Shown here: piece after piece, positions 1-64,000 of the stretch | Layout of the letters: each line of letters begins with the position of its first letter | Position numbering within the stretch: position 1 is the stretch's first letter | Assembly (NCBI GenBank): GCA_025786725.1 | Contig: JAHLTZ010000001.1 | Coordinates: 62,001-126,000, forward strand | Length of the DNA: 64,000 nt | Direction: 5' to 3' | Source of the DNA: Syncephalis fuscata S228 | Taxonomy: Eukaryota; Fungi; Zoopagomycota | Translations under genes and position numbers: made by a program | Notes under the pieces: model-generated | Seen by the model: the letters and a program-made list of their open reading frames with translations, nothing else | What the model was told of the DNA's origin: nothing | The model's database searches: none

Positions 1-672
1 TTTGTTTGTGTGTTTATTGCTCTTCTTTCTATGTTACTTTTCTACACTTGACAAGTAATATCGACTAGGCCGCCTAGTCGCCACATGACTTTCGGGTTTT
101 TTCCCCTGTTTGACCCATTTCGTCACAAACTACCACATGTATAGAATTGCTTTAAGTATTTTATTTGCTTTTTGATTTGCTTTCATGGAATAGATATATG
201 AAAAGATGTATCATTAATAATAATAATGATGATTATAAATACAATATTGTTGTTGTTTAATTATCATTAATTAATGTATAAACGTTCTAATTTATTCATG
301 ACTGCAACTTAAAGACAAATACAACGTTCTCATCTATTGTCAGCAATGATAGCTGCATGTTAGGCCATGTGGTGCGTCGCCATTATCTCGACGAATCGCT
401 TACCATCCTTACACATTTCTTTGCATACGTCTACTCATACTTGTACAGGTATTTGCCTGTGCTATTACTGTCGTAATGATGAGTTTTGTGAATTGTTATT
501 ATTACAACTAGTATTATTATTATTAGTACTATTACCATAACCATACAACTTCATCATCCGCTAGACCAGTTCTTGCTGTATCTCCAGAGTTGCAATCCAA
601 TAGGCGGTCGTTTGCACCTGCCTTTTTTGATATCCACGCGAACACCCTCACTCTGTTACATGTTCATTTATC

Positions 673-703
<31 letters not shown>

Positions 704-725
704 CCGTACACACACACACACACAC
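673..725. repeat. (CA)n microsatellite, interrupted
   Basis: Run of CA dinucleotides interrupted by cgcccgt, upstream of the PH-domain gene. Confidence 0.95.
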
Positions 726-1924
726 CACGCACGCATGGCCTGGTCCATGTGCCTTGTAAAGTGCTGGTAGCAGCAGCTTTTCACCCTTTAAACTGGTCGT
801 ATTTGAACTTGTTCGCCATCTCACACCGACTATTATTCTGTTATTCTCTTTCTCTCATTTCTTTTCTCTTCTATCCTATTAGCCATAGCTTTGAAATTAC
901 TCCAACTTTTCCTCTTTATTGTTGCGTTTGTTATTTTCTGTTCACCTACCGTGGTCAATCTGCGGATTTCCCCTTTCACCTAGTATCTATCTTATACACA
1001 CCTGTGAGCTTGTCTTTTATACTTTGCTTATTTACGACGTACGTTTTATAGTATTTGTGTGTGTGTGTGTGTGTGGTAAATAGGATGAAGAAGTGGGATA
1101 GAATGTGCCTATGTATCTATATATTATTAGAAAGATAGATAAATGTATATGTCATGTTATCTTCTTTGCTTCTTTGTTCATTGGTTGATCTATGACAAAT
1201 TGTCTAGATACAAGCTAATGAACTTGTGAATAAGCGGGTAATTTGAAATGTACACTTTTACCATCCATCCATCATTCTTTCTTGTTGGTGAATCACGTGC
1301 GATGATGCCATACATCATAGAAATGAATCATCGGAGCTTTAATATAGCTTCACAGTCCACTATTTGTGATGCTGTGATAATTGCTGCGGCAAATGACGAC
1401 AGCGATTATTTGTGAAAAAATATTGTAGACCGCCATCTATACAATAGATGAATGGTCTGTCAATAAACATGCACAAATGTGGTAAAAGAAAGGGATGTTG
1501 TAGTTCAAGTTGGTAAATAACGGCTTTGACCTCCTTTGGCCTATCGAGCAACTACGTACTATACTCAAAGACTGTAGTATTACATCACTCAGGGGATGTG
1601 AATACATTGATTGCACTGTCCCGTGACCTTCATGTTACAGGGGCAAATTTCCAATTGATATTGAACGTACATACACAATCTAGTCATCAATTGATTACTC
1701 ATTAATGCCACAAATATTATACATTTGTAACAAATACTAATCAATAATTATATTCTTTTGATTTAACAAATATAGGTCTTTCGTCTAATTTCTATTACAC
1801 GCGCGCACATCTATTATCGCTCGATCGTCGCTCGTGTACGTTTATTACATTATTAGCTTACTTTCTACTTACATTGAATTGAATAGCAAAACTACTCTCT
1901 CTATTATAACCTATTGTCATCATC

Positions 1925-4626
1925 ATGAGCTGTGAAAATACTCAAAACGAAACCGTTGTTGCTGACGCCGCACCAGCTGTTGAAACAACTGCTGAGACCG
2001 TTGTTGAAGCCGTTGCCGATGTAACAGTGGAGACCACTCCTGAAGTAGTTGCTCAAGAAGAAGCAGCTACTGAGGCTGAACCAGCTGCCACTACCGAGGT
2101 AGAGGCACCTAAAGAAGAATGCACTGCTGCAGCTGAGCCAGAAGCTGCAGCTCCTGCTGCTGAAGCTACTGAGACAGCTGTAGAAGCTACTGAAGTAGAG
2201 GCTGTGGCCACTGAAGAGGCTACAGCTGAAGAGACAGAAGTTGCTGCTGCTGCCGAGGAAGAAGTGGCAATCGAGGAAGTTGAGGCAGTCGTTAACGGCT
2301 ATTTGCAGAAGCGTGGTCCACGTCCACTTCGCATTTGGAACAAGCGCTACTTTGCTCTACAAGAGGAAGGTATTCCATTGGCCCAGCTTCGTTTGGTGTT
2401 CAAGAAGAACGTGAAGAAGGTTCACACGCCAGCACCACCTACTTCTAATCCACCAGCTGTACCAGAGGCTGACAAGGAGGACGAGGCCCCTAAGGAGACA
2501 CCAACAGCTGAAGATGAAGTTGTTGCCACTGAGGAAGTTGCCGAGGAAGCTCCAGCTGCTGCTGAGGAAGCTCCAGCTGCTGAGGAAGCTAAGACCGAAG
2601 AGGCAGAGGCTGCCGAAGAAGCAACAGAGACTGCTTCAACTGAAGCACCAGTTGTTGTTCAGCCAGTTGATCAATATGAAGCTGTAAATAAGACATTGTT
2701 CACTAACATTGCCCATGCTACCGCTAGCGGTTTCGGTCTACTCTTCTATTTCCGCAATGAAACCGATGGCGTTCCATCCGGTATTATCAACTTGGCCGAT
2801 GTTAAGTCGATCGAATCGGTTAAAGCCAACAAGCCACATGCATTCGCAGTTCGTACCGAAACTCGTGAAGTTGTTGTTGCTGCCCACTCGGCCAAGGAAG
2901 CCAACGGCTGGATCAAGGCCATCCAAGAGCACAAGGATACTGCTCAGGCCAAGATCGAGGAAGTGCAGCAATCCGAAACATTCAAGCAGACTTATCAGCT
3001 ACTTGTTGAACGCAAGGCTTTCGCTAAGACTGTTGTATCTACCTCGGCTGCTGCTACCACTGAAGAAGTGTTGTCCCACAGTGAATCCGAAGCTGAAGTA
3101 GCAAAGGAAGGCACTACTGAAGTTACACCACCCAGCTCCAAGCGTCGTTCATACTTTGGTGTGCTTGACTTTTTGAGCAAAAAGCCTGCTGCTGCTGCTG
3201 CCGCTGCTGCTACTGCTGTCGAAGAGGAAGCTGCCACTGTGACAGAGGAAGTGACTGCTACTGTGGAAGAAGCTGTTACTACTGTTGAAGTTACTACTAC
3301 TGAAGTAACTGAGACTGTAATAACTACCGAAGAAGTAGTTGCTGAAGAGGTGACCAAGTCGTCTTCCAAGCGTGGCTTTGGTTTTGGTGGCATTTTCAAA
3401 GCCAAGACCAAGGCTACTGATGCCGCTGAAGCTGCTACGGAAGAAGCCAGCGCTGTTGTTGCTGCTGTTGAAGACGAAGCAGCAGAGGCTACTGCCGAAG
3501 GTGAGGCCGTTGTAACTGAAGTTACCGAAACTGTTGAAGTTACTGAGGTGACCGAAGTCACTGAAACAGCTGATGCCGCCGCTGAGCAAGCTACTGCAGC
3601 TGTCGATGAAGCCACTGCTCCTCCTAAGAAGGCATTTGCTGGCGTTGGAAAGTTGTTGCGTTCAATGACCACCAAGAAGAAGGCCGAAGCTACTGAAGCT
3701 GTTACTGAGGCCAAGGCCATCACTGAAGAAGCTGTTGCCAGTGAGACTGAGGCAGTTGTTGAAACACTGAGGAAGTTGTAGCTGAAGCTACAGAACAAGG
3801 TGAAGCTGCTGTTGCCGATGCTACAGAAGTTGTAGAGACTACCACCACCACTGTTACTGATGCTGCCGGTGAAACAACAACTACAGTAACTGAAGTATTC
3901 AGCACTACTCGCGAAGGAGCTAAGCGTGTCTTTAAGACCATTTTTGGTCGCAAGCAAAGCGGCGACATCACCGCTGATGCCGAAACAGCCGCTGAAGCTA
4001 GTGAAGTTGCCGAAACCACCGAAGTGACAGCCGAGGCCACCACCGAAGCTGTAGAAGAAACTGAAGCTGCAGCCGCAGATGTTGTCGTCTCTACTGAAGA
4101 AGCTACAACAACAACAGCTGAAGTTGAAAGCACTACCGAAGCCGCAGAGTCCATTGACCGTGCACAATCTCCACTTGCTCGTGCCTTCACTGGCATTTTC
4201 CGCAAGCGCACTTCTGTCAAAAATGAAGTCGCTAAAGCTGAAGGTGCTGAAGAGACCGAGACCGTTGAGGAAGAAACCGAAACTGCTACTGCTGAAGCTA
4301 AAGTTTCATCAGAAGAGACCAAGACCGTTGAATCGGCTGCTGAAAAGAAAGTAGCACGCCGTGTTACCATCTTCGGTCGCATCACCAACTTGGTAAATAA
4401 CCTTTCGACCAAAGAAGGCGCAGCTGCTACTGTTGAAGATGCTGCCGCTCCTGCCGAAGGTGCTGCACCAGAAGTGGACACTGTCAACGGCAAATCTGAT
4501 GCTGTTGAAGAGAAGGCTGAAACTACTACCACCGAAGTGACGGAAAAGGTCATCACCACCGAAGAAGTTGTCGAGGAGATCATTGAAGAGACAATCGTTG
4601 CTTCAGAAGTGCAAGCTTCCGCTTAA
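1925..4626 (+). CDS. Glu/Ala/Thr-rich PH-domain protein (Meu6/PH_6-like), ~900 aa, apparent 1-nt frameshift at ~3765
   Basis: Split PH domain: GYLQKRGPRPLRIWNKRYFAL ... LLFYF ... PSGIINLADV ... FAV ... EANGWIKAI. ORF 1925-3781 continues in the -1 frame from 3766 (ACT GAG GAA GTT GTA GCT) with the same composition into ORF 4024-4626. Probable 5'UTR intron 1004-1775. Confidence 0.75.
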
Positions 4627-5382
4627 ACGCTCGAACAAGTACATTACGACGTGTTGACGGCTTCTTTATCATCTTGCATGCTTATTCGTATTATTGCTAT
4701 ATTCTTTTCACGCCTATCTTCCTCTGCCAGACCCCCATTGTTGGCTGGTGGCTGTCGTGTATTCCACGACATCGTCTTTCTTTATAGATTGGGCGTGCGC
4801 GATCATATAGCTTTACTTTTGGTGTCGTTTCATATTGGCAGCTGTGCTTAATGAGCTCAGCTTGCTAAAACTTATCTTCTACTTTCTCAATTACTCGATC
4901 ACTCGCTCCTTACCTCGCTCTTACACGCGTTCTATTCGTTTTAACTTTGCAGTTCTATCGCTTATCCTATATGCATACCTATGCACGCGCGCGTATATCA
5001 TTGTTTTACTGTTGTAAAGCTTCCGGTCATGGAATGCTGCGCGAACGGATGCCTATCCAGTAGGTGTTTATAAGCGTGGAACATCTTAATGTGTACTACG
5101 CCTAGTTCGTGATCCACAATAGATAGAACACATTTGTCTTTTTGTTGTTTCTTTATACAATCCTATTCATTCGCTGCTGCCTATGTGTGCATGCGTTCAG
5201 TAATCGATTTCTGCGTATTCTTTATTAATAAATAATAGTGTTATAGCGGTATTCAATTAGTTTACATGTATGTTTAACATAAAGTCTTTGAAAAAAAGTA
5301 TAATGTTGTACCTTGATGTGGTGTCTGTAATGCAAATACTACACGTACCATTACTATTACTACAATTTATAACTAATTAGTG

Positions 5383-5490
5383 TGATTTGGGGGTCAAATG
5401 ACTAAATTTAATAACATTCGCGTAGTTGAACTAGAATTTCAATCTATTGAACATGGGGACAAGTGGTGAGTTTGATTTAATCGTCACATC
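5383..5490. repeat. Dispersed repeat, copy A (copy B at 47366-47475)
   Basis: tgatttgggggtcaaatgactaaattta...attgaacatggggacaagtggtgagttt aligns by eye with 47366 tgatttggtggtcaaatgattacattta...attgagcacggggacaagtggcgagttt. Confidence 0.8.
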
Positions 5491-6446
5491 AACATCTAAT
5501 GACGCCCAATCTATTGAACATGATGATGGGTGGTGAGTGACATCAGTCATCAAATACTCGTCATCATAGATTCGTTATCCAGTATGCATATATCCACCAT
5601 TTACCTATATCATTCCCATTCTGTCCCACACTACTATGTATCATTTATACATACTAAACGCATTCTAATATTTATATGTCCCAATATACTTTACTCATTC
5701 TCCACATTGCATTATATGCAATATACTTTAACATTATTTTATATATTTTCTTACCATATATTCATCATTTTATATACTATTCTATACTCGCTTAGCCTTC
5801 CTCTATCCAAAACTGCTTTTATTTTTGTTCTAGCTTTATCATTAGTAAATGTCGACTAATGTCGGTCATTTACTCATGCATATATGCTCAATGACTTTAC
5901 TAATTTTATTCGTATACATTAACTCGTTTATTGATAGATTCATATCTAGTTATATATGGTAATAAATGTACTTTAGTTAAAACTGCTATTTGCTTGCTAA
6001 TTGTTTTATTAGTTGTAAATATTGACTTATTTTGCTCATTAAGCCAATACGCAACGTGTCATTCAATTTTTTTTAAATTTTACTTGTTTTTTATTTATAA
6101 TCCATTGTTATTTAGAAGTCAAATAGCTAAACTTGACAATATTCACTCAACTGAACATGATACCGAGTGATAGGTGACATTAGCCATTAAAATGTTGCAA
6201 CGGCATATTTAAATTTAAATTGAATTGAAACCAAGTCGTCTCAAATCATATGTGAATATAATAACAAATCACGTAATGAATTCAATAAACAAAGCTTTGC
6301 TGATTACGGTGCAGTCTGTGTTTTTAATCTCTACCAATCTATCGACGTGTATACTTGTCTTTACTTACTAGCATATGATAACCAAGCCTGTCAGACATTG
6401 CTCTATTATACTAGTTTATTCCACTTGAAGATTCTAAAAACTAGCT

Positions 6447-9400
6447 ATGGGTAGAACTACCCATCATGGCAGCGATTCCATCACTGCCCGACGTATTATT
6501 AAACGTACTACGGCATTTATGTCATTAAATGAGCCTGAAGAATCGGATGAACAGGCAGATATAGCAGTCCAGGCCAGATCAGCACTTGATCCACTGATGG
6601 ATTTGTATCAACGGGCGTTACTCTGCCAACAGCGACATCAATTAGCCAACGCAGTCCAATTCTATGAACAAGCGATGAATCTACTATTGATGCGACAAAT
6701 GAATGTTGATTCCGACCATTCAAGTTCGGGTACTGATTCGGATAGCGATACCGACTCTTCAGACGATAGCGAAGAGGAAGACGATGAAGACGAAGAGGAA
6801 GGAAGTGAACAGGAACATGATCATAACGAAGTAGCCGGTGTAGTCGATACTAGTGAAAACAACAACAATAACAGCAATATTATAAATGGAAATGAAATGA
6901 ATGTAGATTTATCAACAGCAACATCTCCACAATCATCCCATGACCTCGATCCATCCAGTATCAAAACATCGAATATTGGTAATAACACTGCAATGGATAT
7001 GACAACAGAACGAGATTTAAACTCTTTATCGCCCATTGCATCACCAGTACTCAATAACGAACAGGATCATACTATGAAAGCTATGACACCTGACGGCAAT
7101 GATACAAATAGCACGGATATAGAAGGTGAATCTGAAACTATAGTAGATACTAAACAAGTAAAATCACCTTCACCTTGTCCTTCCCAATCATCAACGTCAC
7201 CAAAGCCAAAATCACTGCCTCGATCACGTCGTTGTAGTACAACTAGTCAAAAAAACACGTCTAAAGAGGAAAAGATATCTGCGGCCACTGAACAAGCTAT
7301 AATAGTAATGGTCTAATGAATCACTCTAGTAATTGTACTAATAATTATATTATACTCGCTGTCTTGCAGATGTTTATTGATGGATCTGAAGAGTTACGTA
7401 AATCGCGTGATCAACTCTGCTTTCTTATCCTAGCAAACTTTTCTCGATTACTCGCTTTACCCAATGTTGAATGGACAAATCCACCACGCGCTCTTAATTA
7501 CTTATCAAAAGTAAGCTAATATTATCTAATATCATACATATCCTAGTTTATGCTATTAAATATGATAAATAGGCTGTTCAATTAGATGCTACCAATACGG
7601 CAGTGTGGTGTCAATTAGCAAATGTAGCACGGCAGTGTCAACAGACAGCATTAACTTTACACGCTTTTGAACAAGGCTTATTAACAAAACTTTCTATGAA
7701 ACGTGGTCATCCAAATCCATCACCACTACCATCTATTCATTCAGTAAACAGCGATAGTATAAAATATATATATTCTACTGAATCAACATCGAAAAATTGG
7801 ATAGAACAGATTACTCGATTTACGCCACAAACTTGGGAATGTTTACTTGGTTTATGCGAAGTAATTAACTAGTACTGAATAATCAATATACATCACTAAT
7901 AGATATATAACTAGCAATTATTTGAACAAGGCGATATTTACAGCTGTCAACAGTTAATTGGACCTATTCTCGAGGTCTATCCTAATATTCAAATTCGTCC
8001 TGAATTGAAACATTATATGCATAAACTGCATCAAATTAATACTGAAAAGGATAAACAGTTACGCGATTTAAATGCAACATGGATGGTTGAATCAAGCAAT
8101 CTATCTAAAAAGCTATTAGATACAGATACAGATATAAATACAGATACAGATATAGATACAAGTAATGATACTGAATAACTAGTATATAATGTAGCTAATA
8201 TAGTATTATACCAGATATATGGTCGCCAATGGCTCACACGTTAACGCGGCCCACCTGGGCAGCATTAGGCAAAGCTATCGGACAAATGATTGAAGTAACT
8301 GAACCACCGTATGTAAAATTACTACAATAATCAATATCTAAACTATTTATTGCCTATAGTGAAGGTAACAGTGACGATGACGATGACGATGACGATGAAC
8401 AGCATCCATTATTACTATCTGGTCTTTCATTTACACCACTGGTACCATTCTATCATCGAAAATTAACCATTAATCCCAAGTTTCCATCAACTATTCGATC
8501 TCCTTCGATGCAAATACAAACAACAGCCATTCTATCGATTGAAGAAAATAGCAGCAATGTCAATAGCAGTAACAATAGTCAGAATCATGCAATGGATACA
8601 GAGCTTCAATCACCTATTCATAGTAAACGTGATCGAAGTGAAGTATCAGCCGATGAAGACGAAGAAGAGGAGGAGGAGGAGGAGGAGGAAGTGAACCAAG
8701 TATCTATTAGGTAATGATTTTATATGAATAGCACTATTAAGTATAATGTTAATGAATGTTAATGAATGTTAATTATAGATCATCAAAACGTGTACGCAAT
8801 AAACTTGATCAACAAGAGCAAGAACAATTAAAGCGACGTCAGAATATGACAGTATTTGTTAAACAGGTTGAACGTGTGGTTCATACGCTTGGATGGTCAC
8901 TTATTACCAATGATACACGTACAATGAATGAAGATGAAGATAATTTTAGTATGGATGATCAATTAGGACGGCATCTTACATTATGTTCATCTTCATTATC
9001 AAATAGTGATACATTAACATTTCGGTAAGTAAATTAATTAACCATTAATTAACCTTTAATTAACTTTAATAACTATTTGATTAGATTATCGTCATCTCAA
9101 CAAATACCATCTTCATTTCCTTTAAGTACTCTACCCCCTACTATTGATCCTTTGTTTGGTGATCGACAGCTACTCTTAGAGCATATTCAATGGCTTAATA
9201 CCGTTAATTCTGGTGCATTAGATATGGGCCATTGGTTTATTATTTGTTTATTTTCTGATAATTGCCCATGCTCAATACCACACAAGTCATTGCATCAATG
9301 TCGATGGCCAGATGAATTACGCGAAATAGTGGCAAAGTTTCTGTTAAAGATTGATATTACTGTTTATATGTCGACATTATCATCATTATCTATGGATACG

Positions 9401-11202
9401 GCAATTGATTTACATGAGCAACTTAGTGTAAGTAATTATTATTATTATTATTATGTATTCAGTTAATTAATGGCATATTATCTAGTTAATATTAGGTATT
9501 GGCGAGTTTTTAATGGATGCTGCTTTATGCAATTATACTGTAGTCAAGGCTGGTGGTAAACGAGAGTCAAAGCGTAAGGCGCGTGATCGTTGGCTGGCAC
9601 GGTGTCGGCCATGGTTAAATACACTACAAAAGATAATATTCAGTCAAACGACAGCTACTTTAAAAGAATTAGATGCATCAATTGAATGTCGGTAAGTATT
9701 AGTTACTATCGTTACTAGATAGCTATTAATAATATAAATATATTAGATATAATTGGTTATGGGCCAAGTATGCGCTACTAACTGGAGATCAGACAGCTAC
9801 TGAACGGTATTTGGATGTTTGTCAGCGCTATTTATCACCTGAATTATCTTCAATCATTCTGGTCAATTGGTAATGGGCATGATTGATTAATAGTATTTAA
9901 TAACTAATTTTGAACTATTAATGAACTCTATCAGTCAATCGGGTAATATTATTAGTGTTGAAACTATTCGATTGGCACAAGAAGCATTAAAGGTCGAGGC
10001 AGTCGTGTTAAATACCATTGAATGTTATCAACAAGGCAAATATGAACAAGTAATTCAAAGACTTGCCGCTATTTGGATACCCATTGATGAGGCGGATAAA
10101 AGCGATACAGCTGTTGTAGATGAAGAAAGCCGACTATTACAAGATGCAACTGAATATATTCGTACTTTGCCAATGGATAAAAGACTTGAATTAATGTCAA
10201 TTCTTTATTCGGTAAGTGATTAATATATGTGTAAGCCATTTAGTCTAATTAACAACTAAATATTAATAGGCATGTGTTGCAAAAATGGATCAATTACGTA
10301 TTTATGCACTAGCACCTGTCTATTTAGACCAATTTGTAACGGATTTACAAAGAAATAGACAACAAACACATTCTCGTTATTCAACGTGGTCAATTATTGA
10401 TAAAGTAAGCTATTAGTAATTTATAAGCAAATATACGAGCTATAACACTAATGCGTTGTATTAGATTAATACTGTATTGGCAGATTTAATTGATCGATTT
10501 TGTAAAACAGAAGAGAAAACAGAACAGATTAAGAATTATACTCGTCAAACACAACGACTTATGCCAAGTATTCTTTATTTGTTAAAAGAAGCAATTATAT
10601 TAATGTATTATCGACCGGACACAAAGACAAGTGCCTGGACATCTCGATTACCAACACGTAATTTATTTATTGTTCTTATATGGACAGTATTTGGTCGATT
10701 AAGCCAACAAGCAAGTTTAACATTAATTGATACAACAAATCTTAAAGAAGAAGAAGAAGAAGGGGAGGAAGAGGAGGAAGAATCAAACTCTACCAGTGAT
10801 AATGAAATGACTCAAGTCAACAATGATAGTAATGATAGTGGTAGTAATAATGATAGTAACAGTAGCAATAATGAAAGCGATAAAGAAGAGCAAAAGGATA
10901 CGAAAAAACAAGAAAAGCAACCACGACAAAAGCAACGACCAATTTCATTTTTACGTCAATTATGTAATTTATTAGATTGTGTTCATGATCATTTGGGTGA
11001 ATTACGTATTTGTAGTACAGGACAAGGTAATTTACTATTATTTACTTTTATTAGATATTAATTACGATACGTAATAATAGGCCGATTTCTCAAATTCTGT
11101 ATTCAAATTCATCGACAACAAGGATTGGAAGCGAAAAAGAGTACACCATTATTGCAAAATTATCATTGTCTCTATGGTGTTCGATGGAGTGTAGGTTATT
11201 AT

Positions 11203-11234
<32 letters not shown>

Positions 11235-13818
11235 TACTGATCTAATTGATATTATATGGTATTCTAGTCGGGTTCAAAGCCTTTACAAAATCATCATGCA
11301 CATGCACTGCCATTTGACGAACAAGCAGCATCTCAAGTATTAACCATGCTTTTGCCGAGCATTATGGAGAGAATCCGTTCCAATTTACAACTACGTCCAG
11401 AAAGTACTGATGCGCTAGAAAGTATATTTGAAATATTTCCAGATCCGCCATTTCATATTGGTACATTGCTATATATTTATATTATATTTGATTTAACCAT
11501 ACTATTTATTGTTGAATATTCCAGGTGGTGTAGCGATGACTCGCGATCTAGTTCATACTTATTTAGACAAAGAGACTGAGATTGATCAAGCTATTGGATT
11601 TACAGATCCAAATCGACTATTTCCTTTGGTACAATCGTATGTTACACGCCATATACCAGGTAATTAGCCATATGTTCAAAAAGTATTGAATTTGTCACTA
11701 ATAAAACAATAGATGTCTGTCGTCAATTGTATTATGTATCCGGAAAATGTATGGAAATCTCATTAGGTGGCCGCACTAAAGTAAAGGATAACGAAGATGT
11801 TGAGGTTATGACGGAGCATTTCTTGGCACGTATACAATATTGTATAATATGTTGGTTGTAGTTTTACTGATTAGTGACTATACAATAGAACCATGTTATT
11901 ATGAATCCAGTGGATGCGGAGGCATGGCACTGCCTTGGTGTCGCCTTTCATACACATGCCGACAATCTAATGTGGAGTGCGCGTGATATTAGGGGCAAGC
12001 AGTTGAATATTATTCAATTTCAAAAGGTAAATATACTTGTCTACAAATATTACGGTATAATTAATTATATTTCTAGAAATCATTTCACTGTCAATTACAA
12101 GCAGCTCGTATGGCTTCACTATTTCGCCAAGGAATGGACGGCATTGTTAGGGTGAAGAGGGCAACGGCATTGGCTATCTGGACTGAGCTTGCCTTTCTAA
12201 TCTACGCAATGATGGCAAAGCCGCTTAATGGCAGTGCTTTGGCCCCGTTATCAGATCGGCCTACAACTCATATACAAATCACATCGGAGCCATGCTTAGC
12301 TGAATGGCAGATCAAAGCTTATCGAGTTGTTGTATACTGTCTTAACAATGCACTGGGCATTAATAAGAAAGACTGGAAGTAAGTGGATGCTTGGCAATAT
12401 CGTATTCAGCTCACTAACTAGTCTAATAACTAGACTACATTATTTATTGGGTAAATGTTTAGAAAAACTAAACTATAAACCCGATCAAATTGTGACCTGT
12501 TACGAGACAGCCGTGCGTCTCTGTCCTGAAAGACCACTGCAACATGGCCAAGAGCGTAGTTTTGATGCACATGGTAAATTATTATCCTATCTTGCTAAAC
12601 AATTTCAACAAGATCGTATAACTGTAGGTTATATAATGTAAACTACTAACTTATACTAATCTATCCATTAGGCATCTATTGTCGAACGAGCCATTGCAGT
12701 GGCTATTCCCGTTGAATCATTTGACGAGTTGCATGAACAACAGGCACAATTAGTACATCAGATTAAAAAGCGAGATAATTTAAAGAAACTTCAAGTATTG
12801 GCACGTATTACCTCGGCACTTATGTTGCTACGTGCGAAAGATCGCCGTCGCTGGCATCACAAACCAGTCTATCAAGTAGGTATCATGTTAGCTAATAGAT
12901 CAATTATATTAATATCGATATCAATGAAGTTGGCCCGATTACATTATGAGGCATTTGATGATGTTGAAGCTGCCATTAATGAGTTGCAATCGCTATTCTA
13001 TCTCAAATCGGCCACAAAATCTATTAGTAATATATGGCGAACTGAATTTGAACGGTAAGTTTATAAATCAAATATAATTAGCATTGTATATTTAGCATAC
13101 TATTTACATTAGACCAGGAAGTCATTTTGTTTATTTACAAAAATATGCCACGTTTCTTATTGTGCTATTTGAACGTGGTGGTCATTTAAATCAACTTATT
13201 GGACTGGGCCGTCGATTGCGTAAATCAACGGGTGTTTTTCTAGAACCACTAATGATTTTTACACGTACTGCACAAGCTTGCCTTGAGGTAACAGCATGAA
13301 TTATTAGATTAATTAAAGGTTATATTTATATATTTGTATATAGATTGTGCGCCACACGTCATCGTTACCGGCTATTTCAACTGCCGATTCATTGCTGTCG
13401 ACTGACACGATGACAGCTGCTGCACTACGTCAATTATCAGAGAAAATAACCGCGGCTGTACAGATTGGACAAACAGACGAGTTAATGGCACGATATGCCA
13501 ACCTGCAACACCTTGAACAAATCTATCGACTGGCACTTGGTTATGTAACAGATATTATTGCTGAATTGCGCACCACACTCGTACAATGTTTTCTTGACCT
13601 ATCAAATATCTACCCACTTCCTATGATGTAATTTCAATTAACGATCTAACCGAGCAAATGACTATTGATCCCAAACACGTATCATTTGACGATTTTGTTG
13701 AAGCAGCATTGCAACTATGTCGTCCACTACAATCAACCGCAAAGGTATGGTATTAAATATCCATTGTACTCTACTAACTAATATGATAATTTAGTCGTTG
13801 GAACCGTTAGACTCATAA
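6447..13818 (+). CDS. HIR3: Histone transcription regulator 3 (HIR complex subunit, Hir3/CABIN1 family), about 20 exons
   Basis: TPR-like exons (WCQLANVARQ..., NPVDAEAWHCLGVAF). C-terminal family motifs WHHKPVYQ and IWRTEFERPGSHFVY (spliced). Apparent 1-nt frameshift near 13623 before the last two coding segments. Confidence 0.85.
11203..11234. repeat. (GATA)n microsatellite in a HIR3 intron
   Basis: About 8 tandem GATA units. Confidence 0.95.
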
Positions 13819-14081
13819 AATATACACAACAACAAATAAATATTAAAATAAGAATGGCAAAATTCCATAATAATTAATATTAATAATATTTATGACACCA
13901 AGTAAATGGCAGTACTGTTTTATTTATAGTTATATTTACTGTAATATAGTTAGCACTAATATTACTATTTATCATTGATAAATGGAAACCAGAGTGTTCA
14001 TTTATTAAATTTAGCCCTATCTTCTTTTTCTTTCAAATCATGCACACAACAATATATATATATATTAATATCTATATAGTC

Positions 14082-17000
14082 TTAATTGTCCAAGGATGGA
14101 TAGACGGATCTACCGCTTGGCTTCTATAAATACTCGTTAGTCTAAACCATACTATATATATATATATGCTATATGCATATACTAGTGTAATACTTGCCTT
14201 TGCTGGCGACGTTACCGTACCAACCCATGTCCAAGTGCGTGTTTGTTCACCGCGCAACTCTTGTACACTTGTGCGTATATTGCTATTCTTTTCAACAATG
14301 TTTTGTACACGTGTCCAAATACGCTGTCGTCGTTGTAGATCGTGTATATCACGCAAAAGTAGATCACGTAAATGAGTAATAGATACGGCAGCATATGGAT
14401 GTTGAGTTGGATCCGTATGGTGTCGGTGTTCCTATTAATAAATTCCTATTAGTATAAATACTACACTCACAATAATAGTGGTATTTACCTGTTGATATAG
14501 AATATCCAATGCATGATCTACCATGGCAGTGGCCAGTGTTGAATCTTGTGATTTGGCTATTATTGTTATTATTGTTATTAAATAATGATTAAAATAAATA
14601 GATTTAATGTAATCAACTTACTCTGCATCCATGATCGAATATACCAATAACCACTCAATACCAATATAATACCAATTAATTCAGGCAAATAAGATAGTAG
14701 TAGTTGGGTAACACCACGTTGAATACGACAACTCAATGGATAGATAGGTGCCTTTGAAGATACATTAACTGTGTTATTAGTATCATCTCTATTTGGTTAT
14801 AGTGGTTAGAAATGATACTGTATTAAATACAATAAATACCAACTTACTTTGCAATTGTTAAAGCCAATTCATCAGCATGACTAGTCAATTCCTGAGTGGC
14901 CTCAGACCAAGCATCATCAAATTGAGTACTTGACATTGATTTCTATATAATAACATTTAGTATTTGATATTTATATCGCCTATTTACTTACACCTATGTC
15001 TAATTGTTGTACTATATCGCGCAACTGTGTTAATGACAAGTGACCTAATCCCTTTAATGCGCCACATTCGATAAGGCCAGTACGTTCGGCAATGATTTGA
15101 AGCGACTTCTGCACCAATTCATGAACACGGACTTCTCGTTTAGTATCTGGCACACATGTGGCCGAGAAGGGCCAGCATTGTTGCAATGGATGTTCTTGAA
15201 GTAAATAGCCTGAAGCACAGCCTTCTAATTGACGGTCTTTACAGGTGGCATGAAAAGGACAAAGAATACACGTTGGTTCTTGTAAAATACCAAAAAGTCC
15301 ACCTAGATTTGTTTATTTGTTAGTAAACTGTTATAGTAAATGTCTAAATTAAACTTACTGTGTTTGGATTCGGGTGGAACAACACCTGTGTCGCAATAGC
15401 CTAATTGCATCTTTTGATGACGATACCATACAAGATTGGCAGCAAGTGAAAATCCCATAACAACAATAACGAGACTAAACCACGAGAATGATGCTGTAGA
15501 TAATGATGGCCGTGGATTCTTTACAACCTTTTGTGCAATTGGTGTTCGGCGTTCACGTCCTGATGTTTGTCCTATAATTCAATAAAAGTTAATAACAACA
15601 ATAAATAAATAAATATAATACTTGCTTTCATGTGGTGCTGGTGTTGCAGTAAATGGATCATAGAACGGTGAATTGTCCAAGTCCTCTTTTGGTTTAAGAT
15701 GAGTTTTCTTGGTAGCTGGTTTAGATGCCTATTAATTGGTCAGTATATTATTAACATTAATATACGTTTATTCAACTAATACCTCAACTCGACGTCGAAT
15801 AAGTCGTTCATCAGAAGCATCTTCTGTGCCACTTTGGAATGGATTATCATCAGAGAAATAACCACTACCATGTGACTATTATAATCATATAGAAAATGTT
15901 AGTTGATATTATTAGTAATATGCATATATATATATATATATATATGCCAATATTTAAATATTACCTCACGGCCACCACGACGACGAGTAGCTGAATTGGC
16001 CATTACTTCTTCTTCATTTGAAAGTAATTGCGATAAAGTAACCTACTCAATATATATATAGATACATGTATCAATTTAAACCACCTATATAGCTATGTGC
16101 TTTTAACTTACCGGCAAATCAGATGTATTATGCTGTGGTTTCTTAGAACTAATAGCACGAGCTGTTGCATCGGCAATGGCTCTATTCTTAACTCGAGCCG
16201 CTTCTTGAACCATTTCCACATCCCGTTCAGGCGAGGTTGGATCAGCCAATGGCTCAACCACCGAGGCTACAAGTGCCGCAGCTGATTTACGTGGCTGTCC
16301 AATACGACGTTTCGTTGAACGAGCCTTGGTTGCAGATGTCAAAACATTATCAACATTATCTAATGGCTCTTCTTGTTTTGGTGCCACCGGTGTTTCAATT
16401 GGCTGTGCTTGTTTTTTAGCACGTCCTCGTGGACGTGTTGTTGGTGTGCTAAATACTTGTGCCTCATCATCAGTTAAAAGTAAACTATCTTGCTTGACTA
16501 CCTCGCGCTATTTAATTAAAGTTACATAATATATATATATATATTGTAATTAGATAATATACTATATACAACTATAGATTACATACACGTGCACGACCAC
16601 CTTTTGCCCGAGATGGTTTAACAGCCGATGCCTCATCATCAGCATCAGAACCAACAAATCTAGCAGCCTATATTTTTTGTATTAATAAGTGTATCTATCT
16701 ATTCATTGTATTATTTTACTTACTCTGCCTTTACCGCCCCGACGAACAGGTGTGGCCTATAATTTGATTAATACATTATTATAACCATTAATTATCCATT
16801 TGTTGTTGTTGCTGTTGTTATTATACTTACAGCAACTGTCGGCTCAGTCTCATTCTCTGTACTGATATTGCTATTGGTCGATTGAGAACGTGATACGTTA
16901 CGTGCACCACCTACTAGTGTAATACCTACACCACTTGCTTTAACATTCATTTGTTGTTGTAATAGTTCATTGGCACGCGGTTTAATATCTGACAAGAATA

Positions 17001-17130
17001 GATCAACTAGTTGCTGTTTCTTGGCTGTACTTGGCGCCTTTACTTCATGAGCCAATAGTACACGCCTTAAATCGGCTACTTTAAGTTTACTCGGATCGAA
17101 ATCCGGCTCCAAATAGCTTGTATCTTCCAT
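14082..17130 (-). CDS. SRC1: Inner nuclear membrane LEM/HeH + Man1-Src1 C-terminal domain protein, multi-exon
   Basis: N-terminal HeH motif YLEPDFDPSKLKVADLRRVLLAHEV, FSDDNPFQSG motif, TM segment followed by LGYCDTG, luminal cysteines, winged-helix end NSNIRTSVQELRGEQTRTWTWVG. The last exon (KPSGRSVYPSLDN*) is reached through GC-AG intron 14124-14197. Confidence 0.9.
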
Positions 17131-17517
17131 AGGTGTTCAAGACTACACGCATCAGTAGGAATAAACGTTAGAGCTGTTATAGAACCTTTTAGCTATCTTA
17201 TTTACAATAGTTTAACGTTTAGATTCAGCAATCAAGTTAATCAACAAAAGATAGCAAGTGTAGCTGATATAGTTAGTTGGAATGACAATGATGAAATTGA
17301 CAAAAGAAAACAATTGAAGGAAATGTAAACAAACATCGATAATTCCAACAGTTTGATTTTTAGTGTACTTTCTATTAATCCATATTAGTCTTAGTTTATT
17401 ACATATTACTTGTTAGTGTTATTCATTGTTATTATACATCTATTGTTATTACGTATCATTGTTATAGTATTTATTGAATGGTCAACAAAGACATTTATTG
17501 TATTCTAGTGGGTTTAT

Positions 17518-18787
17518 TTAATTGCTACTATATGACTCGGGAATAGCAAATATACCATCTAGAATAGTATATGGCTGGTAGGCAAACTCTTCTAAATCTG
17601 ACGCTTTTGTCACTCCACTTAGTACAAGTACTGAATCGATTTCACTGCCTATACCTGCAGCAATACTAATTCAATATTTAATAATTATAATTATAATATA
17701 TATATATGTATGTTACTTACTCCGTATCCATTCTATCGCCTATAATACATGTATCCTGTCGTTTACAGCCTAGTATACGTTGGGCATATCTATTATTGAT
17801 ATTAAATAATAAAAATTAATATAATCAATGGCTTTTATGTTTTATTTAATTAGATTATTACTGACCGCATCATAAGAGCATTTGGCTTTCCACAATAGAA
17901 AGCTTTACGTCCTGTAGCCATTTCAATACTTGAAGTAAATGCACCACAGGCTGGTATAAGTACATTGTTCTCTCCCGGACCATTGGCATCGAGATTAGTA
18001 GCAATTAGTTTTGCACCTTCCATGATTAACTTTGTTGCTTTTGCCATCTAATATATAATATATAGTATGTAATAGATTATATATATTATAGATTATATTA
18101 ATTACGATATAATACTAGTTACACCATTTACCTTATCCCAATTAAAGTTTGTGCCCTCGCCAATAATTACAAAGTCGGGATTCTACTTGGCATTAATCTA
18201 ATGGTGTCTTTTAATTCTATGTTACATTGAACCTACTACATCATTCATAATAAATCCTTCTTCGTAAAGAGCATTGGCCAGTCCTAGTAATCAATCAGCT
18301 GATTAACTAATAAGTAGCTGGTATTTATTTACTTACCAGGCTCGCCTACTACATAGCAGGTACCATTCTATCGTGTAAATACATGAATAAATGACATGAA
18401 TAAGCAATAAGTAAATAAGCTGACCGGTTTTTGTGAACGTAAAAACTTTGCTGTAGCAATAGCCGATGTATAGAAGCGCTCCTCGGGTACTTCAACGCCT
18501 AATCGACGCATTTTCATTTGTAACTCGCGTGGTGTAACCGCTGAATTGTTGGTAAGAAATAGAAACTGCTTGCCTTCACGGTTGCACCAATCTACAAATT
18601 CCTTAGCACCAGGCAATAGATTATTGCCCTAGAATACCACATAGTTTAGTACAGTAAAGTAACGGCTTATCAATCTGTAATAGCTTACATGATAGACAAC
18701 ACCGTCCATATCACATATGTAGGCTTTTTTATCGCGAATGATTTGTAACCGTTTTTTATCTTTATCCACATCCTCGATACTCGACAT
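17518..18787 (-). CDS. HAD-superfamily subfamily IIA phosphatase (NagD-like), 8 exons
   Basis: Motifs CDMDGV, FLTNNS, GKPNALMMR, IGDRMDTDI and LVLSGVT are reconstructed across 7 GT-AG introns. Confidence 0.9.
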
Positions 18788-19583
18788 ATTGACAATAGTT
18801 TGTATTAAAGTGTAATGAAACAATAACCTGTTAACAATATGATATGAGTGTGTCATGGTTATACTTTTGTGAACACTAAAAACATGCTTTATTATTAATC
18901 TGTTATCAGTAGATGTACAGGTGGGTACATATATGTTTACGATTCATTTGATTCAAGGGTTTAACTCAATCCATATCTGTAATATGGTGTGGCGATTTAT
19001 GATTGGCCCTATGATTGGCCCACTATCAGTGTCTCTTCTCTATGTTCCCTCACTCACTCTCACTCACTCACTCACACACACACACACACAAAAGATAATG
19101 AACGTGTGTGTGTGTATACCGCTGTTATCTATTTCTGTAGGCATACATCATTACAAAGTTATCATCGGCCAACCAACCACACGTCGACACGTTCCCACGG
19201 CTTATAGTATTGGAACAATAACAAATAGCGGTCGGCCTTTTTTCTGTTTGTTAAAACTTGCTTCCGCGTCATACCATTTTACCACTTACAACTACGCCCA
19301 TTCAACGCCTGTTTCCCCTACTGTCGTTGTTATCGTTGTAGTCGCCACCGCTGCTAAAGTCTATTATTGTGGCCGACAAGTTTTCACTTGCTTTCCACGC
19401 TTTTCTTTCTATTACCTTCCACGCTCCTTGTGCATTTTTGTTTCTGGCCATATTCTACTTTACTTCAATCTCTTATTGATTGTTTCGATCATAACCGTTA
19501 CAGTATTTAAGAGCTGTACTGTTGTTGTTTGGTAATAGCACGTTATACTTGTTGGATTGCCAATAAACTGCTTTGCTACAACA

Positions 19584-22679
<3,096 letters not shown>

Positions 22680-22893
22680 TTGGAAATATTGTTATTGATG
22701 CCATAGCTAATCATCACCATATTATAACCAACCAACCACCATAATAACAGCAATAAAAATAAAAGCTTGCAAATATGCCGGCATAAATACACAACTATTT
22801 AAGCAATGATTTCATTGCTAAAGTATAATAAAGTGTTTTTTGGTTTATCTTGTTAAATGATACTGTTTATTTGAATAAGCAATATATAGCTTA

Positions 22894-24065
22894 TTATAAT
22901 TGTTTCTCTGCTCGTTCAGCCAAATCTTTCTCAGCCAAGGCTCGAGAAGCACCAACCATCTGAATAACGCTAATAAGCTGTTTACCCGCACAAATAGGTA
23001 GAGTAATATAGGCAAGCCATTGCAAACTAATGATCGGCAACCAGCTGGGTAGTGCAACGGTTGAAGTAGCTATAATAGAGGGCAATAAGCTACAAAGTTG
23101 TCAACAATCTACTACTTACCTGTTGCAAATGATAGCAGATAAAGTGCAACAAAGAATAGTTCATTGCCAGCACAGAAGAGGAAAAGAACATTCTAGTAAC
23201 ACCAATAGATGAATGTTATATGGTTAATCATAATTAAAGTATATAGTAAGCCAGCTTACAGTGTTAGAATAATAAGCACGTAGAATGGCACTACGTGATT
23301 TGGAGATCATTTTATGGCTAGCAGCACCGGCCACCAATGAACTAATAATATGTTGTATATAGTTAATTTAATCCATGCTTTTTGAGTACAACTAGTTGTT
23401 TATCAATCCTACCTATACATATGCATGTAATGGCTACTTAGATCCAGTGAGATTAACAGCTGGAATACTACGGCAAATGAAGGAAATGCCATAGCCAAAT
23501 AGCAAAGCATGCATATTGTCGTGCAGCTAATATATAAATCATTGTATAAACAATACGAATTGAGTTGAATTGTAATAATGTTAACAAGTGAATACTCCAT
23601 TAATAATTGCCACTGCTTTGCTTACCGATCCGTGACCATATCTAATACTGCGCCAAATCGGCTACCTATAAGTATGAAAAATAGGCCAAATGGCTATTAA
23701 TATTAGGATAGCAACGAGATGACCATAGCTACATTGATTAAAATACCGAGCTGCATTGCCGTCAACCGCGTCTAATAAACAGGAGATACAATAGAGTACG
23801 ACGCAATTCAGTGGCTGTGTCGGCATCACTAGCAGTGATAGAACAGCTAATATAACGCGTGCATAGCCTACAGGCGAAAGTAAAGCGTTGCATTAGCTAT
23901 CGATCGATAAACGCTGTAGTAGTTATAGACGTTGTAATAAACACAAGTATTACCAATTAGATTAGGCACAAATAGAAAAACATTTTCTTCTGTCGTCGTT
24001 GTTGTGCCATTGTAAAGTGTAGCGCTGGAGGCGTTACTCTCCACGCGGTCGTTGTTCTTGGCCAT
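22894..24065 (-). CDS. PIS1: Phosphatidylinositol synthase (CDP-alcohol phosphatidyltransferase), multi-exon
   Basis: ENVFLFVPNLIGYAR, LLDAVDGNAAR..SRFGAVLDMVTDR, LDLSSHYMHMY. Confidence 0.95.
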
Positions 24066-25382
24066 GGCAAATGAGTAGATTAGAAAGAGGGTCAATGAAA
24101 AATAGTGCGGTTTTTTCAGTATATCTATCGGCAGATAAGATGGCAGAAGTGCCGGTTTCTAAACATGTACATTAAATATTTACAGCTTTTATTACTCTTC
24201 TTGTTACAGCTTTTATTATGCAATTATAATTAAAACTAAATAAAAGGCTTTTAAATGAATAGCATTACGTTTTTACGTTATGCAACCAACATATTGTGTT
24301 TAATTATATAGAGTCTAGCTGAATTTAAATATTTTCGTATGATTTTTCGGCGTTGTAATAAGAAATATCTGATTGTATAAATACCGACTGCATATCACAT
24401 TTCTATTGATACAATTAATGAAAAAGTACCTAATTAGTTTACGTAAACTGGTATTGATTCTTAACTTCAAGCAATAGGTATAAAATGTTAGTCACCGATT
24501 GTATATCTTTATTCTAACTAGCATGAACGCTTAGCACCTAATGATTATTATTAACGTTTAAACGCACTGTTTAATTATATAAAAACCATATTACTTTCAA
24601 ATTATTTAGTATTAACAATAATATTATATAGTTGATGGGATTTATAAATAGTCTAGATATGAAATAATCTATACCTATTTAATTGTATCTGTTTAAATGT
24701 AAATAATAAACGCCATTGCTGCGTAAAAGTATACTTGATGACATAAAGATACATACATTTTTTAAATGGACGCAATTATATACAATAGCTGTTATTATTA
24801 ACAAAATATTGAATCATTATCTAGTGTTATAAATTTGCTTTACATCATTAAATCGTTAATTAATGGTTTCAAATTTAGTACGAAATTATCGTATATATTG
24901 TTGGACAACACGTGAAAATAGATCATTTGCCAGTAAACAAGCGTCACTAAGACTGACAACACCCAATCAAAGGCCATTATAGCTGCTATGATGGCCCCAA
25001 CAATACAGTGGACAACCGGAACAAATGACCTCCGGTGTTCTTTTCTCTTGACGTCGTTAAAAGTGCACACTATTGATATTACTTACTACTATTACTACTG
25101 TTGTTGCTATTGCTCCTTCTCTTGCACTTTTTGTTTATTAGTCAGCGACGTTATTATTTTTAACAACACACACACACACACACGTACTAACTACACGTGT
25201 CCATTGGGAAAAGTGTAAAGTCTAGTACGTTAAACTATCACAACTCAACTTTTCAAACTCGACCGTGCCCGGTGTGTGGGCCGTGTATGGCCACAGTGAG
25301 TACGAGTAAGCGTGGCGTCTAGTGTTTAGACAATAGCCAAAGCAGAGAGAGAGAGTAGTGGCGACACGTACGCTAAACCACC

Positions 25383-27517
25383 ATGGACGACCAAAACAAC
25401 TACTACTCCTTATTATCGTCGTCGCCCATCTCCTGGGAGAACTTCTTTGAAGTACTGGCCCAACTGACGTCGTTTGCCCTGACCGATCGAGAAACTGAAG
25501 CAATTATCACCAGTTTCCATGCCTTTCACGCTCGTTTAAAGCGACTAAGCAATCGTAACTTACGTCGCTTAGCTGAAGAGGCAAGTACATCCGAGTATCG
25601 ACGACCTCATTGTCGACACGACGGCAAAACATGTGTGCAGAATGCACTTCGTGGCTATATGAAAGCCTTTGTCGTCGGCTATGGTGTTAAGTTTCTTGTA
25701 GAAGCTATACCTGCTCTTCTTACAGGTCGTCTTTCTAAACGGTAAGTTATGATGTGATGATATTGATAGAATAGTGAATTAATTAAGTAATACTGTTGTT
25801 TATTCGTGTTAATGTTAATTACGCGGAATAGTCCTGGAATATTAAAGCAAATGGCCGGACGGGATACAGTTGAGTTTGGTATGTTTTTATCAGCTTTTAT
25901 TGGATCCTATAAAGCTATTTTATGTGCACTGCGTAATTTACGTCAACAGAATGCCGATAGTGATGACGGTGATCAGCTAAACGCATTTATTGCTGGCACG
26001 GTTGCCGGTCTATCACTCTGTCTGGAGCGTAATCGAGACCGCCGTCAAGCAATTGCTCTTTACTTGTCGACACGTAGTGCGCAATTTGCCTGTGTATGGC
26101 TAATCAACCGATGGTCGGCCTATCGTGCACGTAAAAAGCGTGGCCTAATGCGTGTACGCAGTGAGATTGTCCTTAGCAAGGCTAGTACAAGCTCTGGTAC
26201 ATCCTCTTCCACGGGACCGGGTGGATACCGAGAAAGTATTATGGACCAAATGGAGCATGCTGATGCCGGACAAGCCACTTCTTATGCCGATGGTGTGCAT
26301 AGCAAGAAAACGAAGACGAGCCAGAATAAAACTAAAGGCCAAGTTGTTGAAGATACGCCAAAACCAAGTATTCGATTTGATGGAGGTGCCACAGGTAGTG
26401 GTGGCGGTAGCGGCTCAAAAGCTACTGCCCAGTCCAAGCCAAGTAAAGGAATTCATCCTATTGACGATGAACCAGCAGATATGGCCGATAAAGTCGATAC
26501 CTGGCTACGTCGATGGGCCGGTACAATTGTTATGGCCTTGTCAAGTAGTCAAATTCTTGCCGCCTATATTATTGCACCACAAACATTACCGGTAAGCTAT
26601 TATGATGACACAACGACGCATATTAACCACTTTATACTTATTTATACTATTTATTAACACGATAGCGTTCCTACTATGGCTTCCTAGTCACTCATGGTGG
26701 ACTGAAGGCCCATTATGGCTCATTAGCCGTCCCTCTTCTTAATCAAATGGGTGAAACAGTACTACGTATGAATACGCTACAAGGCGCTGAAGTGCAAATT
26801 CCACATAACATGACATCGGCCGAATTTGTAGCACGGGAAATCTCGCCTAATCTTGCTACTATTTATCCATCATCTCATGGCCGACATCAGTTTGCCATTT
26901 GCGCACTTGAACATCCATGGAACACAAGCTGCAGTGGATCACATGTTAGCACATTTGTTGGAGCCATGGGACGTAGTCTTAAGCTTTACTTGCCACTGAA
27001 TGCCGTTATGACTTTGATCTATTCGGGCAAGAAGATGACCAAAGATCCACTTAAGACACTATTACGTTTTATTAAAAGTACACTACGTAGTTCTGTATTC
27101 TTATCGGCCTACGTTACCATGGCCTGGATTGTTCCCTGCACACTACGCCATCTACTAAAACGTGAACGTGTTTGGTTGTAAGTAAAGTGGTTATTATAGA
27201 ATGATGAAGCTAATAACTGCCTATCTATTTATTCGTATTTAACTAGCTACTATATTAATGGTATTCTATCGGGTCTCTGTGCCATTATCGATGCGCCTGG
27301 TCGCCGTATCGAATTGGGCATGTATTGCTTGCCCCGTGCCCTTGAATCCTTCTGGAAGTGTGGTGTTCAATGGGGATGGTGGCGTAATATAAAGAACGCT
27401 GAGGTTGCCTACTTTGCCTTCGCTATGGGTGCACTTATGTCAATCTATCAAACGGCACCTGAATCCATTCAAGGCGGATACCGCGACGTAATGACTCGAT
27501 GCTTTGGTAAGAATTAG
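25383..27517 (+). CDS. TMEM135-family membrane protein, 4 exons
   Basis: PHCRHDGKTCVQNALRG, FLSAFIGSYK, NAFIAGTVAGLSL, RRQAIALYL, HPWNTSC, LKLYLPL, RSSVFLSAY, GRRIELGMYCLPRALESFW. Introns start at 25742, 26592 and 27178. Confidence 0.85.
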
Positions 27518-28664
27518 GCCATTAGGATAGCCATAAATACTATATACCATATATATATTTGCATAGTTTTACTATCATTTATTTAATAAAAGATAAAAAC
27601 TATTAATAATATAGCTATTAAGATAATATGGTGTTATTATTTCATGTGACTTGTATTAGAAATAACACGCAAGTGTCAGTCTATTATATCATTTCTTGGC
27701 TTTTTGCACTATACTAATTCTTGGCAACTAGACTACATATAAACGGCAATGTATAGCCTAATTCATACCCAACAACCACCCATCTTATCCATTTTACTTT
27801 TTATTTTGCATTTGCATACTTTGTACCTGTGTACACCCACTCGTATTGTTCACTCTATCTTTACGGTAAGTTTATAACACTAACAAAACAGGTCCATACA
27901 GTCACGTGTCTATCTGTAACTCTGTGGGTGTATCGATTAATATTCTCTTTGTTTTTATTTCTCAGATTAGCTTTTGTTATATACAATGATTCATTGTTGT
28001 TTTGCTTGTTAGCCATCCTGTGTTGTTTTCTGTATGCCTATAGCCATTGCAGGATTGCTACACGATCTTACCCAATAGCTTACATATTCTTACACCACTA
28101 TAACAATCTACTTGGCACTTGATACTTAAGTCGACGAACAAGCCACTAAGGAGTCAGCGTCTGAGTCTGTGGGCGAATAAGGATATAGCAAGCTTGCTTG
28201 TTCAACTCCTCTTTCTTCCTTTACTCCTCTCTTCTCATTCACTCACTCGTTCTAACACTCTATAACACTTCTAACACTTTCTAAACAACACTCACTCACT
28301 CACTCACTTACTCGCCTTCTCCTTCGCCTTCTTGTTCCCCTGATCTTTTTGCGGATTTTGACCTGTGCCTCATCACTTTTCGACCGTCACTGACGATATT
28401 CGTTTATACTATTTCATCGCATATACTCTTATTGAGGTTGTAGTGACTACTATATTCTATATAACCACTTGTTATAGCCTATTTGCCTAACTAATATCGC
28501 GTGAATCTGCATCTTTATCTTATATTTGAAATTACTCTATAGTTTATTTTTGCAATCTTATAACTACTAGCAGTTTATACCATACTAATATCATACTATA
28601 TTATACCATACTATATTTATATTATAGCAACTACTGACTACTATTGGTTAGTTTAGTGATCAAT

Positions 28665-30196
28665 ATGTTTACGCTGGAACTACAGCACGCCATATTTCTA
28701 CTGCGCTTGCTGCAGTCCCTTGGTGCATTTATAGGGATGGCACTAGCAGCTCGGGTTATTGATTTGTATAATAGAGAGGGACCTGGCACAAAATCTGCAT
28801 TCAACTTTTCTCTTTTTACCAATCTGGTTGGACTTGTTCTATCGGGCCTAATCAATGCCGCACCTTTTCTCTATAACCGTCTACGTTGGACATGGACGCG
28901 CTTTCTAGTTGATCCATTTGGTGAAACTGTAGGCTCACTCACCTTTATACTATTCTTTTTTATATCAGGTGTTGTTGTGGCATTGAATGCAGCACCTGAT
29001 ACTGGTGGCTGTAGTGCTCAACACTTTATGAGTCTAGTGGATAACGATGATGGCACAAAAACAGTCAACGATTCAGATGGAGGACCGGCTGCATGTCGAA
29101 CAGCCAAAGCAGCTGCGGCATTTGATTTCCTTACACTTGCCACCTGGATTGGACTTTTGCACTATTGGTCTATTCACATTGCTATCGTCTACGTGTTTTA
29201 TTCATACCTGGTGCGGCGGCAGCTCAAGCCGGTATTCTAACAGAAAACGCTACCATGGCATCAATGTCACCTTCTGGTAATACACCGGTTGTACTGGCAT
29301 CTAGCCATCCTATGCAGCAATCACCTTCACAACAACACGGTGCTACTAGTAAACTCAATGAAAATACAGACTCGTCGACCACCACTTCACATCAATCACC
29401 AACGAACAACTCGCCGTATATTAAAGCGTCAAATGCTGTGTCAGATAGTGCAGTAATTGATAGCCATAATAGCAATAACGGTAAAGTTAGTGCAGGTGTT
29501 TCTATACCTGTACCCGCTCATGTCTATCAACCAAATGCGCCATCTCGACCTGGTCCAATGGCATCGTCATCGTCACCTTCTTTACCATTAAGTGTAAATA
29601 CAGCCATTTCAATGCCTATGCCTCAACCAGTTACGGCGAATTATCCCTACACTGTTAATCCAGTGCCACCGACCTCTTTTCCTGTACCCATGACAGCGGC
29701 ACTTACTCAAGGCTCATCCAACGAATCACCAAGCCTTTCAATGCCACATCCAACGTCTACCGGTCAATCAAGTCCCATACTATCCTTTTCTACCACCAAT
29801 CCGCCATCGCCTACCTTTCCGTCACCTCATCCACAACAGCATCGACGACAATTCTCAAATGAATATCGACCAGTAACTAATGCGCCATCTATGGTGGCCA
29901 GCTATGATCCATCAGCATATACAGGCCGTACAGCTTATACGAGTTATACACGTACTGTAACACCGCCCACCACATTACAGGATGATCGTTCAGTTTATCC
30001 TGCATCTACCGACGCTATTTATCACGGCAGTTCACGGGCAACAGATAGTATTTTATCGCGTGAGGCATTTAGTATACCAAGTATACGTAGTCGTGAAGAA
30101 GAACCGGAAAGGCATAGTTTATATCCAGCGTCAACTGACGGTCTTTACCAAGGCAGTTCTCGCGCACCATCATTACCCGATGAAGTCAAAGAATAG
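28665..30196 (+). CDS. MARVEL-like four-TM protein with long Pro/Ser-rich tail; apparent 1-nt frameshift at ~29155
   Basis: LRLLQ start, four hydrophobic helices, CRTAKAAAAFDFL..TW motif. One extra T in cttttg joins ORF 28644-29240 to ORF 29165-30196. Confidence 0.65.
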
Positions 30197-30623
30197 TCGG
30201 TAATGATGATGACACTACATATAAGTGACTATACCAACAAAAATAACTACACTGAGGCACAACCTATAACGACCATCATCGACGACTTTCAATGTATAAG
30301 AGTGTTTTCTTTATTCTCGAGATCATTATTATTATTATTATTAGTATTAGTGTTATTAATATGATTGATATCAATAGCATTAACAGGAGTATACTATTGG
30401 TATTAGTGTTATTTGTTTAACAAATTATTAATAATGCTATTTTAAATCAATAGAGAATTAAATATAAATTTATTTCTCTAAATCTATATGGCATTTATAC
30501 AATCAACCAACCATTTTTAATAAATTGCATTTCAATCCTCTTCACTGTGATCTATTTATATTTATTATCAAGTCGATAGATACGCGTAAAATACAGAGCA
30601 TTTTTTATCATTAATGAAATTGG

Positions 30624-33442
30624 CTATATCCAGCGTGTATTCGTGTCGACTTGTTGTTTATCGTTCATTCTCGTGCGCTGTTTCTTTGTATCTTTATCAT
30701 CTGACGCCAATAATTCTATATTCTTATTGGTCTTTTCGTGTTCCTCTTCATCCGTTTCTGGTTCCTCCACAGAGGTACCGACTCGTTGACGTTCCATTAA
30801 ACGCCAAAAGGCACCTTGAGCTGTCATTAATTCGGTATAACTGCCCAATTCAGTCGCCCGACCCTCATCAAGGCAAAGAATCAAATCGCTACGGCGTAGT
30901 GTTGATGCACGATGAGCAATAGTAATTACGGTGCGGTGCTGTGAAAGACGATCGAGTGCATCTTGTACCAAGTGTTCAGATTCAGCATCTAATGCACTTG
31001 TTGCCTCGTCAAGGATTAATATACGAGGATTCTTTAACAATGCCCTAGCAATAGCCACTCTATTAAAAGTAAATAATTGGTTATTGGTTATTGGTCATGA
31101 TGTAGTGTACATGTTGTGTAATTACCGCTGTTTCTGTCCCCCACTTAGACTAACACCACGTTCACCGACAAATGTGTCAAATCGATCCGGTAATTGTTGA
31201 ATAAAATCACAATTAGCCATACGAGCAGCAGCTTCTACTTGAGCCTGAGTGGCTTGTGGATTGGCATAGCGAATATTGTCGGTTAATGTACCGGCAAAAA
31301 GTACCGGTTCTTGACTGACCACGCCTACATAGCCACGCCACCACCGAGCATCTAACTCGCGTATATCAGTGCCATCCACCAATACCTGGCCGCGAGTTGG
31401 ATCGTAAAAGCGAAGTATCAATGAACCAATGGTACTTTTACCGCCACCAGATGTACCAGCCACCGCTAATTTGTAGTGCTATTAGATACTAGTAGTATTT
31501 ATTTTGTCTATAATAAGTTATATATATACCTAACGAAGTACCCGGTTTAACGGTAAATGATAAACCTTCAAGGACTTGGATGCCCGGTCGAGTAGGGTAG
31601 GTGAAATGAACATCGCTAAAACAAATTTCACCGTGCACTGTTGGTAATTGAGCACCTCCTAATACATAGGTACATACATACATATGTTTATATATATTAA
31701 TTGTCAGTTGTTTCATAAAATGATTAGAATCAATTACCATCTTTATCAATAACCGGTTTTCGATCAAGTAGTTCAAATAAACGACTACCTGCACCCATTC
31801 CCTTCATCATTTCCGAGTAGAATGATGTTACACCTAATTGTAATGATTATGTTTAGCTATTTGACTAACATATTTATATTAACTACGTACCCATGGTAGA
31901 TGACCCCACATATGCTGTATACATTAGAAATGATGCCAGTTCACCAACTGTAATGTGCCCTTGAGCTACCATATTTCCTCCCAAGGCCAACACAGCGAGT
32001 ACAGTTAAATTACCAGTAAATCCAGCCTAAATAAAGTGATTAAAATAATAAATACTTTGTATTGTTGAGTTGTTAGTTTAAACTACGTACTGTTCCAAAA
32101 AATATACCACTAGCAAATGCCTAATCATTATCATTATTAGCGTTAATACAATAAACAGTAGCTATAGTGCAGATGTATCTATTAATTACCTCTTTTCTAG
32201 CCAGTGCAAATACTTCCTCGACTCGACTACTGTATCGTTTTGATTCATCGCCTTCTCGAGCAAATGCAAATACCGTACGAATATTACCCAGACGTTCCTC
32301 GGCCACTTTAGTTACTTCGCTCAGTGCTGATTGTGTTTTTTTGGATAGACTGCGTACATATCGACCATAGTACACGGCAAATATGGCCATGGGCGGAACA
32401 ATAAACATCATGCATAACTGATATGATTACAAAATAATATAATTTAATATTGATTATAATGAACTACATCTAAACTACTTTGATAACATTCTTACCGTTA
32501 ATTTACCACTGACATAGGCCATCATCGACAATCCTCCAATTGACATGACAACATTACTAATTAATTTGTAATTAAATAACTAATACTAAATTTATGGGTC
32601 AACCACTTACCGTATACCATCTGAAATGTTATTGGATAGAGTTTTACCGACAATCGATGTATCGACCGATAGTCGACTGATTAGTTCACCGCTGCGATTA
32701 ACATCAAAAAATGCCACTTCTTGGCGAAGAAATGTATCGAACAGATTTGTACGTAATCGAGCAACAATCCGCTCGCCTACTAACTTCATCATCGTGACGC
32801 GACCTGTATTGGCCAAAGCACCAGCTAGAAATACGCCGCCTAATAAAGAGTAGAACTGTGTTACAGTGAGATTGCCAGGTAGATCGGCGGCAGGATTGGT
32901 CACTAGATCGATAATCTTGCCCATAGAAAATGGAACCGACTGCGATTGAAATAGTCAATCGGTGCTATTCAACCATGGTCTCATCAACTTACCATTGACA
33001 CTGCCGAGGAGACAAGTAACAAAGAGAGGGCAGCTAGTACACCGTTGAATTGGTTAGTTAAAGCAATACAGTCGTGCATATTAAAAGCTACCTCCAAGCA
33101 TTTTTGCTTCCGGTCGGGCCAGCCCGAATAGCCGTCGTGCTTCTGGCCATTTAAGCTGAGGTTTAACTTTTGATTTATCGGCAGCGGTCTGTGCTGATTC
33201 ACCGGCTTTTACGAGGCACTATCGTATTCAACGCCCGTATCTTTCGTATGAAGTAGACGATAGCCGCCGAAAATGACGCGGCTATTCTCATTAGCCTGTA
33301 AGGGCCACCGTTTAAGACGAGACGAGGGCAGTAGCGTTGGATAGTGGCCACTACTAGACGTTGTAGTTCTAAGCAACGCTAGTCGAGGTGACGTGGCGTG
33401 CCGCGTAGCTTGCCGACAACCACCAAGTAAAATGCTAGTCAT
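30624..33442 (-). CDS. MDL1: Mitochondrial ABCB half-transporter (Mdl1/ABCB10), multi-exon; apparent 1-nt frameshift at ~33214
   Basis: Arg/Ser-rich presequence, [27 protein letters not shown], Walker [42 protein letters not shown]. Confidence 0.92.
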
Positions 33443-34701
33443 TCTACGGCAGAGATTCAACAAGCTTGTAATTCCTGTGTAATGCACAGGTTATCGTTGG
33501 TTAGAAAGAGAGTGGAAAGCGGAATAACCGAACAAGCGTAAATCAGTTTTGGCACTGCTGATAAGAAGTTTGTTCATTCATTCCATCTACCATCGCCAAT
33601 GATAGCAGCATTTGTATCAGCAGTCCTAGTAATAACAGTGTAACCTCGTGGATACGCGGGGTGCGTTCAGATTACTTTGATAGGACAATAAGGAGATAAA
33701 TATAATAAAATATAGTGTTAATCTGATAGGTCTTTATTGATAGCTGGTTAAAATGTCGAATAGAGCAGTAGACAAAAGATAAAGCGATATTTACAATAAA
33801 AAATGACTGAAAGCTGTAATAATAATTAGGCTATATTATAACATGTAAAATACTATTTGTTACCGTGCACTGTTATCTACATTGTGCTGCATTATAGCTC
33901 TTTTATATATATATACAGCTTCTTTTGATTAGTAAAATAAAAAGTATTTATTTTTAAAATTTCAAATTATTACGTATACGGTATTTTAATGACCGTAGAA
34001 TAGTCACTTTGCTACAAGCAGTACTACATAGTAGAGTATAACGAATAAAAGGAAAAAAGTAATATTAGTGTAGTATTAAGTGATATTCAATGGCTAATAT
34101 GCTAGTGGTAGTAAATAAAAATACATAGTTGGTTCATTTGTTAAATTACTCGTTAAGCAAGTAAATCACGTCAAGTGTGTTCATTTAATTGTTTTATAAT
34201 TTATACACAGTAGTAGTTTTTCTATGTTTAATTTTTATTGAAATCGAAAACGATGATAGATGGATGTAGCTGGTTAGAATAAGCATCTTGTGTATAGCAA
34301 AAAGATGGTTTGTATGAGAATAGCTGAGGAAATGGTTTAAAATAAAGATCTTAAATAGATTAACAAATGTAAACAACCAGTGTAGGAAATGACCGCCGGC
34401 GGGTAAATAAGATCAGGATAATTAATTAGTGTAGCAAGAATAGTGAGAATACAACAAGAACAATAGCTGTAGCGATAGAAATGAGATTAAAGCAATAAAA
34501 CAGTATTATGGTGGCAGTGTTGTTTTCTAGCGAATAATTTTGATTCGCTGTAATTAAAACATCTGCTTGATTGGATGATCTATGATTAACTACGATTGTA
34601 AAGATTCAATTAAAAGATTTCGCTAATTAAAATGGGAGCGAAATGTAGAAATATTAGTAGTATAGTGCAAGTTATTTCATGTGCAGAAATCATGATGTAG
34701 T

Positions 34702-35535
34702 CTACGACCAAGTATGCTGTAATTGACCAGTATTGGCACGGTGAATTATACTATGCATTTGATTATAAAATTGATTTAGTGCGCCAAGTTGCTGGTCGGT
34801 TAAACGTGCCAAAAGCAACGAAAACGATGCATTCTGTAGTGCTGCCAATGATACGACATACGATAGTGCTTCTAGTGATTATAATAAAACACAGTTAAAC
34901 ATTAATATATTGCCAGTGTATTTCAGCAATGCAAACTTACCATCTAAGGTGGTCGGCTTGAGTTGGCCTTCCATAATTGCTGTTACAAAGCGATAAAATG
35001 TTGCGGCTTCATTGTTTGGTGACTCAGAGGCAAACGGCAGCAACTGTGGCGAAACCGATGTTTGCATAGGTATTTGAGGGCTTAAAGAGCTTTTTGGTGT
35101 AATGTTACTATTATTCATTCGAACTGTGCTATTGATATTGCTATAATGATTCTTGATCGAGGTGGCAAGGGGTGCTGATTGAATAGGTGGAGTTGAAACA
35201 AATGTATCACACACTGATGTGATAGGCGATATAGTGCCAAGAGATGCTGCTGTTACGCCTTTAGCCGTGGCGGCCATGGGGTAACCAGACAAAGTTTGTG
35301 ATAGTTGCACTGGAGTAGAGGAAGCAGTGGGGTAAGGCGAGCCAGTCTTTACCGGGGAAATAGGAGAACTATTGGGAGTTAACGATACGATTGGTGAGGC
35401 TTGAGTTGATGATGATGATGATGATGAACGGTTTAATTGTTGCGGTCGAAATTGTATTTGCGATAGTGTTGGTTGTGTGCGTTGCCGTTGATTTGGCATT
35501 GGATGCTGTTGAGGGACAAAACGAACGCTCATCAT
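34702..35535 (-). CDS. Hypothetical Ser/Pro/Gln-rich protein; 3' end uncertain
   Basis: About 200 open codons from MMSVRF. A strong donor (G|gtaagt) near 34940 suggests a second exon whose frame is ambiguous. Confidence 0.45.
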
Positions 35536-36559
35536 CTTGGATGAAGTATAGTTAGTTGGTAAAACAAAGCAACAAAAATGCACTAGACGCTAAAAACAAT
35601 TTGCGAAGAAAGAACAACAGAAACAGCTGTTTGTGCTTGTGGCAATAATAATGACGAGATATAGAATAATGGTGCGTTGATAGATAAAAGCGGATTAATA
35701 CGAGAAAAGCGAGAGTAATAAAGTTAAGGCGGTGCGAATAGAAAAGAGCAGCGCTAGTTATAGGATCGAAATAGTCGCTTGTGATACCATCGTTCAGCCA
35801 GCGATAACTCTGTGCTTGATGAAGGCCGAAGGAAAAAGTCGGAATATTCGGAGTTTACGGCCTTGCCAATAAGAGTTGTCCCATATGCAGATATCCTTAA
35901 TTGCTTGACATTAATGATCACATCGTTACTATGTACTCCTATGCGGGGATTTAACTTTTGATCGAAAGCCAGGACGTTTATCTGCGTTAATTTGTTGAGT
36001 CATTGTGTGCTGTCTAACAGCATCTATGATTATCAACATTATCACAATAAACAGCAAGGCCTTTATCTGCTATAACCATATATTACAAGTCTGTAATGGT
36101 GCTAAAAGGTGGGCGCTGTGGCAAAATGGCGATACCATGCTGAAAGATGGCAGTCCCAAATAAGGGAGATCATTTAGTGCACTATCCATACTTGATAGCC
36201 ATTTTGATAACCTTTTACTTGCCTTTCTGTGTATCCAACACCGTTAAAACAAGTTTTTCGAATGACATTTGCCATCTTCAACGCCATGTCTTTTACAAAT
36301 AGATATACAACTTGTTGTAACTTGACATGTAGCATATTAAGATGATGCTAATCATATGTTTTCATTTGTCAAATACGTTGTTTAAGCAATAAATAGTTGT
36401 TGTTTTATCATCATTGTGTTAATAGTAATAGCAACAATTATTATCGCCTCTTTACTACCTGTTCTTTACTAACATTATTCATCGTTACTATTACTTCAAC
36501 ATTCACAGTATCTTTAAAACGTTTTATCACAGCTCTTATCTTTAATCTTTGTTGTAGTC

Positions 36560-37698
36560 ATGACTATGGCAATGCACCATTATTCCACAGTTATTCTAGC
36601 CATTACTTTGGCGATATTGTCCCATATTACTAAAGTGGCAAATGGAGCAGCACTTATGACTACACTGTCCGAAAGCGCTACACCCACCACGTTTCCCGCG
36701 AAGCTTAATCTAGCATGCACCATTCAATATAACGCCAAGCTTGACATGCCTCGTTGGCAATGGCCTGCTATATGACTCTGCCAGCATCTTGCCTACAGTG
36801 CACTGAAGGCCAGTGGCTCATGAATGATCGATGCGCGCTTATACCATCACCCCACCATCGTCTTAATCGTCGCCAATACTTTCCTTATTACCACCATCAT
36901 CGCCGTCCATACTATCCTCGCTATCCATTCCGTCCATATTATCCACACTATCCATACTACGCTCATCACCCTTATTATCACCACCACCGCTGGTTAATGC
37001 CGCGTCAAGTGACTATGGAGATGCCAAATACAGTAAGTGAAAAATATATATTTTTTGTTTGTCCAATAACAGTTTGCCCGACAAGGCCCTAAAGAGTGAC
37101 ATGACGACGATGACTGCGATATCGGAACAGCCGCTTATAATTCGCTGTATGGGAGAAATAGCATCGCCATCGGCTTTATCGGCGCAGGCGTGTCAACCCA
37201 CAGTCAAGGTTACTTCGCCGATGTTACTCCCTCTAATGTTACTCCAGCCAGTGACGACAACGGTGACGAGGATGACAATAAAAATAACCCCAATGTAGAT
37301 ACAACTAAAGATACGTTGCCCACCCAGCCCAGTTTGCCTACAGTCATTGAAGGCAAGCCAAAAAATGTATCTCCACAGACTGGCATATCTCAGTCAATTG
37401 TAATCTCACCAAAAGCACGATCAACCGAATGTACATCGGCTACCGATTGTCCATCTATCAAATAGCCGCCAATATGCCGATGCAACAAATTCAACAAATT
37501 CAAAACATTCAAATGGCAGCTTCCAGTTTATCTGGCACTATGCCATCGGTTATCACTGAAACACTTTCGGATACTTCGGTGCCATCGCCATCCTCTAATC
37601 CATTTCCAGAGCTTGCTGTAAACTCGCAATGCTCAAAGCGTGCGCCAGTGGATGTAAGCTTAGATGAAGCCACGTCTACTACTGTTTGTGATCAGTGA
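36560..37698 (+). CDS. Putative secreted protein with Cys pairs and a His/Tyr/Pro/Arg-rich segment, broken into several frames
   Basis: Signal-like VILAITLAILSHITKVANG, overlapping ORFs 36560/36754/37059/37190/37429, probable intron 37033-37072. Frameshifts are needed to join them. Confidence 0.5.
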
Positions 37699-37993
37699 TG
37701 AATTTACTTGATACGAATAAACATGCGCCCTTATTGGGTAATTGATTTTACATCATTCAAATAACTTGTTTACCCAACTATTGTTTTATTTACATAGTTA
37801 GTAATATATACTGTTTTATTAACAATGTAATAGTATTATTAATTAAACAGAAATAGTTGAGAATGTGCGCTGTATATTAATTAAGAAAATTGGAACTGAA
37901 GCTAACCTTTTTATTTAACATTTTTTGAGTACACAATTGGTAACAAACAAGATCATTGATAACTGCGCCGTATAATCTTTATAAAGCAACTAT

Positions 37994-38519
37994 TTAGTAT
38001 CCATTAGAAAGAAAAAAGAGCTCTTCGGGATTGACTACGTCAACATCGTATGCATACTGGGCACTGCGAACACCAGCAACACTAGCTCGGATGGTGGCTT
38101 GACGAGCACCACGAGCAAATGCTTGTTTCTGAATATAATCTTCGTGGTCCTTTTGACTTTCACCAGTGCTAGCTCCAACAAAGTAAATGATGAACCCGAT
38201 AACAACTTCAATAGCAAAACGCAGATCCATAGAGCTATAAAGTAGAGGAACAATACAGATAAGAGTCCAGATTACAGAACCAAAAACTAGAAACAAAAAG
38301 CATCTGTTTAAACATCAGTACGTCATTAAGATAGATTATATTTAGCATATTGCTCCGTATAACTTGCCAGCAATAAAGGCCATTATAAAGTTATAAACTG
38401 CAACAATAAAATCTTTATAATAATATCAATTTGTTAAAAGCAAGAGTAGAGTAAGAATATAAAGCACTTGATACAGAGTACGTACTAGAAAACAATGCGA
38501 AAGAAATGTGTAGTTGCAT
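37994..38519 (-). CDS. Small multi-pass membrane protein of unknown function, 3 exons (tentative)
   Basis: Splicing gives MQLHISFALFSNFIVAVYNFIMAFIA-VFGSVIWTLICIVPLL... using a G|gcaagt donor and a tttgtttctag acceptor. Confidence 0.4.
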
Positions 38520-39463
38520 GAGTGGGTTGGGTTCTTATCATCTGTATTCAATGTACTTTCATTGTTCTATTTTGAACTGCATGCAGTGCTACCGTATATG
38601 TTCTCGGCAGTTAGCACATTGCAACTCGACAACTCAGCAACATAAATAAATTCAGTAGAACCACTAGGATGCTGTTTTATATTTATTTGTATTTTTAATG
38701 AATGACGGTACTGTTTATATGTTACTAAGTCTCATGTGCCATAGATTCATTGCATTTGACCAGTAATTGTTGCTATATAGTAGTTTGATAACCATTTACT
38801 TGTGTGTACATATTATCATTGTCACCTGATTTGTGTTAACATATGAACATATTACAATTAGTTACACTCGATACAGCTACAGCCATATTATACACTTTAA
38901 CAATAATATAAGTAGTTTATTTAGTTTATTGCTTTGTGTATTTACATTGTTGCTATTACACCAGCATGTGTGTGTTATTTAAAGTCTAATTTATTTTAAG
39001 TTTATGAACCCTGTTGTGTATTTATAAGTTAAATAACATTTATTAATCACATTATAGCTTCAACATTAATATTCGTATAAATCATTTGTCTATTCTTTCT
39101 TTTCTACGCTATTCTATATTCTACTAACTAGTTATGTTTTATTAACAAATTATATTTTATTGTTGGCTATGTTCTTTGAAGATTTCTATCTGGTTCATTT
39201 AATATACAATATACCATACTTTATTTCTAACATTCACACACTTTATTTGTCTATTCAGCTGTATTTATATCTCTTTATCAGCTTACAACTACATCTCCAG
39301 TATAAATGGACAGATAGAGCCAACGGATATCAAATAAGCACACAATCTACATTGAATCATGTCTCTTTTGATGATGATAGCCCAGTACAACAAAGTGTAG
39401 TTGATTTTATTATTGCTATTTCACCTTGTTCATTTACAATTTACACTCTTTAAATTCATCAGT

Positions 39464-39974
39464 ATGTCTCTTCCAGATGCAGCACTTCACAAGGTAAGCC
39501 TTTTCACTAGGCGCGATTCACCTAGAGACACTGCAATCTCTAAATCATACTGCTCTTTTACTGATTACTCGCTTGTTTAGGTGCTGGTAGCTATGCAGCA
39601 GATGCAGATAAAGCTACAAGATGACCAGCGTGAACTGTCCAAAGTAACAGCCCAGGTACAAAAATGCGAGCGTGAACAGCGCACCTCTGCAGTAGTCAGC
39701 CGGGAACTGGATACACTAACTGATGACGTACGCGTCTACAAAAGCATAGGCAAAATGTAGGCTACAAAGGGGTGAACCGTCTATTTGCCAGCTAATATCA
39801 ATGGTGTTTATTAGGTTCATGCTAAGCGATCTGCCAACCATGAAGAAAGAAGTATCGACTCGGGGCAAAGAGTCGGGAGAACAAGCTAAAGTGCTTGAAA
39901 AGAAGCGAGCCTATTTGGAACGCAACGTTAAGGAAATCACCGCAAATCTACGAGAGATTACACCACGCGCCTAG
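39464..39974 (+). CDS. PFD1: Prefoldin subunit 1 (3 exons; absent from the ORF track)
   Basis: Spliced product MSLPDAALHKVLVAMQQMQIKLQ...ELDTLTDDVRVYKSIGKMFMLSD...LEKKRAYLERNVKEITANLREI. Contains the beta-prefoldin YxSxGKMF motif. Confidence 0.9.
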
Positions 39975-40364
39975 TGTCCTTTGATTGTGCCATTGTGCAG
40001 TCTATAGAAGATGCTGCATAAAATAAAGCAAAATACAATGACATCAAATGCGGGTTTGCCAAAAATTGTACGACAATGATTACTAGGAAGCATCTTTATC
40101 TTATTGACAATGACGCACAATGTGGATTGTTTGACGCTAAACGTTGCCAATGTTTATTGGCTTACACAATAGTATTATTTTTATGGCCAAATACACTAAT
40201 ACAATATAAATACAATACGTTTTCTCTTTTTCTCTCTTCTTATAATATATACCCACGCACACAGACTAACTCGCAGGCACTACGCTACTTTTCTTGTTAA
40301 AGTTATATTTTGTATGCAATCACTAGCATTTACCTCATCGTATTGACTTATTTTGTTGGCTGGC

Positions 40365-43017
40365 ATGTCTTCGCAACTCCTAAATCGTCCTGGCTATGCT
40401 AAAATAGGCAAAGCTGGCCATGTAATAGCCAACCACTTCAAACTGAACAGCATACCTTTGGACGACCTGATTCATTTAAACGTCAAGATCACTCTTAACA
40501 ATAAAGAGCACAAGAATAAAGATGTAAATAGACAGGTTATCGAGCAGCTACATGTGCTGCACCGTGACAAGTTAGGCAAGGCGTACTTGGCGTATGATGG
40601 CGCATTCAGTGCATTTTCACTACATCCAATGGCAGCAGGTGATTTGCTACGTGTTGACGTTTTATTACCAGAATCGGATGGCAACAATAGCAGTGAAAGA
40701 ATACCGCGTACCTTCGTAGTAACACTTCGTAAAGCAGGCGTCGCCAACATGTCATTAATTGATGCTTATTATTCAGGCGAAATGCGTGATCAGCAGGCAC
40801 TTCTTTTGCCTATTACTGCCTTGGAGGTCATATTCCGTCACATGGTGGCAGGTCGGTTTATATCAATTGGCCAATCACTTTATACGGGCGAGAATTCAAA
40901 GCTTTTACCAGGTGGTTTAGAGGCGTGGCGTGGTTATTTTATGTCGGTACGTGTGGGTGAAACCGGTCTCATGCTAAACATCGATACTGCAACCAGCGCT
41001 TTTTACCGCCAAGGATCGCTGATTCAATTTGTTGCCGATGCGCTTTATGTCAATGGACCTGAAAGAATAGCAAGCAGACTAAACAATAACTCAATCAAAG
41101 AACTGGAACGTCATCTTAAAGGATTAAAAGTTCATGTAACTCACCGACAAGGATTTAAGCCGCGCTATGGAATTCAAAAGTTGACGCGAAAGTCAGCAGA
41201 AGACACAGTATTCACAATTGCCGATACTGGAGAAAGAATCAATGTAGCAAATTACTTCCAAACACGATACAACTATCGATTAAGATTTCCACAGTTGCCA
41301 TGCATGTAAGATATATAGCCATTGTTAAATAGTTGATGCCAATACAGTTTATTATTTTATAGTGTTACAAGCAAAGGAACAACATTCCCAATGGAAGTTT
41401 GTGTGATTGAGCCTAATCAACACTTTAGAGGCCAGTTGGCTGACAAGCAGTTGGCTGACATGATAAAATACGCAGCTGAGCCACCAGAGAAACGACGTAA
41501 TAAAATCAATGACTGCCACGATATTTTAGACTTTGTCAACGACAATACGCTAAATCATTTTGGCATCAGTGTCGATCCAAACATGGTCACGGTCCGTAGT
41601 CGACAATTAGAAGCGCCACGTATTGAATATAACCGATCCACTGGTCGAGATACCATAGTTACGCCAAGGGACGGTCAATGGCCGTTACGAGGTAAACGCT
41701 TACTCGCACCAGTGACTATTAGTTCGTGGGCTGTAATTGCATTCACGCAAGAAAGATTCCTTCCATGTCGCAAAATACAGAATTGCTTCGAGTTTATGGC
41801 ATCCAAGTTTACCGAGAAAGGTATGAATGTAGTTGCAAGAGACCCGCCTGTTATCTATGGCAATATACACGGAGATCCTGCCAAAATACTTCAACAAGCA
41901 GCTGTATTGGCCAAGTCAAAGTATAAGGCACCACCACAAGTTATTTTTGCCCTTCTTCCAAACAATATTGGGTTTTACGGTAAACTTAAAAAGGTAGCTG
42001 AGACACAAATGGGTATTATTACGCAAGGCATGAGTATTGGCAAGCTTGAACGTCTTAACCATACAGTAAGTAAACAATAACAACTATTACTATTATTTAT
42101 CAGATTGATACCTACCTAATACTACTATAGTACTGCGAGAATATGAGCCTTAAAGTAAATGTAAAGCTCGGTGGTGCAAATAGTAAGCTAGTTGATCGAT
42201 CAATTCCAATGATCACCAATGTACCAACCATTGTTATGGGTGCCGATTTGTACCATCCAACTGGCGCCAAACACGATCCAAGCCGTCCTTCAATTGCTGC
42301 TGTTTGCGGCTCACTTGATCCGCAGCTATCCAATTATGATGGCACCTATCGTGCCCAGGATAGTCATGAAGATATTATATTTGATCTATGTCCAATGACC
42401 AAGGAAATTATTAGTAATTTCCATCGTAGATCAGGTACTTATCCTCAGCGTATTATTTTCTATCGAGACGGTGTCTCAGATGGACAATTCCAGCGTGTAT
42501 TTGAAGTAGAATTGAAAGCTATTAAGAAGGCTTGTCGGGAACTTAGCCCTAAGTATAATCCAAAATTAACATTTATTGTTGCAAAGAAACGACACCATAC
42601 ACGTCTGTTCCCAGCTCAAGCCGGTCCACAAGCAACCGATCGTTCTGGCAACTGTAAACCAGGCACGGTAGTTGATCGTGATATTACCGATCCTTGCCTT
42701 TACGACTTTTTCCTTCAAGCGCATGCCGGTATTCAAGGCACTTGTAGTCCTGTGCACTATGTTGTTCTCCACGATGAAAATAATTTAGGACCAGATGTTG
42801 TGCAAGACATGACAAATCGTCTAAGCTACACATATTCACGCTGTCTCGTAGTGTCAGTCTTGTTCCATCCGTTTACTGGGCTCATGTGTTGGCAGACCGT
42901 GCCCGTCACTATATAAATAATGACCAGGCAAGCGATACAGCGAGTTCAGTTTCGCCGTGTCAACCTACGACTATGCCCCATTTAAACAGTTTACGTACTG
43001 TGCTTTTCTACTCTTAA
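40365..43017 (+). CDS. AGO: Argonaute (N-L1-PAZ-MID-PIWI); introns 41306-41362 and 42067-42130; apparent 1-nt frameshift at ~42846
   Basis: RPGY..ANHF, GLEAWRGYFMSVR, LNID, LKGLKVHVTH, YF..RY..RLRFPQLPC, PMEVC, LKVNVKLGG, MGAD, YRDGVSDGQF, KKRHHTRLF, PGTVVD, HAGIQGT. The -1 frame resumes RSVSLVPSVYWAHVLADRARHY...LFYS*. Confidence 0.96.
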
Positions 43018-43941
43018 TGGTCTATTGAGACAACTGACTTGCTTATAACCATTCATTAACTATTTTGCAAGTTGCCACTGCTTTCATTGATCATTAAATC
43101 ACTGCTTATTGTGATTGTTTTATTTGTAATGTGTTTGCTTAATTGATTGTATAAACTAACAAACATTTGCTTATTCATAGCAGCATCAACAGACCACCAT
43201 TTATTAGGATCTATGTAAACTATTCTAGAGTTGATTGATATATATATATCATTATTATGTAAATGTAATTGTTATTTATCTACCAACTAAAGCAATACAA
43301 TGTTTAGATAATCTATTATTTAATTCTAAATAGCCATATAAAAGCATGCAGTTATTTATTAAACAGTATAGCTATCTCGTTATATACAATTCATATAACC
43401 ATAATAATGAATCAATATGTGCAGCTGTAAATACATACAAACAATATAGCCAATCAATAAATATAATTGTTATGCCATTCATTCTATCTATTATAACAAT
43501 ATTTTTATTTGTATTCTTATTTCTTTAACTTTATTTTATTCATCCTCCCATTGCATATCATTGTATTGTCTATTGATTACACATTGTTTATAATCTATCT
43601 TATTATACTAGCTATATTTATTATATATTTAATTTACTCAATCTATTGTGTTTACTAGGTTGTATATTCTTTTGTTTATTCATCCATTTCATGTTCTATT
43701 AACTACTTTTATTAATAAAGCGTATTTTTATATGTAGTTATATTACTTGTAGATTCAATCTGGTTTATTTAACATATGCACATATACATACTATGCTTTG
43801 TCATTAATAGTACTATATTTTATTTGACTATTTATTTGTATTTATAGCACTTTACATTCTAATAAAACAAAAGAGATATACTTATAACATTTTTCCAATA
43901 TAAATATATAAAGCATATGTATAGTAAAATAAATATATCAA

Positions 43942-44662
43942 TATGAGAACGCATACGGCTATTGCATAACATCATCTACGTTTGCAAAAACCATAGGATA
44001 TTCAATAAACTGTAGTAACATTTACATACAAAACTTGATAAATGACACGCGTTTAAACTGTAAACTGGTCGAGTATACAATCAAGAATGCTTAACCAAAA
44101 CCAGTCAAGTATTGATTCAGGACAAATAGTGCAATATCAAAAAGGCCAATTCAGCACCATACAGTCTTCACTGGCCACATACAGAAAAGTACTGATGAGT
44201 GAGATTGTTCAAGCAGTGGAAGAGAATAAAGAGACAATCAGCAGAGATATAGCCACCACAATCACTATATACTTTGTTTTACTATAGATCACTATCGTAG
44301 ATCATACTTAACAGCTTATATAGTCTCAAAGTGTTGACTGCACTATTGCTATTGAAATTGCAAAGCTATTGCCAGATGACTTACAATAACAATTGATGGC
44401 AAAATCAAAGTATACAGCAATATTTTACATAATATATTCAACATAGCATAACAACAATCCAAAATGCACTTAATATGTCAATAAAAGTGCCATCATTGAT
44501 TGGAGTGATGATGAATTGCAAAAAGGTCAGATTACAAAAGAGCAATGCAAGGATATAGTGTAAATAACATATATAAAGTGTACAAGTATATGCAATGGGT
44601 ATATGTTGTCAAGTGTAAAGAAAGAGAAAGGGAAATATGATGACGTAGATTGTGAGATGTGA
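43942..44662 (+). pseudogene. Possible degraded coding relic
   Basis: Coding-like frames (SSLATYRKVLMSEIVQAVEENK; IAIEIAKLLPDDLQ*QLMAK; DWSDDELQKGQITKEQCKDIV*) interrupted by stops. Family not recognised. Confidence 0.3.
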
Positions 44663-45156
44663 GCCTGTCAGTCAATATTTATAAACAAAAAGTTTAATTG
44701 ATTAATAAATGGAGTGTGAAATAATAAAAGTCAATTTACCCAACATGTCGGTACATCATAGAACAACAAGTGAAGCAATAATGCATTGAGAATAAAAGTC
44801 ATTTTACCCCCAAAACTACTCATTATCATAGAATATGTTATTAAAAAATAAAATAAAAATACTATTTTTATTTTACAAATACTTTAACGTTACATTTATT
44901 ATAGTATATTCTGCTTAATGACACAATGGCTCAGTCCTGAGTTGTATAGCAAACTATTGCGCATATCGGTATTTTATATAGTCACTTGGCTAAGCATGCA
45001 TGTGCCACATCATACTGGTTTTCATGTTGGCCTTTGCAGTCGATATGTTACGTGTTTATTCCTGTTTTTACTTCATAGCTTTAACGGACTTTGTAATGTA
45101 ATATAACAACGTGTATTTTATTTTATTTAGTAGCATTGAAACTCAATCGGTGAATT

Positions 45157-46546
45157 ATGTTATAGACCATATTTCTAAAGAAAAGTAGTCATTTTTATTT
45201 AACTAATACAGTAATAAATTGTGTGGATCGACTGATTTAATTGTGTGCGAATGGCAAGAATATTGGGGGAAAGCAAAATACCTGCTAGACCCTGACAATA
45301 TTGATAGCATCGGAAAGAGCCGCTATTATAGTGGTACAACTGATTAAGAATGGTTGCATTTGGCTATGTTTCAGTTGATTGGCCAATTGATTCAACTAGC
45401 CAGTTAGATATGCTGATTATGCGCGGAAATGACCGGCAAATGGAAGGCAAAAAGTGATCGAATATGGAAATAAGGAAGGATTATAATCCAATTACTAATA
45501 AGATGGTATCTGCATTAGGTTTCAGTCGTTGCAATACACCAATGAACATCCACATACTATTTACCAATATTGTCTATTCTAATTGGTAAATATGTTTTGA
45601 AGTTTATAAGGTTGTGTTGAGTTACTTTTGCTCATTACTTCGCCTTCTCCTGTTTCTAGTTGTTAATGTGCTGTAAACCGTTTGTTAATGGTTAGCATTA
45701 AATCTAGTAGTTACATCCAGTGGTGTGGGGTCCCTTGTTGGTTGATCACGATATACTGTGTTCTTGCTTTTGAGCTGTGTTGAATGTGCAATACAGTATT
45801 TGCAGACTGCTGTATTATACTGGCTCAACAATTATATGGCTGCCCGTAATAGGCGGCTGTATACTAGTGTAGTGCGGAGATATGTGGGATGCTGGAGCGT
45901 GCAGTGATAGGACATAAGTCGGTATTGCTGCACGCTCTCTCATGGGGGACGCTAGGGCGCACAGTATTAGCTTAATACTGCTCTATGCTCCCTCCTGTAA
46001 AGGCTAGAGCGCGCAGTAACAGTATTTAGCAAGTCAGTTATTGCTGTGTGTTTCCCTCATATGGATGCGGCGACCTGTGATAGGTGGCCATATGTTAGTG
46101 CTCACTTGTTTGCAACGCGCGCTGGAGGTGTGTTGGTAGTGTTCAACTTGCTGAACACTGCCATCACACACTAGACTAGGTGTGATATGTGAGCATCTAT
46201 AATAGATGAGCATGTATCATACTGTTTACTTGTGGGCATTATTAAACGACTGCAGTGTGGCACTAGTCGACATGTTGTTTAATTTTTAACTACCGTCTTG
46301 GAAAAACATTATGACGATTGCTACTGACCTGGACTAGCGACCGAAAATTAAGCAATATCTCTACGGTTGATTACATCGTAGCGTAGACTAGTTGTTATAC
46401 TGTAATCTTTTATAGTGCAGCAGTATATGGCAATATGTTGTTTAGTATAATATGATGTAGTATTATATGCGTTTGGCTTATACATCAGCTACAATTGGGT
46501 GAACCAGTAGTTTAGTGCTGCTTATAGCCACGTAACACTATGACAT
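45157..46546 (+). ncRNA. Candidate large structured non-coding RNA (identity unknown)
   Basis: No ORF of 60 aa or more, at least ten hairpins or long-range helices with G-U pairs on the + strand, and complementary ends (45157-45165 with 46538-46546). Confidence 0.55.
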
Positions 46547-47365
46547 TTATTAAGCAGCATCGCCATCTTGATGGTGGCTAGTAAAAGCTATGTGCTTCTG
46601 ACAAATGTTATTTCGATTAAGTCGTATTATTGTCGGTACTCCAGGTGGACGCATAGTTTCTGTATTAGTTACTATCTTGTTTAACAACATTTCTAGTTTA
46701 TTTGTATAACAGATAACAACAATACACAAACAACTACACTCGTGTACACTATAAACTATACGCAAGGAACAATCAACTAGATGTAGGTGCTTATTACTAC
46801 TAAACAATACTAACGCACTTTTATTATAGCTATTCGAGCATTGGTGCCGGATCAACAAGTATATCTGACTGCATCTGTTATCGGGCACAAATATTTTGCA
46901 TGCAACTTACAATACCAACTATAGAATTCGTTGGCACAAGCATCGACAACAATACTGTATACTGTCGTTGGTACTATCGTTTGGACTGGATTCTAAATGG
47001 GACATATACTTATTGTTTTATATTACCCAACACTAACTGGCATTGCTATTGCGCATCTGCTAAATGCTTTGGTTTGATTGAAGTGGTGGTAATAAAGAGG
47101 GAGGTGGTGGACATTATACATATATATATTAAATTGGAATGGTAGATTTAATAAAGGAGCGTATGAGGTGTTTGCTGAATCGACATAACACTGTGACTCC
47201 ATTACTAGTTTGTCTAATGTTGTGCTTATTATGTTTAATAAAACTATAATACTGGTACATATATTTAATTAAAGTCATTGATATTTGAATGGCTAGATTA
47301 CAAGTAGCTACATTCAATACTACATCTACGCCAACTATTTTAATAATATTTATTAACATTTAATA

Positions 47366-47475
47366 TGATTTGGTGGTCAAATGATTACATTTAATTATAT
47401 TCGCATAATTGAATTAGATATTCTTTTTATTGAGCACGGGGACAAGTGGCGAGTTTTATTAATAATCAAAATACT
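47366..47475. repeat. Dispersed repeat, copy B (copy A at 5383-5490)
   Basis: Same-orientation diverged copy of 5383-5490. Confidence 0.8.
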
Positions 47476-48100
47476 CATTATTGTATATTCATCTTACTAT
47501 ATAATTTTATATTGTATACTCACCACAAATCATTAATAAAAACGTATATACTTTAATTCATTCTATTCATTGTGCTAATCCAACCTTATATGGTGACTTT
47601 ATTATTTTTATTATGCACTTTCATTTGCCCATTAATTCCGTTCTAACTACATTGTACTATATCAGCCGTGCTTTATCAATAAAAGTATGTATTTGTAATT
47701 AACTATTCTTTTTATGTTTTGATTTAATTCAATTGAACATATATACGCATACTGTAATGTATTGCCAATACTCATTTAAATATATATATCACTATTAATG
47801 TAAAGATACATATCTAGCATAAATATAAAACAAACGAAACAGTATAGATTCAAACGTGCAGAATCCGCATTAAGCTATGCTTCCATTAATGGTCATGTTA
47901 GACTATAATAGTTTTTCTCAAAAGCTGTTGCTCTAGCATTCAATGCACTTTGTAAATAAAGCAAAAACTATTTCTTTTATCTGATACGTATTAGCAAAAG
48001 AATAATGAAGTCCTATAAAATAGCGCAGAGGGTGACGTCAGCACTTTTATTGAGCGTCTTTCTTTTTCTGAACTGTTTATTTGTTTGTGTCAAATCAACC

Positions 48101-49895
<1,795 letters not shown>

Positions 49896-50138
49896 ACTGC
49901 ATTGATTTGATTACTTTAGTTGATTATTTATCTAACTATTAACATGTTTAAATACTGGCTTATTAGTAATATATCTTATGATAATGGATTGTTTATTATT
50001 AATTCATATTTTTACTATTTTGCTGATAATATTTTGTCTCAAGGTTTATAAATTCAACATATCGATTACTTTTTACGTATAATTATTTTCGTTTATTTGT
50101 AAATGTCATTTGTATACGTGTTTATCGCAAAATATAGA

Positions 50139-53100
50139 TTAGACTTCAAACTGCAATACCTCAAGACCGTAAATACCAGCTCGTGCTGAGCGTGCCATCT
50201 TTTGCGCTTGCTTGCGGCCGTGTCGTGCTGGCTTTCTTGACTGCGCTGCAAGTTGTCCTTTGATACGGGCAGCTTCTGCACTTGTCGCCTCTTTGCCTAG
50301 ACCATGTGTCGAGAATTCCTTAGCACTGGGCATTAACGAGCGTAGCCAGTAGCCACCTAGCATACCGCGTAGTATCTCGCAGGATCGTTGCAACTCAAGT
50401 TCGGCCTTTACCAATTGCTGTAGCTCACGTAGTAGCGGTCGTGCTTCAGGCGTAAGAATAAGTCGTGCTAAATGCGCATCAAGCAATAGCGCAGCTGTAT
50501 CTATAACTAGTGTTTGCGACGGTGCCGTTCGTCCATTTAATGGTAGATACGGTGTTGGTAGAAAAGCTGCGTCAAGTCTAGGCGGTGGCAATGACGACGA
50601 TAACAATGCAGCTGTTGGCTTATCGTTGGCTACGGCCTCGGACCAGTGACGCATCCATTGAACGATGATGCCAAGAACAAGTAGCGTATGTGCCGTTGAC
50701 AATCGATGGAATGCTCGTACCAATAACGATGAATTTGTTGGTGTGGCCATAAAGGCTGCAAGTAATTCATCAACACGGATAGGCGCATTATCCGTTGAAT
50801 CATAATCCATATCGGTATTATTTGTGTTGCTTAATTGCTTGTCACATAATCGGCGTAGTACAGAAACTGCGTCAATTTCCGATAAATCACCAACATGTCG
50901 GAATGCCAATAGTACAAGATGCCATGCTTGACGATCGGCCAATCTACGTAATAATGTGCTATCACCGTGTCGATTAGATCGCACATAACCAGCCGACAAC
51001 AATCCACGTCGCATAATGTCTTCAACAACACTGACTGGCCAGAAAGATAGATCAGCGCTGCCATCGGAACATCACGGAAACAACGTGCAATAACTGTGGC
51101 CACAAACGGTTGCGATAACTTGGGTTCTTGTGGTGATTGACGCAACTAAAATAAAATAATAATATTAGTATTCACTAAGCATAATAATTACTAAATCTAA
51201 TATAGCTACCTTATTCTTTAAACGATCCAATTTTGCATAGATTTTCTTAATTTTTTTCGCTAAATCAGTCAATTCATCTTCAACAATGAGACTGGCCTTT
51301 ACTTCTTTAAGACCATCAAGTTCTTGCTCGTAATTTGCAATTTTAGCGCGTAGTTTATTAGCATCTTCATCTTTTTCAAAATAAGCTGTATAAATTTGTG
51401 AAAATTGATCTGCGCTAATATTGGACTCTAATAGCTTGGCTAATAATTCATGCTCGGTAGCCTGGGTCTTTGTTTGTAGACTTGTCCATTTATCCAATAC
51501 AATAGGATCCTATAATTGTTATGTATGTGCATATTGATTAGCATGATTATATTCTATTGTCGTTTATGTTTATTATTTACCTTGGGTACGCCTGTAATTG
51601 CAGCCATTTGATTATATGGTAGAACTGCATCGTTTGATACAGTACTAGTCGCAATATGAGTGCTACTAATGGATAATCGGCCAATAGCACCAAGTAAAGA
51701 AATGGATCGACAACTAATCTTTAGTCCAAATAATGACGTCTTCTCAGCCGACAGATTTTTTGATGACACAGCAACCGATACTAAAAGCTGCGACCATGGT
51801 GTCATACAAGCCTGATATAATTTAGCTATTAATGATAATTATACTAATCAATTAATCAGTATAAATACCTTATAAAGACACTGATCATCTGTTGATGCTT
51901 CAACAGGCAGTGCTTGTTCTGCTTGTTTGGTACCAAATCTCGTATCCCATACGGTCAATGAATGTTCTAGCTTATCTATTCAATTAATGAAAAAATATAA
52001 TGTTAGTTTCAATATTATAAAATTTATGTATCTCTCCTACCTTTAGAAACTTGATGACGATAAATACAGGCAATGTAATCCTGTCTAACATATGCCACAG
52101 CAATAGGACGTGTCGTAAATGTTAATGGCTTTGTCTCTGAGGTCAGCCCAACTATTTGATCCAATTGAGCCGAAGAAAGTGATTTGGCATGAAATCCGGC
52201 CGTGTCAAAGACACATGTATAGGCGGTCCATTTACCAGATATATCTTTAATTCATAGGTTATCTATATATCTACATACGGCATTATATATTGTATAATTA
52301 GCTTACCAGCAACAGTTAGACCGCCATGTTTAAGATCCAAAGCACAATTAACAAGTGGGTGGTCCATCTAGAAATAATATATATATATTAATCCCAATGT
52401 TATTACTGTTATATTCTATAATAATTAATGTGAATTATAACCTACTTTAATTGGTGTACTACCAATATCCTTTACTTCTTCGGTTTGAGTATCGACTGTT
52501 ATCCAGTGAATTAAACATGAAGTGTCATTAGGTGTTGCAGTAATTATTGAAATCAATAGAGTTTGTGCAGCATTCATTTCGCTCAAAACGCTGACGGGTA
52601 GAAAAGTATCGGCAATTGGAGTAACTGCGTATTGAATAATAAAAGCATTGTTTTTATTTCTACATATATATAATATTAGTAATTATAATTAGACATTAAT
52701 AAACTATAGCTTACTTGAGTGGTGAATGTGTTATAACTTTCAACTCTTCATTGGTCAATAAGATAGTTCCATCCGCTTGTAGCACCACCAATCTATTGGA
52801 TGCCCATGGCACAGAGTTTAATGCAATGATAGGTTGTGGTACCTATAGAATAATAATAATGGTAATTAAGATTAATTATAGATATGTACATTGCTAATAT
52901 ACCACTTACGCTATAAGTTCGTTTAGATCTCATAGCACCTGCTTCTCCGTCGATCCAACGCCAAATAGTACGCCCCGCCTTTTCCTCTGTAATATCGGCC
53001 GCTTGTTGGACACCAATATAAACAAAGTTTACATTCTTTGCTGATTTAACATAGATGGGCGGCGTGCAGAAATGCACAGCTGGTCCTGTAGACCATGACT

Positions 53101-53489
53101 TGAGGCAGCGTTGGTGTTCATCCGCCTAATCAATTGGATTATTTAATTTGTAAAAGTAATTAAATATTAAAGTTTACCTGATAAAACTGAACACCTTCTC
53201 CTTGTATGGCAAGTGGTACAGCGCGCTCATCCAACGTATTTGTCGACGCATCAATACTGTCGTCTAGGGTGGCTACCGCTGTATCATTTGTCGTGGCCAA
53301 TGATGCCGACCAACTAGCACCAAACAAGCATGATTCCGTCACAGCTATAGGTGCTGAATCCGTAGAAGTGGCTAGCTGTTTAGTTGCCTGCTTTTTTGAT
53401 TTTTTCTTGTCAGATTTACGACCCAAGCTTGTAGGAAAAACCGAAAAGTTGGCCAAACATAATGGCTCTTCAATGGTTACAGTCGTCAT
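50139..53489 (-). CDS. NOL11: Nucleolar protein 11 / Utp8-like (t-UTP subunit), multi-exon
   Basis: N-terminal propeller-like GEGVQFYQ...CLKSWSTGPAVHFCTPPIY. C-terminal DLSEIDAV, LLLDAH..LILTPEARPLLRELQQLVKAEL and GIYGLEVLQF match the NOL11 pattern as recalled. Confidence 0.7.
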
Positions 53490-54080
53490 GATGGAACAGC
53501 AGCAGTAAACCCCTAGGCTTCTACCAAGAGATACAGCAGTACAGTATCACAGGAAAGAGTCAAACTAGCAAGTTTAAAGACCGTTATTGCCGATGAAGAA
53601 AAGTAGCTGCAAAATACTAAACTAACAAAAAAAAGCAAAAATATTTCAGATTTGGCTGAAATCACACATAAATCATTTTAGAATCAATTTTTCTTCTACA
53701 TACAGAAGATCAACTTAACTATCATCGGCAGAGCAATATCATCTCCACACTTAATATACTATTCTCTCTTTTCGTCAGTACACTCTATTTTTTAATAAAT
53801 ATCTATTTCACCCATTGGTATACCAAGTTTCAGTCGATAGACCCATTTATTTAAATAATAATAAAATTAATATAATTTAATATAAAGAAACTATTTATAC
53901 AATATATATAATTATTTTGCACCTGTTTGTTAAAAGCATTTTAAACATTTTTTGTCATATAAATTAAATCTAAGCATGCTAATACAATGACCATAAATCC
54001 AAAAAAGTACTTTAATATTATATTATTGTCATCAATAATTACATCAATATGAAATAACTTTGCCCATTTATTACCAATTT

Positions 54081-56444
54081 TTATACTTCAAGCCTGTTAC
54101 CCCGGAATGCATTGCAAAATCTACAAACTAAATCAAGACGTAGCTCAGCCAGTCCTCTTGGCATTAGCTCGGCAACTTTCATTACCCAATGAGGAGCCTC
54201 TTCAAAAAAGCGCTTTATGTTATTTTGATATCGGTTATCTTGGAAATATTGTTTGATACACGCCGCATACCATTGCCGATCTGCCTCAATTATATCATGC
54301 CATAAGGTAGTTTGGTCCAATACTTCTTTTAAAGTATTACCTACGGTGTGCCAAAATAATTGCATTTTTGTGGGTATTTGTGCCATGTCGTTTTCAAGCA
54401 CAAGTGCCATAATTAAACGGCATTGTTTGGCGTACTCTTCAAGCAGTGCATTGCATAGCTGTGCTTTCCGAATATCGTCCTCACTGGCGTTATCCATAAT
54501 TCTTCCACTATAGCCTGCTTCAAATGTTGGTGGCATCCATGGCAGCAAGTGCTGTCGCATAATGTCCAATTGCTCTTCAAGCGGCACATGTGCGATTAAT
54601 GGCAAAAGAGGAAATGGATCGGTCATCATAGCATTGGCTTTGACCAACTCATTACCACAGCCGGCTGCCGAGGCCATCAATTCTTCCAATTGATATGCAG
54701 TGGCCGTTTCCACGGTCATTCCCTCGCCCGGTGCTTTGGTAAGCATACTCGGACACACTGTAAGTCCATCAAACATGATGGGACAGTCGATCGGTGGCGG
54801 TAAAAGATTTCTATGTCCATCGTCTTCCTCATCCTCATTATCGTCGTTATCATGGATATCGCGACTTGATATCTCATCTTCATCCACGCTTCCATCGCTA
54901 CACCGGCGTCCTGCCTCTCCGCCATAATATCCTATGGTAGAGTCGCTAAAACTTGTTGGTGTTCCCATGCTACCATCAACACTCATGGTGCCATTGGACG
55001 AACTTGCTACCGCTGCGGCCATTTGCATCTGTCGCTGCTGTTGACTTCTTTGACGTGAACTATTGCAGATTTTAATCAATTAAACCGCTGCTCTATACTG
55101 ATATGTTGCACTTACTCGGAAACAAAATAATTAGGATCACAATGAATAATAAAATCTGCCTCTGCCCAAAGGGGCGAATCGCGACGTGGCATTACACCCG
55201 AATAATGATATCTGAACTTGATTAAAATATTGTCAAGTTTTGCTAAAGGCATTCTTACTTTGAGTGTCCACGCTGGCCAAGTCGGCGTGTCTGTACATTT
55301 TCAAAAACTTGATGGATAATTTTACCGAATGTCGCTTGGTTCATTGGCTCTAACGGATCACCAATTTCACGAGCATGGTTATGATACAATTCGTAAAACT
55401 TTGTGCGTAAAATTGAATATTTTGGATGACAAGGCTCAAAGTTGTCACGTAACCTATAACAATAGTATCATTGCGTTAAACTGGCGTTTTGCCTGCTAAT
55501 CTTAACCTACCACTGGTGTGTCTCTTCCAATTGCGCCTTTTTTGCAGTACGATCGGAAGCGGCTGATCCGTGGGCAGCAAGACTTGCTACAGAACGTGGA
55601 TAGCTCATAGACGACGAATTGATGGACGACACCATACTCACCCGTGTCCCTGAGTTGGATCTTAACGTTGAATTATGACTAAAGTTGGATTCAACACTAA
55701 ATCAAATGGTTATTTGTTGGCTTGTTTGTTATTTGAAATTCAGTATATTCTAACTTGCCGTGCATGTATATCATCCACTTGAGGTAGCGGATCAAATGCT
55801 GTACTATTATCCGAAAGGAATGAATTGAATTGTAAATATCCATTTTCTGCATTATTTGTCGAGGATACCGGCATCGACACTGCAGACGAAGCAACTGAAC
55901 CTTGTGAGATAGATGAGTTTGGTGTCATCCAGTCACTCTTGATCAGATTGATTGCCGTGGCCGTGGACAAATCCATGCCTACAGGCATCATTGTGTTTTG
56001 TAGTGTGCCCATCATATTGCTCATTTCATTGGGAAGATTATGATTAAAGTCTGTATGTGAACTAACATTCATCCCTAAACTATTCATGTCCATGCCTGCC
56101 ACTTCATTGGGCGAGTGCTCCATAATAGGAACTTCAGATGCAGCCATGCTAACTTCGGTTGGAGTAGGATAACGTTTAAACCACAGACCAAGCTGTGCAA
56201 ATGTACTTTCAGTCACGGGTGGCAGATTGCCTATGTCTTGTTTTGCTGGTAACGCAGTTACGGTGTTTGGTAAAGCGATTTGTTTGGTTGGTGTCTATAA
56301 AGTGTATTTAGTAAATAGTCTATTTCTATATTTAGGCATTTCAAATGGCCAACCTACAGTATCTTGGGAATTCTCTGCCCAACTGTTGCTTGTGCGCAAA
56401 GCACTGACGTTGTCCGGTGTCATGGACGCAAGCATTGTTTCCAT
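54081..56444 (-). CDS. RFX: RFX-family winged-helix transcription factor (Sak1/Crt1-like), about 6 exons
   Basis: Splicing of small exons at ~55520-55180 gives QWLRDNFE...FYELY...[36 protein letters not shown], the RFX DNA-binding signature. The last exon encodes a helical C-terminal region. Confidence 0.9.
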
Positions 56445-59400
56445 TCAAGAGAAATTTACTACGAACCAACAATATGTAATAATGCCTGCCCTTTTGCACT
56501 TGTTAAATCAAATGCAAAACGCTAGCAATATTACAGACGTTGGCGCGTACCCGTTGTTTATATCAGGCAAACTGATGATTCTAGTTCTAATAATGTCTAT
56601 TAAATATAACAAATTGAAATTTGCTGTTTAAAAAACGGCTAATAAGAATGTATTAGCATATGATTTTTGGTTGCACCGCATTGCTGCATTTTCCATATTA
56701 TATTTGCATGCACATACTTGATGATTGCAAATATATAATCAAAAGTGACTGGTGTTTAGACGTGGATTTTTTTACGTTGACGAATCACACCTTAATCAGC
56801 TAATAAATTATAAAAACACACCCACAAAGTAAATAATCGCAATTAATGTTTAGAATCAATAGCGCAAAGCATTCAATTAAATGGCCAACGCTTATTATTT
56901 CAATACTGCAAATATTTTGGTTGAAATGGTGGAATCAAAAGCAAAACTGACTGATGCCATACAATGGTTGCATCTAATAATTACAAAAAGCAGTCAAAAG
57001 CGGAGAATGTTTGTTGGTAATAAAACAAAATAGAATAACAATCCAAGGAGATAATAGGTGTAATCAATAAATTGCTAAGGTACATCTATAAATGGTACCG
57101 GTTCCTTAGACTTGGATACAAATCTGCACTCAAGCCAAAAGCAAGCAGATTACAAAAATAAAATGCAACGGAAAAACCAAAATCAACAAAAGTTCCATGG
57201 TTGATTGGATAAACCCACTACATAAACAATAATATTTGCAAGTTCACAAAAAAGGACGAATATCAAAGTAGACGAATAATTGTAATTTTAACATAAATTT
57301 CATATAGATAAATACATGCGAGGATCGAAATAATCGATTTTTTCCGCATCTAAAGGGGCTAACTGCTTCAGGGTTCGTGGATTCGGCCTTGCAATAAAAG
57401 GAGATTAGCATGAAAAATCTGTATACAAAGCCCACAATTAAACGAAAGCAAAAAAAATGCAGCTTAAAATTCGTGTTTTGCACTAAACAGTACGAAATAT
57501 CAGCTTAAACACACCGCGCTTACTTTCAAATGGCAAAATTAGAAAAGAAATATTGTGCACAATAGCGTATACACTATCTAACATAACATTGAAAATACCT
57601 ACAGTCAAGGAATGAGAATATTGCTCTACGGTTTGGCGGTTGGTGTCAATGTTATTAAGAGTACAAGGCCTGCAGACTTTGCTTGTTTCTCCAGTGCGCG
57701 CTTCGTTGCTTTTTCTAAACAAATGGGAATTAGAATGGACCCACGCCAAGTTTTTCGTCGATGAGGGGTATGCGGGGTAATCCCGGAGACGTGTGTTGGC
57801 AAGCCGACGTCGACTTTTAAACGTTACAGATAAAATAGGCAATATAAACAAACGATATGTAAATCTGTGTATATACTACAGCGATCATGGTAATTTGAGG
57901 TAGATTGCTGCACGGTTACCAACGATTCATCTATGACAAAGGATCGGCGATGTTTTTACTGCACGCCATAACAACCAACGAAGATTTGCGTGTGTATGTA
58001 CAACTAGTCACTGTGCGACTGTGCTTACTCCCAAGTTTTGTTATCGCAAGTCCCTTAACAACCATCAAATGCTTACCCACAGGTTGGATACAACTTAGCA
58101 CTTTGGACGTTTGATTTACGTCAATTGTATCGAAAAGATTGAACGAATAATAATGAATGAATGAATGAAAGGCGATGAAAAGCTACTGATATTACAATAC
58201 ACGCAGAACGAGTAAAATATGAGTGTGCAAGTGGATGTTGTTTTGTACGTTTGCAGATTTTCTTGAAACTACTATACCTAACGTAGGATTGGATTGTTCT
58301 ATACTAAATGAGCAAATAAAAACAAAATCACTTTAACCAAGTCTATTGGTTGCACGCAAATACAACACAAATACACTATTCACAACGCTAGAGCACTACT
58401 ACAATAAGAAAAGCTGGAAAATAGTACACACACACATACACCCAACAATAACAAAAGATTTTGAAATGATACAGAATGTAAAATAGACGGTATAGACGGT
58501 AAGTAGCAAGTAAAAGTATCTGCAATTTAATGCAGGGAACAGCGGAGATAAAGGGGCGCACAGTAACGCAAATGCGTTTGCAGTTACACACCTTGAAACA
58601 GTTATGTCAGCGAATAGCTGAGGAATAAAATAGCGGTGGCAAGAGTACTGGTGTCGGAGCCCGCTTTAAAAACAGCTTGCAATGCAATGCTATTGAGCAG
58701 TCGTAGAATCAATGGTCTTATGGTAATTATTAATCAAGAAAACGAACAACGCACTACGTGCAAATGAATAGAGCACAGCACGAGACAAGAAAATGACAGA
58801 AAAGCGCACGGTCCAGGCTCGGCTTATTGCTTACAAGAGATCACTCTGTTTTTGAGGTTGGTGACCATGCATCTGTGCTTATGAATGAATAACGAGTGCC
58901 GCGCCCTTCCCAAAGCTCCTTATGACATTACTCACTTGTGGATCAACACATACACAACATTTAAATAATTATTATTTTGGTTTTATTTGTGCAACCAAAT
59001 TAGCATATCAATTCATTGATGCCATTAAACCTTAATTTCATTCTAGAACTATATCTTGTCACTAATAATGATTATAATATTAAAATTACTGTACAAAATC
59101 AATAACAATAATAGTAGTAGCAGATGGGTGCACTGAAGGCTGGGCATATACAACGCAATCATAATAACATCAACAAACCAATATGGTTCCCAAGGTCTGC
59201 TCCTTTTCGGACGCGTTTTCAAATTTATAATAAACATATTTTATTATGAAAACTGCTTACATGTAGCAATCATCATTAATGTGCAATTAACCAGTTGTTT
59301 TTATTTGAACGTCACGTTTTTTGTTGATGTTACTATCAATACTATCGTCATCATTGTTATCATTACCAACGCCCCACATTCTAGTTCCTCTCCTTCTCGT

Positions 59401-59847
59401 TCCCCACCACCACCAGCAACATCCCTTTTACCATTCTCAGGCTGGCAACCAGCCAGAGATACTAGATTATTTAGCATTCCAAACTTTGTACTAAAATTGT
59501 TTTGCATAGCATTGATGAACTTTGGATAGTAACTTAATATCATTGTATTGATTACCAGCAACTTAGTCTCCGCCGCAGCCTCTGATTTGGTTACCAAGTG
59601 ACCATAGTTAATACCGGTAGATTGGTAGACATTTTAGTAAGGTAAATATTACACATTAATAATATGATTCATACTATGGATAAAAATAATTACATTAATC
59701 GTTAAGCCGCTGAAAGAATTACAATAATTGCCATTAAAAAATAAACATGTATTAGAAGTATAATTTATTCAAAGCAGGCATCTTTATGCCAATTTATTAA
59801 TATCTTAAATTAGTTGCTATTCTCGTTTCATTTCGTCTTTGTGCCAA

Positions 59848-60930
59848 CTAGAATACGACGTCCAATCCACGCTCTACTGAATTTTTAGCTAACAGCGTTG
59901 ATCCCGTCCCTAATACAGTACCAGCAGTTTGTGCCATTGCATGGCCTATTTTTGGCTTGCTCACTAATCGATGTGTTACCGAGCCGACCATTTCACCGAC
60001 TAGACCTCCTGCAACTGCTCCCGCAGCTCCTCCCAAAACGATTGGAAGCATGCCTTTAATTTTTTGTGTCATTGTTCTGTTTTTTTCAGCCGCGATTTCT
60101 GCATCAAGCTGTTGTTCCTCTAATGTTTTGTTTCCAGTACCAATATCAATTAGACCACCGATATCTGAAGTTCCTTTCCTGCTTGCTTTTCTACGAGCCG
60201 CCCTATTGGCATGAGTGTAGACTTGATCGAATATAACTCCTGCTGCAGCTCCACCCAAGGCTACTCCTCCGATAGCACCTACGCCCATTGTTGCGCCCGT
60301 AATTGTTGTAGTGATGGCTGCGTTAGCAAAATACCCCGCCGCTGTAGCAAGTGCAAATGGCACTGCTTGTTTCATCATACTGTCTTTTCTGATTTGCGAC
60401 TCGGTCCTATTACCATCGATATCGCTAGTCACAAATTCTGGTGCAACTACTCCTTGAAGCGGTACTGGCAACATTGACGTAAGTGTACCCGCGATAGCTG
60501 TCTTTACTTTATTATCCTTTGAGCCTAGCAGTGGGCTATCAAGGTCAATAGCTGTGGTAGATGGCAGCTTAGCTTCTTTGGGTGCTTGTCCGTCAACAAG
60601 TCCATTTGAAATGGCCTTGGGCACTTGTTCATTAGCATGTTGATCCGGCACAGTTTCGTGCACTTGCTCACCAACATGTTGATCTGGCATGGCTTCGTGC
60701 ACTTGTTTATTAGCATGTTGATCCGGTACAGCTTCGTGCACTTGTACACCAACATGTTGATCTGGCATGGCTTCGGCAAGGCTGCTAGCAGGTTCACTTG
60801 TCACCTCAGGTATGGAATCATTTTCTAGAGAAATTGGAATAGCATCTACTGATGCAAAAAAGTCGCGGCCTGCGCTGACCAAAAAAACAAACAGGAACAG
60901 AAAAGTAATAGCTACTTTCCTTGTAACCAT
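59848..60930 (-). CDS. Putative secreted protein with 13-aa tandem repeats and glycine-zipper-like hydrophobic segments
   Basis: Signal-like MVTRKVAITFLFLFVFLVSAG, intronless 360-aa ORF, GxxxG-rich stretches. Confidence 0.7.
   Translation of the reverse strand: MVTRKVAITFLFLFVFLVSAGRDFFASVDAIPISLENDSIPEVTSEPASSLAEAMPDQHVGVQVHEAVPDQHANKQVHEAMPDQHVGEQVHETVPDQHANEQVPKAISNGLVDGQAPKEAKLPSTTAIDLDSPLLGSKDNKVKTAIAGTLTSMLPVPLQGVVAPEFVTSDIDGNRTESQIRKDSMMKQAVPFALATAAGYFANAAITTTITGATMGVGAIGGVALGGAAAGVIFDQVYTHANRAARRKASRKGTSDIGGLIDIGTGNKTLEEQQLDAEIAAEKNRTMTQKIKGMLPIVLGGAAGAVAGGLVGEMVGSVTHRLVSKPKIGHAMAQTAGTVLGTGSTLLAKNSVERGLDVVF
60621..60775. repeat. Coding tandem repeat, 4 x 39 bp, alternating A/B units
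   Basis: EAMPDQHVGVQVH / EAVPDQHANKQVH / EAMPDQHVGEQVH / ETVPDQHANEQVP. Confidence 0.95.
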
Positions 60931-63051
60931 CGTGCTACTATCACGCTGGATACCTGTTGTGTGTAACACTAAGCGTTTAAACTAACTTAAACTTAAGCTG
61001 CGCAAATATTGGTTGTAATAAAATGGATGGGGCAGCAGTGTGCTGTAATAACGTAAAACTATGATGAGATGGCACGTCTAGCGCGTAGATGGTCACATAT
61101 AAATGTTGTAGCGTGTAGGTGCGTCGTTGACAGCGTAGTAATAAAAGAATAACGCGTGTATTATCAACGAAGATGAAGGTAATGGAAAATGTCGGCTGCT
61201 AAAATGGCACTTGAGTTTTCAATTGAGCTGCTATTTATTTTTCGTTGTGTTTTCCTACTTTAGCAGGTAATTACTCAACATGTGCTTTATGTCATTCCAA
61301 ATCAGTAATGGTATTCACTTCTGAGTTTCAAGTAATTATGCATCTTAAACGTTTTGCTATTGGAGTCTCAATTGCCAACTATGCCAAATAGTGTAACTGA
61401 GGAGTCCATGTCCGACACGTGTAATGCTAAATGGGCAATTAAACACGCTATCTATTCAAATCACAAGGCACTTCGCCTGTTGTTATCTACTTGCGGATTG
61501 ACTGTTGAAAGTTTTGTGAGCTTTTGTCTGTGGCTAAGTTATTTATTGGTAAATAGTGCTACAAGAAACAATCCAGCTAGCACAAAAGCTACGTAACAAA
61601 TAGAAATGTTGTATAATAAGTCAATAAACTTGGTATATTACGGATACATACCAATAATCTAGTCATATGATCTTTTCATGCTTTATTACCATAAATGGGA
61701 ATAGTAATTTAGTATACAATCACGTGATTTGTTTACACTAATATTGTGTAGCTATTATCAAACACGCGGTACAGTGCCCTGTTTAACATACTTGGCAGTG
61801 ATCGACATAATCGATTATTATTTTATAATGAATTCAGAACTTTTACAAAGTTTTGCTAATTTTATCCTAACATTCAACGTATTGCGCAGATGCTAATTTA
61901 TTTGTGGTAAGATAGTACTTGCATCTATCATTAAAAAGAAAAGACAAACATAAACAAGTTGTTTTTTCAACTATCTTTTATTACGACCTATCTTAGTATA
62001 AAAACCATTATTATATTTTATCTTTAATAATTATTATCAATTATTTTATTTTACTTTTCCTTAGCTTTGTTACAAGTGTTATCTGGTCTACAATCATTAA
62101 ACTAGCATAATCGTTAATTACTAAATGATCATTATTATCTTTACAATATCATAACAAATTAATTTGTTTAAGGTAAGGGTTGTTTATTAACGCTCACTAT
62201 TAGTTAACCAGATATGTAAACAAGCGTAAGCAAGAGTTGCCACAGTATATTATTTGATTACTTTGGAACATTTGAGGTCGATTATTGATGTTGTTGGCCA
62301 TGCGTAGAAAGATTGATTGAATATTAATAGAAGCCATATGATTGTAATTCCATGCCGTTCCGCATTTGTTGTTATTGCATCTATGTACATCATTGATTAT
62401 TGCGTCTAAATGGTCTCTTCTATTTTCTAATATTTTACTATTGCATTTTGGGCATATTTGTGATGTAAGATCAAGATTAATATAATTATTATAAGTGTCG
62501 TTTATTAAACTGCCACTTTTCCTATAGCCAATCTGACCAAATAAATGGCATTTTGAACAATTAATATCATAATGACAATGTATATATTAAAGCAATAATA
62601 AAATAACTAATTAATTACACATAAATTAGTCAATGTTGAATGCAATATTATACATAAAAAGTGATAAGTGTATGTTTAATTGTATTTAAAATATTAAAAA
62701 AAAGTAAAATGAATAAATATAAAATGTGAGAGTAAAAGTAAAATGGCTTCATTAATATAATACCAACAAAGGATAGTAGTGAAAAGTATCGATTTAGTGT
62801 TTATTTGGTACAACAGCGTGTTATTTAAATTGGATAGCGTTTAAAGTATACAACTATTGTAGAGGTAGCAGTTTTAATCATTTATAATAATTGGTAAAGC
62901 AATATATAATATTATTATATATTTAGATAATTAAATTACAACAGTTAAGTTAACGTCATTAATATTGCTTATTTAGTAGCCATTTTTATTTCAATATTAA
63001 TTAAACGAAAGGACATATACTATCGGACATTGACGCACAGTACTATTTATT

Positions 63052-64000
63052 TCATCTTCTACTAGCGCATGAGGCGCACAGCCATCGTACATTGCCGTCG
63101 ATCTTTCTAGCTCGCAGGCCACCGTTCCATCGGTTCGAGTCGTATTTGTCCAAAAACCGTCCAAGCTCCGCTTTGGCTGATCCGGATGGATCGTCCTTTT
63201 GTGCTCGGAGCGCTTCCAATAGCTCTTGATCCACCTCGTGTCCTTCAGCAACGGCTTCTTCAAGTGCTACAAGTTGGTCAGAATACCAAGCACGAAGTGT
63301 GTCAGCTAGCATCTCAAGATACTCGCCGGCATCAGAGCTAGATGCAAATACTTCTGCTTGTTCAAATGCACTATCATCGCGTGCAATCAGTGCATCGGCC
63401 GTTTGCGCAACATAGCGTGCGGCATGACGCAAGAAGGCATTGGGTTCGCGGATCGATATACCGTGCTCCTCAGTCAAGTGAGCATCGGAATAGTCGGCCG
63501 ACGCGCCTTCACATAGCAAGCGTAGTAAGAATGTTGTGCGTGACCAGTTCTCTGGCTGGCTTAGTGCTTCAATGCCATCACGTCCTGGCGTCAAAATAAA
63601 CAACCGTGGATGGATATGCACATTAGAATCGACGATTTCACTCGTCATAGGTGTCATAGTGCGGTGAACTGCACTGGGTGTTGCTTCATCGTCTTCAGAG
63701 TCCCATTCAACATCGGTAATGTGTCCGGCAGTAGGTGTACCAATTCCATGGCCCAAATACTCGTTATTGGGTCCATCAGATGGCGCTTCAATCGTTTGCT
63801 GGAATGGCGATGCTTGACGTAGGACAGGTGCTTGTGGCAATGGTCGGCTACCACTTGGATTGGCATGCTCAATCACAATTTGCACATTTTCCATTTGTGG
63901 TGGCGCAACGTTGCCGACCATCGGAGTTTGCAATCCACCGCCATGTATGCCATCCCATGGCTACCGGGCGAATAAAGCTCGACTGCATTTCCTTCTTCAA
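63052..64000 (-). CDS. 3' part of a gene running off the window; C-terminal domain like that following COR/LRR domains; apparent frameshift ~63945
   Basis: PRLFILTP...W...FLLRLLCEG...HL..HG..I.EP..FL...GGL...DGNVRWLC pattern. A coding-like frame (EEGNAVELYSPGSHGMAY) continues to the window edge. Confidence 0.65.

Follow-up and report, generated by a model that had tools for sequence, protein, structure and literature searches.

Evidence for a multicopy gene of an abundant, spliced and structured non-coding RNA, usually head-to-head with a Rad53/Chk2-like kinase gene, in Syncephalis fuscata

In the type III toxin-antitoxin systems ToxIN and AbiQ, an RNA binds and neutralises a toxic partner protein; adenovirus VA RNA restrains the kinase PKR as an RNA antitoxin restrains its toxin. 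Divergent lncRNAs arise from bidirectional promoters, head-to-head with a protein gene. Apart from the ribosomal, spliceosomal, SRP, RNase P/MRP, and telomerase RNAs, fungi are known to have few large structured RNAs on which selection can be demonstrated. Fungal telomerase RNAs (TER1 of S. pombe and TER of filamentous fungi) are large, with long helices and a 3′-proximal spliceosomal intron; a pseudoknot and CR4/5 with P6.1 are among the telomerase RNA features (PMC4993307).

The 64,000-nt stretch of Syncephalis fuscata S228 DNA analysed here (contig JAHLTZ010000001.1, positions 62001 to 126000; the window) harbored, between an Argonaute gene and PGI1, a hairpin-dense interval at 45157 to 46546, for which an undescribed large structured RNA of the + strand had been predicted from the letters alone (the original prediction). 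Such an RNA was borne out as spliced, abundant, covarying, and without an Rfam family: the locus very probably belongs to a multicopy gene family whose product, an abundant non-coding RNA of approximately 1.4–1.5 kb, is spliced and forms long imperfect stems under selection in its middle. Rfam 15 gave 0 matches in the window, and the best match at a looser threshold had E 0.54 and 23 bits, against a gathering threshold of 80. As had been noted, no ORF of at least 100 aa was present within 45157–46546. One-base indels were common among the copies, and a protein-coding gene was rejected, no reading frame being conserved among the 40 RNA-gene copies.

The locus proved to be not single-copy but a repeat, one of at least 52 (approximately 60) copies in the S. 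fuscata genome: the genome search scored 40 loci at 75–94% identity to the window copy, two internal pieces of the RNA gene gave 61–63 candidate genomic matches, and one 21-mer had 52 genome matches versus 0 in the control. A metagenome scan with an invariant 22-mer yielded a single match, which was a chance one in a bacterial glycosyltransferase gene (L041). The predicted limits also had to be abandoned, as homology among the copies spanned approximately 44845 to 47400 and abundant RNA extended from approximately 45660 to past 47040. The suggested link to the Argonaute gene failed as well, the recurring neighbour being a kinase gene (see below). A second Argonaute copy shared the left flank and had no RNA copy beside it among the matches listed, so the Argonaute neighbour is regarded as incidental. 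The search for PGI1 homologues yielded no usable syntenic locus. Several further observations concerned this flank: (i) the Argonaute locus was duplicated (window 38682–44653 versus G000:C350:741465-747413, 87% over the gene and 96% downstream), with an additional Argonaute 3′ fragment at C101:336708-337033; (ii) the last Argonaute exon (window ~42843) displayed an apparent one-base frameshift, which may be an assembly error; and (iii) two intergenic repeats were found, one at 38833–38938 with approximately 40 genome matches and one at 39111–39274 resembling 43667–43851.

Expression data came from one RNA run (X2, contigs only), together with the DNA run X1 for comparison; X2 was recognized as RNA because the PGI1 intron was removed in its contigs. 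X2 depth was 880 for PGI1, approximately 125 at 45070–45463, and 3 × 10^4 to 6 × 10^5 at 45661–47039, the last being summed values that were inflated by overlapping short contigs and unfit for ranking. All contig depths are rough; more cautious values were approximately 2000–7000 for single variant contigs (3–8 times PGI1), and the splice junction 46782–46830, absent from X1, had a depth of 25079 over five X2 contigs (approximately 28 times PGI1). The RNA seems to be one of the more strongly expressed transcripts. It was composed of (i) exon A, the structured body, at 45658 to 46782 (+), delimited by the X2 depth step and covariation and having an approximate 5′ end; (ii) a spliceosomal GT..AG intron with a TACTAAC branch point at 46783 to 46829 (+), defined by the X2 junction and, like the branch point, shared by most of the 40 copies; and (iii) exon B at 46830 to 47170 (+), whose provisional 3′ end lies past 47040. 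AATAAA was present at 47150–47155 in many copies, and the RNA perhaps ends near it; a second intron (46859–46924) was spliced in some copies. Transcription of the + strand is fixed by the GT..AG form of intron 46783–46829, and the 5′ end is placed near 45660, rather than at 45157 as originally assumed, because X2 depth steps up there. The window copy's base at 46671 was seen in neither X1 nor X2 contigs, while the bases at 46627 and 46875, common to the window copy and its closest paralogue, were compatible with part of the X2 depth. Runs of two other organisms contained only a perfect 150–160-nt piece at depth 4–9, which we infer to be carry-over of the abundant RNA.

Compared to fungal telomerase RNAs, this RNA shared the large size, the long helices, and the 3′-proximal spliceosomal intron, but its second splicing step was completed, its gene had approximately 60 copies, its level was very high, and neither a template nor an Sm site was found. 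The telomerase-like scaffold originally proposed was abandoned on these grounds, and a telomerase RNA is hardly credible here. CCCTAA, as a telomerase template, and the Sm consensus each occurred in 0/40 copies, and there was no conserved single-stranded 1.5-repeat template, conserved short repeats being only paired or AU-rich; the assembly had no TTAGGG arrays. Nor did a 3′ end made by spliceosomal cleavage alone fit the data: the intron was fully spliced (depth 25079) and exon B was abundant, a minor cleaved form being invisible to contigs.

Most helices listed in the original prediction were found again: 11 of the 12 checked formed the stated pairs in the window, with 7/7 to 17/18 of them canonical, the exception lying near 46393–46422, where 4/8 pairs were canonical in the register tried and the bases paired with 46237–46268 instead. 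The helix supposed to close the ends (45157–65/46538–46) paired in the window, but only 82% of its pairs were canonical in other clades, and no change in it was compensatory. Folding was better than that of dinucleotide shuffles and stronger on the + strand, most clearly in the 3′ half: z was −2.6 (+) versus −2.2 (−) at 45210–45890 and −6.0 (+) versus −2.9 (−) at 45870–46560, both against dinucleotide shuffles, and −10.2 (+) versus −1.8 (−) at 46060–46260. The G-U preference claimed for the + strand held for 46005–46600, where pairs predicted on both strands had 101 G-U versus 56 A-C departures and unpaired columns 133 versus 168 (p 5e-5), but not for 45140–45900 (p 0.21).

Covariation among copies was present at 46010–46600 and absent in 45157–45650. 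With extant copies grouped into nine or ten pairs independent in the phylogeny, 34 compensatory changes were counted in 46005–46600, versus 10.9 ± 3.1 when partner columns of equal variability were permuted. A held-out test, in which the structure was taken from the window alone and scored on nine other independent pairs, gave 42 versus 16.2 ± 3.3 at 46010–46600, no excess at 45150–45655 (16 versus 16.2), 4 versus 4.2 at 45658–45900, where little variation meant low power, and little at 46575–47100 (12 versus 9.4).

The consensus displayed long imperfect rods with variable stems and few fixed loops. Five elements were recognized on the + strand downstream of the 5′ motif (see below): (i) an optional two-hairpin domain at 45891 to 46008 (alignment occupancy approximately 35–45%), found in the window's subfamilies and missing from most copies, with a joint 45890–46009 in both RNA and DNA runs; (ii) two hairpins (46128–46169 and 46179–46223) at 46126 to 46223, covarying with 4 and 4–6 compensatory changes over independent pairs; (iii) a long covarying stem at 46236 to 46418 around a hypervariable loop (approximately 46280–46350), its helix 46250–68/46385–405 having 11 compensatory changes; (iv) a long imperfect rod at 46435 to 46560 with a nearly invariant apical UGGGUGAA motif (46496–46503), recognized by conservation among copies, for which one alignment was poorly matched at its ends and lent weak support; and (v) a further rod at 46565 to 46679, beyond the interval first proposed, with 30 bp, 90% canonical, and 5 compensatory changes. 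Several imperfect stems of 18–30 bp, together with the two Argonaute copies of the genome, would suit a polycistronic small-RNA precursor from which Dicer would cut milRNAs or siRNAs, possibly aimed at host genes; yet the stems varied while several loops were fixed, the reverse of a microRNA precursor, the long RNA itself was abundant, and no complementarity to the 5′ half of the kinase was found, and such a precursor is very unlikely.

The most conserved block, a symmetric one, was located at 45392 to 45648, outside the abundant RNA, and contained the longest invariant runs among copies. It carried TTATAA at 45481–86 and 45604–09, an inverted CCAAT pair in its centre (45558–68 and 45582–92), and the motif TTTGCTCA-N-GCCTTC as an inverted pair at 45443–62 (−, degenerate in the window) and 45627–47 (+), so that each strand had TTATAA, 18–19 nt later TTTGCTCA, and then GCCTTC plus pyrimidines. 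The motif TTTGCTCA-N-GCCTTC had 59 genome matches, all in the RNA family and mostly as inverted pairs, versus 0 in the control. Several of the 5′ helices in the original prediction were inverted DNA motifs of this block. Its invariant runs and symmetry make the block rather likely to be a two-way promoter; two alternatives remain, namely an RNA domain cut off and lost from the library, and splice signals around a micro-exon. As with divergent lncRNAs from bidirectional promoters, the RNA lay opposite a protein gene in head-to-head order, a promoter-like block between them being common to both, but here the RNA was the dominant product, its structure was under selection, and it had approximately 60 copies and was kept across species.

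The protein gene was a many-intron kinase gene, which in most fetched copies pointed away from the RNA gene, giving the usual unit kinase ← conserved block → RNA between repeat modules. The kinase-side leader, recognized by copy comparison, was located at 44845 to 45430 (−), with a low, strand-unspecific X2 depth of approximately 125 at 45070–45463, and in most copies the kinase start codon lay approximately 160–220 nt left of 44845–44900. No tblastn match to the kinase was found in the window, and the window copy has lost its kinase. By coordinates, 34/36 close kinase copies had a divergent RNA copy within 4.5 kb, while one was found beside 4/36 weaker kinase matches, this more distant clade being mostly without RNA (32/36). 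Up to 21/59 RNA copies (the window, L024, L034, L037, L038, and L040 being kinase-less) had no kinase among the matches listed, some because of contig ends. A sister clade of approximately 30 kinases (40–45% identity), located on G000 contigs C337, C134, C330, C235, C329, C190 and others, had no RNA copy nearby among the matches listed.

Kinase searches used exons, and protein comparisons used deposited models. In the fold search, the kinase model matched Rad53 and Chk2 over FHA and kinase domains; Pfam detected the kinase domain only and not FHA. The family shared with the checkpoint kinases Rad53, Chk2, and Mek1 an FHA-fold domain followed by a CAMK-type kinase domain, but it displayed approximately 20% identity, more than 60 genomic matches, and a variable catalytic loop (HRD, HGD, HCD); it was not uniformly non-RD, because HRD was intact in several copies and HGD or HCD occurred in others. 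The catalytic loop was split over micro-exons (L009:3950-4150 region). No RNA-binding domain was seen in the kinase, and a single-sequence fold of its N-terminal domain had pLDDT 34 and was unusable. Divergences of kinase and RNA were almost uncorrelated (rho 0.02–0.19, 21 units), identical kinases being paired with RNAs 21–33% apart and the reverse, and partners have therefore been exchanged; RNA divergence was 0.15–0.28 versus 0.36 for the kinase.

The comparison was also applied to kinase homologues of S. pseudoplumigaleata (L042) and S. plumigaleata (L043 and L044), which had gene-free gaps of 2.5–3.9 kb upstream. In L042, the RNA profile had a match on the strand opposite to the kinase (E 3e-5); in S. 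plumigaleata, one gap was 86% identical to the other over 2.5 kb. The 5′ motif at 45662 to 45682 (+), a small hairpin with a CUGUAAAC loop, was kept in the three Syncephalis species. It was first seen by eye, before the matrix test, in which a matrix from S. fuscata 45660–45683 alone had its best site per whole locus 640–830 nt from the kinase start, on the expected strand and after a pyrimidine tract; further short motifs followed in the same order across species. The more distant kinase locus L045 had no 5′ motif. Folding z-scores were weak in S. pseudoplumigaleata and S. plumigaleata, and a small intron-like segment was read from the S. plumigaleata sequence approximately 1.2 kb downstream. 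Judging from these sequences, the head-to-head pairing is kept in three species though the RNA sequence has almost turned over. The cross-species loop CUGUAAA (45670–45676) equals the tRNA-Tyr(GUA) anticodon loop; the stem around it differed from the canonical anticodon stem, and similar CUGUAA or CUGUGA loops recurred downstream.

The 5′ motif opened with GTTAAT in S. fuscata; in S. pseudoplumigaleata and S. plumigaleata its opening bases were GTAAGT or GTCAGT, which resemble a donor site. These bases bear on a reading of the structured body as either a splicing decoy or a large intron that is retained or stable, opening with a 5′ splice site or a site for U1 binding; in yeast, introns that remain stable after excision are known (10.1101/426049). 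A pyrimidine tract with YAG at 45649–59, the YAG being kept in S. fuscata copies, could be its upstream acceptor, and CTAAC, a pyrimidine tract, and TAG lay just upstream in S. pseudoplumigaleata. Such an intron or decoy is nevertheless quite unlikely: besides the GTTAAT of S. fuscata, no joint into 45660 or from 45662 was among those listed (an upstream exon shorter than approximately 20 nt would escape), the abundant form was joined to exon B through the small intron, and local introns used CTAAY 10–20 nt from AG, unlike the 45649–59 site (n = 9).

Repeat comparison defined two boundary modules unrelated to each other: (i) module U at 44392 to 44841 (+), which in intact units lay on the far side of the kinase, approximately 3.1 kb away from the RNA gene, and in the window directly adjoined the leader; and (ii) module M+T, the right boundary, at 47361 to 47682, which was also found alone (window 5378–6192, no RNA or kinase beside it) and in inverted pairs. 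Module U was high-copy in DNA (depth approximately 620) and present in RNA (approximately 6000), and a decayed + strand reading frame at 43942–44662 that overlapped it was not kinase-derived. Unit arrays with approximately 7.6-kb spacing and mixed orientation were present at G000:C224:22000-63000 and C357:5600-23600, and the arrayed units belonged to a subfamily with a different upstream block. At L040:1796-2171, an RNA copy was cut at window position 45531 and joined directly to M+T; the complete RNA was retained, as was the right half of the conserved block.

The scattering of copies, their tandem and inverted arrays, and the high-copy boundary modules would be expected of a non-autonomous transposable element, whether foldback, Mutator-like, Helitron, or retroelement, with a captured kinase, the RNA being its transcript. 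This origin is nonetheless very improbable: there was no terminal inverted repeat (score 41 versus a shuffled maximum of 39), U and M+T were unrelated, unit ends were ragged and mosaic, right ends included among the ragged ones, the introns kept on both strands (RNA gene and kinase) exclude an RNA intermediate, and structural selection was strand-specific. The high copy number that had been associated beforehand with a foldback transposon was indeed found, but a foldback transposon is itself very improbable, the stems being local, covarying, and in favour of G-U on one strand, with no terminal inverted repeat. Retroelements (SINE, LARD, retrozyme) were likewise rejected, as the + strand intron and the kinase introns were kept; hammerhead CTGAnGA occurred in only 6/40 copies, with no ribozyme match. 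DNA-level duplication and conversion, we infer, fit the spread best, and it is probable that the block is a two-way RNA polymerase II promoter and that units have spread and swapped by ectopic recombination and gene conversion, not by transposition.

The combination of fixed loops with variable rods points to protein binding; the rarity of kinases without the RNA, set against the frequency of the RNA without a kinase, points to restraint of the kinase by excess RNA. Acting in trans, the RNA would be a scaffold or decoy for proteins, with a few fixed loops displayed on its variable stems; made in large excess from a promoter shared with the kinase, it would bind and restrain the Rad53/Chk2-like kinases or their pathway across the family. 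By analogy with VA RNA on PKR or an RNA antitoxin on its toxin, a protein-binding RNA that restrains the kinases is tentatively put forward. Against restraint, the apparent dependence of kinase on RNA could follow simply from the shared promoter, and the more distant kinase clade is mostly without RNA (32/36).

The unit and the type III toxin-antitoxin systems ToxIN and AbiQ had in common the linkage of a protein gene to a structured RNA produced in excess, with RNA without protein commoner than protein without RNA, but the unit was eukaryotic, divergent rather than operonic, and contained a kinase instead of an RNase and a 1.4-kb non-repetitive RNA with no cognate co-evolution; partner swapping (rho 0.02–0.19) argues against cognate pairs of that kind. 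With VA RNA and PKR it shared an abundant RNA, imperfect double-stranded stems, and a proposed action on a kinase, but here the RNA was spliced, approximately 10 times longer, and encoded by the host genome beside the kinase, which was of FHA type and without a double-stranded-RNA-binding domain. Somewhat more doubtful than restraint is a job of the RNA's own, as a nuclear or cytoplasmic scaffold or as cargo to the fungal host, with only promoter and amplification shared with the kinase: RNA copies survived without a kinase (the window and the five loci above), diverged less than the kinase (0.15–0.28 versus 0.36), and did not co-evolve with it, but head-to-head pairing was kept in three species despite RNA sequence turnover, and close kinases were nearly always paired with an RNA copy.

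Rfam had no match to the RNA, and the literature searched, from which subscription journals were largely absent, contained no description of the RNA or of the cassette; both appear to be new. The approximately 60 paralogues supply the covariation needed to model the RNA structure. A tombusvirus-like virus has been reported from S. fuscata (PMC7482067), which would be relevant if RNA and kinase act in antiviral or stress signalling. A rather unlikely extension of restraint is a cassette of kinase and RNA antidote, amplifying throughout the genus, whose Rad53/Chk2-type kinase would be deregulated and checked by large structured RNA from the same two-way promoter; if true, the cassette would be a selfish element or a weapon against the fungal host. 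The RNA is tied to checkpoint-type kinases in three species of mycoparasite, and a Chk2-like kinase controlled directly by a dedicated RNA, or a eukaryotic RNA antidote, would, if true, be a new mechanism.
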